A stretch of 64,000 bases of DNA from positions 32,966-96,965 of the forward strand of contig JALOBY010000001.1 in the NCBI GenBank assembly GCA_023228045.1, written 5' to 3'. Position numbers and translations under genes: made by a program. Origin of the DNA: Endomicrobiales bacterium (GTDB lineage: Bacteria; Elusimicrobiota; Endomicrobiia; Endomicrobiales; JALOBY01). The notes below the pieces were generated by a model that saw nothing but the letters and a program-made list of their open reading frames with translations, did not search any database and was not told where the DNA came from. Of this stretch, positions 1-64,000 are shown one piece after another (positions within the stretch are counted from its first letter, which is position 1; each line of letters begins with the position of its first letter).

Positions 1-406
1 TAATTCGTTCCGCGTAAGTAAGCAATATGCTCTTGTACTGTTCAACTGAAAGCAATGCACCGCTTTTAGAATGCTCTGGTGTTTCAATTATCACTTCATG
101 TGCGCCAATACCGTTCATTTTGTCATACATATTTTCACCGCGAGTAAGCACCTCACCTTCTACCCTAAGAGCGGGGAACTTGTTTGGTATAACGCGAATA
201 TCCCACCCTGTTGAATTTTTATGGCGGCCAACTTTACCTACCGCGTATATTTCACTTGGGGTAAGTTTTTCGTTACCTTCACAAAACGGGCATGATTTAT
301 GATCTGTTTTTTGCGCAGGTTTTTCTTCTTGTAACGGCCTTCCCCCGCGTTCTTGCGAAATTATTACCCACCTGCCTGTTACCGGATCTTTCCTTAACTC
401 CGACAT
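1..406 (-). CDS. GalT-like HIT-superfamily nucleotidyltransferase (galactose-1-phosphate uridylyltransferase family), N-terminal part; the rest lies outside the window
   Basis: Absent from the ORF track because it is open at the window edge. My translation from the ATG at 406 reads MSELRKDPVTGRWVIISQERGGRP..SCPFCEGNE..IRVIPNKFPAL..GAHEVIIETPEH. It has the CPFC zinc motif and NKFPA motif typical of the family. A GGAGGG SD lies just upstream. Confidence 0.6.
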   Translation of the reverse strand, partial: MSELRKDPVTGRWVIISQERGGRPLQEEKPAQKTDHKSCPFCEGNEKLTPSEIYAVGKVGRHKNSTGWDIRVIPNKFPALRVEGEVLTRGENMYDKMNGIGAHEVIIETPEHSKSGALLSVEQYKSILLTYAERI

Positions 407-485
407 TTGAACCCTCCGAGAAGTTAATTAAATAAAATAAATATATGTGCTTTTGTATAATGTATAAAATTATTTAACAGAAAAA

Positions 486-1403
486 CTAAGCAATGCTTAT
501 ACTATTTAAGTATTTAATACTGTTTGAAAGTTCGTCAAATGTGGATTTAGAGTGTGCCTCAACTACCAAACAATGTTCTTTTTTTATGTAAGGCAACAAA
601 CATTTAAAGTCAAAATCACCGCTACCTGGAGCGTAATGGTCCACAATTTTGCGCAAATCGTGTAAATGAAAACCACCAATGTGCTTTGCAAGCGGAGCTA
701 TTATCTCAATATGGTTTTTGCTCCAAAGTATTCTTGAAAAAACTTCAGCATGGCCGTTATCATGCCAATAATATAAAGGAGCTCCAACAAATTTATCAAA
801 TATATCGCAGAGCTCTTGAGTGGAAGGTATTTCATGCGTGTAAAAACGGTTTTCAAGGCCGAGTGCTATGCCATTTTTAGCCGCAAAATTTGCAAGCTCG
901 TCTAAAGAACTATAAAGCCGCTCTAAATATTTACCTGCATTCGCAGCACGCCTTATGCGCAAATCTTCTAAATCTTTCAGGTACTCACGGTTTGCCCCAA
1001 AAAGTGTAAACTTTTTTAATAATTCGTGACCATCCGGAGAAGAAGGTACTTCGCCGCAGTGCACAACAACAAATTTCGCGCCAACGTGTTTGGCTGTTTC
1101 TATAGATTTTTTTGTATAAGTGATTGCATTGTAACGCTCTTGTGCATCGTCGGAGGTTAAGAGATATCCGGAGTATATTGTGCGCCCTTTTGGAAGCTCT
1201 TGAATTTTTGGGCAGTAATTATGCACACTCAAAACACTTACTTCACCACGAGTAACAGATTTTTCAATTTCACTAAGCCAAGAATCTGGTATTTCAACAT
1301 TTAGTTCAACTGCTTTAAACCCAGCTCTTTGCGTACTCTCTAAAAGTGGCTGCCAAGAAGATGCATTTTTAGCACCATATGCTGTTGAAAGCGCCAAAGT
1401 CAT
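486..1403 (-). CDS. sugar phosphate isomerase/epimerase (xylose-isomerase-like TIM barrel)
   Basis: 305 aa ORF. General TIM-barrel pattern (KAVELN.., VVVHCG, GLEN, WHDNGH), overlapping scpB by 4 nt. Confidence 0.5.
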   Translation of the reverse strand: MTLALSTAYGAKNASSWQPLLESTQRAGFKAVELNVEIPDSWLSEIEKSVTRGEVSVLSVHNYCPKIQELPKGRTIYSGYLLTSDDAQERYNAITYTKKSIETAKHVGAKFVVVHCGEVPSSPDGHELLKKFTLFGANREYLKDLEDLRIRRAANAGKYLERLYSSLDELANFAAKNGIALGLENRFYTHEIPSTQELCDIFDKFVGAPLYYWHDNGHAEVFSRILWSKNHIEIIAPLAKHIGGFHLHDLRKIVDHYAPGSGDFDFKCLLPYIKKEHCLVVEAHSKSTFDELSNSIKYLNSISIA

Positions 1404-2002
1404 TCCAACTCCAATTTTTGCTGTGTCTCTGCTTCAAGCGCTTCTTCTTGTGGCCCAAGCTCTTCCGCCGGCTCTTCTTGTGGAGCAAGTTCTTCTATAA
1501 CCGGTAATTCGCTTAAGTTGGCCAAACCAAAATGTGCCAAAAATTCTTGTGTTGTACCATAAAGCAACGGCCGGCCAAGAGTTTCTTTTCTGCCAGCAAT
1601 TTTTATTAGCTTTCTTTCAAGCAGTGTCTCTAAAACGCCTGAGGCCTCAACACCTCTTATTTCCTCTACTTCTGAGCGTGTTATCGGCTGTTTATAAGCT
1701 ATAATTGCAAGCGTTTCTACAGCGGACGGTGAAAGTTTCAGGGTAGATTTTTCTCTGTAAAGGCGGCGTACCCATGGGCTATACTCCCTGCGAGTACAAA
1801 GCTGCCAGCCACCTGCCACAAACCTAATTTCAACGGGGCTATTTCGCTCTTTTAAATTTTCACTTAGTTCTTGTACAAGAGTTTCTAAATCGTGCCCTTG
1901 CGCGGCTTCACCTAAAGCATCTTTCATTGCCACCAAAGGTAATGACTGATCTGCCACAAAAAGCAATGCTTCTATAATTTTTTTTACATCATTCTTTTCC
2001 AT
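1400..2002 (-). CDS. scpB: segregation and condensation protein B
   Basis: N-terminus IIEALLFVADQSLPL and ..AYKQPITRSEVEEIRGV.. are typical ScpB. It lies directly downstream of scpA. Confidence 0.85.
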   Translation of the reverse strand: MEKNDVKKIIEALLFVADQSLPLVAMKDALGEAAQGHDLETLVQELSENLKERNSPVEIRFVAGGWQLCTRREYSPWVRRLYREKSTLKLSPSAVETLAIIAYKQPITRSEVEEIRGVEASGVLETLLERKLIKIAGRKETLGRPLLYGTTQEFLAHFGLANLSELPVIEELAPQEEPAEELGPQEEALEAETQQKLELE

Positions 2003-2005
2003 ATT

Positions 2006-2797
2006 TTAATTACCTTCTTCTTTCGGCTTCTCTAAGAAGCCATTAGTTTCTTGTACCTTATCGGCATCGCTTAGCGGATCTATAAGCTTTAATTGATTCT
2101 CGTTTTCACTTAGCGCATATATTCTTATTTCACCGAAAATATCTTTTTGGCGCACAGCAATTTGTTTAAGACGTATTAATTCAAGTAATGCCAAAAAACA
2201 TAAAATTAAACCGCGGCGGTTTTTTTCTAAACACAATAAATCGTCAAATGTTATAAATTGTTTTTCTTCTAAAATGTCAAGTATATCTCGTATCTTTTTT
2301 TCAATTGGTATTTCTTCGTAAATAACTTCTTTTACTTCACCTGAAGGAAGGTCAGATAGCACGCGTTTAAAGTTTTCTATCAAATCAAATAGCGAAACAT
2401 CCAGCACAAAATCTTCTTTGTTTACAAGCGGTGTGCTGCGGTAAAAATAATCGGCGTTGCGAACCTCACTATCAGACAGAGTACCAGCAACTTCTTTGAA
2501 CTTTTGATACTCAAGCAACCGGGCTTTAAAATCTTCCAACGGGTCGGGCCCTTCTTCTTCCCCTTCTTCCTGCGGTAAAAGCATTTTCGCTTTTATTTGC
2601 ATAAGCGTAGCTGCCATTACCAAAAACTCACCGGCAATTTCTAAATTCAGCTCTTGCATAACATCAAGATATTTAAGATACTCCTCCGTAATGTCGGCGA
2701 TTGGTATTTGGGCAATTTCCATATCGCTTTTTTTAATAAGATGTAAAAGCAAATCAAGCGGCCCTTCAAAAACATCAAGATTGATTGAGTAAACCAT
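2006..2797 (-). CDS. scpA: segregation and condensation protein A
   Basis: FEGPLDLLLHLIKK motif at the N-terminus, ScpA length, adjacent to scpB. Confidence 0.85.
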   Translation of the reverse strand: MVYSINLDVFEGPLDLLLHLIKKSDMEIAQIPIADITEEYLKYLDVMQELNLEIAGEFLVMAATLMQIKAKMLLPQEEGEEEGPDPLEDFKARLLEYQKFKEVAGTLSDSEVRNADYFYRSTPLVNKEDFVLDVSLFDLIENFKRVLSDLPSGEVKEVIYEEIPIEKKIRDILDILEEKQFITFDDLLCLEKNRRGLILCFLALLELIRLKQIAVRQKDIFGEIRIYALSENENQLKLIDPLSDADKVQETNGFLEKPKEEGN

Positions 2798-2800
2798 AAT

Positions 2801-3781
2801 TTATTTTAAATGTACGGCTTTGCGCACTTCTTCCATTGTTTGAAAAGCAAGTTCTTTCGCAGATTTTGCACCTGCCTCAAGCACGTTTTCAACAAGACCT
2901 TTCTGCCCTTTTAATTCTTCTCTTTTTTGCGCCAAGGGTAAAAGTGCCGCGCAAAGCAGTTCAATAAGCATTTTTTTGCACTGTACGCAGCCGGTTTGCC
3001 CCTTTTTGCAAGCATTTTCTATCTGTGAAAAGTTTGTATTATAAAGTTTATGAAACGCAAATACCACACAACCATCCGGGTGGCCTTGGTCATTTGCACG
3101 AATTTTTTGCGGGTCAGTAAACATTTGCATAACTTTTTGTTTTATGGTTTCTGGCTTTTCATCCAGCGTAATTGCATTGCCATACGACTTTGACATTTTG
3201 CGGCCATCCAAGCCAGGAACCCTTTTTGATGGCGTTAGTAATGCCTGCGGCTCAGGAAAAACATCGCCGTAAAGGCCATTAAAACGACGGACAATTTCGC
3301 GTGTTAGTTCAAGGTGTGCAAGCTGGTCTTCGCCAACCGGAACCACATTCGCCTTGTAAATTAAAATATCCGCAGCTTGCAAAACCGGGTAACCAAGAAA
3401 CCCAAAGTTGTGCAGGTCTTTATCTTTAAGTTCGCCAAGCTGTTCTTTGTAAGTTGGGCAACGGAAAAGCCAACCTAATGGTGTTATCATACCAAGCAAT
3501 AAATTTAATTCGGCGTGTTCTGGTACTTCCGATTGGCGAAATATTACAGCTTTTTTAGGGTCTATTCCGCAGGCAAGCCAGTCAAGAACCATCTCTTTTG
3601 AGTTTGGCAAGATATTTTTTGTGTTCGCGTAGTCGGTGGTAAGGGCGTGCCAGTCGGCAACCATATAGCAACATTGATATTCGTTTTGCATAGCAACCCA
3701 ATTGTCTATTGCTCCAAAAAGATGGCCCAAATGCAGTTTGCCCGTCGGGCGCATACCGGAAAGAACTCGTTTTTTGTTCAT
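2801..3781 (-). CDS. trpS: tryptophan--tRNA ligase
   Basis: Class I signatures PTGKLHLGHL (HIGH-like) and KMSKS. 326 aa. Confidence 0.9.
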   Translation of the reverse strand: MNKKRVLSGMRPTGKLHLGHLFGAIDNWVAMQNEYQCCYMVADWHALTTDYANTKNILPNSKEMVLDWLACGIDPKKAVIFRQSEVPEHAELNLLLGMITPLGWLFRCPTYKEQLGELKDKDLHNFGFLGYPVLQAADILIYKANVVPVGEDQLAHLELTREIVRRFNGLYGDVFPEPQALLTPSKRVPGLDGRKMSKSYGNAITLDEKPETIKQKVMQMFTDPQKIRANDQGHPDGCVVFAFHKLYNTNFSQIENACKKGQTGCVQCKKMLIELLCAALLPLAQKREELKGQKGLVENVLEAGAKSAKELAFQTMEEVRKAVHLK

Positions 3782-4416
3782 AAGCTATAAGCCCCACCTG
3801 TTAAAATATTGATAATAAAAGCTATCAATGGCATAAAAACCCTTGAAAAAATACCAGAGAAAAACAATATAATAACTAGAATTATACCATATGTTTCAAA
3901 CTGCCTAAAATGCATTCTTACAGAGTGTGGTAAGAAATTTTCTAACACCTTACTACCGTCAAGAGGAGGTATTGGTATTAAATTTAAAATAAACAAGAAT
4001 ACATTTATAAAGATGATTATAAACGCAAACTGATATGCTGCCACACCAAATGCAGAATGCATTAAACCAGTGCTTTTTAGAAAATATAATGTTAGTGAGC
4101 CAATAAGTGCTAAGCACACATTTGAGAACGGGCCCGCAAGAGAAACGGTTATTAAACCTAACTTATAATTGCGAAACATCGAAGGATTAATTGGCACTGG
4201 CTTTGCCCAGCCAATAAACATAGAACTGCCTGAAAGCAAAAAAGCCAATGGCAGAATTATTGTTCCAAATAGGTCAATATGAGGAATTGGGTTTAAAGTA
4301 ATGCGACCATACGCCTTTGCGGTATTGTCGCCATTTAAACTTGCAACCCAGCCATGCGCAACTTCATGCACAATTACAGAAAACATTAAAACAACAAGTT
4401 GAACGATTAATGGCAT
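3778..4416 (-). CDS. site-2 protease family (peptidase M50) membrane protein
   Basis: HEVAHG (HExxH) in the first TM helix. Multi-TM, 212 aa. Confidence 0.7.
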   Translation of the reverse strand: MPLIVQLVVLMFSVIVHEVAHGWVASLNGDNTAKAYGRITLNPIPHIDLFGTIILPLAFLLSGSSMFIGWAKPVPINPSMFRNYKLGLITVSLAGPFSNVCLALIGSLTLYFLKSTGLMHSAFGVAAYQFAFIIIFINVFLFILNLIPIPPLDGSKVLENFLPHSVRMHFRQFETYGIILVIILFFSGIFSRVFMPLIAFIINILTGGAYSL

Positions 4417-4457
4417 AATTAAAATATTATTGAATTAACAAGTGAATTTTGAGTGTA

Positions 4458-4486
4458 ATTTTAATTCATTTACCGTATATTGTCAA
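4458..4486 (-). promoter_or_regulatory. sigma70-type promoter for the M50 protease-trpS-scpAB operon
   Basis: Minus strand TTGACA (4486-4481) - 17 nt - TAAAAT (4463-4458), about 35 nt upstream of the 4416 start. Confidence 0.5.
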
Positions 4487-4539
4487 TTATTTGTTAAGCA
4501 AAAGGCGCATGCGCAAACTTTGAAACTTAAACTTACAAA

Positions 4540-5568
4540 CTATTGACAAAAATTAGTTTTAACAAACTTTATAGCTTCCTTTTTTATTTTAATTTTTCTT
4601 TTTAATAATTCAGAAAAGATTTGTTTGTACAAAGGCCCTGGTTTTATATTAAGTTTTTTAAGATCTTCACCGTTTAGCACAGAGATATTTTTAGTTTTTT
4701 TAAGTGTCACGAGTAAATTTGCCATTTCTTTTTTTGAAAAGCAAAGTCCTCGCAAAAACTTTTCACCTTTTTGTAAACCGATAGCATTTATAAGCAAATA
4801 AAGCCTTTCATTTGTATCTTTACCGCGATTTAGAAAATTAAAGTTTTTTATAACTGCAACATCAGCAGAAAATTTTGAAATTGCGCCAATGTGTGAAAGT
4901 AAACTAAACGCATACCCCGAATTTTTTTCTTCAAGTAATGCAAGCAATTCGTTTTTTATTCTTTGCGGTGATATGTTTTTAATAAATATACTGTGTTTTT
5001 TTGCAAGGCTTAGGGTACTTTTCTCAACAAAGAAACCGCGCGAGGCAAACCGCGCCAAGCGAAATATTCTTGTAGGATCATCTCGAAAACTTAAAGCGTG
5101 CAAAACCTGCAGTATTTTTTTTCTTACCGCAAGTGCGCCACCAAATGGGTCTATTATTTTCCCAAAATTTATCGGGTTTAAGCTAATGGCCATTGCATTT
5201 AAAGAAAAATCCCTTCTTGAAAGGTCGGCTTCTATGCTGCAAAACTCAACATCAGGCAATGCCCCAGGTTTTGCGTAAGTTTCACTACGAGCAGTTGCAA
5301 AATCAATGTGCGAGTTATCTGGAAGTATTAGCACAAAAGTTCCAAAGCGCTTATGAGAAACAACTTTCGCGTTAAGTGTTCTTGAAAACTCATTAATAAA
5401 TTTTGCCACATTGCCTTCTATGGCAATATCTAAATCGAATAATTGCTTTCCACAAAGCAGGTCGCGCACAGGGCCACCAACCAGGTATGCGCGCACACCA
5501 TTTTTTTGAGCTATCAAACCTATGGTTTTAAGTTGACTTTTAAACTTTGGGTTTATTTTAATTTTCAT
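4540..5568 (-). CDS. tRNA nucleotidyltransferase / poly(A) polymerase family protein (CCA-adding-like head domain, no obvious HD domain)
   Basis: GGPVRDLLCGK..DLDIAIEG nucleotidyltransferase motif and RRDFSLNAMA motif. Only 342 aa. Confidence 0.75.
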   Translation of the reverse strand: MKIKINPKFKSQLKTIGLIAQKNGVRAYLVGGPVRDLLCGKQLFDLDIAIEGNVAKFINEFSRTLNAKVVSHKRFGTFVLILPDNSHIDFATARSETYAKPGALPDVEFCSIEADLSRRDFSLNAMAISLNPINFGKIIDPFGGALAVRKKILQVLHALSFRDDPTRIFRLARFASRGFFVEKSTLSLAKKHSIFIKNISPQRIKNELLALLEEKNSGYAFSLLSHIGAISKFSADVAVIKNFNFLNRGKDTNERLYLLINAIGLQKGEKFLRGLCFSKKEMANLLVTLKKTKNISVLNGEDLKKLNIKPGPLYKQIFSELLKRKIKIKKEAIKFVKTNFCQ

Positions 5569-5881
5569 CTTTCTTTTTATTGCGATGCATTAACCAAATT
5601 GAAATTGGAATCGCCAAAATACCGGCAACACCTACATAATATATAATCGGGTACTCTTTGCCATATTGCTTAAATAAGGCAACACCCTTTGGGCCGGCAA
5701 GAGCGACACCTGCGGCAAGTAAACCCCATGAAAAAGCGTATATTGCAGTTGCAAAAGCATAGTATTTTTTTTTACCTGTTTTTTTTGCAAGATACGAAAA
5801 TAAAATAACACCAACCCAGCCGATAGGTGCGTTTATTATTAACAAAACTACGCCTGTATAAAACCAAAAGTCTGTATTCAT
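5558..5881 (-). CDS. small integral membrane protein (3 predicted TM segments), unknown function
   Basis: 107 aa hydrophobic ORF with a Lys-rich C-terminus. It overlaps the downstream gene by 11 nt and is preceded by a 325-nt structured leader. Confidence 0.4.
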   Translation of the reverse strand: MNTDFWFYTGVVLLIINAPIGWVGVILFSYLAKKTGKKKYYAFATAIYAFSWGLLAAGVALAGPKGVALFKQYGKEYPIIYYVGVAGILAIPISIWLMHRNKKKDEN

Positions 5882-5895
5882 TGTTTATTATGTTT

Positions 5896-6250
5896 CCTAA
5901 TATCGCGTCTCGCCTGTAGGCGGACTTAGTATTTAAACCATAGAATTTGCAATAGATTGCTAGATTCGACGGACGATGACGGTCTTTTCCTTCCTCAAAA
6001 AGCTCGCCCGATGTTCATACATCATTCTTGCTTTTTGAGTTGTAAAACCCACGACCTCGCCCGTCTCGTTCCTAACACCTATTGCAAGGTCTATGGTTGC
6101 TTCGTTCATACTTGGTTTGGCTAAGATGATTTCGCCAAACCGCTAACAATGGAAAACCTTAGGTTTTCCCGTTTCGTCGGGAGTTTACCCTGAGCTTGCC
6201 GAAGGGCTCAAGTACCCTTCCGTTCGCTGAACCCTTTCCTAAGTTGTAAC
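5896..6250 (-). repeat. L-family GC-rich multi-hairpin leader element, copy A (carries a nested X-family hairpin)
   Basis: Its 5' end (minus strand GTTACAACTTAGGAAAGGGTTCAGCGA), its hairpins GGGAAAACC/GGTTTTCC and GGTTTGGC/GCCAAACC, and its 3' module TAAGTCCGCC..GGCGAGACGCGATATTAGGAAAC match the copy at 50522-50687. Confidence 0.7.
5938..6096. repeat. X-family long imperfect hairpin, divergent copy nested in L copy A
   Basis: Terminal inverted repeats CCATAGAATTTGCAATAGA / (rc) CCATAGACCTTGCAATAGG. The arms are complementary along their whole length (both carry CTCAAAAAGC), with the apex at GATGT-TCAT-ACATC. The ends resemble the 38749 and 57141 copies (..TTGCAATAGG, ..GATTCGACGG vs GAATTCGTCAA). 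Confidence 0.6.
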
Positions 6251-6909
6251 CGAATATTTTTCTTTATTTTACTTTGATCAAAATTCCAATTTGTATCCAT
6301 CTCTATTTTACTAAGTGTTTTTCTGTAGTTTTCAAGGTTTGGGTTTTTATCAAGAAGTGTTTTTATACCATCTATAACAGATGTTCTTTGCAATACACTT
6401 TTAGTGTTTTTTAACGGTAACAAAGGTACAATTTTATTTTCTCTTGCATATGCCCATGAAAGCTCAATTGTACTAACACCTATTTCATCCGCATAGTAGC
6501 GCAAAATTTCTGTTTCATCTTTTATATCATCTTCCAAGCGCACTATTTCAACAAGTGAGTCAAGACCAAAAATTAAAATTGGCTCGTAGTTTATTTTGTT
6601 TTCCTCATCTATAGCACCCACAGCTTGCTCAAAAGTGCCACGCATATTCAATGCAAGCCTTTGAGCATTATCCTTAAAGCTTTCAGGGTAAACAAATGCA
6701 ACAAGCTCTCTTGCGCTTTCCTGATAAAATAAAAATTGCTCGGCATAAAAAATACTTTTACAATTAGGGCACTGTACAATGTTTATTTCGCCGCACAAAA
6801 GCGCATCTTTTAGCTCAGGATTCTCTCCAACACAAATAGAGTTTAAAAGTTCTACTTCAAACTCATGACCACAGGCACACTTAACACTTTCCAACTTTGC
6901 AAACGACAT
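6208..6909 (-). CDS. CpXC-type zinc-ribbon domain protein
   Basis: CACG..(N)..CPNC cysteine pairs in the N-terminal 50 aa. The last ~14 codons (LQLRKGFSERKGT) are encoded by the repeated L element, so the native C-terminus is uncertain. Confidence 0.5.
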   Translation of the reverse strand: MSFAKLESVKCACGHEFEVELLNSICVGENPELKDALLCGEINIVQCPNCKSIFYAEQFLFYQESARELVAFVYPESFKDNAQRLALNMRGTFEQAVGAIDEENKINYEPILIFGLDSLVEIVRLEDDIKDETEILRYYADEIGVSTIELSWAYARENKIVPLLPLKNTKSVLQRTSVIDGIKTLLDKNPNLENYRKTLSKIEMDTNWNFDQSKIKKNIRLQLRKGFSERKGT

Positions 6910-7045
6910 ATTTTCTCCATTTTGCGGCAGTACTTATTCTTATTAATTATTAAAAATAACTTTAGGTTGTTATTTAAACAAATTGCACTGTAATTTTCAA
7001 GAAAAAAAAGGCAACTTCCCATGCAACACATATAAACTATCAAAC

Positions 7046-7927
7046 TTATCCTCTTGGGTGAAACTTTTTGTGCAGTTCCTTTATATGGTCTTTGTCTATA
7101 TGAGTATAAATTTGTGTGGTTGTTATAGAGCTGTGCCCAAGCATTTCTTGCACATAGCGCAAATCGGCCCCACCAGCAAGCATATGCGAAGCGAAAGAAT
7201 GGCGTAACATATGAGGCGTTATGTTTTTTTGTATATCAGCTTTTTTAGCAGCATTTTTTAGTTGTCGCCAAAATTCAATACGAGATATTTTTTTGCAAAA
7301 CTTACTTAAAAAAAGCCCCCGCTCCATAGAAACATTTTTTTTCTTATCTCTGAAAAGCATATACTTTGCAACCCAATAAAGCGCAGTTTTGCCAACAGGT
7401 ATTATTCTTTCCTTATTACCCTTTCCAACTACTCTTAAAAAACCAAGATCGGTATCTAAATTGTTAACATCTAAGCCAACAAGTTCTGATACCCTAAGAC
7501 CGCTAGCATACATTAGTTCAAGCATTGCGCGGTTTCGCACAGAAAGCTCTTTTTCACCACAGAAAACATTAAGCAACCTTTCTACCTCTGAAACACTAAG
7601 TTTATTTGGTAATTTAGATGGTATTTTTGGCGCAAGCAAATTGGTGCTTGGGTTTGAACTTATTATACCATCTGCAGTCAGAAACTTAAAAAAGTGACGC
7701 AAAGTTTCCATTAAACGATATATTGAACGCGGGCCTAAGCCAGAAAGCTTTCTTTGCCAGAGATATTCAGTAAGATCTTTGTGTGTTAATGTTTCGGGAG
7801 TTTTTGAAAGGTTAATAAGATAAGCACTTAAATTTTTAAGGTCTGATCCGTAAGCATCAAGTGTGTTTTTAGCAAGCCCTTTTTCGGCTAACAAATAATT
7901 TAAAAAATTCTTTATGTGTTCTTGCAT
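7046..7927 (-). CDS. xerD: site-specific tyrosine recombinase XerD-like
   Basis: C-terminal HMLRHSFASHML..GADLRYVQEMLGHSSITTTQIYTH catalytic box. The N-terminal NTLDAYGSDL resembles XerD more than XerC. Confidence 0.8.
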   Translation of the reverse strand: MQEHIKNFLNYLLAEKGLAKNTLDAYGSDLKNLSAYLINLSKTPETLTHKDLTEYLWQRKLSGLGPRSIYRLMETLRHFFKFLTADGIISSNPSTNLLAPKIPSKLPNKLSVSEVERLLNVFCGEKELSVRNRAMLELMYASGLRVSELVGLDVNNLDTDLGFLRVVGKGNKERIIPVGKTALYWVAKYMLFRDKKKNVSMERGLFLSKFCKKISRIEFWRQLKNAAKKADIQKNITPHMLRHSFASHMLAGGADLRYVQEMLGHSSITTTQIYTHIDKDHIKELHKKFHPRG

Positions 7928-8004
7928 TTTACCCAGATCTTTAAACTAAAATTATAGCCGTTTTATCCAGTTGATGTGTGTTAAACCATAACATAAATAT
8001 TTGT

Positions 8005-8628
8005 TTAACAAAGGTATGGGTTATGCTTCTTTTCATGCATAAGCACACAAGCTTTGCCATGGCCCGGGAGTATTGTTGTATTTTCTGGAAGGTCTAAGTA
8101 TTTTTTCAGTGAGTTCATTAACACATACTCATTGCCACCCTGTAAATCTGTTCTGCCAACAGCGCCACAAAAAAGTGTATCACCGCTAAAAAGAATGTTC
8201 TCACACACTAATGATATGCCACCTTCTGTGTGCCCGGGAGTTGCAATTATCTTTAACGAGAGGTTTCCCACATTTAAAATATCACCATCAGAAAGCAAAA
8301 TATCTGCCGGCATTGAAACAATTGGGTTTTCAATTGATGCTGAAAGGTTTTTTTGCGGGTCTAATAAATTCGGTGCTTCTGATTTATGTATGCAAATTTT
8401 CGCGTTATACTTTTGTGCAATGATTGTGTTTGCACCTATATGATCGCCGTGCGAGTGGGTGTTTATTATGTAGATTGGTTTTGCCCCTAAAGAATCTATT
8501 TCTGCAATAATTTTTTGGGCCTCGCCGCCAGGGTCTATTACGCAAGCAAGATTAGTATCTTTATCAACCAAAATGTAACAGTTTGTTTCTAAATATCCAA
8601 CAATTATTGTTTTTAAAATATAGCTCAT
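8005..8628 (-). CDS. MBL-fold metallo-hydrolase (glyoxalase II-like)
   Basis: HSHGDH metal-binding motif. 207 aa. Confidence 0.8.
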   Translation of the reverse strand: MSYILKTIIVGYLETNCYILVDKDTNLACVIDPGGEAQKIIAEIDSLGAKPIYIINTHSHGDHIGANTIIAQKYNAKICIHKSEAPNLLDPQKNLSASIENPIVSMPADILLSDGDILNVGNLSLKIIATPGHTEGGISLVCENILFSGDTLFCGAVGRTDLQGGNEYVLMNSLKKYLDLPENTTILPGHGKACVLMHEKKHNPYLC

Positions 8629-8634
8629 GGCACC

Positions 8635-9093
8635 TTAAAAAAACCAATGCCATATATTTAATATGGCACAAACTAAAATGCCTGCGGCAATATCATCAGC
8701 AACTACTCCAACACCACCGTTTATTGTCTGCAGTTTCTTTATACCAAAAGGTTTTTTTATATCAAAAAACCTAAACATTACAAATGCCAACACACCAAAA
8801 AACAAACTTTTTGGCAAAAACAAAACACTTACAAAAAAACCGGCAAACTCATCAATTACTATTCTTTGGTCATCTTTTATTTTAAAAATTGCTTCACAGT
8901 GCCAACTAACACTTATTGCAAGCAAAGCAACAAATACAGTTAGATAAAACGATGAAATATTATTTGTTGGAAACAAGAAATACCAAATAAAAAATGCCAC
9001 AACTGTGCCAGAAGTGCCCGGCAAGCGCGGCAAATAACCACTACCAAACCCCGTTCCTAACACAAGCATAAAATTATCAATTAATTTCTTCAT
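8635..9093 (-). CDS. pgpA: phosphatidylglycerophosphatase A
   Basis: GTGFGSGYLPRLPGTSGT N-terminal motif with a membrane profile. Adjacent to pgsA. Confidence 0.8.
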   Translation of the reverse strand: MKKLIDNFMLVLGTGFGSGYLPRLPGTSGTVVAFFIWYFLFPTNNISSFYLTVFVALLAISVSWHCEAIFKIKDDQRIVIDEFAGFFVSVLFLPKSLFFGVLAFVMFRFFDIKKPFGIKKLQTINGGVGVVADDIAAGILVCAILNIWHWFF

Positions 9094-9725
9094 TGCTTAA
9101 GCAGTTCCTTGTGGGCATACATATACGCAACACCGGAACTTATTGTTGTAACAGTTGTTACAAAGGTTATCCAATATGGGGCTTTCAATAAAAACCATGC
9201 AAGTATAGGGCCAATTCCAAAGTGCGCAAACAAAGCTTGCGGCATTATGTGATAGTATTCCCAAAGAGCTGATTTAATAATTAAAATGACAATAATTGTT
9301 ACTATGCAAACAACCTGCGATGTGGTTTTAAACTTGCCAGATGTTTTTGCCGGAATAATAATATTTTGCGTGGCCGCGATTGAACGCAAACCTGTTATAA
9401 TAAACTCTCTGGAAATTATAAGAATTACCATCCATGCCGGAACATTTAAATCCCTCATACCAACAAAAGATATTAAGGCGGCAGAAATTATTAACTTATC
9501 TGCCAGCGGGTCTAAAAATATGCCAAGAGTGGTTACAGTGTTTTGCCTGCGGGCAATTCTTCCATCATAAATATCTGTAATAGTTGCAATTGAAAAAATA
9601 AATAAGGCCAACACACGAGTTGTAAAATCGTTTATATAAAGAAATAAAATTAAAAATGGCACCAAAAAAATTCTAAGCAGTGTAAGTTTGTTTGCAAGGT
9701 TCATTGTTTTACTCATTAATGACAA
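9090..9725 (-). CDS. pgsA: CDP-diacylglycerol--glycerol-3-phosphate 3-phosphatidyltransferase
   Basis: CDP-alcohol phosphatidyltransferase motif DGRIARR..LGIFLDPLADK. Confidence 0.85.
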   Translation of the reverse strand: MSLMSKTMNLANKLTLLRIFLVPFLILFLYINDFTTRVLALFIFSIATITDIYDGRIARRQNTVTTLGIFLDPLADKLIISAALISFVGMRDLNVPAWMVILIISREFIITGLRSIAATQNIIIPAKTSGKFKTTSQVVCIVTIIVILIIKSALWEYYHIMPQALFAHFGIGPILAWFLLKAPYWITFVTTVTTISSGVAYMYAHKELLKQ

Positions 9726-11049
9726 CCCCTAATAAGTCATAATCTTTATATCCGTTAATTTTAACTTTCAAAAATTCACCAACACTCGCATGCCCTTTGA
9801 AAAAAACACAACCATCTATTTCTATTGATTGAAAAACAGTTCTACCTTTCCATCCCCTAACTTTTTTACCGTCAACATTTATAAACTCACACGATTCATG
9901 GGCAACTGCTTCAAAAACTTTGCCAATTAGCATGGCATTTTTTTTACTTATAACTTTTTTTTGCAACAGCATCAATTCATCTTTGCGAGCTTTTTTTGTT
10001 TTTGCACTAATTTTACCTGGTATTTTCTGTGCTTTTGCACCGTCAACATTTGAGTACTCAAAAACCCCAAGATGGTCAAACCACCCATCTTTAACTACTT
10101 TTCTAAGCTCTGCAAATTGCTCAGAAGTTTCCCCTGGCAGACCAACAATTAGTGTTGAGCGAATGAATATGCCAGGCACTTCGGATTTTATTTTTTTAAG
10201 AACACCAAGTGCACCTTTTGGGCGAAGCATAAGTTTTAGAATTTTATCACTTGTGTGCTGTAGCGGAATATCAATATACTTGCAAACTTTTTTGTTGGTG
10301 GCAATCTCTTTTAGCAACTCCTGAGTTACCGAGTTGGGAAATGCGTAAAGAACTCTAATCCAACGAATATCTTTAATTTTTGAAATTTCTTGTATAAGTT
10401 TACTTATAGCAAATGTGCCATAAATATCTTTACCATAAGCTGTTGTATCTTGCCCAATTAAAATTATTTCTTTTACGCCTTTTTTGGCAAGACGGGCGGC
10501 TTCTGCAACAAGCGACTCGATAGTTCTGCTTTTATACTTTCCCCTAAGCTTTGGAATTATGCAAAATGAACATTTATGGTTACACCCTTCGGAAACACGC
10601 AAATACGCACTTGGAAACGTCCACGAAATTGGCCTTTCAAGAGATGTTTCTAAAAGGCCTCCAGGTGCACCAACTAACAGTTTACTTTTTAGTGCTTTGC
10701 GCTCAGTGACCAGCTCTGTTATTTTATCCAAGTGGCCTGTACCAACAAAACCATCCACTTTTGGAAATCTGCCGAGCAGTTTTTCTTTTTCCGACTGGAC
10801 TAAGCAGCCACTAACAAATATTTTCTGGTTTTGTTTTTTTTGTTTGCAAACAGAAGCTATCCACTGAGCCGACTCTGTTTTTGCATCTTCAATAAAAGAA
10901 CAAGTGTGAATTATTACAATGTCTGCAGAGTCAATATCATCGATTGTAACATATCCAAACTCAAGCAACATTGCCACCATACTTTCGCCTTCAACAACAT
11001 TTTTTGGGCACCCAAGCGCAACAAAAGCAACTTTCTTATTATTTTGCAC
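9709..11049 (-). CDS. rimO: ribosomal protein S12 methylthiotransferase
   Basis: N-terminal LGCPKN, radical-SAM CNHKCSFC and a C-terminal TRAM-like domain. 446 aa. Confidence 0.85.
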   Translation of the reverse strand: MQNNKKVAFVALGCPKNVVEGESMVAMLLEFGYVTIDDIDSADIVIIHTCSFIEDAKTESAQWIASVCKQKKQNQKIFVSGCLVQSEKEKLLGRFPKVDGFVGTGHLDKITELVTERKALKSKLLVGAPGGLLETSLERPISWTFPSAYLRVSEGCNHKCSFCIIPKLRGKYKSRTIESLVAEAARLAKKGVKEIILIGQDTTAYGKDIYGTFAISKLIQEISKIKDIRWIRVLYAFPNSVTQELLKEIATNKKVCKYIDIPLQHTSDKILKLMLRPKGALGVLKKIKSEVPGIFIRSTLIVGLPGETSEQFAELRKVVKDGWFDHLGVFEYSNVDGAKAQKIPGKISAKTKKARKDELMLLQKKVISKKNAMLIGKVFEAVAHESCEFINVDGKKVRGWKGRTVFQSIEIDGCVFFKGHASVGEFLKVKINGYKDYDLLGVVINE

Positions 11050-11971
11050 CTGCGTTTATATCCTTAAGTGTTAATTCAAGCTCTCTAACTTTACCATCTA
11101 TTTTTTCCCCTTCGCTAACAAGCTCTATTTTGTGCCCGTTTAGGTAAACCTCAACTCCTGACTCATTTCCAAGTTTAAGATAAAATTTCTCATTTGCGTT
11201 AAAAAATCTTTGGGTGTCCTTGTTAATAGTCCCTTCAAACAATGCCTTTTTATCTGATATTACCCTTACCCAAGTGTTATCTAACCCTACAACTTTTAAT
11301 TGCATAGCTTTTGCAATGCCAAAACCTTGATTGAGCGAATAATTCTTTTGATTGTGCCGTTTTAAAAGTGCATTTTGCAAGTTTACTTTGATACCTTGCA
11401 CTGGGTCCAAAGGTGCTTTCTTTGTTATATTTTCCTCATTTTCTTTCGTATCAAATACTGAAATATTTTTAACTGTGTCACAAGAAGGAACACCCTCAGA
11501 AACTTGCGTTAAAGTTGATGTTGAAGTTTTAACTGATGTAAATGCATCATGGCTTAAAATTAATGGTTTCATCTTACCAAAAATAAAAAATGCAACTGGT
11601 ACACTAAGAACAAGTAATGCTGTAAGTGCAAAAATTACAATTAGTGTCATTGAACTTGATGGTTTTTTATTGTTTTGTTTTTTTTCTGAAACTATTTGCT
11701 GTTTCTTTGCTATGTTTAACTGACTTTTTTGTGCCACACTCTCTAAATTTTGAGTATATGAGTTTATTATTTCATTTGGATCTATTCCAAGAAAAAGCGC
11801 ATACCTTCTTAAAGAACCAATAAAATACACCGTAGCATGAAATTTTTCTGATTCCATGTTTTCTAATGCGTCTAATTGATAGGGCGTAATTTTAAGACGG
11901 CTATGAACCAACTCCAAGGAAAAACCCTTGGTTTCTCTTGCATTTTTAAGTTTTTTACCAAAATCTTTCAT
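11039..11971 (-). CDS. RodZ-like cytoskeleton protein (HTH + TM + C-terminal DUF4115-like domain)
   Basis: N-terminal XRE-type HTH (FGKKLKNARETKGFSLELV), a central TM segment and a C-terminal beta-rich domain (WVRVISDKK..VEVYLNGHKI). Confidence 0.6.
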   Translation of the reverse strand: MKDFGKKLKNARETKGFSLELVHSRLKITPYQLDALENMESEKFHATVYFIGSLRRYALFLGIDPNEIINSYTQNLESVAQKSQLNIAKKQQIVSEKKQNNKKPSSSMTLIVIFALTALLVLSVPVAFFIFGKMKPLILSHDAFTSVKTSTSTLTQVSEGVPSCDTVKNISVFDTKENEENITKKAPLDPVQGIKVNLQNALLKRHNQKNYSLNQGFGIAKAMQLKVVGLDNTWVRVISDKKALFEGTINKDTQRFFNANEKFYLKLGNESGVEVYLNGHKIELVSEGEKIDGKVRELELTLKDINAGAK

Positions 11972-12142
11972 GCTTCCCCCTATGTCGCATCCCCACCTTT
12001 GGCGGGACTTACTTCGTTGTTCTGGCTCGGATGGGAGTCCTCTCGCCAGAATGCTCCCCGAGGGAAACCTTGTTTCCCTTCGGCGTTCGGCTCATCCCGC
12101 CAACGGCGGGATTTGCCTCACTGAACCCTTCCCCAGTTGTAA
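11972..12142 (-). repeat. L-family multi-hairpin leader element, copy C (divergent)
   Basis: Minus strand TTACAACTGGGGAAGGGTTCAGTGAGG ... hairpins CCCGCC/GGCGGG, GGGAAAC/GTTTCCC, GGGAG/CTCCC ... TAAGTCCCGCCAAAGGTGGGGATGCGACATAGGGGGAAGC-ATG (rodZ-like start). Confidence 0.6.
11979..12030 (-). repeat. 52-nt direct repeat, gene-proximal copy (3' module of L copy C)
   Basis: cctatgtcgcatccccacctttggcgggacttacttcgttgttctggctcgg matches 12149-12200 with 3 substitutions. Confidence 0.85.
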
Positions 12143-12148
12143 AAAACA

Positions 12149-12200
12149 TCTATGTCGCATCCCCGCCTCTGGCGGGACTTACTTCGTTGTTCTGGCTCGG
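12149..12200 (-). repeat. 52-nt direct repeat, distal copy
   Basis: tctatgtcgcatccccgcctctggcgggacttacttcgttgttctggctcgg. Same register, 170 nt from the proximal copy. Confidence 0.85.
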
Positions 12201-12261
12201 TACCAACGGTTGACCACTTCATCAACCACTTCGAGTGCCCAGGGCACTCTCAAAAGAACAT

Positions 12262-12993
12262 TTACTCTGATAGGTCAATAACATCAACATCTTTAGCAGG
12301 CTTAAAAACAAAACTACTCTTCGGAATACCTGCGTTTATTTTATAATTTGAAAATTGCGTGTTTTGAGCAAACGAACTGTTCCTTACTTTAATCAAAACA
12401 GGCAAATAGCTTTTTGCATCAATTAATACATCTATAAAATAGCCATTATTTTTCTTTGATGCAAATGTTACAAGGCAAGCGTTTTCGCCAATTAAACTTT
12501 TAGCGCTAAATAAAAATTCTCTATCAAGCACATTCCAAAACTTATCCAGTGAAAATAAATCTAAAGGCAGTGGCGAATTTTTGTTCCAATTTGAAAGTTT
12601 ATCTGTAATTGCCTGTTTTTGCGATGGTGTATAAACAAACAAAGTTTTTCCATTACAATAAAAACTCTGCTCTAAATCGCCTTTTTTTTGTTTTATCACA
12701 AATTTTTCAGGCGCCAAGTAAAATACAGAGCCCACAATAGCATCTGAATTCGTGGCACTTTCGTTGCTACTAAATTGCTTAAATTCAAAAGAAACATCTT
12801 TTATTTTTGAAAGCAATACTCTTGAACTTGTAATGATTTCAGCTTCTTTAGATTGTGTAAAAAGTTTATTCTTGGCGGCTCGTGCATTATTTTCTGCGGT
12901 TAAGGTTGAATAGTTTATAAATAAAGTTACCGATACCAATAAAACAAAAAATAAGTTTTTACTCTTCATTTGGGTTGTCGCCAATGTTACCAA
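12262..12993 (-). CDS. LolA-like outer-membrane lipoprotein carrier family protein
   Basis: Signal peptide (a likely start is the MKSKNLFF Met at 12969). LolA-like beta pattern FYLAPEKFVIKQ..TLFVYTPSQKQ. Confidence 0.5.
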   Translation of the reverse strand: MVTLATTQMKSKNLFFVLLVSVTLFINYSTLTAENNARAAKNKLFTQSKEAEIITSSRVLLSKIKDVSFEFKQFSSNESATNSDAIVGSVFYLAPEKFVIKQKKGDLEQSFYCNGKTLFVYTPSQKQAITDKLSNWNKNSPLPLDLFSLDKFWNVLDREFLFSAKSLIGENACLVTFASKKNNGYFIDVLIDAKSYLPVLIKVRNSSFAQNTQFSNYKINAGIPKSSFVFKPAKDVDVIDLSE

Positions 12994-15262
12994 ATGTTTT
13001 CAGGTACTCATCAACACGCGTAAAATCTATTGACCAGCGGTTTGTGCCCTCCGGTTTATTTATAAAACCCTTCATTTCAAGTATACTTAAAATGTTTGTT
13101 GCCCGAGATGAAGAACCAAAGTGAGCCTTAAGCAAATCTTGCGAGATCCTTTTTCTTTCCTGCATAAGCTTTAGTGCGCGTACAAGCTCTTCAATTTCTT
13201 TATTATCGTTTGCATCAAAACTTGAATTTGCCGTTGCAGCACTAATAAGCACATCTTCATAAAATGGCTTAATGTTTTGACTCAAAATAAAATCAACTAC
13301 TTTGTTCGGGTCTCTTTCTGGCACATACGCGCCCTGAAGACGATCAGGCCTTGAGGCACCGGATGGCAGGAAAAGCATATCCCCACGTCCAAGTAAATCT
13401 TCAGCACCAATTGTATCCAATACAACGCGAGAATCAACCTGAGATGTTGTTTGAAATGCGATACGCGCGGGTAAATTTGATTTAATAATTCCTGTTATAA
13501 CATCTACCGACGGTCTTTGTGTGGCAAGTATAAGGTGTATACCAACTGCTCTTGCCATTTGCGCGAGCCGCTGAATTGAATCTTCAACTTCTTTTTTCTG
13601 CACAACCATAAGATCGGCAAGCTCGTCAATTATTATAACTATGTAAAACTCTTTTGACCCACCAGTCTCTGTCATTTTTTGATTATAACTTTCAATATTG
13701 CGCACCGACTCTTTTGCAAACTTTTCATAGCGTTTTTCCATAACACGCACAAGCTTTTTAAGTGCTGCAGCAGCTTCTTTTGGCTGAGTTATAATGTCAG
13801 CATCTGTGCATTTTACACTTGGGTCGTATAGGTGAGGTATGCCCCTGTAGCATGTCAGCTCAACCCGTTTTGGATCTATTAGCAAAAACTTTACTTCATC
13901 GGGTTTTGCCTTAAAAAGCATTGATAGAATTAAGCTATGAATACCAACACTTTTACCTGAACCTGTAGCACCCGCAATTAACAAATGAGGCATTATTTTA
14001 ATGTCAGTTACGGATGGGCGACCGTCGGTTGTTTTACCAAGGCCAAAAGTTAGCAAAGATTTAGAATTTTGGAAATCTTGGCTTTCAACAATCTCACGGA
14101 AACTAACTATGCAACGCTTTTCATTTGGAACCTCTACCCCAACAGCGGACTTTTCCGGCACAGCAACAATACGCACAGAAACGGCTTTCATGTTTAGCGC
14201 AATATTTTCACTAAGGCCTGAAACAGTTTCAATTTTTGTTCCCGGAGCAAGCTCCATATCATAACGCGTAACTACAGGACCAGGAATAATATCTTTAACC
14301 TTTGCGCTTATTCCAAAGTTCTCAAGCGTTTTTTCTAATATTTGGGCATTTTTTGTAAAGTCCTGTGCAGAATTGCCCGCAATCAAATCTTGCTTTACTT
14401 CAGAAAGCAAGTCAACACTTGGCAATATATAATCTGCAGCAGAACCGTTAGAAAACAACTCAAGTTCTTTTGCATCAGCTTCCGGTTTATTTTGCAAATT
14501 TTTCGGTTTTTCATCACGCTTTTTAGAAATATCATAGGTTTTTATTGTAGTTAAAATAATTCTTGGCAACTCTTTCTTTTGTAACTGTGGAATGTTTGGC
14601 AGAATCATCTGAGGAGCTTTTGTGTCTTCTTTAGAACTATGTGGCTCATTTGGAAAAAATATTTTTGGCACAGATGAGTTATTCTTTTTAAGCTCTTCTC
14701 TTGCCTCTACCCATTGATGATAATCTAACACTATGTTTTTCCAAAATGCCTCTAATACTTCCCGCATAGAAATACGCATAAGCATTGCGCCAAAATAAAC
14801 AAAAAGAATAAACAAAGCAGAAAGTGAAAGATAATAATTGTTAAGTAATATCTTGTAAAAAAACGGGCTTGCATTGCCTATCCATCCGCCAAGTTGTTCT
14901 ATATCTTTGCCAAATTTAATATCCCCAATCAAATCCAGAAAACTTGTTGCGAACAAAAGCAACAATGCCGATAGAAAGAGATCAATTCTCAAATGTAATT
15001 TAAACTCATTTTTAAGATAGACATACCCCTGCCAACAAATTAGCAAAGGAAGTAATATTGCCGCCCAGCCAAACAAGCCATTAACCACTGAGCTTATCGC
15101 ACCGCTAAAAACACCAAACTGAGCTGGAAATAAAATGCAGTATAAAATAGCAATTGAGCAAACAAGCAGAAATATACCTTTTAATTTTCCGCGGAGGGCT
15201 TCATTTATTGGTTTTGTTTTAACTTTAGACCTGTAAAAGTTCTCTCTCATAATTAAGCACAT
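12959..15262 (-). CDS. ftsK: DNA translocase FtsK
   Basis: N-terminal TM helices, Walker A GATGSGKS, IIIDELADLM and a C-terminal gamma winged-helix domain. Confidence 0.9.
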   Translation of the reverse strand: MCLIMRENFYRSKVKTKPINEALRGKLKGIFLLVCSIAILYCILFPAQFGVFSGAISSVVNGLFGWAAILLPLLICWQGYVYLKNEFKLHLRIDLFLSALLLLFATSFLDLIGDIKFGKDIEQLGGWIGNASPFFYKILLNNYYLSLSALFILFVYFGAMLMRISMREVLEAFWKNIVLDYHQWVEAREELKKNNSSVPKIFFPNEPHSSKEDTKAPQMILPNIPQLQKKELPRIILTTIKTYDISKKRDEKPKNLQNKPEADAKELELFSNGSAADYILPSVDLLSEVKQDLIAGNSAQDFTKNAQILEKTLENFGISAKVKDIIPGPVVTRYDMELAPGTKIETVSGLSENIALNMKAVSVRIVAVPEKSAVGVEVPNEKRCIVSFREIVESQDFQNSKSLLTFGLGKTTDGRPSVTDIKIMPHLLIAGATGSGKSVGIHSLILSMLFKAKPDEVKFLLIDPKRVELTCYRGIPHLYDPSVKCTDADIITQPKEAAAALKKLVRVMEKRYEKFAKESVRNIESYNQKMTETGGSKEFYIVIIIDELADLMVVQKKEVEDSIQRLAQMARAVGIHLILATQRPSVDVITGIIKSNLPARIAFQTTSQVDSRVVLDTIGAEDLLGRGDMLFLPSGASRPDRLQGAYVPERDPNKVVDFILSQNIKPFYEDVLISAATANSSFDANDNKEIEELVRALKLMQERKRISQDLLKAHFGSSSRATNILSILEMKGFINKPEGTNRWSIDFTRVDEYLKTFGNIGDNPNEE

Positions 15263-15293
15263 TGCCCTATTAAATTACATAAACACAAACAGC

Positions 15294-16055
15294 TTACTTT
15301 GCAAACAGAAAAACCAACACACTTACAACAAGACAATAAAACCCAAAAATATAAAGTTTGTTATTGTTTAAAAGTTTAATGAGGTAATGGATTGCAAATA
15401 AGCCAGCTATAACAGCAACAAGCATACCTACTGCCACAGAGCTATAAGACACGCCAATATCACCAGAAAAATCTTTAAAACCTAATAAAGCTGCGCCAAG
15501 CACAGCAGGCACAGAAAGTAGAAAAGAAAAGCGGGCTGAATCGGAACGCTTATACCCTAACAACATTGCCACAGCAATTGTTGAACCAGACCTTGAAATG
15601 CCAGGCATTATGGCTAAACCCTGAGCAATACCAATTAGCAAAGCGTCGCCTATGCCAAAGCTATTAAACGCTTTTTTTTCTTTTCCAAAAAATTGGGCAG
15701 TAAATAGTATGATTCCGGTAAAGAATAAAAAAACAGCTACTGAGCTTACCGATGAAAATGTCTGTTCAAAATAATCTTTGCCGGCAAAACCAATAACGGC
15801 AGTGGGTACCGATGCAAGTATTAGTAGGTAAAGTGTTTTTTTATCAGTTGTAAAAAGCGCGGGGATATCTTTACGGAAATAAATGAGAACGGCTATAACG
15901 GTTGCCAAGTGCAACATTATGTCAAAAAAAAGTTCAGGCTTATTCCAGCCAAGAAAGTGTTGAAAAAATACAAGATGCGCACTGGATGATACAGGCAGGA
16001 ACTCAGTCAGCCCCTGAACAAAACCCAATATTGCCGTAGTTAATGTTTCTGCCAT
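15294..16055 (-). CDS. uppP: undecaprenyl-diphosphate phosphatase
   Basis: GLTEFLPVSSSAHL and PGISRSGSTI motifs. Eight-TM-like profile. Confidence 0.88.
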   Translation of the reverse strand: MAETLTTAILGFVQGLTEFLPVSSSAHLVFFQHFLGWNKPELFFDIMLHLATVIAVLIYFRKDIPALFTTDKKTLYLLILASVPTAVIGFAGKDYFEQTFSSVSSVAVFLFFTGIILFTAQFFGKEKKAFNSFGIGDALLIGIAQGLAIMPGISRSGSTIAVAMLLGYKRSDSARFSFLLSVPAVLGAALLGFKDFSGDIGVSYSSVAVGMLVAVIAGLFAIHYLIKLLNNNKLYIFGFYCLVVSVLVFLFAK

Positions 16056-16274
16056 ATATATCCTTTAACAAAATTACTATACGTTAAAGTGTATTCAACC
16101 CTGAATTTGCACAAAATAAAAATGCCGGCCGTTTGCCTGCCCAAATTATTTTGAGCAAACCACCAGCCGATAAATTAAACTGCAAATTATTTCTTAAGTG
16201 CTACAGTTACCACAGGGCCGGAGTTTGTAATTAAAACTTTATTTTCCCGCAAAAACCAATCAAATCGTGCATAT

Positions 16275-16715
16275 TTATAGTTTTTCAATTACAAAAATAT
16301 CTTGACCAACACTAACTGCTTTACCATTTTCTACAAGTATTTTAACTATCTTTACCCTAGCATCAGCTTTTATTTCATTCATAACTTTCATAGCTTCAAC
16401 TATGCAAAGAGTTTTACCGACTTCTACCACATCGCCCTCTTCAACAAAAGCCGGAGATGATGGAGATGCCGATCTATAAAACATACCTATAATTGGCGAT
16501 TTTATGCTATGACCTACGACAGCAGAACTCTCAGGAGCAGTTTCCTTTTGTTCTTGCACATAAACAACTCTATTTTCTTTTGTTTTTCTTTTAAGCGAAA
16601 TTTGAAAGTTTTCATCTTTCAACTCTAAACGCTCTATACCTTCATTTTTCATGAGGTTATAAAGAGCATCAACTTTTTCTTTTATGGGGTTTGATGTTCC
16701 GTTCTGCTTTGTCAT
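16275..16715 (-). CDS. accB: biotin carboxyl carrier protein (biotinyl domain)
   Basis: C-terminal biotinylation motif [12 protein letters not shown]. 146 aa. No carboxylase partner is adjacent. Confidence 0.75.
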
Positions 16716-16737
16716 ACAAAACTCTCCGATAATTTTG

Positions 16738-18831
16738 TTATTTATGACCTTCTAAAAGTGCGGCCTTGCGGCTTAAATTTATACGGCCTTGGCTGTCAAT
16801 TTCAATTGCCTTAACTGTTATCTCATCACCCTCAGAAACCACATCCGACACATTTTTAACAGGTGTTTTATCTAACTGAGAGATGTGAACAAGACCTTCT
16901 TTACCCGGAAGGACCTCTACAAAAGCACCAAAGTTCATTATTTTTGTAACTCTGCCTTTGTAAATCTTGCCAATCTCAATTTCTGCTGTTAAAAAATCAA
17001 CCATGGTTTTTGCACTGTCAACTGCGGCAGAATCGGTGCTTGATATAAACACACGGCCATCTTCTTCAATATCAATTTTAACACCCGTTTCTTCTTGAAT
17101 GCGTCTGATATTTTTGCCGCCAGGCCCAATAAGAGCACCTATTTTAGACGGTGATATCTGAGTTGTAACCATTTTTGGAGCATAAGCAGACATTGTACTT
17201 TTGGGCTTACCAAGTGCCGCATCCATTATATCAAGAATTTTTATTCTGCCTTGTCTTGCCTGCTCAAGAGCCTTTGCCATTATCTCAACTGTTAAACCTT
17301 TGATTTTGATATCCATTTGAAGCGCGGTAATACCATTCCTGCTACCAGCAACCTTAAAGTCCATATCGCCTAAATGGTCTTCCATACCCATAATATCAGA
17401 AAGAATTGCGTACTTATCACCCTCTTTTACAAGCCCCATGGCAATGCCGGCACAGCTTGCTTTTACATTTACGCCGGCATCAAAAAGCGCAAGTGAACCA
17501 CCACAGACCGAGGCCATTGATGATGAACCGTTTGATTCAAGTATATCTGAAACAATTCTTATTGTGTACGGGAAAACATCTTGTGATGGCAAAATAGGAT
17601 AAAGGGCTCTTTTTGCTAACGCACCATGACCAATTTCCCTTCTGCCTGGGGAACGCTCAGGCTTTGGTTCACCGGTTGCAAAACCAGGGAAGTTATAATG
17701 GAGCATAAATCTTTCTTTATACTCTCCATTTAGCTCATCCATTATCTGCATATCTCCTGGTGAGCCAAGTGTTACAACAGCTAATGCCTGTGTTTGCCCA
17801 CGAGTAAAAAGCGCACTTCCATGAGCTCTGGGTAAAATGCTACTCAAGCATTCAATCGGTCTAATTTCATCTAATTTTCTACCATCGGCACGAATGTTTT
17901 TTTCAAGCACTAATGCTCTAGCACTTTGATAAAAAAGATCTTCCAATGCGCCTACTATATAAACCGCGCTTTCAGGATATTTTTCTGAAAATTTTACAAT
18001 GGTCTCTTTTTTAAAATCACCCCATGCTTCATCTCTTTCCGACTTTCCTTTACGGCTTATTATTTCACCCATAAAAGGCTTTGCATATTCACAGACATCA
18101 TTAACAAGGGTACTGTTTACTTGAGGAATAGAAACTGCAACCTTTTGTTTTCTGGGCAATGACAATTGAAACTCACATATTTTTTTAACTTCACTTTGCG
18201 CTAAAGAAAGTGCTTCAATCATTTCTGTTTCTGAAAGCTCTTTTGCCCCAGATTCTACCATTGAAAGTGAATCCATAGTTCCTGCAACCACAAGGTCAAG
18301 TGATGATAATTTTTGCTCTTCAGTTGTTGGGTTTACAACAAGTTTGCCGTCAATTTTACCAATGCGTACGGCGCCAATTGGAGTGTCATAAGGAATATCG
18401 GATATCATTAACGCAATTGAAGTGCCTATCATTGAAATAACATCAGTGTCGTTAATTCCGTCCGAGGAAACAACCATTGCACTAATTTGTGTTTCTCTGT
18501 CCCAACCTTCCGGAAACATTGGCCTGATGCTTCTATCAATTAAACGGCTTGTTAAAATTTCGCTTTCATGAGATCTACCTTCTCTTTTAAAAAACCCACC
18601 AGGAATTTTACCGGCGGCATAAGTTCTTTCTTTGTAATCGACAGTTAATGGAAGAAATACATTGCCATCTATAAAAGCCTTTGGCTTTGATGCCGAAGCC
18701 GCGCTAACCAATACAGCTGTTTCCCCAACACTTATAAGACAAGCACCACTTGCCTGTTTTGCCATGCGGCCAATTTCAACCGTGTATGTCTTTCCTGCAA
18801 CATCAAACTTACTTACGATAACTTCATTCAT
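16738..18831 (-). CDS. pnp: polyribonucleotide nucleotidyltransferase (PNPase)
   Basis: Two RNase PH domains plus KH (IGPGGKNIR) and S1 ([14 protein letters not shown]). 697 aa. Downstream of rpsO. Confidence 0.95.
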
Positions 18832-18871
18832 AACTACCTTCCCTTTTTAGACGCCCCAAAAACAAAGACAC

Positions 18872-18931
18872 AAAAGATCCAAAAACGCTCCCCATTAGGA
18901 AACTTTTTGCATCCTTTGCATCTTGGGAACG
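18872..18931 (-). terminator. rpsO-pnp intercistronic hairpin with U-tract (attenuator/terminator-like)
   Basis: Minus strand CGTTCCC-(31 nt with inner AGGA/TCCT stem)-GGGGAGCG followed by TTTTTGGATCTTTTG. Confidence 0.4.
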
Positions 18932-18948
18932 ACTGTTTTTATTATTAT

Positions 18949-19206
18949 TTATTTTCTCAACTCTAATTTTTGAATTAACTCTTGATATTTTTCTTTAGAG
19001 TTTTTCTTAAGATATTCCAACAGGCGACGACGCTGACCAATAAGTTTAAGGAACCCATGACGAGAAGTAAAATCTTTAGGAAACTTTTTAAAATGTTCTG
19101 TAAGAAGATTGATTCTGCCTGTCAATAACGCTACCTGAACTTCCGGCGAACCTGTGTCTGTGGGGTGTACTTTGTACTTCTCAACAATCGGCTTCTTGTT
19201 AAGCAT
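18949..19206 (-). CDS. rpsO: 30S ribosomal protein S15
   Basis: [39 protein letters not shown]. Confidence 0.92.
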
Positions 19207-19281
19207 CTTCGCTCCTCATTTTTATACTTAATTTATTTTATTTACTGCTTTATTGCCTTTGGGGATTTTAACAAAAATATC

Positions 19282-20181
19282 TCATAATGTAAATAATTTT
19301 ATATCTTTTTCTACAAGTTTATTGGCACGCTCAATATCTGAGGCTATCGCACCTTTTAACTCCAAAATACTTTTAAATTTTTTTTCAGAGCGTAAATGAG
19401 TGCAAAAATGTACTTTTGTTAACTTGTTTGGCCAATTTCCGCTAAAACCTACCAGATGCGCCTCAAGACACAAAGACCCATTTGACATTAAAGTTGGCCT
19501 GTATCCCACGCTAATCACAGCTCTGCGCAGTACAATATCGGATGCAAGTTGCACAAAACCACTAAATATACCTTGTGGCAATATTATTTCATTGTGCGTT
19601 TTGATGTTAATAGTAGGAAAACCTATCTTAGTTCCCATCCCTCTGTCTCTATATGCAAGACCAGTCACAACATAAGGCCTGCCAAGTAGTTTTGCGGCAT
19701 AGTAAACACGACTATTGTGTATAAGAGTGCGTATTCTTGAAGACGATATTGCCATATTCCTGTATGCAAGCGGTTTAACGGCAACCAGCTTTGAGCCAAA
19801 CACTACAAGATTTTTTTTAAGCCAGTTTATATCTCCGTGCCGCGCATAACCAAGTGCAAAGTTGGTGCCAACAACAAGGTAACGCATATTAAGTTTTTTT
19901 CTTAAGAATTCTTTTACAAACTCATCCGGAGTTATTTGTATAATACTTGGGTCTACCTCTAAAAAAATAACCTCATCAACGCAAAGCTTTGAAATAAGCT
20001 CTTGTTTTTGCTCCGCAAGTGTAAGTAAACCGCTTACCGACCTTACAGGTTTGCTAAGAGCAATTACAACGCTTTTGAGTTTTTTTTGGCGAGCTATAGA
20101 AATTAAACGGCTTATAAGATACTTATGCCCTCTATGGAAACCGTCAAATGTGCCAATAGACACAGCACTTGGTTTATGCAT
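19282..20181 (-). CDS. ribF: bifunctional riboflavin kinase / FAD synthetase
   Basis: IGTFDGFHRGH N-terminal motif and a riboflavin kinase C-domain (GFPTINI). Confidence 0.85.
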   Translation of the reverse strand: MHKPSAVSIGTFDGFHRGHKYLISRLISIARQKKLKSVVIALSKPVRSVSGLLTLAEQKQELISKLCVDEVIFLEVDPSIIQITPDEFVKEFLRKKLNMRYLVVGTNFALGYARHGDINWLKKNLVVFGSKLVAVKPLAYRNMAISSSRIRTLIHNSRVYYAAKLLGRPYVVTGLAYRDRGMGTKIGFPTINIKTHNEIILPQGIFSGFVQLASDIVLRRAVISVGYRPTLMSNGSLCLEAHLVGFSGNWPNKLTKVHFCTHLRSEKKFKSILELKGAIASDIERANKLVEKDIKLFTL

Positions 20182-20887
20182 TTGTTAAACTCATTAAAGT
20201 TTCTATTGAAATTACTTTTTGCATAAGATTTTCTATATTGTCTTTATTTATTTCTTGCATATCAATGGAGTCTGCATAACTAAAAACTCCTGAGCTTTCT
20301 CTGCGTAAAAACTCTAATGTTGCCCCACAACCAAGCTTTTGCCCAAGGTCTCGTGCTATGCTTCTTACATAAGTTCCACTTGAACATTTTATTGTGCATA
20401 GCACACTTTTGCCATCACACTCTATTGTTTCAATACTATTTACAGTTACTAACCGCTCTTTTCGCTCAATACTTATACCGGCACGCGCCAGCTGATAAAG
20501 TTTTTTGCCTTGCACTTTAATTGCACTAAACATTGGTGGTATTTGAGCAAGCTCACCTACAAATGTAGAAAGTGCCATATTTACCTCTGAAACACCAAAA
20601 GGTTCAAAGGGTTTTTGTTCAATAATAGTTCCTGTAATATCGTCTGTGTCTGTAGTTGTACCGAAGAGAATTTTAGCAAGGTATGTTTTTTCGCACCGCA
20701 TCAGTTTGTCTTGCAGTTTTGTTGCTTTTCCAAATACTACCAAAAGAACACCTTGCGCCATTGGGTCTAATGTGCCGCAGTGCCCCACTTTTTTTACGCC
20801 AATTACTTTTTTTACACGATGAACAACTGCAAAAGATGTTATGCCTTTGGGTTTATTAATGTTTAAAAGGCCGCTTTCAGGAAACAT
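20174..20887 (-). CDS. truB: tRNA pseudouridine(55) synthase
   Basis: GHCGTLDPMAQGVLLV catalytic Asp motif. Confidence 0.9.
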   Translation of the reverse strand: MFPESGLLNINKPKGITSFAVVHRVKKVIGVKKVGHCGTLDPMAQGVLLVVFGKATKLQDKLMRCEKTYLAKILFGTTTDTDDITGTIIEQKPFEPFGVSEVNMALSTFVGELAQIPPMFSAIKVQGKKLYQLARAGISIERKERLVTVNSIETIECDGKSVLCTIKCSSGTYVRSIARDLGQKLGCGATLEFLRRESSGVFSYADSIDMQEINKDNIENLMQKVISIETLMSLTNA

Positions 20888-21854
20888 TAAACTTCTCTAC
20901 TAAATAACTGCTAACGACTTTAATTGCATCATCTATGCTGCCTAAAATACTGCACCCAGCTGCATTTTTGTGCCCACCGCCGCCAAAGTGCCCTGCTACT
21001 TCGTTAACATCAAAATAATCTTTTGACCTAAAGCTTACCTTGACTTTACCGGACGCATCCTGACGGAACAGCGCCCCAACAACACATTGCGGCAATAAAA
21101 GCGTATAATTTATAAGCCCTTCAGTTTGGCTGTCTTTAGCCCCTGCATTAACCAATACTTCGGGTGTTACAACCATATAGGCAAATTTTCCACCACACTC
21201 TACTTTAAGCGAGTTAAATGCCTCACCAAAAAGTTTTAATGTTGAAAGCGACATACTTGCATAAACTTTTTCATAAAGCTCCACAGGTCTTACGCCTGAG
21301 TCAACCATTCTGGCGGCAAAACGCAATGAGTTGGAGTTTGTGTTTGACTGCTGAAATTTACCTGTGTCGGTAAGCACACCAACATACAAACAAACGGCTT
21401 CTGAGGTTTGAATTTTTTCGTTTAAGGCATAGAAAACATCTGCCACAAGTTCGGCGGTTGAAGAGCTTTTTGAATTTACATAATTTATATGCCCAAATGT
21501 GCCGGCACTAATATGATGATCCATATTTATTATTACCTTTGCCTGATTTGAAGAAATAATAGCGCCCATGCGCTCAAGGTCGGAGCACTCTAAAATAATT
21601 GCCAAATCATAGGAAGATTCTGTTTTGGGTGCAATTATAATGTCTTTTGCGCCAGGGAGAAACATCAGGTAATCGGGTATTGGGTCTTTGCTAAAAACAC
21701 TTGGCAACTTACCTAATCGTTTTAATAAAGACGCCAAAGCAAGCGCCGAGCCAATTGTGTCGCCATCTGGCTTTAAGTGACCTGCAATAAAAACACTCTG
21801 GCTTTGTTTTATTACTTGCGCAATGGCTGTTGGTTCGTTTTTTTCTTCAAGCAT
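20877..21854 (-). CDS. nrnA: DHH/DHHA1 phosphoesterase (NrnA-like oligoribonuclease/pAp phosphatase)
   Basis: GHLKPDGDTIGS, MDHH and GGGGHKNAAG motifs. Confidence 0.75.
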   Translation of the reverse strand: MLEEKNEPTAIAQVIKQSQSVFIAGHLKPDGDTIGSALALASLLKRLGKLPSVFSKDPIPDYLMFLPGAKDIIIAPKTESSYDLAIILECSDLERMGAIISSNQAKVIINMDHHISAGTFGHINYVNSKSSSTAELVADVFYALNEKIQTSEAVCLYVGVLTDTGKFQQSNTNSNSLRFAARMVDSGVRPVELYEKVYASMSLSTLKLFGEAFNSLKVECGGKFAYMVVTPEVLVNAGAKDSQTEGLINYTLLLPQCVVGALFRQDASGKVKVSFRSKDYFDVNEVAGHFGGGGHKNAAGCSILGSIDDAIKVVSSYLVEKFNVS

Positions 21855-22242
21855 TTTTTTTCTTGGTTGTTTTTCGGCGGGTTTTTTTTGGTTCTATTTT
21901 TTCCTGCTCAATTTTATGAAGCAATTCAAATATCTTTTGAGCTTTTTGTGAAGTGTCATCGTACTGAAAAAAAAGTGTTGGTGTTCTGCGCAGATTTACT
22001 CTGCTGGCCAATTCGTGGCGCAAATGGCCTATGGATTTCTGAAGTATTATTTTAGAACTTTCAACAACCTCAGGCGTTCCTATTACTGAGTAAAATACAC
22101 GAGCATCTAATAAATCATCGGTCAATTTTACACCAGTAACAGTTACAAAACCAAGTCCAGGTTTATTAAACTCCAAAATAATTTTAGAAAGTTCTTGTAA
22201 AATCAGTTCAGCCACTCTAGTTGAACGCTTATATGCCAGCAT
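21847..22242 (-). CDS. rbfA: ribosome-binding factor A
   Basis: RVAELILQELSKII..VTVTGVKLTDDL pattern. Position after infB. Confidence 0.85.
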   Translation of the reverse strand: MLAYKRSTRVAELILQELSKIILEFNKPGLGFVTVTGVKLTDDLLDARVFYSVIGTPEVVESSKIILQKSIGHLRHELASRVNLRRTPTLFFQYDDTSQKAQKIFELLHKIEQEKIEPKKTRRKTTKKKNA

Positions 22243-22247
22243 TTCAA

Positions 22248-24593
22248 TTACTCCGCAAGTTTTCTTGCCACTTTTTTCTGCTCAAAAACTTCAATTACAT
22301 CGTCTACTTTCATTCCAATGAAATCGCTTATACCAATACCACACTCATAACCCTTTTCAACTTCTTTTGCATCATCTTTAAATCTTTTAAGCGACACTAT
22401 AGAACCTTCGTGAATTATAACACCGTCACGCATAACTCTGGCAGTTGCGCCTCTAATTATTTTGCCTTCTAAAACCATACTTCCCGCTATGGTTCCAATT
22501 TTAGATGCCTTAAAAACCTGCCTAACTTGTGCTTTTCCTACTAAAACCTCTTTTATTTCAGGTTCAAGCATACCTTCCATAGCGGCCTTAACATCGGCTA
22601 TTAAATCATATATGATTTTATAATTTCTTACGCTTACACCTTCGTGTTCAGCAATTCTTTCCGCCGCAGGTTCTAACTTTACATTAAAACCTATCACCAA
22701 CGCATCTGAAGCGGCCGCAAGCATTACATCGGACTCATTTACATTACCAACGCCACAATGAATTATGCGTAAATTTATTTCTTGTGATGGAAAACGCTCT
22801 AATGAGTCACGTATAGCTTCTATTGAACCCTGTACATCGCCTTTAACAACAATTCGCAAATCTTTTATTTTACCTGCACTTACATCTTCCAAAGACAGAT
22901 GGTGGAGCGGCCTAAGATGATTTTCACGAATTTTTGATGCTCTGGTTTGTGCAATATCTCTTGCAATGCGTTCACTTTCAACAACCACAAACTTATCACC
23001 AGATTGTGGCGTGGAAGTTATACCAAGTACTTCTACAGGTGTGCTTGGGCAGGCACTTTGCATTCTAATGCCATGTTCATCTTGCATTGCGCGTACTTTG
23101 CCATAAGTGTTACCGATAACAAAATTATCGCCAACTTTCAGAGTTCCCCTTTGAATTAAAACAGTTGCAACTTGCCCTCGCCGAGGATCTAACTTTGCTT
23201 CAATCACCACTCCTGAAGCATTACTGTTTGGGTCAGCCTTTAGCTCCATAAGCTCGGCTTTAAGCAAAATCATTTCAAGAAGCAGGTCAATGTTTATACT
23301 TTTTTTAGCTGAAACATTTATTGTAATTGTATCACCGCCCCAATCTTCAGGGACTAACTTATATTTTGATAACTCTTGCTTTATTTGTTCGGGATTTGCA
23401 CCTGGAAGGTCTATTTTATTTATAGCAACTATAATCGGCACATTGGCAGCTTTTGCATGGTCGATTGCTTCAATTGTTTGGGGCATAACTCCGTCTGTTG
23501 CGGAAACAACAAGCACTACTAAGTCGGTTGCTTTTGCACCCCTTGAGCGCATAGCCGTGAATGCCTCATGGCCTGGAGTGTCTAAAAACGCAATTTCACC
23601 TTTTGCGGTTTTTACTTTGTAAGCACCAATGTGCTGTGTAATACCACCCGCCTCACCACCTGCTATATTACTTTTTCTAATCGCGTCTAGTAATGAGGTT
23701 TTTCCATGGTCAACATGGCCCATAATTGTAACTACCGGAGCGCGCGGCAACAACTTTGCGGGGTTTTCAATAACTTCGTGTTCAGCTTCATCTTCATAAA
23801 GTGAAACAAATGAAACCTCGTAGCCAAACTCTGTGGCAAGCAATTCTGCAGTGTCAGTGTCAATTTTTTGGTTTATTGTGGCAAGAGAACCCATGGTCAA
23901 AAGCTTCTTTAAAACATCTACGGGCTTTTGGTTCATTTTCTCAGCAAGAATACGCACAGTTATGGTTTCGTTTATTGAAATTTTCTTTATCTTTTTTTCT
24001 TCTTCTATCTCTGGGGCATTCTGAGTTTGTTCGGCTGGGTTTTTTGGCGCATTCAATTCGGCAAGTTTTTCTTCAACCGCTTTGTTAATTTCTTCCGCGG
24101 TTCTTGGAACTGCTTTTTTAGTTTCTTGCTTTGGTGTTGCAACATCTACAACAACTGCCTTTACGGGTTTACTAACCACCTCTTTTTGAATATTTAAAAC
24201 AATCTTTTTCCCTTTATGTGCTTTTTTATTTTGTTCTTTGGGTTCTTGTGGTTTTGGCACATCAGGTTTTACGCTTTGGTCTTCCTTTTTCGCTGCAACT
24301 TTTTTCTTAGCAGATACTTTTTCAACTGCAGATATTTTTATAACCTCGCCGGTTTGCTCTTTTTTTGGCTGCACTGCCGCTTTTGTTTTTTTAGCTACAG
24401 TTGCTTTGGCCGATGAAACCTTTGAAGAGGTGGTAGTTTTTTTAACCTTTTTTTTAGCATCAGAAATAACAGCCACACCAACTTTTGCAACAGCTGCTTT
24501 TGGGGGCTTTGCAGTTTTTTTATCTGTATCGGCAACTTTCGCAGTCACTTTCTTTTTAATTTCCTTAACTTCTTTTGCTTTCTTTTCCGTCAT
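22248..24593 (-). CDS. infB: translation initiation factor IF-2
   Basis: Lys/Ala-rich N-terminus, G domain GHVDHGKTSLLD..DTPGHEAF..NKID. 781 aa. Confidence 0.95.
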   Translation of the reverse strand: MTEKKAKEVKEIKKKVTAKVADTDKKTAKPPKAAVAKVGVAVISDAKKKVKKTTTSSKVSSAKATVAKKTKAAVQPKKEQTGEVIKISAVEKVSAKKKVAAKKEDQSVKPDVPKPQEPKEQNKKAHKGKKIVLNIQKEVVSKPVKAVVVDVATPKQETKKAVPRTAEEINKAVEEKLAELNAPKNPAEQTQNAPEIEEEKKIKKISINETITVRILAEKMNQKPVDVLKKLLTMGSLATINQKIDTDTAELLATEFGYEVSFVSLYEDEAEHEVIENPAKLLPRAPVVTIMGHVDHGKTSLLDAIRKSNIAGGEAGGITQHIGAYKVKTAKGEIAFLDTPGHEAFTAMRSRGAKATDLVVLVVSATDGVMPQTIEAIDHAKAANVPIIVAINKIDLPGANPEQIKQELSKYKLVPEDWGGDTITINVSAKKSINIDLLLEMILLKAELMELKADPNSNASGVVIEAKLDPRRGQVATVLIQRGTLKVGDNFVIGNTYGKVRAMQDEHGIRMQSACPSTPVEVLGITSTPQSGDKFVVVESERIARDIAQTRASKIRENHLRPLHHLSLEDVSAGKIKDLRIVVKGDVQGSIEAIRDSLERFPSQEINLRIIHCGVGNVNESDVMLAAASDALVIGFNVKLEPAAERIAEHEGVSVRNYKIIYDLIADVKAAMEGMLEPEIKEVLVGKAQVRQVFKASKIGTIAGSMVLEGKIIRGATARVMRDGVIIHEGSIVSLKRFKDDAKEVEKGYECGIGISDFIGMKVDDVIEVFEQKKVARKLAE

Positions 24594-24625
24594 TGTTAGT
24601 TTTCCTCTCTGGCATTGCTTGTCAT

Positions 24626-25879
24626 TTACTTAAGCTGCTTTTTGGCTGAGTTAATTATCTTTTCGGCTGTTTTTGCGCCAATACCCTGAAAAGCTGTTAG
24701 TTCATCTACACTGGAGTTCGCAAGTTTTTCAATATTTGCATACCCTGCTTTTATAAGTATTTCAGCAGTTTTAGGACCTATACCTTCAATACTTGTAAGC
24801 TCCTGTGCCGATGTTGCAATCCTCTGTAATGACTCTGCATGGCGCTGCCCTTCCGACTTTATATCAATATGCCAGCCGGTAAGCTTTGCGGCAAGGCGCA
24901 CATTATGCCCATTTTTGCCAATGGCAAGCGAAAGCATATCATCGGAAACAATAACTTCCGCGCTTTTATTTTCTGGTGAAATTATATTAACACTAAGCAC
25001 TTTTGCGGGTGAAAGTGCCGATGCAATGAACTTTATTGGGTCGGTTGAAAAAGGAACTAAATCTATCCTTTCACCGTGCAATTCATCTATTATTGGCTTA
25101 ACTCGCGCACCCTTAACGCCTACACAAGCACCAACAGGGTCAACTTTTGAGTTGTTTGAAACAACAACAACTTTGGACCTCAATCCCGGCTCGCGCACAA
25201 TATTTACAACGTCAACTAACTTTTCATAAATTTCTGGAACCTCAACTTCAAAAAGGCGCTTTACCATATCGCTATGAGAACGAGAAAGCACAACAACAGG
25301 ACCGCGTGGTGTTTTATCAACACGCACAACCAAAGCTCTTATATGGTTGCCAATTGTAAAACGCTCCCTCGGAACCTGCTCAGAAATTGGCAATATAGCC
25401 TCAATTTTATTTAAATCAACCACAATGCTTCTATTCGCAAAACGCCAAACAACACCACTAACAAGCTGGCCTGTTTTTTTAGTGTATTCTTCAAACAGTT
25501 TATCTCTTTCTGCCTCGCGTATTTTTTGCACAATCACCTGTTTTGCAGTTTGGGCGGCAATTCTTGAAAAATCTTCTGTATCTAATGGAATTCTTATTTC
25601 ATCGCCTTCTTTAGCATTTGGTGAAATTTTCTTAGCTTCCGCTAAATCTATCTCAAGCATTGAATTATTAACAATCGCAACCACGGTTTTTATAACATTT
25701 GCCGAGAGGCGAGATGTTTCTGTATCTACCTTTGCTTCAACATTAACATTTTTGCCAACATGCTTTTTATACGCGGAAACAAGAGAACTTTCAATTACCG
25801 CGATAATATCTTCTTTTTTTATGTTACTTTCCTGTTCAATTCTTTGCAATGCGTCTAACAACTCATTTCTTTCCGACAT
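24626..25879 (-). CDS. nusA: transcription termination/antitermination factor NusA
   Basis: S1 and two KH domains (VGACVGVKGARV, IGKNGHNVRLA) plus a C-terminal HhH repeat. Confidence 0.95.
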   Translation of the reverse strand: MSERNELLDALQRIEQESNIKKEDIIAVIESSLVSAYKKHVGKNVNVEAKVDTETSRLSANVIKTVVAIVNNSMLEIDLAEAKKISPNAKEGDEIRIPLDTEDFSRIAAQTAKQVIVQKIREAERDKLFEEYTKKTGQLVSGVVWRFANRSIVVDLNKIEAILPISEQVPRERFTIGNHIRALVVRVDKTPRGPVVVLSRSHSDMVKRLFEVEVPEIYEKLVDVVNIVREPGLRSKVVVVSNNSKVDPVGACVGVKGARVKPIIDELHGERIDLVPFSTDPIKFIASALSPAKVLSVNIISPENKSAEVIVSDDMLSLAIGKNGHNVRLAAKLTGWHIDIKSEGQRHAESLQRIATSAQELTSIEGIGPKTAEILIKAGYANIEKLANSSVDELTAFQGIGAKTAEKIINSAKKQLK

Positions 25880-25913
25880 ACTCCCTCCAAATAAATATTC
25901 TTTATTATTTAAT

Positions 25914-26369
25914 TTAATCTAACTCTGGTGCAATACGAGCTTTGTAAACATTGCTAAAAGCAATGAGCGCCTTTTTCCCTGTAACATCATCTATCTCAAG
26001 TGTCCCATTATTAAACGACAATAACTTACCGCTAAAATTTCTCTGATTATCAAATGTTTGATGTGTTGTAACGCGCACACCCTTGCCAACAAATTTAATA
26101 AAGTCCTTCTCTTTCTTTAAAACTCTGTCTATCCCGGGTGAAGATATCTCAAGCATATAATTACCAAGCGATGGAAACTCTGCATCCAAAAAAGTGCCAA
26201 GTTCTCTGCTTAAAGCAGCGCAGTCATCAAGTTTTACTCCGCCTTCCTTATCAATAAAAACCCTTAACACACGCCTGCCAAACTCAGAAACATTTTGTAT
26301 GTCAACAAGCTCTATTGCAAAGCGTGCAACAAACTCTTCAACTTTTTTTTCAATATCAATGTTTAACAT
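25914..26369 (-). CDS. rimP: ribosome maturation factor RimP
   Basis: LEISSPGIDRVLKK motif. Immediately upstream of nusA. Confidence 0.85.
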   Translation of the reverse strand: MLNIDIEKKVEEFVARFAIELVDIQNVSEFGRRVLRVFIDKEGGVKLDDCAALSRELGTFLDAEFPSLGNYMLEISSPGIDRVLKKEKDFIKFVGKGVRVTTHQTFDNQRNFSGKLLSFNNGTLEIDDVTGKKALIAFSNVYKARIAPELD

Positions 26370-26387
26370 AAAACCCCGAATTCTTGT

Positions 26388-26419
26388 AAAAAAATAAGAG
26401 TGGCAAACTCCCCACTCTT
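26388..26419 (-). terminator. Rho-independent terminator between the PorV-like gene and rimP
   Basis: Minus strand AAGAGTGG-GGAGTTTG-CCACTCTT followed by ATTTTTTTAC. Confidence 0.75.
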
Positions 26420-26425
26420 AAAGTA

Positions 26426-26455
26426 ATTATAGCAAAAGCATTGACTATAAAGCAA
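26426..26455 (-). promoter_or_regulatory. extended -10 promoter directed toward rimP-nusA-infB
   Basis: Minus strand TTGCTT (26455-26450) - 18 nt - TGcTATAAT (-10 at 26431-26426). The predicted start falls at about 26419, the first base of the terminator stem. Confidence 0.5.
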
Positions 26456-26483
26456 CAGCAACACAGGTATTTAAACAACAGTT

Positions 26484-28307
26484 TTAGTTTAGCTCTTTTT
26501 TTACGCGTTCAAGGGCTTTAGTTGCTTTTTCGTGAGCAGGATTTAAGCGCAGTGTTATTTCCCACAAACGAATTGCTTCCGATGCTTTGCCCTGCGCATA
26601 CATAATAAGGCCTTCTTTGTACTTTTTGTCGGCTTCGGCAACATTGACCACCACCTGCTCAGTTTTTGGTACATCAGCCATGTCTTGCTTTTTGCGGGTT
26701 TTTTGCTGTGGTATTGTTTTTGAAAGTTCTTCAATTGACTTTTTAAGTAGCGCAGATGCCTTGTCTTGCCAGATAAGCGCAATATTGCCTTTTAAAGTTT
26801 TACAATAAACAATAAGTTCTTCCATTTTCTTTACGCATAAAACGAACTCTTTATTTGCAAAATGCTCTTCGCCTTGTTTATATAAACTATTCGTTTGCGC
26901 CTGTTCGTGCGCTTCTTGTTGGGCTAATTGCATATCTGAAAGATGTTTTTTTGCAATTTCTATGTATTTGTTTAGTTCTACACGCTTATTATTTATTTCA
27001 AGCGTTTTATTCCACTGCGAAAGTGCGGTTCGATAATCGCCAGTTTTGTAAGCGATAAACCCTTCAGCATAAGATATTTTTTCAAGATTGGAGCCATCGT
27101 ATTTAGCATCTTGCTCCATTGTATTTACAATGTTTTGGTTAATTTCTCTGGCAGGAGCGCACTCCGAATATTCAAGTAATAAACTACAAAATTTTTCATC
27201 GGCATCAAGGTATTGTTCTGTATGATAGTCGGCTTTTGCTTGGTTGAAAAGTTTCTCCATCTCGGTTTTTCTGGCATTTTCAATTTCTTGTGCTTCTTTA
27301 TAAGCCGATTGCGCCTCTTCGTAAAGTTGGGTATCTTTTTTATACTTTTTTTTGCTTTTCTTTTTTTCTTTAGAGCCCCATAGCACAGTTACACCAAAGC
27401 GATTAAATGCGGCATACTCCAAAAAGTCAATTGCATAATTAAATTGCATAAAACCGATGTTGTAACCAAAACCGGCGTTTATACGATTTTCATTTATGCC
27501 ACATCTTAATAAAAAACTCTCTAAAAATTTATATTCAGAGCCAATGGCAAAAGAACTTTTTTGCTCCTCATTTTTCACATCACAGGAAAAAGCTAGTGTG
27601 TCTGAATTAAACACCTTTTGCAAAACCGGAAATGAAAATACAAAGCCAGCTCTATAAATTTGCGGGTAACGCTCATTGACAGATACAAGCTTAATTGTGG
27701 GCTCAAGCAAGTTTGCCACAGAAGCGCCAACACTAATGGTACTTAAGTTTCCAAAAACCGCGGGACCAGAAAAACTTTTAGATAAGCCCATGTCTAAACC
27801 AACTGAGCCTGCTTTTTTATCAACAAAATCTAAATAAAAATACTTTAGTGAACATCCTGTTTCCAATGAATACAACTCTTTGATCTTATACGCCACGCTT
27901 GCGGAGCCAAGATATGTATTTGTTTTTATTATTCTTGGCACATCGTTTATGTTTTGCCTTAGCTCAATATCACCACTTGAAAGGTTTGACAACATCAATC
28001 CTGCACGAACACTTTCACTTAGTATAAGAGCAGTAGATAGGTTTGAGTAATTGGTACCGTCAAAAAGTAAAAAATGCGAAAAAACAGCATTGTTTGTATT
28101 CAACCTTGAAAGCAAAGATGGATTGTAAAAAGCCGAAGAGGCATCATCGCACTGTGCACAAGAGGTTTCTCCCCTGCCATAAGCCGCAACAGACGGCCCA
28201 TGCGAAAAAAACGTCGTTCTTTGCGCGGCAGAACCAACGTTTAAAACTATGGATAATGCGAAAAAGACAAACAGAATTTTTTTCATTTCATTATTAGTAA
28301 GCGGCAA
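26484..28307 (-). CDS. outer-membrane beta-barrel (PorV/PorQ-like N-terminal half) fused to a C-terminal TPR/coiled-coil domain
   Basis: Signal peptide (a better start is the MKKILFVFF Met at 28286, an ATGA overlap with the upstream stop). It has a YGRGET..DDASSAFYNPSLL motif like PorV/UPF0164-type barrels, with alternating beta pattern to about aa 310. A Lys-rich linker and TPR-like helices follow. Confidence 0.5.
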   Translation of the reverse strand: MPLTNNEMKKILFVFFALSIVLNVGSAAQRTTFFSHGPSVAAYGRGETSCAQCDDASSAFYNPSLLSRLNTNNAVFSHFLLFDGTNYSNLSTALILSESVRAGLMLSNLSSGDIELRQNINDVPRIIKTNTYLGSASVAYKIKELYSLETGCSLKYFYLDFVDKKAGSVGLDMGLSKSFSGPAVFGNLSTISVGASVANLLEPTIKLVSVNERYPQIYRAGFVFSFPVLQKVFNSDTLAFSCDVKNEEQKSSFAIGSEYKFLESFLLRCGINENRINAGFGYNIGFMQFNYAIDFLEYAAFNRFGVTVLWGSKEKKKSKKKYKKDTQLYEEAQSAYKEAQEIENARKTEMEKLFNQAKADYHTEQYLDADEKFCSLLLEYSECAPAREINQNIVNTMEQDAKYDGSNLEKISYAEGFIAYKTGDYRTALSQWNKTLEINNKRVELNKYIEIAKKHLSDMQLAQQEAHEQAQTNSLYKQGEEHFANKEFVLCVKKMEELIVYCKTLKGNIALIWQDKASALLKKSIEELSKTIPQQKTRKKQDMADVPKTEQVVVNVAEADKKYKEGLIMYAQGKASEAIRLWEITLRLNPAHEKATKALERVKKELN

Positions 28308-29419
28308 GTATCTTTATCTTCTTTTGAACCGTAAAGTTTTTTAATTACACAAACATAGCTGCCATTATATAGAACTGAGCCGGAGTCATCTGTACCGTTA
28401 TATTCAATTTCATTTATTCCAGAAGGCAGGTTGTCTAAGGTGCGTTGCCAAACCAAATCGCCAAACTCGCTATAAATACTAATTGAAGCACTACCATTTT
28501 GCGACATATCAACAACAATGTGTGTTTTATCGGTTGAAGGGTTAAACGGGTTTGGGTAATTAAAACTGCGCTTTATCGTAGCTATGGTTGTAAATGAATA
28601 CTTTTTACTGAGTGAGCTTGCGCCGTAGTTATCAATTGCTTCAACCTGCCAAAAGTATTGTGTGCCATAATCAAGCGACTTCAATGTAAACTCAGTTAGC
28701 GGCCCTTCGTATATTTGGCTAAGCAATGAACTGTCTTTTCCAAAAAACAACCTGTATGTAACATTTGAACCTTCTGGGTCTTGCGCAAGCCACTTTAGTG
28801 TTAGCAAACCATTTGAAACAAACGCATTATCGGACAAACCATTATTTACAAATCCACTAGGCCTTTCTGTTATGGCAAATGAGCTTGCCACAAGGTCGTA
28901 AGTTCCGGGGTATTGGGCATTTGTTGCAGAATAATAATACCAATATAAGCCGGGTGTTAAATCTGCTTCTTTAGAGTATTGCAACGCGCCATTTGTGGAA
29001 TTTTTAAAATCAAGGGTGAGAGTTGTTTTCTGCGCAGAACCATCTTTCCAATAGCAGACCAAAGGGTAACCTAAAGATGGAATGTTGCCATAAGGGTCTG
29101 TATAATTTAATGAAAATGTTGCCTTATTTTCTGAGGGAATGCAGAAGAAGTATGCACTGTGCGCACGGCTAACTAACTGTGGGCTTTCAAAAGCAACAAA
29201 GTCGACAAAATTGAAAAAACCTGTTTGTATTTCAAAACCATCAGGGTGGCTTTTTAGCTCACAAGAAGAATCTGCGTTGTACAAATCGACACTAACGGAG
29301 GCAGAAGATGGAAACAAAGAACAAGGAGCTATCGCAGTGAAGGCCTCAAACCCAAAACCACTTGATAAATCACACTGTCCTATTTGAGCAAATATAAGTA
29401 GAAAAAGCACGGCAAGCAA
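28283..29419 (-). CDS. secreted protein with an FN3-like domain and a C-terminal FlgD-Ig-like / T9SS-CTD-like domain
   Basis: Signal peptide. FN3-like TYRLFFGKD..YFWQVEAID. C-terminal NYPNPFNPSTDKTHIVVDM..ISIYSEFGDLVW..YNGTDDSGSVLYNGSYVC. Confidence 0.5.
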   Translation of the reverse strand: MLAVLFLLIFAQIGQCDLSSGFGFEAFTAIAPCSLFPSSASVSVDLYNADSSCELKSHPDGFEIQTGFFNFVDFVAFESPQLVSRAHSAYFFCIPSENKATFSLNYTDPYGNIPSLGYPLVCYWKDGSAQKTTLTLDFKNSTNGALQYSKEADLTPGLYWYYYSATNAQYPGTYDLVASSFAITERPSGFVNNGLSDNAFVSNGLLTLKWLAQDPEGSNVTYRLFFGKDSSLLSQIYEGPLTEFTLKSLDYGTQYFWQVEAIDNYGASSLSKKYSFTTIATIKRSFNYPNPFNPSTDKTHIVVDMSQNGSASISIYSEFGDLVWQRTLDNLPSGINEIEYNGTDDSGSVLYNGSYVCVIKKLYGSKEDKDTCRLLIMK

Positions 29420-29497
29420 TGTTTTTTGAATTATTGCATCCTTTGTAGATTATTTTCTAATTTCATATACAATAACACTACACCTAAAAAATATTTT

Positions 29498-30691
29498 TTA
29501 CTTCCAACTTATTCCATTTTCTTTTAGGTATTGCTGCGCTTTTTCGTGTCCAAGGTTAGCAGCTTGCTTATAGCAATCAATTGCTTTGACCTGATCTCCT
29601 TTTTCGCCATAAGCAACACCCATATTTGCGTAGGCGTCAGAGTATTTTGGACTGATGTTTATGGCTTTTTCATACTGTTCAATTGCTTTACCATACTCTT
29701 TTTTATTTATATAAGCCGTACCCATATTATTGTAAACTTCAGAAAAATTTGGATTTATTTTTATTGCTTCTATATAGAGTTTAATTGCTTTATTGTAATC
29801 ACCTTTGTAATGATATGCAAGACCCATTTTAAAATACGTTATAGAATCTTTTGGATTGATGTTTATTGCTTTTTTATACTGCTGAACTGCTTTGTCATTC
29901 AATTTTTGGGCAATATAAACATCGCCCATATTGCTATATGCATCAGAATATTTTGGATTTATACTTATTGCCTTATTATACTGCTCAATTGCTTTGTCGA
30001 AATTCCCTGCTTTACCATAAGCAATACCCATATTATTGTATATCTCGGAACTTTTTGGATTTACCTCTATTGCTTTCTCATACTGTTTAATTGCTTTGTC
30101 ATACAACCCTTTGGCAACATAAGCAAGACCAATGCCTGCATATGTTTGGAAATATTTTGGATTTACGCTTATTGCTTTTTCATATTGCTCAATCGCTTTA
30201 TCATAATCACCTTTTAAGTAATAAATAACTCCTAAATTATTAAAGGCCTCAACAAATTTTGAATTTATACTTATACCTTTCGCATAGCATTCAATTGCTT
30301 TGTCAAAATTCCCTGTTTTTCCATAAGAAACACCCATATTATAATAGGCCTCAGAATATTTTGAATTGATGCTTACAGCTTTTTGATACTGTTCAATAGC
30401 TTTTTCCATATTGCCCATTTTGTCATAAGCAATACCCATATTATAATAAGCCTCAGAATACTTTGGATTAATGCTTACAGCTTTTTCGTATTCTTTAATT
30501 GCCTTTTCAATACTACCTGATTCATCATAAGTAACACCCATATTGTAGTAGGCCTCATAATCTTTTGCATTAATGTTTATTGCCTTCTCAAAGCGTTGAG
30601 TTGCTTTGTCTATATTGTCCGTTTCACCATAAGCGACACTAATCATAATGCACAACAACATCATTACAATTCCAATTTTGAAAAACTTCAT
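29498..30691 (-). CDS. TPR-repeat protein (about 11 tandem 34-aa repeats) with signal peptide
   Basis: Highly regular repeat KAIEQYEKAISINPKYSEAYYNMG. Confidence 0.85.
   Translation of the reverse strand: MKFFKIGIVMMLLCIMISVAYGETDNIDKATQRFEKAININAKDYEAYYNMGVTYDESGSIEKAIKEYEKAVSINPKYSEAYYNMGIAYDKMGNMEKAIEQYQKAVSINSKYSEAYYNMGVSYGKTGNFDKAIECYAKGISINSKFVEAFNNLGVIYYLKGDYDKAIEQYEKAISVNPKYFQTYAGIGLAYVAKGLYDKAIKQYEKAIEVNPKSSEIYNNMGIAYGKAGNFDKAIEQYNKAISINPKYSDAYSNMGDVYIAQKLNDKAVQQYKKAININPKDSITYFKMGLAYHYKGDYNKAIKLYIEAIKINPNFSEVYNNMGTAYINKKEYGKAIEQYEKAINISPKYSDAYANMGVAYGEKGDQVKAIDCYKQAANLGHEKAQQYLKENGISWK
29540..30640 (-). repeat. tandem 102-bp (34-codon) repeats encoding the TPR array
   Basis: DNA-level periodicity is visible (e.g. 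recurring ttgctttgtc / attgctttac.. / cccatatt.. blocks) and matches the protein repeat. Confidence 0.7.
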
Positions 30692-30770
30692 TTATAAATT
30701 CCTTTACTATGTTGTTTTAAGTATTGCAGACAAAATAAATGCTTTGACACACCACTAAAACGCTATTGAA

Positions 30771-32495
30771 TTATTGCACCTGTAGTAATTTATTTTTTAA
30801 TTTTAATATAGTGGCAATTGCGTCTTGGCTTGAAACAAGCATAACTTCACCTGAATGCCTTAGTTTTATTTCTATTTTGTCGTCTTTTAGGTTTTTTTCA
30901 CTTACTACTACTTTTATTGAAATACCAACCAAATCGGCATCTTTAAATTTAACACCGGCCCGCTCTGCTCTATCATCAATTAATACATCTACACCAAGTT
31001 TTTGCAAATTTTTATAGAGGGTTTCGGCAACTTCTGCGGTTTTTGGCTCGTCAATGTTTACAGGTATAACAACAACCTCAAATGAGGCAAGAGCAATTGG
31101 CCACTTTATGCCGTTTTCATCATGGGATTGTTCAATGGTTGCAGCAACAATTCTTGAAACTCCTATGCCGTAACAGCCCATTATACTTACTGTTTCTTTG
31201 CCTTCTTTGTTTAAATATTGCGCGTTCATAGCTTTTGAGTATTTTGTTCCAAGTTTAAATGTGTGCCCCACCTCTATGCCGCGGCAAAACTTAAGCTCTT
31301 TGCCGCAAGTTGCGCAATAATCATTATGTTTTACTTTTCTTATATCGGCAACTATGTCTGCACTAAAATCTCTGCCATAGTTTATGCCTGTAAGGTGATA
31401 ATCTGTTTTATTTGCGCCTGATACCGCGTTTAACATACCACAAATAGCATTATCTGCCACTATTTTTACTTGTTTTTTTAAACCGACCGCCGGACCCGCA
31501 AAACCCCGTGTCGCACCACTTACCTCTTCTATAACGCTATCTTTTGCAAGCACAATTTCATTTGCCCCAAGCAAGTTTTGTAATTTATTCTCATTTATTT
31601 CACAGTCGCCACGCACTAAAGCAATTACTGGTGTGCCATCTGCAACATAAATTAGCGTTTTAATAAAGTTGTCTTCTCGTTTACCTATTAGTTTGCTAAC
31701 CGAAACAACACTGCCAACACCCGGGGTATGAACTTCTTTTAGCGCATCCATTTTATCTGATAATGGTACTTTTTTTGTTATTTTAAATACTGCTTTTTCG
31801 GTGTTTGCACCATAGCCGCAATCGCAAAAAACAATTTCTTCTTCACCTGTATCGGCTATTACCATAAATTCATGCGAAAAACTGCCGCCTATCGCACCGC
31901 TTGTTGCCTCTACCGCTCTAAACGAAAACCCACAACGAGCACAAATTCTTTTGTAAGCATCAAAAACTATTTTATAATACTCGTCAGCATTTTTTTCGTC
32001 CGCATGAAATGAGTAAGCATCTTTCATATAAAACTCTCTGGCGCGCATTACGCCAAAACGAGGCCGTATTTCGTCGCGAAACTTTGTACCAAACTGGTAA
32101 AGCATCATTGGAAGTTGCCTGTATGAACGAATTTCGTTTCTTGCAAGTGCTGTTACTGCTTCTTCGTGAGTTGGGCCAAGGCAAAAGAGAGAATCTTTTC
32201 TATCGGAAATTCTAAATAGTTCTTTTCCGTAAATTGCCCAGCGGCCTGTTTCTTCCCACAGTTCTTTTGGCAACATTATTGGGAATAAAACTTCATTGCC
32301 GTCTATAGAGTTCATTTCTTCACGAATAATATTTTCAACTTTTTTTAATACTTTTAAACCAATTGGCAACCATTCATAAATGCCTGAAGCAACTTTTCGT
32401 ATCATTCCGGCCCTAAACATTAGCTTTGCGGATATTACATCGGCATCCGAGGGTGCTTCCCTTAATGTTGGAAGAAACAACTTTGAGTAACGCAT
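30771..32495 (-). CDS. proS: proline--tRNA ligase (bacterial type with INS editing domain)
   Basis: Class II motifs (FRDEIRPRFGVMRAREFYMKDAYSF; GCYGIGVSR). 574 aa. Confidence 0.95.
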   Translation of the reverse strand: MRYSKLFLPTLREAPSDADVISAKLMFRAGMIRKVASGIYEWLPIGLKVLKKVENIIREEMNSIDGNEVLFPIMLPKELWEETGRWAIYGKELFRISDRKDSLFCLGPTHEEAVTALARNEIRSYRQLPMMLYQFGTKFRDEIRPRFGVMRAREFYMKDAYSFHADEKNADEYYKIVFDAYKRICARCGFSFRAVEATSGAIGGSFSHEFMVIADTGEEEIVFCDCGYGANTEKAVFKITKKVPLSDKMDALKEVHTPGVGSVVSVSKLIGKREDNFIKTLIYVADGTPVIALVRGDCEINENKLQNLLGANEIVLAKDSVIEEVSGATRGFAGPAVGLKKQVKIVADNAICGMLNAVSGANKTDYHLTGINYGRDFSADIVADIRKVKHNDYCATCGKELKFCRGIEVGHTFKLGTKYSKAMNAQYLNKEGKETVSIMGCYGIGVSRIVAATIEQSHDENGIKWPIALASFEVVVIPVNIDEPKTAEVAETLYKNLQKLGVDVLIDDRAERAGVKFKDADLVGISIKVVVSEKNLKDDKIEIKLRHSGEVMLVSSQDAIATILKLKNKLLQVQ

Positions 32496-32506
32496 TTTTG
32501 CTCCAA

Positions 32507-32974
32507 TTATCGTGAAATTTTTATTATTGTTACATCAAACTGATTAGTTGGCAATTTTACAGTTACTTTATCGCCTTTTGCATGGCCCATTAACGCCTGA
32601 CCAAATGGTGACTGCATTGAAATTTTGCCGTTTGTTGGGTCGGCTTCTTCAACATCTACAAGTGTGTAGGTAAATTCATCACCATCGGAATCTTTAACAC
32701 ATACAGTTGCACCAATATAAACCGTCTCGGTACTTATCTGCGATTCATCTATAATTCTAGAGTTGCCAAGTTTGCCCTCTAATTCCCCAATACGGCGCAT
32801 AAGGTTTGTGAGAGATTCTTTTGCAGCATGGTATTCGGCATTTTCACGCAAGTCGCCGTGTTCGCGGGCCCGTTCAATTTCAAGTGTTATGGTGGGCTTT
32901 CTTTCTTTTAAGCGATGAAGTTCCTCCACAAGGTTTTTGTAACCATCTTTTGTTAAGTAAATTTGATTAGCCAT
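32507..32974 (-). CDS. greA: transcription elongation factor GreA
   Basis: Start moved to MANQIYLTKDGY (GGAG SD upstream). Contains GDLRENAEYHAAKE. Confidence 0.9.
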   Translation of the reverse strand: MANQIYLTKDGYKNLVEELHRLKERKPTITLEIERAREHGDLRENAEYHAAKESLTNLMRRIGELEGKLGNSRIIDESQISTETVYIGATVCVKDSDGDEFTYTLVDVEEADPTNGKISMQSPFGQALMGHAKGDKVTVKLPTNQFDVTIIKISR

Positions 32975-34082
32975 TTTCTTTTCTCCAATTAATAACAAAT
33001 TGCATAAGTGTTTTTACCCACTCACCTGGTGCTACATTGCCTGCAATTTTGCCGTTCATAAATAGTATGCCGGTATCTTTCCCGCCGGCAATACCTATAT
33101 CGGAATCTAATGCCTCGCCGGGACCATTTACAACACAACCCATTACCGCAATTTTAAGTGGTTTTTTGTTGGAAGCAATTAAGGGTGGAATATTAAGCTT
33201 CTCAAGCTCTGTCTCTAAAACATTTACAATTTTTATTAAGTCAACCTGACAACGCGAACAAGTTGGACAAGATATTATTTCTATGCCGCAAGAAGACAAT
33301 CCAAGCGACTGCAAAATTTGATATCCTACCTTTACTTCTTGGCAAGGATCAGCGGTAAGTGAAACCCTTATGGTATCACCAAGCCCAAGTGAAAGCAATA
33401 TACCAAGCCCAACAGAAGATTTAACTGTACCGCGCATTAGCGAACCGGCTTCTGTTATACCAAGATGCAACGGATAGTTTCTTTTACTTGCAAAAAGTTT
33501 ATATGCCTCAACTGTTGTTAAAACATCCGATGCCTTTAATGATACTGCTATATCGGTAAAGTTTAAATTTTCAAGTATTTTTATGTGTTCCATTGCGGCA
33601 TCAACAAGCTTTTGCGCCTTTTGCGCATAATCAAGTTTTTTACCGTTATGCAAACTTTTAAGTGAGCCGGCATTTACACCAATTCTAATTGGCACAGACC
33701 TTTTTTGCGCGGCCAGCACAACCTTTTGCACATTTTCTTCTGAGCCAATGTTGCCCGGATTAATTCTAAGCTTATCGGCGCCATTTTCAAGTGCTTCTAT
33801 TGCAAGACGCCAATCAAAATGTATATCAGCAACCAACGGGAGTTTCGTTCTCTTTTTTAAAACCCTAAAAGCTCTGGCAGCTTCCATGTCGGGCACGCCA
33901 AGGCGCACAATTTGACAACCGGCTTTTTCTAACGCTTTTATTTGCGCAGCAGTTGAGTCAATATCTTTAGTTTGCGTATTTGTCATTGACTGCACGGAAA
34001 TTGACGCTCCGCCGCCAATTAACACACCGCCAACAGATAATTGTTTTGTGTTTTCTCTGGTATAAAATTTATTTTTTGTCAT
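32967..34082 (-). CDS. ispG: 4-hydroxy-3-methylbut-2-enyl-diphosphate synthase
   Basis: VQSMTNT, RINPGNIG and a C-terminal CPTC..GC cluster motif. Confidence 0.9.
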   Translation of the reverse strand: MTKNKFYTRENTKQLSVGGVLIGGGASISVQSMTNTQTKDIDSTAAQIKALEKAGCQIVRLGVPDMEAARAFRVLKKRTKLPLVADIHFDWRLAIEALENGADKLRINPGNIGSEENVQKVVLAAQKRSVPIRIGVNAGSLKSLHNGKKLDYAQKAQKLVDAAMEHIKILENLNFTDIAVSLKASDVLTTVEAYKLFASKRNYPLHLGITEAGSLMRGTVKSSVGLGILLSLGLGDTIRVSLTADPCQEVKVGYQILQSLGLSSCGIEIISCPTCSRCQVDLIKIVNVLETELEKLNIPPLIASNKKPLKIAVMGCVVNGPGEALDSDIGIAGGKDTGILFMNGKIAGNVAPGEWVKTLMQFVINWRKENG

Positions 34083-35149
34083 TTTTTAAATGATGAGATT
34101 ATTCTTGCGATATCGCCATAAGTGGCAAAAACCATAACTGAAATTAGAAAAACAAAACCTATTAATGTTGCCACTTGTATTGCTTTTGCGCTTACCTTGC
34201 GCCCACTTACACCTTCTATTATTGCAAACATAATATGGCCACCATCTAACACAGGTATAGGAAAAAGATTAAACATTCCAAGCGCAACTGAAAGCACACC
34301 TAAAAGGTACAGTAACGACGCTAAACCATCGCTTGCCGCTTTACCAAGAAACTGCATAACACCTATCGGGCCTGCCAGCTCCGGCTTTTCGCCCTGTGTA
34401 ATTTTATCGTATAAATACTTTGCAGTAAATACCGTTTGGGTTATTGGAACTTCTATGGCAAGTTTTATTGAGCTAAAAGAACTTAATTTTTCAAACTCTA
34501 TTTTTGGAGCAATGCCAACAAGAAAACGGCCACTAACCGGGTCTTTATCTGCTTGCATATTCACCGTTAAAGTTGAAGTTCCACGCGCAAGAATAAATGA
34601 AATTGCGCCATCACTTGCGGCAATTGTTTGCGATATATCTTCCCACTTGTTTATCGTTTTACCGTTTATTTCTTTTACCAAATCACCACTAAGAACACCT
34701 GACATTGCCGCCGGCATACCCGATTTCACCTCTCCAACATAAGGTAATTTTGATGGCCCTGCAACACCCCAAAATAAAAAAACCACGGCAAATAAAACTG
34801 CTGCAAGAAAGTAATTCATAAGCGGTCCAAATAAAGCAATAATTAGCCGCTTGTACCATGCCTGTGAAAAAAATTCATCTGGTGCACCGCTAAGGCCTTC
34901 AACATCTTCTCCCTTCATTTTAACCATACCGCCAAGAGGAATTAAACAAATGCTGTAACGAGTGCCGGCTTTTGTAAAACCAAACAACTCAGGGCCAAAA
35001 CCAATTGTAAATTTTTCCACGGCAATTTTATATATTTTGGCAAACATAAAATGCCCAAGCTCATGTATTAAAACCAAAAGCCCAATACCAAAAACCACCG
35101 ACAACAACTGCAACAGCGTAATTTTTAAACCAAGCATTAAACTCTCCAA
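34079..35149 (-). CDS. rseP: RIP metalloprotease RseP
   Basis: HELGHF (HExxH), a central PDZ domain and the LNLFPIPVLDGGH motif. Confidence 0.85.
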   Translation of the reverse strand: MESLMLGLKITLLQLLSVVFGIGLLVLIHELGHFMFAKIYKIAVEKFTIGFGPELFGFTKAGTRYSICLIPLGGMVKMKGEDVEGLSGAPDEFFSQAWYKRLIIALFGPLMNYFLAAVLFAVVFLFWGVAGPSKLPYVGEVKSGMPAAMSGVLSGDLVKEINGKTINKWEDISQTIAASDGAISFILARGTSTLTVNMQADKDPVSGRFLVGIAPKIEFEKLSSFSSIKLAIEVPITQTVFTAKYLYDKITQGEKPELAGPIGVMQFLGKAASDGLASLLYLLGVLSVALGMFNLFPIPVLDGGHIMFAIIEGVSGRKVSAKAIQVATLIGFVFLISVMVFATYGDIARIISSFKK

Positions 35150-35197
35150 TTTTATTTGTTTTTAAAAACTGTTTTATTGCTAGTACTTAACTTTAAT

Positions 35198-36343
35198 TTA
35201 CTTATAACTATTTAACACAGCATTGCGCACAACAGCATCTGTAAAAATAATATCATTTAGCGCTGGATTTTTTTTATTTTTAAAACCCTTGAGTGCTTTT
35301 GCAACAATTTGCGCAATATCTGTAAATTTAATTTTATTATCTAAGAAAAGTTCAACAGCCACCTCATTTGCCGCATTTAACACTACCGGCATCAACCCAC
35401 CCATACGACCAGCATTTAGTGCAAGCTCAAGGCACGGAAAACGCCTAAAATCCGGCGGAAAAAACTCCAAAGTGCGTGGCCTTGATAAATCCAATGGTTT
35501 AGCACACGACTTAAACCTTTCTGGATATGTAATGGCATACTGTATTGCTATGCGCATATCTGGCTCTGACATTTGCGCCAAGGTTGAGCCATCAACAAAC
35601 TCTACCAAAGAATGCACTACCGACTGAGGGTGAATGACTATTTCAATTTTTTCAAACGGCATATTAAATAGAAAATGTGCCTCAATAGCTTCAAGTCCTT
35701 TATTCATAAGAGTGGCAGAATCAATGGTTATTTTTTTACCCATTAGCCAAGTTGGGTGTATCAACGCCTGCTCAACACTTGCATTTGTATGATTTTTATT
35801 TTTGTAAAAAGGCCCGCCTGATGCGGTTAAAATTATTCTTTTTGCGTTATGCGCATCGCCTTTTAAACACTGAAATATGGCAGAGTGTTCGCTATCAACA
35901 GGAATTATTTTAGCGCCACTTTTTTTTGCTTCTGCGTAAACTATATCGCCGGCTATAACAAGTGCCTCTTTGTTTGCAAGCGCGACAGTTTTGCCGGCCT
36001 TAACCGCCTCAATTAATGGTATAAGTCCTGCGGCACCAACAAGAGCACAAAGCACTGTGTTGGCACTTTGAAACGAGGCAAGCTTAAGTAAGCCCTCTTG
36101 CCCAAAATAAATTTTTGTGCGTATTTTATTTTCTTTACACCACTTACGCAAAAGAATTGCAGAGTTTTCATGCCAAATACTTGCAACTGCTGGCTTAAAC
36201 TCAAGCAATTGTTTCTTAAACAGCTCAACATTAGAGTGAGCGCTTAAACCACTCACAGCCACTTTTTTGCCCAATTTTCGTATAACATCAAGCGCCTGCG
36301 TTCCTATTGAACCGCTTGAGCCAAGAATAACTATTTTTTTCAT
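35198..36343 (-). CDS. dxr: 1-deoxy-D-xylulose 5-phosphate reductoisomerase
   Basis: GSSGSIGTQALDV, LANKEAL and PVDSEHSAIFQC motifs. Confidence 0.95.
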   Translation of the reverse strand: MKKIVILGSSGSIGTQALDVIRKLGKKVAVSGLSAHSNVELFKKQLLEFKPAVASIWHENSAILLRKWCKENKIRTKIYFGQEGLLKLASFQSANTVLCALVGAAGLIPLIEAVKAGKTVALANKEALVIAGDIVYAEAKKSGAKIIPVDSEHSAIFQCLKGDAHNAKRIILTASGGPFYKNKNHTNASVEQALIHPTWLMGKKITIDSATLMNKGLEAIEAHFLFNMPFEKIEIVIHPQSVVHSLVEFVDGSTLAQMSEPDMRIAIQYAITYPERFKSCAKPLDLSRPRTLEFFPPDFRRFPCLELALNAGRMGGLMPVVLNAANEVAVELFLDNKIKFTDIAQIVAKALKGFKNKKNPALNDIIFTDAVVRNAVLNSYK

Positions 36344-36346
36344 GTT

Positions 36347-37186
36347 TTAAAAACCCTTGATGATTGTTAGGTAATAGTAGAAAAATGGAGCAGTAAAAAG
36401 GAAGGAATCAAACCTGTCGAGCATTCCGCCGTGTCCTGGCAATAACTCGGCCGAATCTTTAACATTGGCATTTCTTTTAAGCAATGATTCACTAAGGTCT
36501 GAAAACTGCGATATTAACGCGACTACCACACCAATAATAATTGCTTCAGTTGTAGAAAATAAAGTTTTATTAATAGCAAAGTGAACAATTGAAACAAAAC
36601 CCCAGCTTGCAAGCGCTCCGGTAACAACACCACCTATTAAACCTTCTATTGTTTTTTTAGGGCTAACTAAAGGTGCGAGTTTGTGTTTACCAAACTTTCG
36701 CCCAAAAAAATACGCGCCCGTATCTAACACCCAAATAACCGCAAATAAAAAATAAACAATTATCGCGCCGTCCGGCATAAAATCTCTTATTAAAATAAGG
36801 TGTCCCAACGCCCAAGGAATGAAAAATGCACCAAGAAATGTTATGCCAACGCTTTCAATAGACCTATTAATTCTGCCGGCAATAATTTCATATAGGAACA
36901 CCGGAAGAAGAATAAAACTTAAAATAGCCGGCGTACCCAAATTATGAGACAACATACCGTTTTGGGTACCATTAACATAAATTGAAAGAAACAGTACAAT
37001 TCCTGTTATTGTACCAATAATCGGCTGTGAGGCATAACCTGCCTGTTTTACCAAAAGAAAGTACTCAGTTAACGCAAAAACAACAACAAAAAGCATTAAT
37101 AATAAAAAGGCAATACCGCCAAATTTTATACATATAAGAACTAATGGTATACCAATTAAAGCAGTGATAAGCCTAGGAAGAAGCAT
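36347..37186 (-). CDS. cdsA: phosphatidate cytidylyltransferase
   Basis: C-terminal SLLKR...KDS..LPGHGGMLDRFDS signature. Confidence 0.88.
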   Translation of the reverse strand: MLLPRLITALIGIPLVLICIKFGGIAFLLLMLFVVVFALTEYFLLVKQAGYASQPIIGTITGIVLFLSIYVNGTQNGMLSHNLGTPAILSFILLPVFLYEIIAGRINRSIESVGITFLGAFFIPWALGHLILIRDFMPDGAIIVYFLFAVIWVLDTGAYFFGRKFGKHKLAPLVSPKKTIEGLIGGVVTGALASWGFVSIVHFAINKTLFSTTEAIIIGVVVALISQFSDLSESLLKRNANVKDSAELLPGHGGMLDRFDSFLFTAPFFYYYLTIIKGF

Positions 37187-37199
37187 TTAATTTAAACCC

Positions 37200-37910
37200 T
37201 TAAATTCCACCATATTTACGATGGCGTTTTTGATAATCACTAATGGCTTGCTCAAGCGCATGGTGAGTAAAATCTGGCCAGAGAGTTTTAGTAAAATAAA
37301 ATTCTGAATATGCGCATTGCCAAAGCAAAAAGTTTGAAACCCTCATCTCACCGGAAGTTCTAATTACAAGGTCAGGGTCAGCTATTTTGGCAGTATCAAG
37401 TGCCGCAGACAGTTGTTCTTCGTCTACTTTTTTTACACCTTTTGAAAATAAACTATTATAAGCTCTTACAAGCTCATCCCTACCACCATAATTTAATGCC
37501 AAAATTAAAATAAGACCTGAATTTTTAGAAGTGCAATCAATAGTTTTATTAATGACATCTTGTACATCTTGTGATAAGCGGGCAATGTTGCCAATTACAT
37601 TGAAGCGGATGTTGTTTGCATTAAAAGTTTTAAGCTCATTTTTTAGGTATGCTTTTAAAATAGTCATCAGTCCCGATATCTCTGTTTTGGGCCTAGACCA
37701 GTTTTCTGTTGAAAAAGCGTAAAGGGTAAGAGCTTTAATGCCTATTTGAGAACAATACTCTGTTATCTCGCGTACGCGCTGTGCACCCTTTTTATGCCCA
37801 AAAATACGGGCAATACCCTTAGCCGCAGCCCAACGACCATTGCCATCCATTATTATGGCAATGTGCGCAGGCAAACAATCTAAAGGTATTTTATTAGTTG
37901 CACTTATCAA
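37200..37910 (-). CDS. uppS: isoprenyl transferase (undecaprenyl diphosphate synthase)
   Basis: HIAIIMDGNGRWA and RTSGEMRVSNFLLWQ motifs. Confidence 0.92.
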   Translation of the reverse strand: MISATNKIPLDCLPAHIAIIMDGNGRWAAAKGIARIFGHKKGAQRVREITEYCSQIGIKALTLYAFSTENWSRPKTEISGLMTILKAYLKNELKTFNANNIRFNVIGNIARLSQDVQDVINKTIDCTSKNSGLILILALNYGGRDELVRAYNSLFSKGVKKVDEEQLSAALDTAKIADPDLVIRTSGEMRVSNFLLWQCAYSEFYFTKTLWPDFTHHALEQAISDYQKRHRKYGGI

Positions 37911-37918
37911 AATAAATC

Positions 37919-38098
37919 TTACTTCGCACTACCACTAATGCAGCTAACTGGGCAAGCACTGGCACACTCACCACAATCGGTGCATTTGGCTGCGGCTATA
38001 ATATATTTACCATCATCTTCAGAGATAGCTTCAAAACGACAAGTTGATGCACAAACCCCACAACCTACACACTGCTCTTTGTCAATTGTAAACGCCAT
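37919..38098 (-). CDS. 2x[4Fe-4S] ferredoxin (59 aa)
   Basis: Below the ORF-track size cut-off. My translation is MAFTIDKEQCVGCGVCASTCRFEAISEDDGKYIIAAAKCTDCGECASACPVSCISGSAK*. It has two CxxCxxCxxxC(P) motifs and a GGAGG SD 5 nt before the ATG. The plus-strand ORF 37938..38159 is its antisense shadow. Confidence 0.75.
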   Translation of the reverse strand: MAFTIDKEQCVGCGVCASTCRFEAISEDDGKYIIAAAKCTDCGECASACPVSCISGSAK

Positions 38099-38170
38099 AA
38101 CTGCCTCCGTAATTTTTCCGCAACCGCGGGTTATTAAAACACACTTATCGGTAAATTGAAATAAGCACGC

Positions 38171-38731
38171 TTATATTTCTATAATATCTTTTTCTTTTAC
38201 CGATAACATTTCATCGATTTTACCAACATGAAAGTCGGTTAAGTGTTGAAGCTGAACTTCTGCTTTTTTGCGTTCGTCTTCAGTAAGTTTTTTATCTTTT
38301 TCTGCTTTTTTTATTTCGTCAATTAACTCGCGTCTTTCATTTCTTAGCGACACTTTATGCTCTTCAGCAATTTTGCTGGCAAGTTTTATCATTTCTTTTC
38401 TTCTATCTTCTGTTAAAGACGGTAATGATAAACGAATAACCTTACCATCGTTTAATGGGGTAAGGCCTATGTCAGATTTTTGAATTGCTTTTTCAATTGC
38501 TTGCAACTGCGATATATCCCACGGCCTAATTTCAATTGTTCTTGCGTCTGGCACGCTTGTGCCTGCAAGTTGGTTTATCGGCAACAGCGAGCCATAACTT
38601 TCAACCCGAATATTATCTATTAATCCTGTGCTTGCTCTGCCTGTGCGCAATAGAGAAAACTCCGCTTTTAATTTTTCAAGCGTTTTTTTCATTGATTCTT
38701 CACCATTTTTAAGTAATTCTTGCAAAAACAT
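38171..38731 (-). CDS. frr: ribosome recycling factor
   Basis: Start moved to MFLQELLKNGEESMKK (GGAGG SD at 38737-38741). The track's 38803 start would read through the repeat element. Contains RTGRAS and a typical Frr C-terminus. Confidence 0.9.
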   Translation of the reverse strand: MFLQELLKNGEESMKKTLEKLKAEFSLLRTGRASTGLIDNIRVESYGSLLPINQLAGTSVPDARTIEIRPWDISQLQAIEKAIQKSDIGLTPLNDGKVIRLSLPSLTEDRRKEMIKLASKIAEEHKVSLRNERRELIDEIKKAEKDKKLTEDERKKAEVQLQHLTDFHVGKIDEMLSVKEKDIIEI

Positions 38732-38748
38732 TTTTTCCTCCGAAACTA

Positions 38749-38917
38749 TTGAACCCAGATTTCGCAATAGGTTTAAGAACCGAGGCGAAAGAGATGGAGG
38801 CATTTTTGACGCAAAAATTGTAGCGAATGGTTATTCCATTTGCAAGGCTTTTGCGGAAAAAAATGTCCCATATCTTTTGACGAATTCCAAATCCTATTAC
38901 AAAATCAGGGTTGAACC
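38749..38917. repeat. X-family long imperfect hairpin (about 170 nt) in the pyrH-frr spacer
   Basis: Its reverse complement aligns along its full length with 57141-57310. Arms TTGAACCCAGATTTCGCAATAGG / (rc) GTTCAACCCTGATTTTGTAATAGG. Apex AATGG-TTATT-CCATT. Confidence 0.8.
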
Positions 38918-39606
38918 TTAGTCCCAATATTAGCACCAGATAAAACTTTTAAAAGGTTGCCCTTTTTATGGAAATTAAAAACATATATTGGCATTTTGTT
39001 GTCACGGCAAAGCGCAAAAGCCGAGATATCCATAACCTTAAGGTTTTTTTCAATTGCATCGGCAAAAGAAAGCGTTGAAAACATTTTCGCGTTTGGCGTT
39101 GTTTTTGGATCCGCCGAATACACACCATTCACTTGAGTTGCCTTTAGCACGCAATCGGCTTTTAGTTCAACTGCACGCAAAGCCGCGGTTGTATCGGTTG
39201 TAAAATATGGGTTCCCGGTTCCACCGGCAAGCAAAACCACATAACCGTCTTTAAGATATTCAATTGCTTTTTTCGGACTATATCGCTCAACAATTTGTGT
39301 TGCATCAATTGCCGAAAGAACCACAGCTTTAACACCTGCACTTGCAAGTGCTTCACGCATAGCAATAGCATTCATAACTGTTGCAAGCATTCCAATGTAA
39401 TCAGCGGCTACACGGTTCATTTCTTTTCCCGCGCCACGCCAAATGTTTCCACCGCCAAGCACTATAGCAACTTCAACACCCTTTTTTACAGCAGGCAAAA
39501 TTTCTTGAACACTTTTTTTAAGACCGTTTGTTGTTATGCCAAACACACCGTCGCCAGCAAGCGCCTCGCCTGAGAGTTTAAGTAAAACCCTTTTTAGTGT
39601 TTTCAT
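38905..39606 (-). CDS. pyrH: UMP kinase
   Basis: Start moved to MKTLKRVLLKLSGEAL. Contains GGGNIWRG. The last 3 codons plus stop lie inside the basal stem of repeat X. Confidence 0.9.
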   Translation of the reverse strand: MKTLKRVLLKLSGEALAGDGVFGITTNGLKKSVQEILPAVKKGVEVAIVLGGGNIWRGAGKEMNRVAADYIGMLATVMNAIAMREALASAGVKAVVLSAIDATQIVERYSPKKAIEYLKDGYVVLLAGGTGNPYFTTDTTAALRAVELKADCVLKATQVNGVYSADPKTTPNAKMFSTLSFADAIEKNLKVMDISAFALCRDNKMPIYVFNFHKKGNLLKVLSGANIGTKVQP

Positions 39607-39634
39607 AATTTCACCATTTAACTTAAAAGAATTG

Positions 39635-40234
39635 TTATTCTTCGCCAACTTTAAAACGAGCAAAACGACGAATTACCATATTTTCACCAATCTTGCCAAT
39701 AAGTGCGTTTAACATATCTTTAACTTTTTCTTTACCAGCGGCATCTCTAATATAAATTTGATCCATTAAACAAACTTCCGAGTAAAACTTCTCTAACTTA
39801 CCAATCAGTATCTTTTCTATAATATTCGCAGGTTTGCCCTCTTCTTTTAATTGAACTGTATATATCTTTTTTTCTTTTTCAACTATTTCTGATGGAACCT
39901 CTTCCCTTCTAACATACTGAGGGCTTGCAGCCGCAATTTGCATTGCTACTTCTTTTACGAAATTTTGAAAATCTTCTGTTTTTGCAACAAAGTCAGTTTC
40001 ACAATTCACTTCCACAAGCACGCCAAGCTTACCGCCGGAGTGTATATATGAGTATACAAGTCCCTGGTTTGCCTTTCTTTCTGCTTTTTTTACGGCAGAT
40101 GCAATGCCCTTTTCACGCAGCCACTGCACCGCTTTTTCTATATCGTCGCCGCTTTCTTTTAGTGCCACTTTACAATCAACAACACCAGCACCGGTCATAG
40201 ACCGTAGTTTTGATATTTGTTCCATTGAACTCAT
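39635..40234 (-). CDS. tsf: translation elongation factor Ts
   Basis: [19 protein letters not shown]-like N-terminus. 199 aa short form. Confidence 0.9.
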
Positions 40235-41016
40235 TTTCCTACCTCGCTTTCAATTGTTTTATTAATATTAGCATCCGCGGTTACAACATTTGTTTCTTTT
40301 GACTCATCTGCTACTTCATCTGTTGTTTTAGCTACCATATCCTTACCTTCTAATACAGCATCTGCTACTATTGAACAGAACAGTTTTACTGCCCTTATTG
40401 CATCGTCATTACCTGGAACTGGGTGATCAATATCATCAGGGTTGCAGTTTGTATCGCAAACAGCAACAATTGGAATGCCAAGTTTTCTCGCTTCAGCTAT
40501 TGCGGTATGTTCTTCAACAGGGTCAATTATAAAAACCAAGCCCGGCAACGACTTCATATCTTTTATACCTTCAAGAGATTTATGAAGTTTGGCGCGTTCT
40601 TTTTCAAGTTTTGAGAGTTCTTTTTTTGAAAGCACGGCAAAAATACCGTCGGCCTTCATTCTGTCAAGCTGGTTTAAACGGCCAATAGATTTTTTTAGGG
40701 TTTCAAAGTTTGTTAGTGTACCGCCAAGCCATCTGTCACAAACAAAAAAAGCACCGCAACGAACAGCCTCTTCTTTTAATGGAATTTGCGCTTGTTTTTT
40801 TGTACCAACAAATAGAATTTCTTTTTTTTCAGAGACGGCATCGCGGACATATTTGTAGGCTTTTTTGAGTTCTTTTACGGTTTTCTGCAGGTCAATGATG
40901 TGGATTTTGTTTCTTGTGCCGAAAATGTACTTCGCCATTTTCGGGTTCCATCTTCTGGTCTGATGACCAAAGTGTACGCCTGCCTCAAGCAGGGCCTTCA
41001 TTGTGATATTGGACAT
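40231..41016 (-). CDS. rpsB: 30S ribosomal protein S2
   Basis: [19 protein letters not shown] at the N-terminus. Confidence 0.95.
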
Positions 41017-41162
41017 TAATATGTCCTCCTTTTGGTTTTTTCCGGCCTTAGCCGGACCCCCGCAAATTGCGAGGGACTTCCACCCCGTTGCACTTACCCC
41101 AGCCCACCAATATGATGGGACCCTGGAGAAAACCCGAGGTGTGTTTATTTTTACAAATAAAC
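41017..41162 (-). promoter_or_regulatory. structured GC-rich 5' leader of rpsB-tsf
   Basis: Minus-strand hairpins: GTTTATTT-GTAA-AAATAAAC, CCCATC-ATATT-GGTGGG (flanked by CCAG/CTGG), CCCTCGC-AATTT-GCGGGGG and TCCGGC-TAAG-GCCGGA. These are followed by AAAAAACCAAAAGGAGG-N9-ATG. Confidence 0.5.
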
Positions 41163-41319
41163 TAAATCTACAAAAAACTGTGTAAATTCTGGTTGATGTT
41201 ACAAAATTAATTGATGAAATTCAAGCCTGATTTTGGCTACTACTTGCTGCTGAACTATCAAATAAGCTGAACAAATATAATTTAATGAACATAAGAGCAA
41301 TGCAGAAACTAATTACTTA

Positions 41320-41940
41320 CTACTGCCTTGAAACCATAAAAGAAAGACGCTCTATTTCAACTGTCATATCTATATGGCGCACTTTTACATCAGAAGGTAG
41401 CTTTAACTGCTTTGGGGCAAAGTTAAATATGGCTTTTACCCCTGATGCAACAACCTGTTCTGCGACTTCTTGGCAGACGCTCTCAGGCACAGTAAGTATA
41501 GCCATTTTTATTTGCTTTTCTTTTACAATGTCGGCAAGCTTACTCATTGGGTAAACAATTATACCAGATATGTTTTTTTCAATTTTTGATGAATCTTCAT
41601 CAAATGCCGCAACTATTTTAAAACCCTGTTCCAGAAAACCTTTATACCCCAAAAGCGCTTTGCCAAGGTTGCCAGCACCAACAAGCATTACATTCCAACT
41701 TTTATCCAACCCTAATATTTTTTTTAGAGATTTTTTTAGCTCTTCTACATTATATCCTTTGCCACGGTTACCAAAATGCCCGAAGTATGTAAAATCCCTT
41801 CTTATTTGTGTATCAGTAAAACCAGTTTCAGCCGAAAGCTCTCTTGACGAAACCCAAGGTTTATCGTCAAACTCCCTTAGAATTCTGTAGTAACGCGAAA
41901 GACGAGGAACAACCCTTGTTGGTATTTTTTGTTTTTCCAT
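41320..41940 (-). CDS. rex: redox-sensing transcriptional repressor Rex
   Basis: Start moved to MEKQKIPTRVVPRLSRYYR (Rex wHTH). Rossmann motif VMLVGAGNLGKAL. Confidence 0.8.
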   Translation of the reverse strand: MEKQKIPTRVVPRLSRYYRILREFDDKPWVSSRELSAETGFTDTQIRRDFTYFGHFGNRGKGYNVEELKKSLKKILGLDKSWNVMLVGAGNLGKALLGYKGFLEQGFKIVAAFDEDSSKIEKNISGIIVYPMSKLADIVKEKQIKMAILTVPESVCQEVAEQVVASGVKAIFNFAPKQLKLPSDVKVRHIDMTVEIERLSFMVSRQ

Positions 41941-41952
41941 AAATTTATTTTT

Positions 41953-41981
41953 CACTGAAAATGGGCAGGAGTTTTTCAGTG
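41953..41981. promoter_or_regulatory. perfect 9-bp inverted repeat immediately upstream of rex
   Basis: CACTGAAAA-N11-TTTTCAGTG, ending 12 nt before the rex ATG. No flanking U-tract on either strand. Confidence 0.35.
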
Positions 41982-41990
41982 CCCCCCTAA

Positions 41991-42629
41991 CTAGTAACCA
42001 AGTTCCTGAGCTACAAGCAACACGAAATACTGTGTGTAAGCTGGCTTTTTTGAAAGCACAACTTTTATGTTGCATATTCTATCACTACTGTTGCAATCTG
42101 AGCAAATGCCGCTTTGCGCGCATGGTGTTTTAAGCTTTAAGCGCACCGCATTTGCTGGGCCTGCAACAAGGCGTACACGTTCAAATGCGGCCTCTTCGTT
42201 TTGAACAATTTTATTTATGCCTGCAACCGCAATAACTTTTTGTGGCCCGAATGTCATACCACCAACCCTATTGCCAATTTTATCTACAAATACAAGTTTA
42301 CCATCTGTTGTTACAGCATTTGGGCTGCCTATAAACACATTGGCAAGCAGGGCTTTGCGCCTTGTTTCAATCATTTCTTCAAAAGACATTTCATGAGTGC
42401 TTACAATTATATTATTTCCTCGTTCTTTTAATGTTTGCAAAATACCCATTTCACCCAGCGTCATAGAACCACCACTGCCTACGCTTTCAGTCGGGTGAAC
42501 TAATTCTAATATTTTTGCTGTTGCAGCTGCGGCATTTTCAAAAATAAACACTGTAAAGTTGTTTTTTTCAAGTGCCTTCACAGTTGAGTTTAATAAATTT
42601 TGGCTTTGTATAATAAGATTTTTGTCCAT
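41991..42629 (-). CDS. LUD-domain (lactate-utilisation LutC/YkgG-like) protein
   Basis: 212 aa with a general LUD pattern (IGSPNAVTTDGKLVF...AGINKIV). Assignment by resemblance only. Confidence 0.5.
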   Translation of the reverse strand: MDKNLIIQSQNLLNSTVKALEKNNFTVFIFENAAAATAKILELVHPTESVGSGGSMTLGEMGILQTLKERGNNIIVSTHEMSFEEMIETRRKALLANVFIGSPNAVTTDGKLVFVDKIGNRVGGMTFGPQKVIAVAGINKIVQNEEAAFERVRLVAGPANAVRLKLKTPCAQSGICSDCNSSDRICNIKVVLSKKPAYTQYFVLLVAQELGY

Positions 42630-42637
42630 AATTTTAC

Positions 42638-43264
42638 CTAAATAATTCTTACAACTTCATTTATAGGTTTGCGTTTTGTTGGTTTTACAATATCTTTAGC
42701 ACGACCAATTGGAACCAGCGCAAAAAGCTCATCAGGCGAAGAAATTTCAAGCATGCCTTCCAACTCTTTTTTTGCAATTAGCGGACCGCTCATCCAGCAA
42801 CTGCCATAACCCATACTGTGAGCACAAAGCAACATATTTTCTATTGCTGCACTAACACCTTGCTCACCCGCAGTAGATATATACTCTTCTTCAACACCAT
42901 ACCTTTTAAACATTCTTTGAATTAAAGAATCGTAAGGTTTTTTTATAACAGCAACAACAACCGGTGCACTCGCGAAAAACCCAAAGTAATTTGCATAGTC
43001 GTTAAATGATTTAAGTGCGGATGCAGAATTTATATTACTTACAACAGATACCAACTTATCTTTTACAACTGAAAACATTTTATTTTTTACTTCATTATTA
43101 GTGACTGCAATAAAACCCCAATTTTGATTATTCCCACCCGATGGCGCCCAAGTTGCGGACTCTAAAATAGTTAAAATATCGCTATTGCTTATAGGTTCAT
43201 TGCTAAAACTTCTAACACTTCGTCTATTTTTTATTGCATCAATAACATTATTTAATTCTGACAC
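42638..43264 (-). CDS. nitroreductase family protein
   Basis: IKNRRSVRSF..APSGGNNQNW N-terminal signature. Confidence 0.75.
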   Translation of the reverse strand: MSELNNVIDAIKNRRSVRSFSNEPISNSDILTILESATWAPSGGNNQNWGFIAVTNNEVKNKMFSVVKDKLVSVVSNINSASALKSFNDYANYFGFFASAPVVVAVIKKPYDSLIQRMFKRYGVEEEYISTAGEQGVSAAIENMLLCAHSMGYGSCWMSGPLIAKKELEGMLEISSPDELFALVPIGRAKDIVKPTKRKPINEVVRII

Positions 43265-44201
43265 TTACATCTCCAGAGAGAAATTTTGAAACTGTTCCAT
43301 TTTGTTTGACTAAAAGCCGACCGTAAGAATCTATGCCTACAGCTTTGCCAAAATACTCGCTATCTAAAGATGCAACTTTTACATTTTTATTTATTAGATA
43401 TGAGAGCGCATTGTAATTCTCTTTCATACCAACAAAACCATCTTTTAAAAATTGTGAGTATGCTTTCTCAAACTCAAGTAAAACTTCTCGCAAAACTTCT
43501 ATTCGCGAAACCGTGGCACCTTTTTCTAAAGAAAGTGTTGTGGATGTATTTAATAGCTCAAACGGTAAAAGATTGTTTATATTTAAACCAATACCAAGTG
43601 CAACCCAACGAACCATATCGGCTTCAGCAGCCGTTTCTACAAGTATGCCACAAACTTTTTTACCCGAAATAAATATATCATTTGGCCATTTAATTTGTGC
43701 GCTAAAACCAAGATTTATCAATGCTTGCGCAACACTAAGAGATGCCACCAGCGATATCTGCGCGACATTTTGTAACAACATTTTAGGCTTCAAAAGTAAA
43801 CTAAACCATAACCCACCCGACGATGCGTGCCACTTTCTTGCCATTCTGCCATAAGCACTATTTTGTTCACAACCAATTATCAATGTACCGTCAGAATATA
43901 CATCCGCATTTTTCTTTGCCTGTATTTGAGTGCTGTTGGTTTTATTTAAGAAAATTGTTTTTTTAATCAATGAACATTGGCTAAGCGATAGCAGTGTACT
44001 TTGTGCACTAAACTCATCTGATGAAACACTTAATATTTTATAACCAAGATTTTTTACACCATCTATACAATAACCACTGCGCCTAAGCTTATTTATTTGC
44101 TTGTTTATTGCGGCACGAGATACTTTTAGTTTTTTTGCAAGGGTTTGGCCCGAAATATAGTTGTTTTCAGACAGGAGTTCTAATACATTCATTTTTTGCA
44201 T
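43248..44201 (-). CDS. birA: bifunctional biotin--[acetyl-CoA-carboxylase] ligase / repressor BirA
   Basis: N-terminal HTH (ISGQTLAKKLKVSRAAINKQINKLR) and the ligase core GRMARKW..GGLWFS. An alternative start at 44192 gives an ATGA overlap with the nadC stop. Confidence 0.85.
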   Translation of the reverse strand: MQKMNVLELLSENNYISGQTLAKKLKVSRAAINKQINKLRRSGYCIDGVKNLGYKILSVSSDEFSAQSTLLSLSQCSLIKKTIFLNKTNSTQIQAKKNADVYSDGTLIIGCEQNSAYGRMARKWHASSGGLWFSLLLKPKMLLQNVAQISLVASLSVAQALINLGFSAQIKWPNDIFISGKKVCGILVETAAEADMVRWVALGIGLNINNLLPFELLNTSTTLSLEKGATVSRIEVLREVLLEFEKAYSQFLKDGFVGMKENYNALSYLINKNVKVASLDSEYFGKAVGIDSYGRLLVKQNGTVSKFLSGDVSVRIK

Positions 44202-45070
44202 TCTATTTCTAACGAGATATCTGCCGCGGCGGCTGAGTGGGTAAGTGCCCCTACTGATATGAAATCTGGACCAAGTGCGGCAAGGTTGCGTACTGTTTTT
44301 AATGAAACCCCGCCTGAAATTTCTATTTTAGGCCTATTGGTTTTTCCTAACACTTTTATAGTTTTTATGGCTGTTTTAAGCATTTTTATATTCATATTAT
44401 CAAGCATAATCACATCAGCTTTAGATTTGATGGCTGCTAATACTTGCAAGTGGGTTTCGCACTCCACTTCTATTTGTATTTTTGGTTTGCGTTTTCTTAT
44501 TTTTGCAATAGCCGTGCTAATACCTTCTCCCGCACCGTTTGTATTTCCAGAAAGCTCAATGTGATTGTCTTTAAGCATTGCCATTTGAGCAAGATCCATA
44601 CGGTGGTTTTGAGCACCACCACAGCGGACAGCATACTTTTCAAGCAAACGCAGTCCCGGAATAGTTTTTCTGGTGTCTAGAATTATTGTTCCACTACCCT
44701 TTATGGCATTGACATAGCTTGCAGTAAGTGTTGCAACACCTGATAAGTGCTGTATGAAGTTGAGGGCTGTTCTTTCTGCGGATAATATTGAACGGACAGA
44801 AGCTGTTAACTTTAATATAACCTCTCCGGCTTTTGCCAATTTACCATCTGGTATTAGAAATTGAAATTTTGCTTTCGGGTCTAACTCAAGAATTGTCTGA
44901 GCAAAAACATCGCAACCGCAAACTACGCATGCAGTTTTTGCAAGCAACGAGGCGCCAACTATTTTTCTGGCAGGAACAACCGAGAGGGTTGTTATGTCTG
45001 AGAAAGCGGCATCTTCTTTAAGTGCCGCAATTATTGTTTTTATTGTAATATTTAGCAATTCTTTATTCAT
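44189..45070 (-). CDS. nadC: nicotinate-nucleotide diphosphorylase (carboxylating)
   Basis: ERTALNFIQHLSGVAT, LDTRKTIPGLR and MLDNM motifs. Confidence 0.9.
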   Translation of the reverse strand: MNKELLNITIKTIIAALKEDAAFSDITTLSVVPARKIVGASLLAKTACVVCGCDVFAQTILELDPKAKFQFLIPDGKLAKAGEVILKLTASVRSILSAERTALNFIQHLSGVATLTASYVNAIKGSGTIILDTRKTIPGLRLLEKYAVRCGGAQNHRMDLAQMAMLKDNHIELSGNTNGAGEGISTAIAKIRKRKPKIQIEVECETHLQVLAAIKSKADVIMLDNMNIKMLKTAIKTIKVLGKTNRPKIEISGGVSLKTVRNLAALGPDFISVGALTHSAAAADISLEIECKK

Positions 45071-45127
45071 TTGCCGCTTATATTACAAAAAACCGAGTAA
45101 TTATTAAAGTTTTACTATGAGGCTCAA

Positions 45128-45799
45128 TTATTTCTTTTCATTTGTGTGGTGCTTAATAACTGTTCCGGAAACAATAAATAGTACTTCTTCGCAAATATTT
45201 GTAGATAAGTCGGCTATTCTTTCAAGGTTGGCAAATATGCGCATAATGTGCAATGCTCGTTCTATAGTTGAAGCATCAGAAACCATAATTGTTATAAGTT
45301 CACGGGTGCTTTGGTCTTTAAGCTCATCAACCTCTGTGTCGGATAAACAAACTGATCTGGCAAGAGAGACATCATTATTTACAAAAGCTTTAATACTGTC
45401 GTGTACCATTCCTGTTACAATTTTTGCCATTCTTGGAGTATCAATTAGTGGTTTTACGGAAGGACGGCCTACAAGGAACTGGGCGCTCTCAGAAATATTT
45501 ACAGCATGGTCACCCATTCTTTCTAAGTCAGTGTTCATTTTCATAACCATTAAAACTATGCGCAAATCGATAGCTTTTGGTTCGTACTGGGCTATTACAG
45601 TCGTGCAGGCCTCATCAATCGCAAGTTCAAAAAAATTTGCTTTTGGCTCTAATACATCAATTACTTCTTTTAACAACGACTCATTGCGTGTAAGCAAACC
45701 ATTAATGCTTTTTTCTATCATTTCCTCAACAAAACCAGCAAACTCTGTAATTTGTTTTTTCAATTCTGTAATTTTTTCTTGATACATTTCTTCCCCCAA
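45128..45799 (-). CDS. phoU: phosphate signalling complex protein PhoU
   Basis: Two PhoU repeats (LERMGDHAVNI / LERIADLSTNI). Directly after pstB. Confidence 0.88.
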   Translation of the reverse strand: MGEEMYQEKITELKKQITEFAGFVEEMIEKSINGLLTRNESLLKEVIDVLEPKANFFELAIDEACTTVIAQYEPKAIDLRIVLMVMKMNTDLERMGDHAVNISESAQFLVGRPSVKPLIDTPRMAKIVTGMVHDSIKAFVNNDVSLARSVCLSDTEVDELKDQSTRELITIMVSDASTIERALHIMRIFANLERIADLSTNICEEVLFIVSGTVIKHHTNEKK

Positions 45800-45821
45800 T
45801 TAAAGCTTATTTTTATTTTAA

Positions 45822-46592
45822 TTACCCAAATTTGCCAGTAATGTAATCTTCGGTGCGTTTATCGCGTGGCACGGTAAATATTTTTTCTGTTCTATCAAAT
45901 TCTATTAACTCCCCCATATAAAGAAATGCCGTTTGGTCTGAAATTCTTGCCGCCTGCTGCATATTGTGGGTTACAATTATTATTGTGTACTCTTTTTTTA
46001 ATTCAAGCATCAACTCTTCAATTTTTTTGGTTGATATTGGGTCCAAACTTGCGCACGGCTCGTCAAATAAAATTACCTCTGGCTCTACCGCAAGACACCG
46101 CGCTATACATAAGCGCTGTTGCTGACCTCCAGAAAGCCCTAATGCACTATCATGAAGCCTATCTTTTACCTCGTTCCAAAGAGCGGACTTTTGAAGTGAC
46201 TCTTCTACTTTGTGCGCTATAAAGGATTTATCTTTTATCCCTTTTATTTCAAGGCCATAACTTAAGTTTTCAAATATAGTTTTTGGAAACGGGTTTGGCT
46301 TTTGAAAAACCATACCAACCATGCGCCGCAAATCTACAACATCAAAACTTTTGTCATAAATATCTTGACCATCAAGTGTTATTTTACCTTCAAAACGCGC
46401 GATTTGGACTAAATCATTCATTCTATTAAATAGGCGAATAAGTGTAGATTTTCCACAACCAGACGGGCCAATAAAAGCGGTTATATTATTTTTTAATATG
46501 TATATATTAATGTCGTTCAACGCTTTTTTGGCACCATAGAAGAAGTTGATGTTAGTAGCATTTATTCTTATTTTATTTTCTGTAGGTTTCAT
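45822..46592 (-). CDS. pstB: phosphate ABC transporter ATP-binding protein
   Basis: [22 protein letters not shown] and the PstB-typical C-terminus [10 protein letters not shown]. Confidence 0.95.
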
Positions 46593-46607
46593 TTTTTCCT
46601 CTAATTT

Positions 46608-47474
46608 TTAATGCACATAACTCTTTTTTTGTTTTTGCCGCATCATTATTGCTGTAGCGGAAACCAATAATACTAAAACCAACAGTATTAAAGAACATCC
46701 GTAAGCTATGGCAGTTTGCTTTTCAGGGTGAGACCCTTCCGCCATTAGAGCGTATATATGATATGGCAATGCCATTACCTCAGAAAATGGTGAATCAGGA
46801 TATCTGCGTGTATAAAATGTTGCGGCAGTAAATAAAATTGGTGCTGTTTCACCGGCAGCCCTGCCGATACTTAATATTACGCCTGTTAAAATACCTGGCC
46901 ACGCGCTTGGAATTACCACTTTTTTTATTGTTTGCCAATGAGTTGCGCCAAGTGCAAGTGATGCCTCTCTTAACGATTGAGGAACTGCAGTTAACGCTTC
47001 CTGCGCAACAGAAATTATGCCAGGCAAAATTAAAATTCCAAGTGTAAGCGCGCCTGAGAGTATTGAAATACCAAAACCAAAAAACTTAACGAATATTGCT
47101 AAACCAAAAAGTCCAAAAACTACAGAAGGAACACCAGCGAGGTTATTTATGCTCATTCTAATTAAATTTACAAACGCACCTCTTGGGCTGTACTCGCACA
47201 AATAAATTGCACAGGCAAGGCCAAGTGGTAAGGCAAAAAGAATTGCGCCAAGTGTTAAATAGAAAGTTCCAACTATTGCAGGTGCAACACCACCTGCAGT
47301 CATAAACTTTTTTGGAACAGCTGTTAAAAACTCAAAGCTTATAACACCAATACCCTTTGAAACTATAAAGTAAACAATTGTTACCAAGAAAAAAAGTGTA
47401 GTAATCAGACACAAATATAGAAAAATAAAACCTATGTTTTGCTTAATGGAATTTATAGTTTTTAAAGTTATCAT
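46608..47474 (-). CDS. pstA: phosphate ABC transporter permease PstA
   Basis: EAA-loop region LREASLALGATHWQT. Position in the operon. Confidence 0.9.
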   Translation of the reverse strand: MITLKTINSIKQNIGFIFLYLCLITTLFFLVTIVYFIVSKGIGVISFEFLTAVPKKFMTAGGVAPAIVGTFYLTLGAILFALPLGLACAIYLCEYSPRGAFVNLIRMSINNLAGVPSVVFGLFGLAIFVKFFGFGISILSGALTLGILILPGIISVAQEALTAVPQSLREASLALGATHWQTIKKVVIPSAWPGILTGVILSIGRAAGETAPILFTAATFYTRRYPDSPFSEVMALPYHIYALMAEGSHPEKQTAIAYGCSLILLVLVLLVSATAIMMRQKQKKSYVH

Positions 47475-48355
47475 CGGCTTAACCCAAGCTTGATACGGTA
47501 TTTTTTACTAATTATTTCAGCAACAATGTTTATAACAAAAGTTATTAAAAATAAAACAAGCCCTATGGCAAAAAGTGCATGATAATGAGGACTTCCTAGA
47601 ACCGCTTCACCCATTTCTGCGGCAATTGTTGAAGTCATTGGCCGCACTGGCTCAAAAAATGAAGTAGGTATAACAGCCGCGCCACCTGCAACCATTAAAA
47701 CAGTCATTGTTTCGCCTACTATTCTACTCATTCCAAGCATTAAAGCAGTTGAAATTCCAGAGCCGGCCGCGGGAACCACTACACGGGTAAGTGTTTGCCA
47801 ACGGTTTGCCCCAAGCGCAAATGATGCCTCTCTGAAAGAACGAGGCACATAGCTCAGTGCATCTTCGGTAATACTGCAAATTGTCGGTATTGCCATAATA
47901 CCAAGTATTAAGCTTGCGCTAAACGCGCAAAGGCCTGTTGGCAAATTTAATAGCTTTTGAATAAAAGGAGCAACAACTACCATGCCAAAAAAACCAAAAA
48001 CTATTGAAGGAACAGCGGCAAGCACCTCAATTAACGGTTTTAAAATTGATTTTTGATTAGAAGTCGCGATTTCATTTATAAATAAAGCAGAACCAATACC
48101 CAGAGGTACGCAAACAAACATAGCTCCGATAGCAATCCAAAAAGAAGCAAGTATTAACGGTAAAATGCCAAACTCGGCAGGGTCGTGCGTAGGGTACCAA
48201 AGTTGGCCAGTAATGAAACTTATAAAATCCACACTTTTCAACACAGGCAACCCTTGCCAGAAAAGCACAAAAATTATTCCAAGCAAAAAAAGCAATGACG
48301 AAAATGCAAGCGCGCTAAAAAGTATTTTATATATTTGTTCTTTTATTTTTATCAT
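47471..48355 (-). CDS. pstC: phosphate ABC transporter permease PstC
   Basis: FREASFALGANRWQT. Position in the operon. Confidence 0.9.
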   Translation of the reverse strand: MIKIKEQIYKILFSALAFSSLLFLLGIIFVLFWQGLPVLKSVDFISFITGQLWYPTHDPAEFGILPLILASFWIAIGAMFVCVPLGIGSALFINEIATSNQKSILKPLIEVLAAVPSIVFGFFGMVVVAPFIQKLLNLPTGLCAFSASLILGIMAIPTICSITEDALSYVPRSFREASFALGANRWQTLTRVVVPAAGSGISTALMLGMSRIVGETMTVLMVAGGAAVIPTSFFEPVRPMTSTIAAEMGEAVLGSPHYHALFAIGLVLFLITFVINIVAEIISKKYRIKLGLSR

Positions 48356-48367
48356 ATTTAAACCCTC

Positions 48368-48396
48368 GGGTAACAGCAGAATATCTGCTGTTACCC
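48368..48396 (-). promoter_or_regulatory. pstS-pstC intercistronic 12-bp perfect hairpin
   Basis: GGGTAACAGCAG-5 nt-CTGCTGTTACCC, followed on the minus strand by GAGGGTTTAAAT-ATG (pstC SD and start). No U-tract. Confidence 0.6.
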
Positions 48397-48415
48397 TAAG
48401 TTCCTTAAGCGCAGG

Positions 48416-49225
48416 TTATTTTAATGCAACAAAACCTTGTTCATCAACCAACTTTTGACCTTCTTGACTTTTAATAAAATCTATCAACTTTTTTACATCA
48501 CCTTTTGGGCTGCCATTTGTATACATAAACAATGGCCTTGAATATACATACTCTTTTGTAAGCACTGACTTTTTTGACGGTATAACTCCATCTATACTCA
48601 AAGCTTTTACCTTTTCAGATATAAACCCAAGTCCTACATAGCCAACTGCACCAGGGGTATTAGATACTGTAACTGCTATCTGCTGGTTAGATGCCATTGT
48701 AAGAGCATCCGAGCGCACTTTCTGAGCATCAAGTGCAAGTGAACCAAATGCTTCATAAGTTCCGCTTGCACTGTCTCTTGAAATAACAACTATCTTTGCA
48801 TCTTGCCCACCAATCTGTTTCCAGTTTGATATTTTACCGGTATAGATGTCCTTTACCTGCTTTTTTGTAAGTGCAGAAACAGTGTTTGAAGGATTAACAA
48901 TTACAGCTATACCGTCCATTGCAACAACATTTGCCTTTGCAATAACTCCGCGACCTGCTGCTTTTTGAATTTCTGAATCTTTCATGGAACGCGACATATT
49001 GGCAATGTCACAAGTTCCCTCTACAAGAGATGTTGCCCCAACGCCAGACCCACCACCACGCACACTTATCTCAATATCTTTGTTGGCATCCATGAATACT
49101 TCCGCCGCCGCTTGTGCTATTGGAAGCACGGTGGTAGAACCATCCATTACAATCTTTTTATTTACCGCAAAACAATTAACCGCAAGAACCGTCGCTAAGA
49201 AAATCGCTACTAAACTTTTTTTCAC
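48416..49225 (-). CDS. pstS: phosphate ABC transporter substrate-binding protein (PstS family)
   Basis: Signal peptide, GSTTVLPI and GGGSGVG motifs. First gene of the transporter. Confidence 0.85.
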   Translation of the reverse strand: MKKSLVAIFLATVLAVNCFAVNKKIVMDGSTTVLPIAQAAAEVFMDANKDIEISVRGGGSGVGATSLVEGTCDIANMSRSMKDSEIQKAAGRGVIAKANVVAMDGIAVIVNPSNTVSALTKKQVKDIYTGKISNWKQIGGQDAKIVVISRDSASGTYEAFGSLALDAQKVRSDALTMASNQQIAVTVSNTPGAVGYVGLGFISEKVKALSIDGVIPSKKSVLTKEYVYSRPLFMYTNGSPKGDVKKLIDFIKSQEGQKLVDEQGFVALK

Positions 49226-49270
49226 TGATTTCTCCTTGTAATAGTTTTTTAATACTTCACAAATAGCTAC

Positions 49271-50521
49271 TTAAAACTTTACAACAATATCTGCCTGTAA
49301 CAAGCTTTTTGGCGTTGTTTGAGAGTTACCTTTAATTGCATCCATCGCGTAATAGTCAAGTGTCAAACTGGTTGATTTTGTTAATCCAATCTCAATAATG
49401 ATTTCATCTCCAAGCGCATTTGTTTTTCCGCTGTACGAATCGGAGTCCGGAAAAGCATCAACAAAAGCATCGGTTTGAAGCCATCTTCTTAAATACTTTA
49501 CCTGCCATTGACCAAAATCACCAACCTTTGCAAACCCAAACTTAGCACCTGCAGCATAACCGACATTTTGTTCGCCAGAACTGTTATTTACAACATAATC
49601 ACTAAATAAGCCAAGAGAGTATCCAAATAAATCAGAAATTGTTAATTCAATACTTGGGTTAAGTGCTTCAAAAGAATTTTTTAAACCAGTCGTCGCTCCA
49701 GTGTTTGTACCTGCATTAAAATCAAGAATTTTATCTTTTACATTAAAGGCATAATAAGCAACTGCGGCCTTAACATTTAACATATCATTTACTTTCCAAT
49801 TAGCTCCGGGCTGAATGGCAAATAAGCTTGGATCTGAAGAATCAGTTGATGATTCATCAATTGTAATAAACTCTGGTGTAAGGAAAAGAGATAGCTCTGG
49901 TGTTAGAGTGTGAGTTAAGAAAAGTGCGGCACCATCTAAATTAAGATCTGTATCCCAAAGAATATCGCTTGTATTCCAAATTGGATTTCCCTTCATTTTA
50001 CCGATTTGCATTTTTGCATAACCAACTGGTTCGTATTCAATGTAACCATAATCAAGCATTAGCGGAGCTTTGCTGAAAGTATTTTGAAGTGTCCAGTTTG
50101 TTGAACGAGGCTCCCCATCACTAACATCGCTGCCTATAGCTGTACCTAAAGTTTTATTTATCCCAGTTGCCAAACCAAACCCTACCTTAACACCATCGGT
50201 AACTCTGGTATCAATGCCTAATCTTGCTCTTATCCTTGCCCTTGTGCGTGCCGCTGTATTAACTGCCCAATCGGTTTGAACTCTTGTTCTGAAATCACCC
50301 TTAAAGGACATATTTTGTATCCATTGAGGAAGTGTTTCCGATGTTCCGGCCGCTATAAGAGATCTTTCATCCTGATTAGTTTCTGTAATTATCTGCTGAG
50401 CATCACCTGGTGTTAATAAATTCAGATCAACCATTTTATTTACAAGCATATCAACCTGTGAACTAAAAGCATTTGTACAAAAAAGAACTGCCAAAACTAA
50501 CACTGCTAATACTTTACGCAT
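49271..50521 (-). CDS. outer-membrane porin (putatively phosphate-linked)
   Basis: Signal peptide, alternating beta-strand pattern and a C-terminal ...DIVVKF (terminal Phe). It sits between phoR and pstS. Confidence 0.55.
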   Translation of the reverse strand: MRKVLAVLVLAVLFCTNAFSSQVDMLVNKMVDLNLLTPGDAQQIITETNQDERSLIAAGTSETLPQWIQNMSFKGDFRTRVQTDWAVNTAARTRARIRARLGIDTRVTDGVKVGFGLATGINKTLGTAIGSDVSDGEPRSTNWTLQNTFSKAPLMLDYGYIEYEPVGYAKMQIGKMKGNPIWNTSDILWDTDLNLDGAALFLTHTLTPELSLFLTPEFITIDESSTDSSDPSLFAIQPGANWKVNDMLNVKAAVAYYAFNVKDKILDFNAGTNTGATTGLKNSFEALNPSIELTISDLFGYSLGLFSDYVVNNSSGEQNVGYAAGAKFGFAKVGDFGQWQVKYLRRWLQTDAFVDAFPDSDSYSGKTNALGDEIIIEIGLTKSTSLTLDYYAMDAIKGNSQTTPKSLLQADIVVKF

Positions 50522-50687
50522 TACAACCTCCTATATCGCGTTCCGCCTTCGGCGGAACTTATCCCGCCGTTGGCGGGGTTGGTTTGGCTTTAGTTAAATC
50601 GCCAAACCGCTCTACAAGGGAAAACCTAAGGTTTTCCCATTTCATCGTCGCTCGTAAAACTCGCTGAACCCTTTCCTAAATTGTAAA
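50522..50687 (-). repeat. L-family multi-hairpin leader element, copy B (compact prototype) abutting the porin start codon
   Basis: Four perfect hairpins on the minus strand: GGGAAAACC-TTA-GGTTTTCCC, GGTTTGGC-N12-GCCAAACC, CCCGCC-AAC-GGCGGG and GTTCCGCC-GAA-GGCGGAAC. These are followed by CGCGATATAGGAGGTTGTA-ATG. Confidence 0.7.
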
Positions 50688-50774
50688 AGAACATTGAATT
50701 TATTTGATCAGCTATCAACAACAAAAAATCAAATCACCTCCTGTGTAAAATTATAATGCCATCTTTCTGGCGAA

Positions 50775-50828
50775 ATTATAACAGAACACAATTAAGAGGT
50801 GATAAATAAATTGTTAATTTTGTGTTAA
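50775..50828 (-). promoter_or_regulatory. candidate PhoB-type operator array plus -10 element upstream of the porin-pst operon
   Basis: Minus strand has four 11-bp-phased units TTAACACAAAA / TTAACAATTTA / TTTATCACCTC / TTAATTGTGTT, then CTGTTATAAT (-10 at 50780-50775). Confidence 0.35.
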
Positions 50829-50859
50829 GAGGGTTTAACCTGGATTGTAAGACGATATA

Positions 50860-52569
50860 CTAAACAAGTGGAAGGTAAACTTTAAAGGTTGAACCAACAC
50901 CAGGCTCGCTTAAAACTTCAAGCTTGCCATTATGCAGATGAACAATATGTTTTACTATTGAAAGGCCCAAACCGGTGCCACCAAGTTTTTTTGAACGCGA
51001 TTTATCTACCACATAAAACCGCTCAAATATTTTATTTATACTTTCTTTTGGTATGCCTATACCTGTGTCTTTCACGCTCAATACTACATACCCATTGTCG
51101 CGTTGAATACTAACACTTATCTTACCTGATTCGCTATACTTTACTGCGTTATCCAACAAATTCACAATTACTTGTTCAACTTTAAGCTGGTCGGCAAGAA
51201 GCTCATACACATTAGAACTATCAAACTCAATTTTAATTCCCTTCTGCTCTGCTTTAGACAGAAATATTTCAATTTCATTTGCGACAAGTTTTGTTAAATC
51301 AAACTTTTCTTTTTCAAGTTCAGTTGTCTTTTCTTCAAGTTTAGAAAGCAACAACAGGTCTTTTACAATATAAATAAGTCGCTCGCTATTCTTTTGAACT
51401 ATTGGCAAATACTCGGTAGTGTTTTCTTCCTGCATTGTCTCAACAAAACCTTTAATGGCTGTAAGTGGTGTCATAAGTTCATGCGATACATTTGCAACAA
51501 ACTCTTTCTTTATTTTTTCAATGTTTCTTGACTGAGTAACATCAAACAATACAAGCATCACCTCACTTCCCGCCTTAACAAGGGAAACTGTTGGTGCATA
51601 GATTAGCCCGTTGCGCGCTACATCTGGCAATTTATGAAACACATTGTCAGAAAGCGAAGAAATACCAGTAAAATCAGATAAAGTAAGTACCTCCCAAAGG
51701 TGTTTACCATTTAAATTTTCCAAACTAACAATCTCTGCAAATTTTCGGTTAAATATTATTATTTTTTGATTTTTATCAAATACAACTATTCCCTCTTCAA
51801 GTGAAGAGAGAATTCTATTCATAAGTTCTCTACTTTCAGAAAGCTCAGAAAATAAACCTTTGATTTTCTCACCCATAGAATTAAAATTATCCGCAAGATT
51901 TTTAACTTCACCTTGTGTTTTAATATAAACTCTTGCTGAAAAATCGCCCGTGGCTATCTTACTAGCGGCAGCACCAATTTGAGAAAGTGGCCCTGCTATT
52001 TTTTTTGAAAGTATATACGCTAATAACAAGGAAAGTAATAAAGTAACCAACGCTACATTTAAAATTTTATCCCATATTTCAAGCTGAAAGCCCTTAATAG
52101 CAGAAACCGGCACACTTAACCGTAGAACAGCCACACTATTTAAAACACCTTGATCTTTAACTGGTACTGCAACATAAAACATCTGTTTCTTTTCAGTTTG
52201 GCTAAACCGCGTTGCTTTTCCTATGCGCCCATCTAAGGCATCACTTATTTCCGGCCTGAATTTATGGTTATCCATTGTTGAGATATCATTTTCAGAATCT
52301 GAAAGAACATTGCCCTGCAAGTTAACAACTGTAACTCTTGCATTAATAGCCTTCGCAGCTTTTGCAACATATAAGTTCAAAGCATTTTTGTTATCAATAA
52401 ATTTCAAAACTTCTGGGGTAAGAAGGGCTGAGTTTTTTTCAAGCGTGTCGGAGAGGAGAGAATAGTGCTGTTTCTTAACAGTTTCAAAAGAAACAAAAAG
52501 CAACACAACACAAAGAAGTGTTGTTATAATAAAAAAACTAAAAAAAAGTTTTGCAAATAAACTTTTCAT
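50860..52569 (-). CDS. phoR: phosphate-regulon-type sensor histidine kinase (HAMP-PAS-HisKA-HATPase)
   Basis: FVANVSHELMTPLT H-box plus N/G boxes (DNAVKY, GGTGLGLSIVKH). Overlaps phoB by 4 nt and lies beside the pst operon. Confidence 0.75.
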   Translation of the reverse strand: MKSLFAKLFFSFFIITTLLCVVLLFVSFETVKKQHYSLLSDTLEKNSALLTPEVLKFIDNKNALNLYVAKAAKAINARVTVVNLQGNVLSDSENDISTMDNHKFRPEISDALDGRIGKATRFSQTEKKQMFYVAVPVKDQGVLNSVAVLRLSVPVSAIKGFQLEIWDKILNVALVTLLLSLLLAYILSKKIAGPLSQIGAAASKIATGDFSARVYIKTQGEVKNLADNFNSMGEKIKGLFSELSESRELMNRILSSLEEGIVVFDKNQKIIIFNRKFAEIVSLENLNGKHLWEVLTLSDFTGISSLSDNVFHKLPDVARNGLIYAPTVSLVKAGSEVMLVLFDVTQSRNIEKIKKEFVANVSHELMTPLTAIKGFVETMQEENTTEYLPIVQKNSERLIYIVKDLLLLSKLEEKTTELEKEKFDLTKLVANEIEIFLSKAEQKGIKIEFDSSNVYELLADQLKVEQVIVNLLDNAVKYSESGKISVSIQRDNGYVVLSVKDTGIGIPKESINKIFERFYVVDKSRSKKLGGTGLGLSIVKHIVHLHNGKLEVLSEPGVGSTFKVYLPLV

Positions 52570-53243
52570 TCTTCTAATTTATAACCTATGCTTCTTATAT
52601 TTTTTATGAACTTTCCTGCCTTGCCAAGCTTTTCACGCAGATTTTTTATGTGTACATCTACCGTACGATCTAACACAGCTTTTTCTCCCCATAGATGATC
52701 AAGAATATTCTCCCTTGAGAAAACAAAACCAATTTTTGACGCAAATAGCTCCAAAAGTTTAAACTCAGTAGTTGTAAGCTCTACCTGCCTGCCATCTACA
52801 AAAGCTTTAAACCGTTCAAAATCAAGCTTTAATATTCCACCTATTAAAATCTCTTTTGACACACTCTTTCGTTCATTGCGCCTTAATACCGCCTTTACCC
52901 TTGCAACCAACTCTTTTGGCGAAAACGGCTTTGTAACATAATCGTCGGCACCAAACTCAAGACCAAGTATTTTATCGGTTTCATCGGCTTTTGCGGTAAG
53001 CATAATAATTGGAATTAAATCATAGCGCGAATCTTTTTTTAAATTTCTACAAATCTCAAAACCGTCCATATCAGGCAACATAATATCTAAAATAACCAAT
53101 TCTGGTTTTTGCTTGGCAATAAACTTAAAAAACTTAGCGCCATCAGCAAAAACCTTTGGCTCAAAACCACTTTTTCTTAAATTTATAGCTACAAGCTCTA
53201 AAATATCTTCTTCGTCATCTACTATTGCAATAAGCTTTGACAT
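52566..53243 (-). CDS. phoB: OmpR/PhoB-family response regulator
   Basis: Receiver domain (ILDIMLPDMDG) plus a winged-helix output (LTTTEFKLLELF..RTVDVHI..LR.K). Paired with phoR and pst. Confidence 0.8.
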   Translation of the reverse strand: MSKLIAIVDDEEDILELVAINLRKSGFEPKVFADGAKFFKFIAKQKPELVILDIMLPDMDGFEICRNLKKDSRYDLIPIIMLTAKADETDKILGLEFGADDYVTKPFSPKELVARVKAVLRRNERKSVSKEILIGGILKLDFERFKAFVDGRQVELTTTEFKLLELFASKIGFVFSRENILDHLWGEKAVLDRTVDVHIKNLREKLGKAGKFIKNIRSIGYKLEE

Positions 53244-53280
53244 TTTTCCTCTTAAAGTAAAATTATCTACTCGTTGAAAA

Positions 53281-54615
53281 TCAATGTAACTTGTTAACTA
53301 AATTTTTAAAAATCTGCCCACGATGTTCAAAATTTTTAAATTGATCAAAGGAAGCGCAAGCAGGAGAGAGTAAAACCACATCATTGTTTATGGCATGTTT
53401 ATTAGCGTAAGTTATTGCGTTTTTGAGTGTTTTGCAATCAATTATTTGAACAACTCCAGCGAAAGCTTTTTTTATAATTAAAGAAGCTTCTCCAATTAAC
53501 AGAATTCCTTTAACCTTTCGTTTAACTAATGAAAAAATCGGCTTATATGGCGCGCCTTTGTCACGGCCGCCAAGTATAAGCCAAATAGGCCTGTTATATG
53601 CTTCAAGTGCTACCCTTGTTGAGTCAACATTTGTACCTTTAGAATCATTTACATAGTCAACACCATTTACCCTTTTAACAAATTCAATTCTATGCTCAAC
53701 ACCCTTAAAATTTTTTACAACTTTTGCAACGGCAAGCGGATTTAATCCTGCGCAAATAGCAATTGCAACTGCAGCCATAGCGTTCTCAATGTTATGCAGA
53801 CCTGGTATTTTTATGTCTGTCTTAAAAGAAAAATTTACCTTTCCAATTTTAATATGTATGAAGCCATCGGCAAACCAAACACCTTTTTTCAAAGCTCTTT
53901 TAGAGCTAAAAAACACAATTTTAGAAATACATTTTTTTGAAAGCACTCTGCAGTGTTTATCTTCAAAATTTAAAATGCAGTAATCTTTGGGCTTTTGGTT
54001 TAAAAAAATGTTACTTTTGGCCAGAATATAATTTTGCATATTACCGTGGTGTTCGCAATGGTCAGGAGTTATGTTTAATATGGCACAAATGTTTGGGCGA
54101 AACGAGGAAGAGTCCTGTAATTGATAGCTTGAAAGTTCAAGTACAAGGTTAGTTTTTGAATCTACATTATTTACCACTGAAGAAAGCGGCTTGCCAATAT
54201 TGCCTGCGACAATTGTTTTACCTGTACATTTTTTAAATATCTCGCCGGTAAGCACGGTGGTGGTTGTTTTTCCATTAGTACCGGTTATAGCAACAACTTT
54301 TTTAGGTTTAATAAAACTAAGCGCAAAATCAATTTCACTTTTAAGAGGTATTTTCCTCTTATTTACTTTTTTTATAATAGGCAAATCTGCATGTAGGCCA
54401 GGGCTTTTAATAACTATGTCAGCATTTAGAACCTTATCGGTATGGCCTTCTATTTCAAAAGGAATATTTTTATTTAATTCTTTTCTATTCTGGCCAGACC
54501 TTGAGTCGCTAACAAAAACTTTAGCGCCAAGAGTGTACGCAAGGTTTGCGAAAGATACGCCAGTCAGCCCCATACCTAAAACAGAGATTTTTTTGTCTTT
54601 TAATATTTTTTTCAT
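53281..54615 (-). CDS. murD: UDP-N-acetylmuramoylalanine--D-glutamate ligase
   Basis: Start moved to MKKILKDKKISVLGMGLTG (ATGA overlap with the mraY stop). Contains GTNGKTTT. Confidence 0.9.
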   Translation of the reverse strand: MKKILKDKKISVLGMGLTGVSFANLAYTLGAKVFVSDSRSGQNRKELNKNIPFEIEGHTDKVLNADIVIKSPGLHADLPIIKKVNKRKIPLKSEIDFALSFIKPKKVVAITGTNGKTTTTVLTGEIFKKCTGKTIVAGNIGKPLSSVVNNVDSKTNLVLELSSYQLQDSSSFRPNICAILNITPDHCEHHGNMQNYILAKSNIFLNQKPKDYCILNFEDKHCRVLSKKCISKIVFFSSKRALKKGVWFADGFIHIKIGKVNFSFKTDIKIPGLHNIENAMAAVAIAICAGLNPLAVAKVVKNFKGVEHRIEFVKRVNGVDYVNDSKGTNVDSTRVALEAYNRPIWLILGGRDKGAPYKPIFSLVKRKVKGILLIGEASLIIKKAFAGVVQIIDCKTLKNAITYANKHAINNDVVLLSPACASFDQFKNFEHRGQIFKNLVNKLH

Positions 54616-55697
54616 CTTATTTTTAATGACACAAAAGACAACAATGCAAGTATGATGCCAATAATCCAAAACCGCACAGTAACTTTATTTTCGGCAAGGC
54701 CGCCAAGCTCAAAGTGATGGTGTAATGGCGACATTCTAAAAACACGCCTTTTAAAATGCCTGAACGAAAAAACCTGAATCATAACAGACAATGCTTCTGC
54801 AACAAAAACACCACCCAATACAACTAATATAAGTTCCTGTTTTATAAATATCGCAACAAGCCCCAAAATTCCGCCAAGGAACAAACTGCCTGTATCACCC
54901 ATAAAAACATCGGCAGGGTAAGCATTAAACCATAAAAATCCAAGGCACGAGCCTATCATAGCCCCCAAAAGCACACTTAATTCACCCGCTCCGACAACAT
55001 GAACAACCTTGAGATATTTGGCTATTTCAATATGGCCTGCAAAATAGGCGAAAAAAGCTAAAGCAATTGCCGCAATTAATAAATTCCCTACCGCAAGACC
55101 GTCTAAGCCATCTGTAAGGTTAACAGCATTTGAACTGCCAACAATTATCAAAAACACAAACAACATATAACCATATGACAAATTTACAAACATACTTTTA
55201 ATGTATGGTATGTTTACACTTGAAACAAAATTTGAGTTTGATGGTAAAAACCATAAATAAGCGGCAACACCAACAGCAAAAAGGGCCTGCCAAAATAATT
55301 TTGTTTTGGCGGAGATACCTTTTGGATTCTTTTTTATAAGCTTTGTGTAATCATCAAGAAAACCCAAAAAACCAAGCCAAAGCATACCAGCAAGGCACAA
55401 GAGAATAAACCTATTATCTAAACGAGCCCATAAAAGCGTTGAACCAACAAGTGATACTAATATTAGCAATCCACCCATAGTTGGCGTTCCTGATTTTCCT
55501 AAATGTGTTTTTGGGCCATCCTGCCTTATATGCTGGCCTATTTCTTTCTTTTTTAAATAAGAAATAAACCATGGACCCACAAGAAAACTTATAAGCAGAC
55601 TTGTAAGTATTGCCGCACCACTTCTAAAAGTAATGTATTGAAATATATTTAACGGCGAAAAAAATATTTTTAAAGGATAAAGTAGATGATAAAGCAT
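54612..55697 (-). CDS. mraY: phospho-N-acetylmuramoyl-pentapeptide transferase
   Basis: GTPTMGG, NAVNLTDGLDGLA and PLHHHFE motifs. Confidence 0.95.
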   Translation of the reverse strand: MLYHLLYPLKIFFSPLNIFQYITFRSGAAILTSLLISFLVGPWFISYLKKKEIGQHIRQDGPKTHLGKSGTPTMGGLLILVSLVGSTLLWARLDNRFILLCLAGMLWLGFLGFLDDYTKLIKKNPKGISAKTKLFWQALFAVGVAAYLWFLPSNSNFVSSVNIPYIKSMFVNLSYGYMLFVFLIIVGSSNAVNLTDGLDGLAVGNLLIAAIALAFFAYFAGHIEIAKYLKVVHVVGAGELSVLLGAMIGSCLGFLWFNAYPADVFMGDTGSLFLGGILGLVAIFIKQELILVVLGGVFVAEALSVMIQVFSFRHFKRRVFRMSPLHHHFELGGLAENKVTVRFWIIGIILALLSFVSLKIR

Positions 55698-55701
55698 TTA
55701 G

Positions 55702-57087
55702 TTATTCCCTCTCTTTAATAAATTCAATTGCTTTCTCTAAACGCATTGCGCGAGAAGCTTTTAAAAAAATTGTTTTGTTTTTTATTTCTAGCGAATTTAA
55801 AGCTTCGCATAAAGCAGTTACATTTTTAAAATAACCTGCATTTTCAAAATTGTATGATTTGTAAGCAAACCGCATAAGTTCACCAACAAATAACACCTTT
55901 TCAAATTTTTTGCCACGCAAATATAAACCAAATTTTTCATGCTCGCTTTGAGCATCCGCGCCAAGTTCAAGCATATCTCCGAGCACCAAAACTATATTTT
56001 TACTATCAAAAGAACTTAATAACGCATCAATCGATGCAAGCATAGATGTTGGGTTTGCATTATAGGCATCGTTAATAACCGTTGTGTTTAACGAATGAAT
56101 TTTTGAAATATTAGAACGCAACGGAGATGTTTTAAATTCACTTAAACCAACCGCTATTTCATCTAAGCTAAAACCAAAGGCGCTTGCGCCAGCACCCGCC
56201 GCAAGAGCATTATAAACATTATGTTTACCAAATGTATTTAGCATAACATCTTTTGTTTTTCCAAATACATTTATGTTAAATTTTATATTTTCACCTAAAG
56301 ATACAATATCTGAGGCAGTTATATCGGCATTGTTATTTATGCCAAAGGTTAAATAATCTACTTTGCTTGTTTTTGCCTCACGCAACAACAACTCATCATC
56401 CGCGTTTACAACAGCTAAACCATCTTGCCCTAATGAAGTAAATATTGAACATTTTTCTTTCAAAATTGCATTTTTTGAGCCAAAACCCTCTAAATGCGCA
56501 AGCCCTACATTTGTTATTATGGCAACTTGTGGGGCAACAATATCTGAAAGAATTTTTATTTCACCAGGGTAAGATGCACCCAACTCAAGCACACAAAAAT
56601 CGTAGGAACTATTTAGCCCAAAAACTGTAAGTGGCAAACCAATTTGATTATTAAAATTCCCTTGAGTTTTTAATACTTTAGAACTTGTTTGCAATATTGA
56701 AGCGAGCATTTCTTTAGTTGTGGTTTTGCCGCAAGACCCTGTTATCGCCGCCACATTTACACTAAATTTTTTTCTGTAATAATGCGCAAGTGCTCCAAGC
56801 GCCGTAGTTGTATTTTCTACAACAATTACAGGTTTATTATTAAGTATATTAGCTAAGTTTTTTACTTTATTTTTCTTGACAACAACCGCTTTGGCTCCAA
56901 CATTAAAAGCATCTTGTATAAAATCATGACCGTCAAAATTATTCCCGGAAATTGCAAAAAAACAACTGTCTTCAATACTTACCCTTGTATCAATAGAGAC
57001 ACTTGTGACGGAAAAATTTCTATCACCAATAAAATCAGAACTCCCACGCAGTGCACCTATAAGCTCAGAAAAAGATAATTTTTCCAT
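55702..57087 (-). CDS. murF: UDP-N-acetylmuramoyl-tripeptide--D-alanyl-D-alanine ligase
   Basis: ITGSCGKTTTKE and DAYNANPTSM motifs. dcw position. Confidence 0.9.
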   Translation of the reverse strand: MEKLSFSELIGALRGSSDFIGDRNFSVTSVSIDTRVSIEDSCFFAISGNNFDGHDFIQDAFNVGAKAVVVKKNKVKNLANILNNKPVIVVENTTTALGALAHYYRKKFSVNVAAITGSCGKTTTKEMLASILQTSSKVLKTQGNFNNQIGLPLTVFGLNSSYDFCVLELGASYPGEIKILSDIVAPQVAIITNVGLAHLEGFGSKNAILKEKCSIFTSLGQDGLAVVNADDELLLREAKTSKVDYLTFGINNNADITASDIVSLGENIKFNINVFGKTKDVMLNTFGKHNVYNALAAGAGASAFGFSLDEIAVGLSEFKTSPLRSNISKIHSLNTTVINDAYNANPTSMLASIDALLSSFDSKNIVLVLGDMLELGADAQSEHEKFGLYLRGKKFEKVLFVGELMRFAYKSYNFENAGYFKNVTALCEALNSLEIKNKTIFLKASRAMRLEKAIEFIKERE

Positions 57088-57140
57088 TATTTAATTACTC
57101 TTGCTTGTTTTTATGGCAATCTTTGGAATGTATTACTGAA

Positions 57141-57310
57141 CTGAACCCAAATTTTACAATAGGGTTTGGAATTCGTCAAAAGATATGGGATATTTTTTTC
57201 TGCAAAAACCTTGCAAATGGAATAACCATTCGCTGCAATTTTTGCATCAAAACTACATCCATCTCTTTCGACTCGGTTCTCAAACCTATTGCAAAGTTCG
57301 GATTGAAGGG
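57141..57310. repeat. X-family long imperfect hairpin (about 170 nt) in the murE-murF spacer
   Basis: Arms CTGAACCCAAATTTTACAATAGG / (rc) CAATCCGAACTTTGCAATAGG. Apex AATGG-AATAA-CCATT. Inverted orientation relative to the 38749 copy. Confidence 0.8.
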
Positions 57311-57313
57311 ATT

Positions 57314-58825
57314 TTACAAACTTTTGCCCGTTTTGCGCAAACTTTCTAAACCTAACTTTGCAACTTCAAAATCACTAAAATGAATTTTATTATTGCCAAC
57401 TATCTGATAGGTTTCATGCCCTTTGCCCGCAAGTAAAACAACATCACCACTTGCAGCCATTGATAATGCCTCTAAAATTGCATCTTTTCTATCAAGCACA
57501 ACCTTATAATTTTCTCTCTTTGTTCTTTTTATGCCAACCTCAATATCAAGGGCGATATTGCGCGGGTCTTCACTTCTTGGGTTATCCGATGTAACAATTA
57601 CATAGTCACTAAGTTCTGTTGCAACGGCTCCCATTATTGGCCTTTTAGTTCTATCCCTGTCACCACCACAACCAAAAACAGTTATAAGTTTACCGCTTGT
57701 TAATGGTTTTAACGATGTTAAAACATTCTTTAAGGCATCATCGGTATGGGCATAATCTACCACAACATTAAATGCCTGGCCGAGATCCACTTTTTCCAAC
57801 CTTCCCGGGACAGAATTTAAACCCTCTAAGCCGCGCTTAACATTTTCAATAGATATTCCATTGTATAATGCAGAAGCCGCAGCTGCTAAAGCATTATAAA
57901 TATTGTGCTCGCCTATAAAATTTAAAATAACCGGTAATGTTCCAAAATCGCTTTTAAGCAAAAATGATGCATGTTTAGCACTTTTAATTATTTCCTGAGC
58001 ACTAACTAAGGCGTTATTTTTTATGCCATAGGTAACTTTTTGCGCACTGGGATCAACAACATCTAACATTTTTTTGCCATATGGGTCATCTATATTAATA
58101 ACAGCAATCTTTTTTTTGTTTTTTCTTTTTTGCACAAGACCTGAAAATAGTTTGGCCTTTGCGTAAAAATAATCATCCATTGTTTTATGAAAATCTAAAT
58201 GATCGCGCGTAAGGTTTGTAAAAATAGCTGTATCAAACTCTATTCCATTAACTCTGCCAAGAGATAATGCGTGAGAAGATACTTCAATTACAGCGGCAAC
58301 CTGATGTTCACTAACCATTTTTGCAAGAATTTCATAAAGCTCTGCTGCTTGTGGCGTTGTATTTGGCGAATCGAATGTTTTTTTTGCGTATCGGTAATTC
58401 ACAGTACCCACAACCCCTGTGGATAAGTCAGAAACATTAAGGATAGATTCCAGAAAATAGGTAATTGTGGTTTTACCATTTGTTCCGGTAACTCCAAAAA
58501 GCAAAAGCTGGCTATCCGGGTAGTTATAAAATTTTGCGGCAACCTCAGAAATTACTTCTGATGGCTCAGCTAAAAAAAGTGCGCATGACAAATCGTGTAA
58601 GTATTGCGCGCTTACAACAACACAGGCACCAGAATTAATTGCCTGATCAATGTAATTGTTCCCATCAACATGCATACCTTTGATAGCAAAAAAAATAAAA
58701 CCGTCTTTAACTTTTCGTGAGTCAACTGCAATGCCTTTAACATCAACATCGCCATTGCCATACAAAATACCGTTAGAGCCGGAAAGCAAATCTTTTAGTT
58801 TCACTTTATTCCTTTTTAGAAGCAA
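57314..58825 (-). CDS. murE: UDP-N-acetylmuramoyl-L-alanyl-D-glutamate--2,6-diaminopimelate ligase
   Basis: VTGTNGKTT, DYAHTDDAL and a DNPR-like motif (TSDNPRSEDP). Confidence 0.9.
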   Translation of the reverse strand: MLLKRNKVKLKDLLSGSNGILYGNGDVDVKGIAVDSRKVKDGFIFFAIKGMHVDGNNYIDQAINSGACVVVSAQYLHDLSCALFLAEPSEVISEVAAKFYNYPDSQLLLFGVTGTNGKTTITYFLESILNVSDLSTGVVGTVNYRYAKKTFDSPNTTPQAAELYEILAKMVSEHQVAAVIEVSSHALSLGRVNGIEFDTAIFTNLTRDHLDFHKTMDDYFYAKAKLFSGLVQKRKNKKKIAVINIDDPYGKKMLDVVDPSAQKVTYGIKNNALVSAQEIIKSAKHASFLLKSDFGTLPVILNFIGEHNIYNALAAAASALYNGISIENVKRGLEGLNSVPGRLEKVDLGQAFNVVVDYAHTDDALKNVLTSLKPLTSGKLITVFGCGGDRDRTKRPIMGAVATELSDYVIVTSDNPRSEDPRNIALDIEVGIKRTKRENYKVVLDRKDAILEALSMAASGDVVLLAGKGHETYQIVGNNKIHFSDFEVAKLGLESLRKTGKSL

Positions 58826-60521
58826 GGTCTACAACATCGTCGGGATCTATGCGCATATGTCGCACGGCACGGCTTGCCACATTGCAAAAAACAGGAGCGG
58901 CAATTGAAGAACCCCAATAATCTCCTTTTGGCTCATCTAAAATTACAAGTATTGTAAACCTTGGATTTGATAGAGGAATTACCCCACAAAATGAAGCAAC
59001 ATACTTGCTTGTTGAATATTTATTTGTTAATTGATCATATTTTTGGGCTGTACCTGTTTTACCACCAACCGAATAACCCAAAACCTTTGCGGCTTTGCCA
59101 GTACCATTTTCAACAACTTTTTTTAATATATCCTTTAAATCGTCTGAAACTTCTTTTGGGATAACATTTCTTACAAAGTTATTTTCATTGTCTTGAACTA
59201 TTGTTCCATCGGCAAATTTAATTTGCTTAATAATTTGGGGCGCAAAAAGCATACCACCATTAACTATGCAAGAGTAAGCACTTAGTATTTGTATAGGAGT
59301 AACACTTATACCTTGCCCAAAAGAAATGTTTGGAAGAGAAAGACCTGTCCATTTTTCTGGTGGAGCAAGTATTCCCTTAGCTTCTCCTGAAATATTTATA
59401 CCGGTTTTACAATAAAATCCAAACTCACGGATAGTGTTGTATAAATTATTTTTTCCAATTTTCTGTCCAATTTTTGCTGCACCAATATTAGATGAGTATT
59501 CTATTACCTCATCAAATGTTAGTACACCTCTTTTTTCGTGGTCCCTAATTTTCTTACCATATAATTCATATACACCATTTTCACAATCAAACTTATCTGC
59601 GCGAGATACCGTTTTACTTTTAAGCGCTGCGGCGGCTGTTACAAGCTTAAATGTTGAACCTGGCTCATATGTATCGCAAACAACTGGATTCCTAAGGACA
59701 CTTATATCTTCAACTGTGGCTGAAGGGTCAAAATTCGGCCTGCAAGCCATAGCAAGTATCTCTCCGTTTGAAGGATCTTGTATAATAACTAATCCCTTTT
59801 TTGCATTGGTTAAAATAAAAATTTTATCAATTTCTTGCTCAGCAATATACTGCAATTTTTTATCAATTGTAAGGTAAACATCGGCCCCAGCAAGTTTATC
59901 TTTATCAATTATTTTTTCAGGAAGAAGCCTGCCTCTTGCATCAACCATGTACTTGTTAACTAAATTGTTTCCACGCAAGTCACTGTCTTTGTTAAGTTCA
60001 ACACCTTCAATGCCTGTTAAATCGTCTTTCCGAACTGTGCCTATAATATGACAAGCGGTGCGCCCTTCAGGGTAACTTCTATTAAAGTTTTCGTTAAAAC
60101 CAATACCTTTAACGTTAAGTGACTTTACTTTTAATACAAATTCTTTATCTAAATTTTTTGCAATTGGAATATACCGCCTTTTTTCTTTTCCAATAAAAAA
60201 GCTTAGCTGCAAATCAACTCCAACACTTCTAAGGGCAGATATGACCTTTTTCAAATCGCCAGCATCAAGCGGGTCAATAAACATTTCATAACTTTTTGTA
60301 GTTAGCGCAAAAATGTTGCCATTTCTATCAAGAATTCTACCTCTTAAAGGCTTTTGTTCTTTGTTTTTTATAGTTTTTTCATTTACGCTGTTATCCAACC
60401 TTTCGTGATTCCAAACCTGTAATTGGAAAAGACGCGCAGCCAATAAAACAAAAAACAAAAAACAACATGCCATCACGAAAGTTGGCAACTTATGATTTAA
60501 ATTATTATTATTTTTATTCAA
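58806..60521 (-). CDS. ftsI: penicillin-binding protein (FtsI/PBP3-type transpeptidase)
   Basis: PGSTFK (SxxK), SSN and KTGTA motifs. N-terminal TM anchor. Confidence 0.85.
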   Translation of the reverse strand: MNKNNNNLNHKLPTFVMACCFLFFVLLAARLFQLQVWNHERLDNSVNEKTIKNKEQKPLRGRILDRNGNIFALTTKSYEMFIDPLDAGDLKKVISALRSVGVDLQLSFFIGKEKRRYIPIAKNLDKEFVLKVKSLNVKGIGFNENFNRSYPEGRTACHIIGTVRKDDLTGIEGVELNKDSDLRGNNLVNKYMVDARGRLLPEKIIDKDKLAGADVYLTIDKKLQYIAEQEIDKIFILTNAKKGLVIIQDPSNGEILAMACRPNFDPSATVEDISVLRNPVVCDTYEPGSTFKLVTAAAALKSKTVSRADKFDCENGVYELYGKKIRDHEKRGVLTFDEVIEYSSNIGAAKIGQKIGKNNLYNTIREFGFYCKTGINISGEAKGILAPPEKWTGLSLPNISFGQGISVTPIQILSAYSCIVNGGMLFAPQIIKQIKFADGTIVQDNENNFVRNVIPKEVSDDLKDILKKVVENGTGKAAKVLGYSVGGKTGTAQKYDQLTNKYSTSKYVASFCGVIPLSNPRFTILVILDEPKGDYWGSSIAAPVFCNVASRAVRHMRIDPDDVVDLASKKE

Positions 60522-60768
60522 GGAATATCACCTGGTTTTGCTCTGGTGGAACTAATTTTTTCTCTTTTGCCACTTTTTTTAGCATATCTAATGTAGAGTA
60601 CTTTTTATTTTCAAATTGCAACTTCTCATTCTCGCAATCCAATCTTTCATCCTCAACTTGTAATTTTTTTAAGTTAATGGCAGAGCTTTTCTCTAAACTA
60701 TCTTCCAAAACTAACAAGCCAGAATATAATATTGCGACAAGTACAATAAACACAAGTTTTCTTGGCAT
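60514..60768 (-). CDS. ftsL: FtsL-like small bitopic cell-division protein
   Basis: 84 aa with a single TM plus coiled coil. Canonical position between rsmH and ftsI. Positional call only. Confidence 0.5.
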   Translation of the reverse strand: MPRKLVFIVLVAILYSGLLVLEDSLEKSSAINLKKLQVEDERLDCENEKLQFENKKYSTLDMLKKVAKEKKLVPPEQNQVIFLE

Positions 60769-60771
60769 TGT

Positions 60772-61656
60772 TTAATTTAACCTTTTAGCAGCCCTAAGTT
60801 TTGCGCTTCTGCTTCTTGAGTTAGATGCCACTTCTGCTTCTTTTGGCACAACAATTTTTTTTGTAAGAACCTCATAAACTCCATTTAATTTTTCTTGCCT
60901 GAAATTATTTTTCACAATACGATCTTCAAGTGAGTGATAAGAAATAATTACAGCTTTTGCACCAGCTTTTAAGACATCAGGTAAGGATTTAAGCACAGAT
61001 TCTAAGCTATCCAACTCACTATTTACAGCAATTCTTAATGCTTGAAAAACTTTGGTTGCCGGGTTTATATTGCCAAAACTTTTTTTTGCCTTTTGAACAA
61101 TTAAAGCAAGTTCATTTGCAGTTTCAATAGGCGCTTGCAAGCGCTTTTGTACTATGTAGCGCGCAATTTTACGCGACTCCCTTTCCTCACCAAAGCGATA
61201 AAAAACTTCTGCAAGTTGCTCGCAAGAATATAAATTGACGATATCTTTTGCAGTAAGTTTAGAACGGTTGTCCATGCGCATATCCAAAGGACCCTGCATG
61301 AAACTAAAACCCCGTGACTTATCGTCAAATTGTCTTGAAGATACACCGAGATCAAGTAAAACACCATCTAATTTTAAAACTCCTATTTTGTTAATAAGCC
61401 CTTTTAATTGCCCAAAATTCCCACGAACAAACTCTATTCTACCAGTGAAACCTGCAGTTTTAATTTTTGCCTGCTCAAGTGCAGCTTCATCGCAATCTAT
61501 ACCGATAATTTTTAGCTTCGGATATTTATTTAGCAGATAAAAACTATGCCCAGCCCCACCAAGAGTGCAATCAGCATAAAGACCACTTGTATTAGTAAGC
61601 AGATACTCTTCCACCTCATTAAGCATAACAGGAATGTGGTAGTTTTCCACTTGCAT
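60772..61656 (-). CDS. rsmH: 16S rRNA (cytosine1402-N4)-methyltransferase
   Basis: HIPVMLNE..DCTLGGAGHS..DLGVSS motifs. Confidence 0.95.
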   Translation of the reverse strand: MQVENYHIPVMLNEVEEYLLTNTSGLYADCTLGGAGHSFYLLNKYPKLKIIGIDCDEAALEQAKIKTAGFTGRIEFVRGNFGQLKGLINKIGVLKLDGVLLDLGVSSRQFDDKSRGFSFMQGPLDMRMDNRSKLTAKDIVNLYSCEQLAEVFYRFGEERESRKIARYIVQKRLQAPIETANELALIVQKAKKSFGNINPATKVFQALRIAVNSELDSLESVLKSLPDVLKAGAKAVIISYHSLEDRIVKNNFRQEKLNGVYEVLTKKIVVPKEAEVASNSRSRSAKLRAAKRLN

Positions 61657-61677
61657 TTAAGCGCCTTTTAGTTAGCT

Positions 61678-62103
61678 TTAGATTTCTAACTTATCGGACA
61701 TTTCACTAAGAGAGGTTGAAGCTTTTAAGTAATAATCTTCCCAGAGTTTTTTATCCCAAATTTCAACTCGGTTGCCTACACCAACTATTGTTGTCTCTGT
61801 GCTAAAACCCGCATATTTCACCAGTGAGGCAGGAATTAATATGCGGCCTTGTGCGTCCGGAACTACTTCATATGCTCCGGAAAACAACGCTCGTTTAAAT
61901 GCCCTTTCCTCTACTTTGCTTTGTAAAGACACTTTTTCAATTTTTTCTAAGACATTTTTCCAAGAGAGTAAGTCATAAAGAAAAAGACACTTATCAAGCC
62001 CTTGGGTAAGCACAAACTTCGCCTTTTTCCCTGTACGAAAAGCCGAGGGAATAAAAACCCTGTTTTTTGCGTCGATTAAATGCTGGTATTTACCAATATA
62101 CAT
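61678..62103 (-). CDS. mraZ: division/cell wall cluster transcriptional regulator MraZ
   Basis: Two SpoVT/AbrB-like halves (D.KNRVFIP / D.QGRILIP). First gene of the dcw cluster. Confidence 0.9.
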   Translation of the reverse strand: MYIGKYQHLIDAKNRVFIPSAFRTGKKAKFVLTQGLDKCLFLYDLLSWKNVLEKIEKVSLQSKVEERAFKRALFSGAYEVVPDAQGRILIPASLVKYAGFSTETTIVGVGNRVEIWDKKLWEDYYLKASTSLSEMSDKLEI

Positions 62104-62105
62104 AT

Positions 62106-62146
62106 ATCACCATTATTTTACACAATCCACCACTTTGCACCACTAC
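62106..62146 (-). promoter_or_regulatory. candidate MraZ operator: 10-bp-phased GTGG-core direct repeats
   Basis: Minus strand AGTGGTGCAA / AGTGGTGGAT / TGTGTAAAAT / AATGGTGATA, lying between the predicted -10 and the mraZ ATG. Confidence 0.45.
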
Positions 62147-62152
62147 GGCAGA

Positions 62153-62181
62153 ATTATATTACAACTTCTATAACTTGTCAA
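62153..62181 (-). promoter_or_regulatory. consensus sigma70 promoter of the dcw cluster (Pmra)
   Basis: Minus strand TTGACA (62181-62176) - 17 nt - TATAAT (62158-62153). Confidence 0.65.
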
Positions 62182-62211
62182 TAGGCTATTTATTTAACAA
62201 CAATTAAAAGG

Positions 62212-62252
62212 CAACAAAAAAGCGGTAGTTCTAAAATTTCAGAACCACCGCT
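62212..62252 (-). terminator. Rho-independent (bidirectional-looking) terminator after the TSUP gene
   Basis: AGCGGT-A-GTTCT-loop 8-AGAAC-C-ACCGCT. The minus strand is followed by TTTTTTGTTGCC and the plus strand by TTCTATTTTG. Confidence 0.7.
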
Positions 62253-62287
62253 TTCTATTTTGCATTATTTATATTGATATAAAAAAA

Positions 62288-62638
62288 CTATTTTGAAAAA
62301 ATCATTTGAAAAGCAACAACAAGCATTACAATACCAAAAACCTTTTTAAGAATTGCGCCATCGCTTAGCACTGCGAATTTTGCGCCTACTAAACCACCTA
62401 TCACAAAACCGATGCAAATCAACACCGCAACCGGTATATTCACATACTCTTTATTATAGTAAGTTATTGCCGCAAGTATACCTATTGGAGCAACCATTGC
62501 CGCAAGAGTAGTGCCTTGCGCCATATGCTGACTCATTTTGAAGAAATACACCAGCACCGGTATCAATAGAACACCACCGCCGATGCCTATAAAACCGCTT
62601 AAACAACCAGCAACTAAACCTAAAACAACATACCCCAT
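62288..62638 (-). CDS. TSUP (TauE/SafE) family membrane protein, half-length (about 116 aa, single 4-TM unit)
   Basis: Start moved to MGYVVLGLVAGCLSGFIGIGGGVLLIPVL. The track's 62692 start would overlap the 3' end of the RNase P RNA. Confidence 0.6.
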   Translation of the reverse strand: MGYVVLGLVAGCLSGFIGIGGGVLLIPVLVYFFKMSQHMAQGTTLAAMVAPIGILAAITYYNKEYVNIPVAVLICIGFVIGGLVGAKFAVLSDGAILKKVFGIVMLVVAFQMIFSK

Positions 62639-62674
62639 TAAAAGCAATTCTAAATCTCCCTTATAAAAAAATAA

Positions 62675-63038
62675 CTGGAGCAACCTATACACCGAATTCT
62701 GTTATACGCTTTTAAGCGCATATCAGGGCCATTTCTCTGTCGTATAGATTGCTCTATACGATCAAGCGGCTTACCTGCAGGCGGTTAAACCTGCAAACTT
62801 TGCCTTGCATCCCGGTAAGGATTTAGCCGTTTCATACCTTAAGTTACCTCAAGGCCTTTACCGCACTAGGCGGCAATCTTTTGCTTTTCAGCAAAAGCCG
62901 TTACTGTTCGCACCTCTATCCCGCTATATGCGGGACGATGGGAATTGCCCACTACCGTTTATCCCGCCTATGGCGGGATTGAAGTTCGGACTTTCCTCTT
63001 TGCGAATAAATCGCAAAGCGACCCTGCAGTTGCCCCAG
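62675..63038 (-). ncRNA. rnpB: RNase P RNA, bacterial type A
   Basis: Minus-strand reading: P1 5' CTGGGGCAAC pairs with 3' GTTGCTCCAG. It carries the universally conserved GAGGAAAGTCCG (P4 5' strand) and ACAGAATTCGGTGTA (cf. E. coli ACAGAACCCGGCUUA). GGTAAGCCGCTTGA matches E. coli GGUAGGCUGCUUGA. Several GC-clamped hairpins. About 364 nt. Confidence 0.85.
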
Positions 63039-63071
63039 ATAATATGAATACTGCAAAAATATTAATTTTAC

Positions 63072-63479
63072 CTAAAACCCTGCGCCGTCAAGCGCTTGGT
63101 TTACAAGTTTGTCAGCTTCTTTGTTTTTTTCACGCGGGATGTGGCAAATATCAAATTTTTGAAATTTTACTGTATATGTTTTCGCTGTTTTGAATAGTTC
63201 TAAGAGAGTAGTGTCTTTTACGCGGTAAACACCTATCATCTGCTTGCAAATTAGTTCTGAATCTGTAAAAACCACTACCGCACAAGGCAAGTACTTTTTA
63301 GCAAGTTCTAAACCTCTTATCAGTGCAGTGTACTCGGCAATATTGTTGGTTGCCTTTCCAATATACTCTTTATGGCTCAAAATGGCTACTTTATCTCTAT
63401 CACAAATGTAAACACCAATTCCAGCAGGACCTGGGTTTCCCCTTGCTCCACCATCCACAAAAATATTTAATATTTTCAT
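63072..63479 (-). CDS. rnhA: ribonuclease HI
   Basis: FVDGGARGNPGPAG N-terminus, NNIAEY and a C-terminal ..EKNKEADKL. 135 aa. Confidence 0.8.
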   Translation of the reverse strand: MKILNIFVDGGARGNPGPAGIGVYICDRDKVAILSHKEYIGKATNNIAEYTALIRGLELAKKYLPCAVVVFTDSELICKQMIGVYRVKDTTLLELFKTAKTYTVKFQKFDICHIPREKNKEADKLVNQALDGAGF

Positions 63480-64000
63480 TTTTTGTAAAGTATTCGAAAG
63501 CAGTTATCACACCGTACCAACGCTTGAGCTTTATGAACCTCATTGATTAATTGAGGTCTTAGGTTTATGTGACAACCGCCACAGTTTTCACCCTCAATGC
63601 AAGCAACGGCAACACCGCCTTTGCCAGAACGAATATATTCATACATTGAAAGTGTATTAGGCTCTACTTTTTGAGCTAAAATGGCTCTTTGCTGACATTT
63701 TTGCAACACATCATTTTTAAAAACATCAAGCTTTTTTGTGATATCAGTTATCTCTTGCTCAATATGCTTTTCTTTTTCTTTATATTTTTTTTCGTTTTCT
63801 TTAAGTTCTGCGCTTTTTTTCTCTGAGTCTTCCATAATTTGAAGTATCTCATCTTCTAATGCATATTTTTCTTTTTTTGCCTGTTCTATTTCTAAGATAA
63901 GAGCTTTGTAAGCATCGTTTGATTTAATGGAGTTTAACTCTCCAGAGTGTTTTTTTACCAAGCTCTCTTTTGTTTCTACATCTATTTCTTTTTCTTTGCG
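63476..64000 (-). CDS. C4-type zinc-ribbon / coiled-coil protein (DUF164-like), N-terminus outside the window
   Basis: Long coiled coil followed by C..CGGC....C.NC. The reading frame stays open to the window end (upstream codons RKEKEIDVETKES have no stop). Confidence 0.55.
   Translation of the reverse strand, partial: RKEKEIDVETKESLVKKHSGELNSIKSNDAYKALILEIEQAKKEKYALEDEILQIMEDSEKKSAELKENEKKYKEKEKHIEQEITDITKKLDVFKNDVLQKCQQRAILAQKVEPNTLSMYEYIRSGKGGVAVACIEGENCGGCHINLRPQLINEVHKAQALVRCDNCFRILYKK

Follow-up and report, generated by a model that had tools for sequence, protein, structure and literature searches.

The spacer examined here separates two genes of the minus strand in the window, by which we mean the whole 64,000-nt stretch of Endomicrobiales DNA that was analysed, and its features are read on that strand unless stated otherwise. 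The gene on its downstream side is rodZ (11039..11971, 310 aa), which is matched by the Pfam families HTH_25 (58.3 bits) and RodZ_C (45.2 bits), both above their cut-offs. On the upstream side, an open reading frame of 243 aa taken from the ORF list (12262..12993) is matched by DUF2092 at 31.3 bits (cut-off 21.2) and reaches 19.5 bits against LolA, which is under the cut-off of the latter family; its product can be described as a putative DUF2092/LolA-like periplasmic protein. The stop codon of this ORF (12264..12262) is placed 1 nt 5′ of the element head with which the spacer begins. The G+C content of the spacer, taken per 100 nt, is 0.52-0.60, as compared to 0.27-0.37 in the flanks. In the sense orientation it folds with -119.6 kcal/mol (z -4.63 relative to shuffled sequences), and the antisense fold is weaker, with -99.9 kcal/mol (z -3.23).

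The original prediction for this spacer was that a 52-nt unit occurs in it twice, at 12149-12200 and 11979-12030, and this is indeed the case. The two units are identical at 49 of 52 positions, with 3 differences, and the repeat search returns a direct repeat of 51 nt with 96% identity and a spacing of 170 (11980-12030 and 12150-12200). Such a repeat, at 49/52 within 290 nt, is far beyond chance. We call the units A (12149..12200) and B (11979..12030) in their order on the minus strand. Position 32, in the loop of a hairpin, is G in A and A in B (12169/11999); position 36, in the 3′ arm of that hairpin, is C in A and T in B (12165/11995); and position 52, the final base, is A in A and G in B (12149/11979). 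The change in the arm turns CCCGCC/GGCGGG into CCCGCC/GGTGGG, which gives a G-U pair on the minus-strand RNA and an A-C mismatch on the plus strand, just as had been described. Taken singly, however, this C-to-T change is weak evidence for selection, because after any G-C transition one of the two strands still pairs, and the chance that it is the sense strand is about even. The two hairpins noted upstream of the units (12233-12249 and 12208-12227) are present both in the fold and in the sequence. When the 52-nt module is counted over the whole genome (blastn-short, 1.35 Mb), two copies are found, both of them at the rodZ locus. The assembly in question consists of 42 contigs and is 99% complete.

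Both units are parts of L elements, which are a family of ca 150-nt, GC-rich structured elements with four helices that occur across the Elusimicrobiota. The order within the body is head, 5′ box, P1, P2, P3, sometimes an extra hairpin, P4, and a tail of the form GCGAYATA. P1 is a variable hairpin closed by GTTC/GARC, P2 is a hairpin with a conserved stem, P3 is a helix with a variable loop, and P4 is the terminal hairpin. In the present genome the head reads ATGTTCTTTTACAAC, and the 5′ box is AGGAAAGGGTTCAG.

At the rodZ locus, cmsearch and the consensus structure delineate one full L element, E2, at 11981..12149. Its head ATGTTTTTTACAAC (12149..12136) is followed by the 5′ box GGGGAAGGGTTCAGTGA (12134..12118), P1 with its inner hairpin (12126..12076), P2 (12084..12056), P3 (12052..12019), P4 (12008..11989) and the tail GCGACATA, the 3′ end of which is at 11981. 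The SD-like GGGGGA comes next, and the ATG of rodZ (11971..11969) begins 9 nt past the tail, the two together occupying 11969..11980. Unit B is the 3′ module of E2, according to both the repeat search and the consensus structure. It has the same content as unit A and carries the loop change and the G-U change.

This anatomy bears directly on the 118-nt stretch between the two units, which had been viewed as a core in its own right. The stretch opens with the family head ATGTTTTTTACAAC and stops within the loop of P3, such that its 3′ end consists of the 5′ strand and the loop of that helix. The partner strand is located in unit B, where GCCAGAA pairs with TTCTGGC of the core, and P3 therefore straddles the border between the two. 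The pair TTCTGGC/GCCAGAA differs on both strands from the corresponding pair of the dominant subfamily in the genome, GGTTTGGC/GCCAAACC, which means that core and unit B belong together and that the unit is not duplicated target DNA. The core can thus no longer be kept as a separate entity. Core and unit B are in fact covered by one single cmsearch match at 11981-12137 (minus strand), with 124.6 bits and an E-value of 1.2e-37 over model positions 1-164 of 164, the full length being partly by construction since E2 is one of the 14 seed sequences of the model. A comparison with the copies in another genome, G004, gives 73-77% identity for E2. Within its own genome E2 is an outlier, and its nearest relative is a tmRNA-linked copy of G004 (0.77).

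Unit A, on the other hand, is the 3′ module of a truncated element, E1. The latter starts with a head module that we call H63 (12199..12261), delimited by its copies in the genome, by the fold and by the sequence, which opens with the boxA-like ATGTTCTTTTGAGAG (12261..12247) and continues with the hairpins 12249..12233 and 12227..12208. Unit A itself contains the 3′ strand of P3, GCCAGAAC, without its partner, then a linker, the P4 hairpin (12178..12159) and the tail GCGACATAG. The covariance model matches E1 weakly, at 12151-12256 (C31:45116-45221 in contig coordinates), with 17.8 bits and an E-value of 0.0046. Five more copies of H63 are found in the genome, with 86-94% identity, each followed by a full element, and most of these elements lead on to the ribosome-binding site and start codon of an unrelated gene. 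Since unit A is joined directly to H63 and is followed by a complete E2, there are two heads and two tails at the locus. The rodZ spacer thus contains a head-plus-tail remnant followed by a full copy, and with these 1.3 elements in tandem the 52-nt unit comes to be there two times. The suggestion of a tandem module duplication is in this way supported, in the sense that the unit is the element's own 3′ module. A simple tandem duplication with a 170-nt period was also considered, but it fails to explain the differing heads of E1 and E2.

The covariance model, R1, was built from a seed alignment of 14 sequences and drew 76 matches from 66 sources. In the present genome it gives 40 matches at E <= 0.01, and a motif census finds ca 28 copies of the body (33 regular-expression hits, 5 of which are chance occurrences inside genes). 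Matches are present in 13 of 104 genomes of the order, where every family has one except f10 (0 of 89) and f9 (0 of 1), and in 16 of 151 genomes sampled over the phylum, other classes included, with 15 matches in G162 alone and none in the families f19 (0 of 11) and f20 (0 of 45). The number of copies per genome ranges from 1 to 27 among the relatives and is up to about 30 in the present one. A pattern scan of genome contigs for the P2 motif hit three stretches, in MAGs of the Endomicrobiales and Elusimicrobiales. A search of the region 11500-12800 against Rfam 15 at E <= 10 returned noise only (snoZ119 with 24.7 bits against a cut-off of 70, RsmY with 12.4 against 57), and at 15 related loci the only matches that pass are tRNA, tmRNA and rRNA. 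A ribozyme, a riboswitch or a known small RNA was considered as an identity for the element, and none of them finds a match in Rfam. A limited literature search yielded no published description of it.

Doubled tails are also encountered outside the rodZ locus. Among the full copies, 11 of 67 have a near-identical version of their own tail (last 36 nt, score >= 26 of 36) within 100 nt upstream. The tail repeat at the rodZ locus scores 32 of 36; the control, 466 comparisons across loci of the same genomes, has 21 as its 90th and 31 as its 99th percentile. Tandem arrays occur as well: G004 has three identical-scoring copies with a period of 193 nt (contig C16), G014 has pairs (contig C77), and contig C19 has two differing elements that share an identical P4. 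The doubled tail is accordingly a habit of the family and is not peculiar to rodZ.

We now consider how strongly the structure is maintained. In the seed alignment, 18 of the 38 pairs show compensatory changes. Over 73 distinct copies, the rows of which were fitted to the model so that the pair counts lean towards structure, and which include relatives that are not independent of each other, 93.5% of the cells are paired, compared to a shuffled mean of 75.6%, and both-sided changes occur in 34 of the 38 pairs. Sliding the partners by 1-3 columns lowers the pairing to 37-52%, and none of 500 shuffles reaches any of five structure measures. The two strands can be told apart by their wobble pairs: there are 167 G-U cells (in 27 of the 38 pair columns) versus 57 A-C cells (in 15 columns), and in P4 the numbers are 21 and 0. 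There is therefore a real constraint on the sense strand in its single-stranded form. Selection at the level of RNA is favoured and is the natural explanation, given that every classifiable copy has the orientation of the downstream gene; G-T mismatches would be tolerated in a single-stranded DNA intermediate too, which is the less likely alternative. Of the selection at the RNA level claimed in the original prediction, what holds is thus the sense-strand constraint, now carried by the whole family, and not the proof from a single substitution, the odds of which are about 1 in 2.

The genomic context was classified for 100 model hits in fetched loci, only 12 of which are from the present genome, with tRNA and tmRNA genes called by ARAGORN. 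In 45 cases the 3′ end of the element is at most 25 nt from a co-oriented start codon with an SD sequence. A tRNA or tmRNA gene in the same orientation starts 0-5 nt past the element in 24 cases and 6-40 nt past it in 3 more. Another element comes next in 9 cases, 12 have some other context, 6 are partial and 1 is cut. All classifiable copies point in the direction of the downstream gene. The gaps of the 24 copies that abut a tRNA or tmRNA gene are 0 nt (11 copies), 1 nt (11 copies), 2 nt (one) and 5 nt (one), such that in 23 of them the 5′ end of the stable RNA gene is within 2 nt. Four genomes, each of a different family, have a copy before the tmRNA gene, with gaps of 0, 0 and 1 nt and, in G005, of 31 nt; for tRNA-Trp, tRNA-His and tRNA-Gly(gcc), such a copy is found in two genomes each. 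In distant genomes, a tRNA gene follows the element at 14 of 20 loci.

In the present genome no copy adjoins a tRNA. Here, 27 of the 31 strong hits have a co-oriented ORF with an SD sequence within 200 nt, 19 of them within 14 nt; of the others, two are cut by contig ends and for two no co-oriented ORF was found. The family sits before many unrelated genes. In terms of sequence, the copies within a genome have a mean identity of 0.60-0.77, compared to 0.59 between genomes, and none of 14 copies linked to tRNA or tmRNA has as its nearest relative a copy that precedes the corresponding type of gene in a different genome. Vertical inheritance of these copies as simple orthology is thus unsupported by the nearest-neighbour test. 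The copies cluster by genome and not by locus, which indicates that the family spreads or homogenises within genomes; the clustering is compatible with a repeat that is selfish, spreads or undergoes gene conversion and does not require a function in the host. In the 16S-23S spacer of G011, a copy is followed by a duplicate of the first ca 22 nt of the tRNA-Ala gene, the gene itself being located 100 nt further on, which hints that an element can be copied together with its downstream flank by recombination.

The original prediction had also called for a comparison of strains for presence or absence of the core and of one repeat unit. Three forms of the locus can be read from metagenome contigs of related strains, which are 184-2379 nt long and were compared with the region 11200-13000; of the runs concerned, X2, X3 and X5 are from lake water and may belong to one campaign. 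The first form, in X2, X3 and X5, is an empty site, in which 11975 is joined to 12260 with the 8 letters TTCCTCCA between them. On the minus strand this reads TAAAT-TGGAGGAA-AAGCATG, i.e. a plain ribosome-binding site stands in place of the whole element. One of these contigs, from X5 and 2379 nt long, extends over the genes on either side (29 and 54 other letters). The second form, in X2 and X3, has one unit: 4 letters separate 11988 from 12166 (184-nt contig), and the order is the end of the upstream ORF, H63, a single unit and rodZ. The third form, in X4, is the two-unit arrangement, in a 227-nt contig that aligns to 12017-12195 with no difference. A one-unit form without the core does exist.

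Relative to its close relatives, the present genome thus has an insertion of 284 nt (11976..12259, in place of 8 nt), and the number of units varies. Since the related strains are empty or have one unit, the arrangement is recent and unstable. A deletion between the 52-nt repeats would turn the two-unit form into the one-unit form, and recombination with another copy could reverse this. The one-unit allele has the states of unit A at both variable positions, which may just reflect the site of a crossover. Among named genomes, a RodZ search for orthologous loci returned no relative, and a DNA search of 40 relatives gave no match to rodZ or the upstream ORF other than repeats.

Concerning expression, no site resembling a promoter or a terminator is present in the spacer on its minus strand, and the spacer sits within a run of minus-strand genes, for which reasons it is probably transcribed together with its neighbours. 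The TACAAC of the head was considered as a -10 box, but its last T is missing in most copies. The hairpins were likewise considered as terminators, but on the minus strand no T run comes after any of them. The rRNA promoters of the genome are of the standard form TTGACA-17-TAATAT. A few copies in other genomes have promoter-like boxes just 5′ of them, for example TTGACT-17-TATAAT ca 30 nt before the 5′ box of copy L123, which fits with transcription from outside the element.

There is a likeness between the head of the subfamily in this genome, TGTTCTTTTACAACTTAGG, and the boxA region found in rRNA leaders, both in the same genome (AGTTCCTTGAAAACTTAAT) and in G004 (TGTTCTTTGAAAACTTAAT). Compared to the boxA consensus GYTCTTTAANA, as it stands in the part of the source consulted (PMC5725501), the prototype copy of the family, which is also situated in the window, has one mismatch and the head of E2 has two. 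At most two mismatches to this form of the consensus are found in 8 of 69 copies, versus 2.6% of 1516 random 30-mers. With just 8 of 69 copies at this level, the boxA likeness is a lead for one subfamily only.

On the basis of these results, we consider it probable that the rodZ spacer results from a compound insertion of L elements specific to this strain, with the 52-nt unit being the family's own 3′ module, and that it acts in cis as a folded leader. How it would act we infer as follows. The pair of units would have originated when element copies recombined or slipped, in line with the arrays and tail repeats elsewhere, and the repeats would then render the locus unstable, close relatives carrying 0, 1 or 2 units. 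The element would be transcribed in the sense orientation as part of a message running from the upstream ORF to rodZ, and selection on the sense strand would keep its helices. A long untranslated, tightly folded gap should offer Rho little to bind, and by keeping this gap structured the leader may give Rho poor purchase. In the subfamily of this genome, the boxA-like head may in addition recruit Nus factors. The ribosome-binding site would be presented directly after the last hairpin, P4. RNase P generates the mature 5′ ends of tRNA and tmRNA, and its RNA is present in this genome; where a copy directly adjoins a tRNA or tmRNA gene, the RNase P cut would fall at the 3′ end of the element, and the leader would be removed in one piece.

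A bolder reading, which we hold to be possible but rather doubtful, is that the L elements are a class of structured RNA not described so far, which homes to the precise 5′ boundary of functional RNAs, namely RNase P sites of tRNA and tmRNA and ribosome-binding sites of mRNAs, or is retained there. They could then be either ca 150-nt leaders that are cut off whole by RNase P and persist as functional, abundant small RNAs, or mobile elements that are targeted via the processing of RNA 5′ ends. If this were true, the rodZ copy with its doubled tail would be a snapshot of copy gain and loss.

Of the alternatives to the folded leader, a selfish repeat fares best, although we judge it unlikely. In that scenario the hairpins would be needed only as single-stranded DNA for spreading, in the manner of REP/RAYT or IS200/IS605, the strand bias would reflect the DNA strand used, and the position at gene starts would be a tolerated insertion. 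The clustering of copies by genome, the copy numbers of 1 to 27 among relatives, the polymorphism of the rodZ locus for the insertion and the tolerance of DNA hairpins for G-T would all be accounted for. However, the 99%-complete genome has no match to Y1 transposase (PF01797) or TnpB (PF07282), one of which would be expected with REP/RAYT or IS200/IS605 palindromes or with TnpB guide-RNA scaffolds (the controls gave matches in 6 and 8 of 14 known genomes), and none to reverse transcriptase (PF00078), which would be expected with a repeat carried by a retro-element. Furthermore, the co-orientation extends to every classifiable copy, the 23 copies within 2 nt of a tRNA or tmRNA 5′ end are placed more tightly than tolerance predicts, and different families have copies at the same kinds of site (tmRNA, tRNA-Trp, tRNA-His and tRNA-Gly(gcc)).

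Far less credible is the long target-site duplication of the original prediction, made by a mobile 118-nt core that entered pre-existing sequence. Direct repeats do flank the core, and related strains do have a one-unit allele without it, but this allele is equally the product of a deletion between the two 52-nt repeats. The unit is not target DNA but the conserved 3′ end of the L element, and the core starts with the family's own head and ends in a P3 loop that needs unit B, with a pairing that is specific to the locus on both strands. Just as improbable is a dedicated rodZ switch, in which units A and B would be rivals in pairing with the 5′ strand of P3 and two folds would set the translation or transcription of rodZ: unit A does have an unpaired copy of the P3 3′ strand, and the MFE fold pairs its hairpin with the region of the P1 hairpin instead, but the two-unit arrangement is found at one locus only in the genome, in related strains either an 8-nt spacer or a single unit takes its place, and the family precedes genes of many unrelated kinds. 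When tested as a gene-specific riboswitch or attenuator, the element is not conserved at rodZ in related strains, and the single copy in G001, a genome of the same family, precedes a different gene.

Within the folded-leader reading, the doubled unit marks a young and unstable tandem of a repeat element and is not a special device for the control of rodZ. The family itself, in contrast, is old. What is new is the spread of the family over the phylum, the helices with compensatory changes, and the flush position at tRNA and tmRNA genes in other genomes, and a covariance model of the family is now in hand. If transcribed, the L element would be a shared 5′ leader of stable RNAs and mRNAs. It would in that case bear on the escape of untranslated leaders from Rho and on the handling of long structured leaders by RNase P, and it bears also on how small genomes tolerate or use repeats.

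It is instructive to compare the L elements with known systems. The BOX elements of Streptococcus pneumoniae are interspersed intergenic repeats with a variable number of modules, which are co-transcribed and form stable RNA hairpins. The likeness, taken from the general description of BOX, is one of architecture only. Unlike BOX, the L elements are always co-oriented with the downstream gene and flush with an SD sequence or a mature tRNA or tmRNA 5′ end, and they are phylum-wide, with helices kept by compensatory change. The palindromes of REP/BIME-RAYT and IS200/IS605 systems, as commonly described, are likewise short GC-rich intergenic hairpins, comparable to P4, with a mosaic arrangement, and a strand-specific constraint on the hairpin is possible for them too. 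The REP type, however, is a 35-nt palindrome situated 3′ of genes, whereas the L element is a ca 150-nt unit of four helices situated 5′ of gene starts.

Correia/NEMIS and other MITEs, again in their usual description, resemble the L elements in being small non-coding mobile inserts near gene starts that are co-transcribed and polymorphic between strains. The features that define MITEs, i.e. terminal inverted repeats and a short target duplication, are not those of the L element. At its two termini it reads ATGTTC... and ...GCGACATA; of the 12 inverted pairs that the region 11700-12600 contains, not one connects the termini of the insert or those of E2; and a comparison of the filled and empty sites reveals no duplicated flank beyond a possible AT. 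The boxA signals of rrn leaders and of the nut type resemble the head of the subfamily in this genome, but most copies in other genomes are without the GTTCTTT part, and the conserved P1-P4 body has no counterpart in rrn leaders. Finally, the leaders that RNase P ordinarily removes from tRNA and tmRNA precursors are short and unstructured and lack conservation. In 24 of 100 copies the L element occupies the same place as such a leader, but unlike them it is ca 150 nt long, structured and repeated, and it is used before protein genes too.

The L element, a GC-rich repeat of about 150 nt with four helices (P1-P4), is present in 15 copies in G162, a distant genome. In most of its copies (loci L110-L129, from G162 and others), we find an extra conserved hairpin, CCCGCGCGATTACCTTCGTTAGTGAGCGCGGG, and a tail-like sequence, GCGATAAG, on the 5' side of the 5' box. 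The L unit may be longer in this genome.

We now turn to copies in other settings. Locus L082 (G004:C16:1461-3530) carries at positions 711-1270 a tandem array of three L elements with equal scores and a period of 193 nt, preceded by a partial L copy and followed by a GTPase-like ORF. At L097 (G011:C5; region 601-877), an L element lies in the 16S-23S spacer, with tRNA-Ile on one side and tRNA-Ala on the other. Next to the element, the initial ~22 nt of tRNA-Ala occur as an extra copy, and ~77 nt of other sequence separate this copy from the intact tRNA-Ala downstream. The sequence after the copies at L060 and L062 (G008, G016) begins AGGGAGGCTACCGTAGA, and no ORF, tRNA or Rfam match was found downstream of them.

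At about six loci in the window's own genome (window 6062-6243, minus strand; contigs C12, C5, C6 and C30; C31:28780), the L body is separated from the gene by a second repeated module of ~140-170 nt. This module starts with GGTTTTACAACTCAAAAAG and ends with a P4-like hairpin and tail of its own. The element at C12, which has the 63-nt head module H63, is flanked by it on both sides.

In the DUF2092/LolA-like ORF upstream of rodZ, one contig from the lake-water run X5 has a 12-nt in-frame insertion, TTCTTTAGATTG (plus strand), at window position 12843.

About 150-380 nt 5' of the 16S start (~25446), this genome's rRNA operon (G000:C24) carries a tandem pair of TTGACA-17-TAATAT promoters, together with a boxA-like AGTTCCTTGAAAACTTAAT in the leader. 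The RNase P RNA gene (RF00010) is found on the minus strand at window 62672-63037 (G000:C31:95637-96002), scoring 112.9 bits, above the cut-off.

Follow-up and report, generated by a model that had tools for sequence, protein, structure and literature searches.

The GC-rich hairpin block in front of the porin gene, copy 1 of an element that we call L, belongs to a young, mobile, hairpin-rich repeat family whose members are always oriented with the downstream gene and placed before an existing ribosome-binding site (RBS). Our data indicate that L is probably a clade-specific, non-autonomous mobile element of an uncultured Endomicrobiales lineage, which inserts in a fixed orientation next to the Shine-Dalgarno (SD) sequence. 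The window, i.e. the whole analysed stretch of 64,000 nt, has L at three loci, and for all three there are element-free orthologous sites in relatives that are 83-91% identical in DNA. All data on L come from metagenome assemblies of a few samples.

Copy 1 (TTCTTTTACAA...GCGATATAG) occupies positions 50531-50691 on the minus strand, with ends uncertain by ~2 nt, and is located in the 5' UTR of the porin-pstSCAB-phoU operon. The gene 3' of it encodes a Porin_5 protein and is the first of the series continued by pstS-pstC-pstA-pstB-phoU; a phoB/phoR-like two-component pair lies upstream of the operon. The native SD of the porin gene, GGAGG (50527-50531, minus), adjoins the 3' end of copy 1 and is followed by the start codon at 50521-50519. 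The left flank AATG (50692-50695, minus) is native target sequence, being found in the empty site too. On the minus strand, copy 1 begins with the 5' (A) module TTACAAYTTAGGAAAGGGTTCAGCGA-N7-GAGCGACGAYGAAAY (50639-50686), which is near-invariant in 12-23 copies, and continues with hairpin P1, GGGAAAACC-TTA-GGTTTTCCC (50618-50638), located from the sequence and by inverted-repeat search. Hairpin P2, GGTTTGGC-12 nt-GCCAAACC (50581-50608), has TTCTGGC...GCCAGAA in its place in other copies, and hairpin P3, CCCGCC-AAC-GGCGGG (50563-50577), is optional and missing from most canonical copies. The 3' module (50533-50558) consists of hairpin P4, GTTCCGCC-GAA-GGCGGAAC (50558-50540), and then GCGATAT. 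From 50700 to 50519 (minus strand) the region reads aattcAATG TTCTTTTACAATTTAGGAAAGGGTTCAGCGAGTTTTACGAGCGACGATGAAAT (P1) TTGTAGAGC (P2, with loop gatttaactaaa) AAC in its left part and (P3) ATAA (P4) GCGATAT AG GAGG TTGTA ATG in its right part.

The earlier note described a GC-rich block with four minus-strand hairpins, and such a block is present at that place and folds far better than shuffled sequences. A repeat finder returned the same four hairpins, three of the four with 100% complementarity. The calculated folding energy of a 191-nt stretch with copy 1 is -67.6 kcal/mol, compared with -47.8 +/- 4.2 kcal/mol for dinucleotide shuffles (z = -4.7; 0 of 200 shuffles as good). The antisense strand of the region also gives a strong fold (z = -4.2), as palindromes should. 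The GC fraction is 0.49-0.51 in copy 1, 0.29-0.33 in the remaining intergenic region and ~0.37 in the window. With a covariance model (CM) built from 12 L copies, copy 1 scored 186 bits. L is also present at the porin site of a nearer relative (L006, 92% identical). The 5' motif given earlier is conserved, but the true unit begins ~5 nt further 5', at (AATG)TTCTYTTACAA. The literal 3' consensus fits copy 1 only (at ≤3 mismatches) and misses copies 2 and 3 because of indels, although the 3' modules of all three are homologous by eye.

Both ends of the porin-leader block recur, as had been noticed, at the two other named loci of the window (~5899-6255 and ~11980-12258). Positions 11972-12262 hold two tandem L units rather than one unit and a stray duplicate. 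Unit 3a (TTCTTTT...GCGACATAG; 12150-12258, minus) begins directly after the stop codon of a lolA-like gene plus ATG, and has the same ends as other L units with a different interior. Unit 3b (TTTTTTACAACTGGGGAAGGGTTCAG...GCGACATAG; 11980-12146, minus) scored 35 bits with the CM and adjoins the SD and the start codon (11971) of the RodZ gene. Copy 2 (ATTCGGTTACAAC...GCGATATT; 5899-6255, minus) lies directly 5' of the native SD AGGAAAC of a gene for a 107-aa membrane protein. It sits within the 3' end of the upstream CpXC-domain gene, whose last ~10 codons have been replaced.

The comparison of filled and empty sites carries most of the argument. At the porin site of L022 (porin 88% identical; DNA 83-87%), the same intergenic region is found without L and with the same GGAGG. 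It reads ...aaattaAATG|GAGGcatgtaATG, i.e. AAATG|GAGG (with longer flanks, ...gttgttgatagttaatctaaaaaattaAATG|GAGGcatgtaATGcgtaaagta), and the filled site in the window reads ...gttgttgatagctgatcaaataaattcAATG (TTCT...GCGATATAG) GAGGttgtaATGcgtaaagta. At an 82%-identical porin locus the intergenic region is 176 nt, versus 338 nt in the window, a length taken from the locus record. The gap between the lolA-like gene and rodZ is 14 nt in L026, gagTAAATTG|GAGGAAAAGCATG (TAAATTG|GAGG), and 290 nt in the window, where 285 nt comprising the two L units stand exactly at the L026 junction. The CpXC and 107-aa genes overlap in L026 and have no L (...gttaaaaacAGGAAACATAATAGATAATG; ...gttaaaaac|AGGAAACATAATAGATAATG), and 357 nt are inserted in the window before the same AGGAAAC. 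Elsewhere the window and L026 are collinear, with 89-94% identity. A fourth locus has a module-free allele, AAAATG|GGAGA, and other alleles with modules ending GGGCGATAT|AGGAGC. In L029, from a 70%-identical lineage, the RodZ SD site is likewise taken, by another member of the family that is 61 nt long (TTCGCC...GCGACAT), with the junction TAAATTG|...|GGGAGG.

These alignments present L as an insertion and the SD as native at the target genes. The three empty sites already contain GGAGG, GGAGG and AGGAAAC, and the SDs beside different copies differ; therefore L does not carry an RBS, contrary to what had been supposed. The three filled and empty pairs, which allow ≤1-2 nt of ambiguity, gave no target-site duplication. 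An inverted-repeat search of L returned internal hairpins and no terminal inverted repeats, and the two ends, TTCTTTTACAA and GCGATAT, are unrelated to each other. Three junction models were considered (an AAATG target duplication, core recombination at AAATG and repeated insertion at one point), and none explains all junctions. For any single site, precise loss in the relatives instead of gain in this genome could in principle account for the difference.

L is a mosaic: a conserved ~60-nt 5' module comes first, a variable set of GC-rich hairpins follows, and a last hairpin with GCGAYAT after it forms the 3' end. The canonical unit is ~165 nt, with the order (AATG) TTCTYTTACAAYTTAGGAAAGGGTTCAGCGA-N7-GAGCGACGACGAAAY, P1, TTGTAGAGC and P2 in its 5' part, and AAGTATGAACGAAGTGAATAC, TAA-P4 and GCGATAT after P2. 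Some copies have a ~45-nt structured insert instead of the N7 patch, and others have additional hairpins TCCCGCC...GGCGGGA or a ~50-nt two-hairpin "mini" module. In two copies a small hairpin module is inserted in the SD-like TTAG|GGAAAGGG of the 5' module. P2 is exchangeable between copies (GGTTTGGC/GCCAAACC or TTCTGGC/GCCAGAA). The observation that hairpins keep their position and change their sequence thus holds for P2, but the alternative is TTCTGGC/GCCAGAA and not GGGAG/CTCCC; the latter is possibly a pseudoknot partner. Tandem units, joined as GCGATAT-AAATG-TTCT, are found in L012 (two identical units, 171-nt period), L014, L021 and at 11980-12258 of the window. Of all pieces of the family, the 3' hairpin with GCGAYAT is the most widely distributed, and it is also found by itself before SDs. 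A 45-codon reading frame (ATG...TAA) in some copies was rejected as a gene, as no frame is conserved: it is broken in about half of the copies by TAG in the P1 loop (CTTAG or CATAG), and by 1-nt indels. A consensus scan, restricted to a sigma-70-type test, gave no promoter or terminator within L.

The family is confined to a narrow set of samples. The strict 5'-module pattern had no match among 185,579 representative genomes (GTDB), and L was not found in viral contigs by pattern scan or in plasmids and phages by blastn. In metagenomes (JGI) the strict 5' motif gave 19 loci, of which 18 are genuine, and all but one came from four related samples; the remaining hit, L013, lies in coding sequence and was discarded as a chance match. 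Related metagenome contigs contain ~20 further L copies. Twelve canonical copies at different loci have a mean column identity of 87%. The covariance-model search that the earlier note had proposed was run on 264 kb and recovered the known copies only, none of them on the opposite strand relative to the genes. The PPDK protein encoded on an L-bearing JGI contig is also found in the ENA sample of assembly ERZ27247363, to which the contig of the window belongs, and is MCK9582402.1, from an "Endomicrobiales bacterium" MAG; the nearest named homologues of the porin (~40% identity) are from Endomicrobiales / Elusimicrobiota. Neither L nor hairpin-GCGAYAT modules were present in Endomicrobiales at a greater distance (PPDK 76-77% identical; porin 42%). 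Presence in one close relative and absence in another, together with multiple dispersed, near-identical copies, identifies L as a mobile repeat.

No known RNA family was matched, in agreement with the first reading of the block. RNase P was the sole match in the window with Rfam 15 at gathering thresholds, and permissive E-value scans of four L regions gave chance-level matches only. A group II intron fragment (group-II-D1D4-4) reached 18.6 bits against a threshold of 49 (E = 0.055) and was rejected, since the match was not repeated in other copies. Small ribozyme cores (group I-like, hammerhead, HDV-like) were dismissed as well; L has no such core motifs by eye and no Rfam matches. Literature searches gave no description of such an element for Endomicrobia or of SD-targeting repeats.

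The hairpins are maintained across copies. In a MAFFT alignment, which is not fitted to the model, 96.5% of cells are paired, compared with 38-49% when the partners are slid by 1-3 columns. Four pairs show compensatory (two-sided) change, and the one-sided changes are nearly all G.U on the sense strand. For P1 in A1, 100% of cells are paired; one A-U pair is replaced by G-C in a compensatory change, and G.U variants occur. The variants of P4 that still pair are GTTCCGCC/GGCGGAAC, GTCCCGCC/GGCGGGAC, GTC-CACC/GGTG-A-GAC and GTC-CGCC/GGCG-A-GAC. The 5' module includes a small hairpin, GCGA-NN-loop-NN-GAGC, with tandem G.A pairs, and its two upper pairs co-vary (AC/GU, GU/AC, GC/GC). A CM alignment of 23 copies, which leans towards the model, gave 94.4% paired cells and 14 compensated pairs (0 of 500 shuffles as good). 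Misaligned columns compromised its strand test (10 G.U vs 10 A.C); the sense strand is favoured by the unfitted alignment and by inspection of the sequences by hand. Such maintenance of sense-strand hairpins suggests that selection acts on a single strand, which may be either the mRNA or a single-stranded DNA intermediate. Two long-range pairings were also seen. A helix between the 5' end (GUUCU..ACAA) and UUGUAGAGC after P1 has one-sided compatible changes only and is broken in divergent copies, and the pairing CUUAG/CUAAG has no informative variation.

The position of L relative to genes is nearly constant. Placement was tallied from junction sequences at ~22 loci with ~18 different downstream genes. 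At ~21 of the 22 loci the GCGAYAT of the last unit is 0-3 nt before the SD and 10-18 nt before the start codon, the sole exception being L012. The SDs beside the copies (AGGAG, GGGGG, TAGGAAAC, TAGGGTGG, TATGGAGG, TTGGAG, AAGGAG, TAAAGG) vary, as native ones would. The proposal that the purine-rich 5' motif of each copy echoes its own SD must be given up, as that motif is invariant in ~20 copies and the SDs are different and native. AATG precedes TTC in ~20 of 23 units. At the empty sites the left flank is AATG in E1 (porin) and E4 (fourth locus), AATTG in E2 (RodZ) and AAAAAC in E3 (107-aa gene). Units in arrays are separated by AAATG, and terminal units mostly read GCGAYAT-AGGAG, with AG or TAG before the SD. 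All L copies point in the same direction as the gene that follows them. Comparable SD contexts at AAAATGGAG, TAATTGGAG and AAATTGGAG of the window have no L.

These junctions show that L goes in where an A/T-rich stretch, typically AAAT(T)G, meets the first purines of an SD that was already there, and that it can stack into tandem arrays. The adjacency to the SD would then result from the choice of target, the boundary between an A/T run and GGR, and not from an RBS supplied by L; because the intergenic DNA is AT-rich, such a boundary is essentially the SD. Movement probably proceeds via a single-stranded intermediate handled in trans by a putative enzyme, and an HUH mechanism like that of IS200/IS605 would provisionally be the best fit. 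After insertion L is presumably transcribed within the 5' UTR or the intercistronic RNA, because two copies are in tight operons and no terminator-like hairpin is present. The self-contained hairpins probably leave the SD free, and this would make the insertion tolerable.

A related explanation is that L is a non-autonomous derivative of an IS200/IS605-type (HUH) or REP/RAYT element that inserts 3' of AATG, and that the adjacency to the SD arose by selection in a compact genome. We consider this origin possible but unlikely. L resembles the IS200/IS605-derived PATEs in lacking inverted terminal repeats and a clear target duplication, in being rich in hairpins, and in its orientation beside a short flank (AATG, left of ~20 of the 23 units and in empty sites). 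A hairpin lies 7-9 nt from the 3' end of L, orientation is strict, and the hairpins are strand-specific and tolerate G.T. In addition, two of the three empty sites are intergenic regions of ≤14 nt, where any insertion would be near the SD. Unlike PATEs, however, L has no obvious subterminal hairpin at its left end, the first robust hairpin being >30-60 nt in, and E3 has no AATG. No partner transposase and no autonomous copy was seen in ~282 kb with a crude regular expression for the Y1 HUH motif and a Pfam search of a few loci, which is a weak test. The copy in L009 precedes a TolC-like gene in the minority orientation of its contig and lies on the C-rich strand; orientation therefore tracks the gene and not the replication strand. 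The L-sense strand has negative GC skew in L009, L005 and L020, contrary to the lagging-template rule, in these few cases. Moreover, L still adjoins the SD in the long intergenic regions of the porin, PPDK and rpmE (L31) genes, so compactness alone does not explain the placement. As for REP/BIME sequences with RAYT (TnpA-REP), L shares with them the mosaic of GC-rich hairpins in a lower-GC background, the absence of terminal inverted repeats and target duplications, and presumed single-strand recognition. REPs are 20-40 nt, usually downstream (3') of genes, alternating in orientation in BIMEs, and have a conserved GTAG-type head, whereas L has a long non-palindromic 5' module and hairpins all in one direction, and lies upstream at the SD.

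L may instead be a mobile cassette that has been co-opted as an RNA and acts in the mRNA as a 5' stabiliser, translation insulator or standby site, processing site or self-cleaving RNA. We find this rather unlikely. The benefit of such a cassette would lead to retention of L exactly at SDs. Sense-strand-specific structure is kept over the whole of L, including the tandem-G.A hairpin in the 5' module, and an invariant SD-like AGGAAAGGG near the 5' end is not followed by a start codon; we take this motif to recall STAB-SD stabilisers. The distance from the terminal hairpin to the SD is 8-9 nt in every case, and L is tolerated inside operons. Against this, no known ribozyme or leader family matches L, relatives do without L at the same genes, and the conservation could equally come from young copies or from a single-stranded DNA transposition intermediate.

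A bolder idea, which we regard as doubtful, is that L represents an undescribed type of element that homes specifically to the 5' edge of SDs, aligned with the gene, and installs an active multi-helix RNA. Its mechanism would be outside the known transposon families, because no terminal inverted repeats, target duplication or partner were seen. The RNA activities, as far as the sequence suggests them, may include self-processing or insulation, mRNA stabilisation by the SD-like 5' motif, or a guide-like role.

Other small repeats of bacteria share some features with L. BOX of Streptococcus pneumoniae (boxA-boxB(n)-boxC) is modular, with conserved ends and variable internal hairpins, is co-transcribed into a stable RNA and encodes no transposase. 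L is similar in its conserved end modules and variable number of internal hairpin modules, but the sequences are unrelated, the ends of BOX are mutually complementary, and BOX has no fixed relation to the 5' edge of the SD or to the direction of the gene. The range also differs, L being confined to an Endomicrobiales clade. MITEs such as the Correia elements of Neisseria, and the X family in the window, are like L small, non-coding, intergenic, co-transcribed and polymorphic for presence and absence. MITEs, however, are bounded by terminal inverted repeats, duplicate their target and can insert either way round; L shows neither the repeats nor the duplication, and is fixed in orientation and position. 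The mycobacterial MIRUs are direct tandem intergenic repeats in operons, oriented with transcription and located between a stop codon and the next start. Their operon-internal, oriented position resembles that of L, but MIRUs are minisatellite units of 40-100 nt with small overlapping ORFs, and L is built from hairpins and has no conserved ORF. L lacks some defining features of each of these, i.e. of BOX, REP/BIME, IS200/IS605 derivatives and MIRUs. It belongs with the bacterial non-autonomous mosaic repeats, among which its distinguishing feature is SD-adjacent, gene-oriented insertion. The earlier idea of a REP/BIME-like mobile module was right as regards a mobile, mosaic repeat built of hairpins; L is not a plain REP or MITE, because its orientation and distance to the start codon are fixed and its hairpins covary.

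It is very unlikely that, instead of transposition, recombination or gene conversion involving SD-proximal sequences or 3' modules already in place, combined with tandem duplication, gave rise to the copies. In favour of such spread, exactly one unit (AAATGTTCT...GCGATAT), with the repeated GCGATAT on its flanks, distinguishes the PPDK alleles, the units of the tandem array in L012 are identical, and modules are swapped between the 97%-identical alleles L003 and L010. However, the virgin sites (porin, RodZ and 107-aa gene) share only 4-5 nt with L, and ~18 unlinked loci are occupied.

The least probable explanation by far is a conserved cis-regulatory leader of envelope genes, riboswitch-like or protein-binding: the fixed SD-adjacent position, the stable multi-hairpin fold with covariation and the membrane or envelope proteins encoded by the three downstream genes of the window would fit it, but L is missing both at the orthologous sites of 83-91%-identical relatives and in Endomicrobiales at a greater distance, an upstream ORF is disrupted at its end by one copy, and the ~87% identity of copies at different genes is that of a young repeat and not of an old regulon. 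Elsewhere L precedes ribosomal, metabolic and cell-wall genes. The downstream genes encode the porin, RodZ, L31, S18, PPDK, a MurC-type ligase and a PLP enzyme, and also Jag/KhpB, an RsmD-like methyltransferase, a TolC-like protein (OEP), a CBM protein and DUF3467. The link to envelope genes was rejected since the ~18 downstream genes are functionally unrelated; L landed before many unrelated genes and is therefore not a dedicated regulator, or stabilising leader, of envelope genes as the earlier note had suggested.

If the SD-adjacent, gene-oriented placement of this mobile element is a true choice of target, L would be a natural element that rewrites 5' UTRs genome-wide at one defined position. 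For the biology of mobile elements, the problem would be which factor recognises an RBS at the DNA level. For RNA biology, the question is whether messages are stabilised or insulated by a portable structured cassette beside the SD, in the way of engineered insulators. In annotation, a GC-rich structured block before a gene of an AT-rich MAG may be a young insertion and not a riboswitch, and an L insertion can truncate upstream ORFs.

Two smaller observations concern other repeats that touch L. The 8-mer GGGTTCAG, reported earlier as common to L and the X family, is indeed shared, but the window has one extra instance only. The length of copy 2 is due to a separate element of ~168 nt nested inside it (5932-6099, minus), which has terminal inverted repeats of its own, CCATAGACCTTGCAATAGG.../...CTATTGCAAATTCTATGG. 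The same kind of element is nested at one shared point in three L copies; its position in L is identical in L020 and L021, and it is not present in L005.

The X family, the second repeat family of the window, is a classical MITE of about 160 nt with terminal inverted repeats (TIRs; ...CTTTGYAATAGGTTTG...). Copies lie at 38748-38916 and 57142-57307 in the window, at 4946-5114 and 641-798 in L006, a related metagenome contig with L at the porin site, and at 158-313 in L022, a contig lacking L there. Its presence is polymorphic: relatives carry X between pstA and pstB and between phoR and the porin gene, whereas the orthologous positions of the window (46592-46608 and about 50765) lack it. An element related to this MITE, about 168 nt long and bounded by TIRs, is nested inside copies of L, the mosaic hairpin-rich repeat, at window 5932-6099 (-) and in two further contigs (L020, about 2340-2510; L021, about 6240-6410). 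It occupies an identical position within these three different L copies, which suggests that either a subfamily of L has spread together with the insert or L holds a site that the insert favours.

An extended -10-like motif, TGTTATAAT, is conserved ahead of the porin operon (window 50775-50800 (-); L022 130-150). It is a candidate promoter, and L would then fall within the 5' UTR. In L022 and L006, X has inserted just downstream of the motif. A CpXC-domain ORF (window 6208-6909 (-)) continues in frame into L copy 2; the native last ~10 codons of this ORF have been replaced, together with the stop/start overlap with the next gene that is present in L026 (11028-11699). Three Shine-Dalgarno contexts, AAAATGGAG, TAATTGGAG and AAATTGGAG, closely resemble the targets occupied by L yet are empty in this genome (window 6925, 32510 and 1415, in the start regions of genes 6208-6909, 30771-32495 and 486-1403, respectively).

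A structured GC-rich block (up to 65%; 41022-41145 (-)) immediately precedes rpsB, the gene for ribosomal protein S2. This block is unrelated to L, has no match in Rfam (best 18 bits, E = 0.11) and may be an S2 autoregulatory leader. The class A RNase P RNA (62672-63037 (-)), scoring 112.9 bits, barely over the gathering score of 100, has TCCCGCC-loop-GGCGGGA hairpins like those of the L modules P3 and P4. At the protein level, a 397-aa ORF (29498-30691) holds ten tandem 102-nt units (29539-30660; 60-73% alike), which points to a protein with 34-residue repeats.
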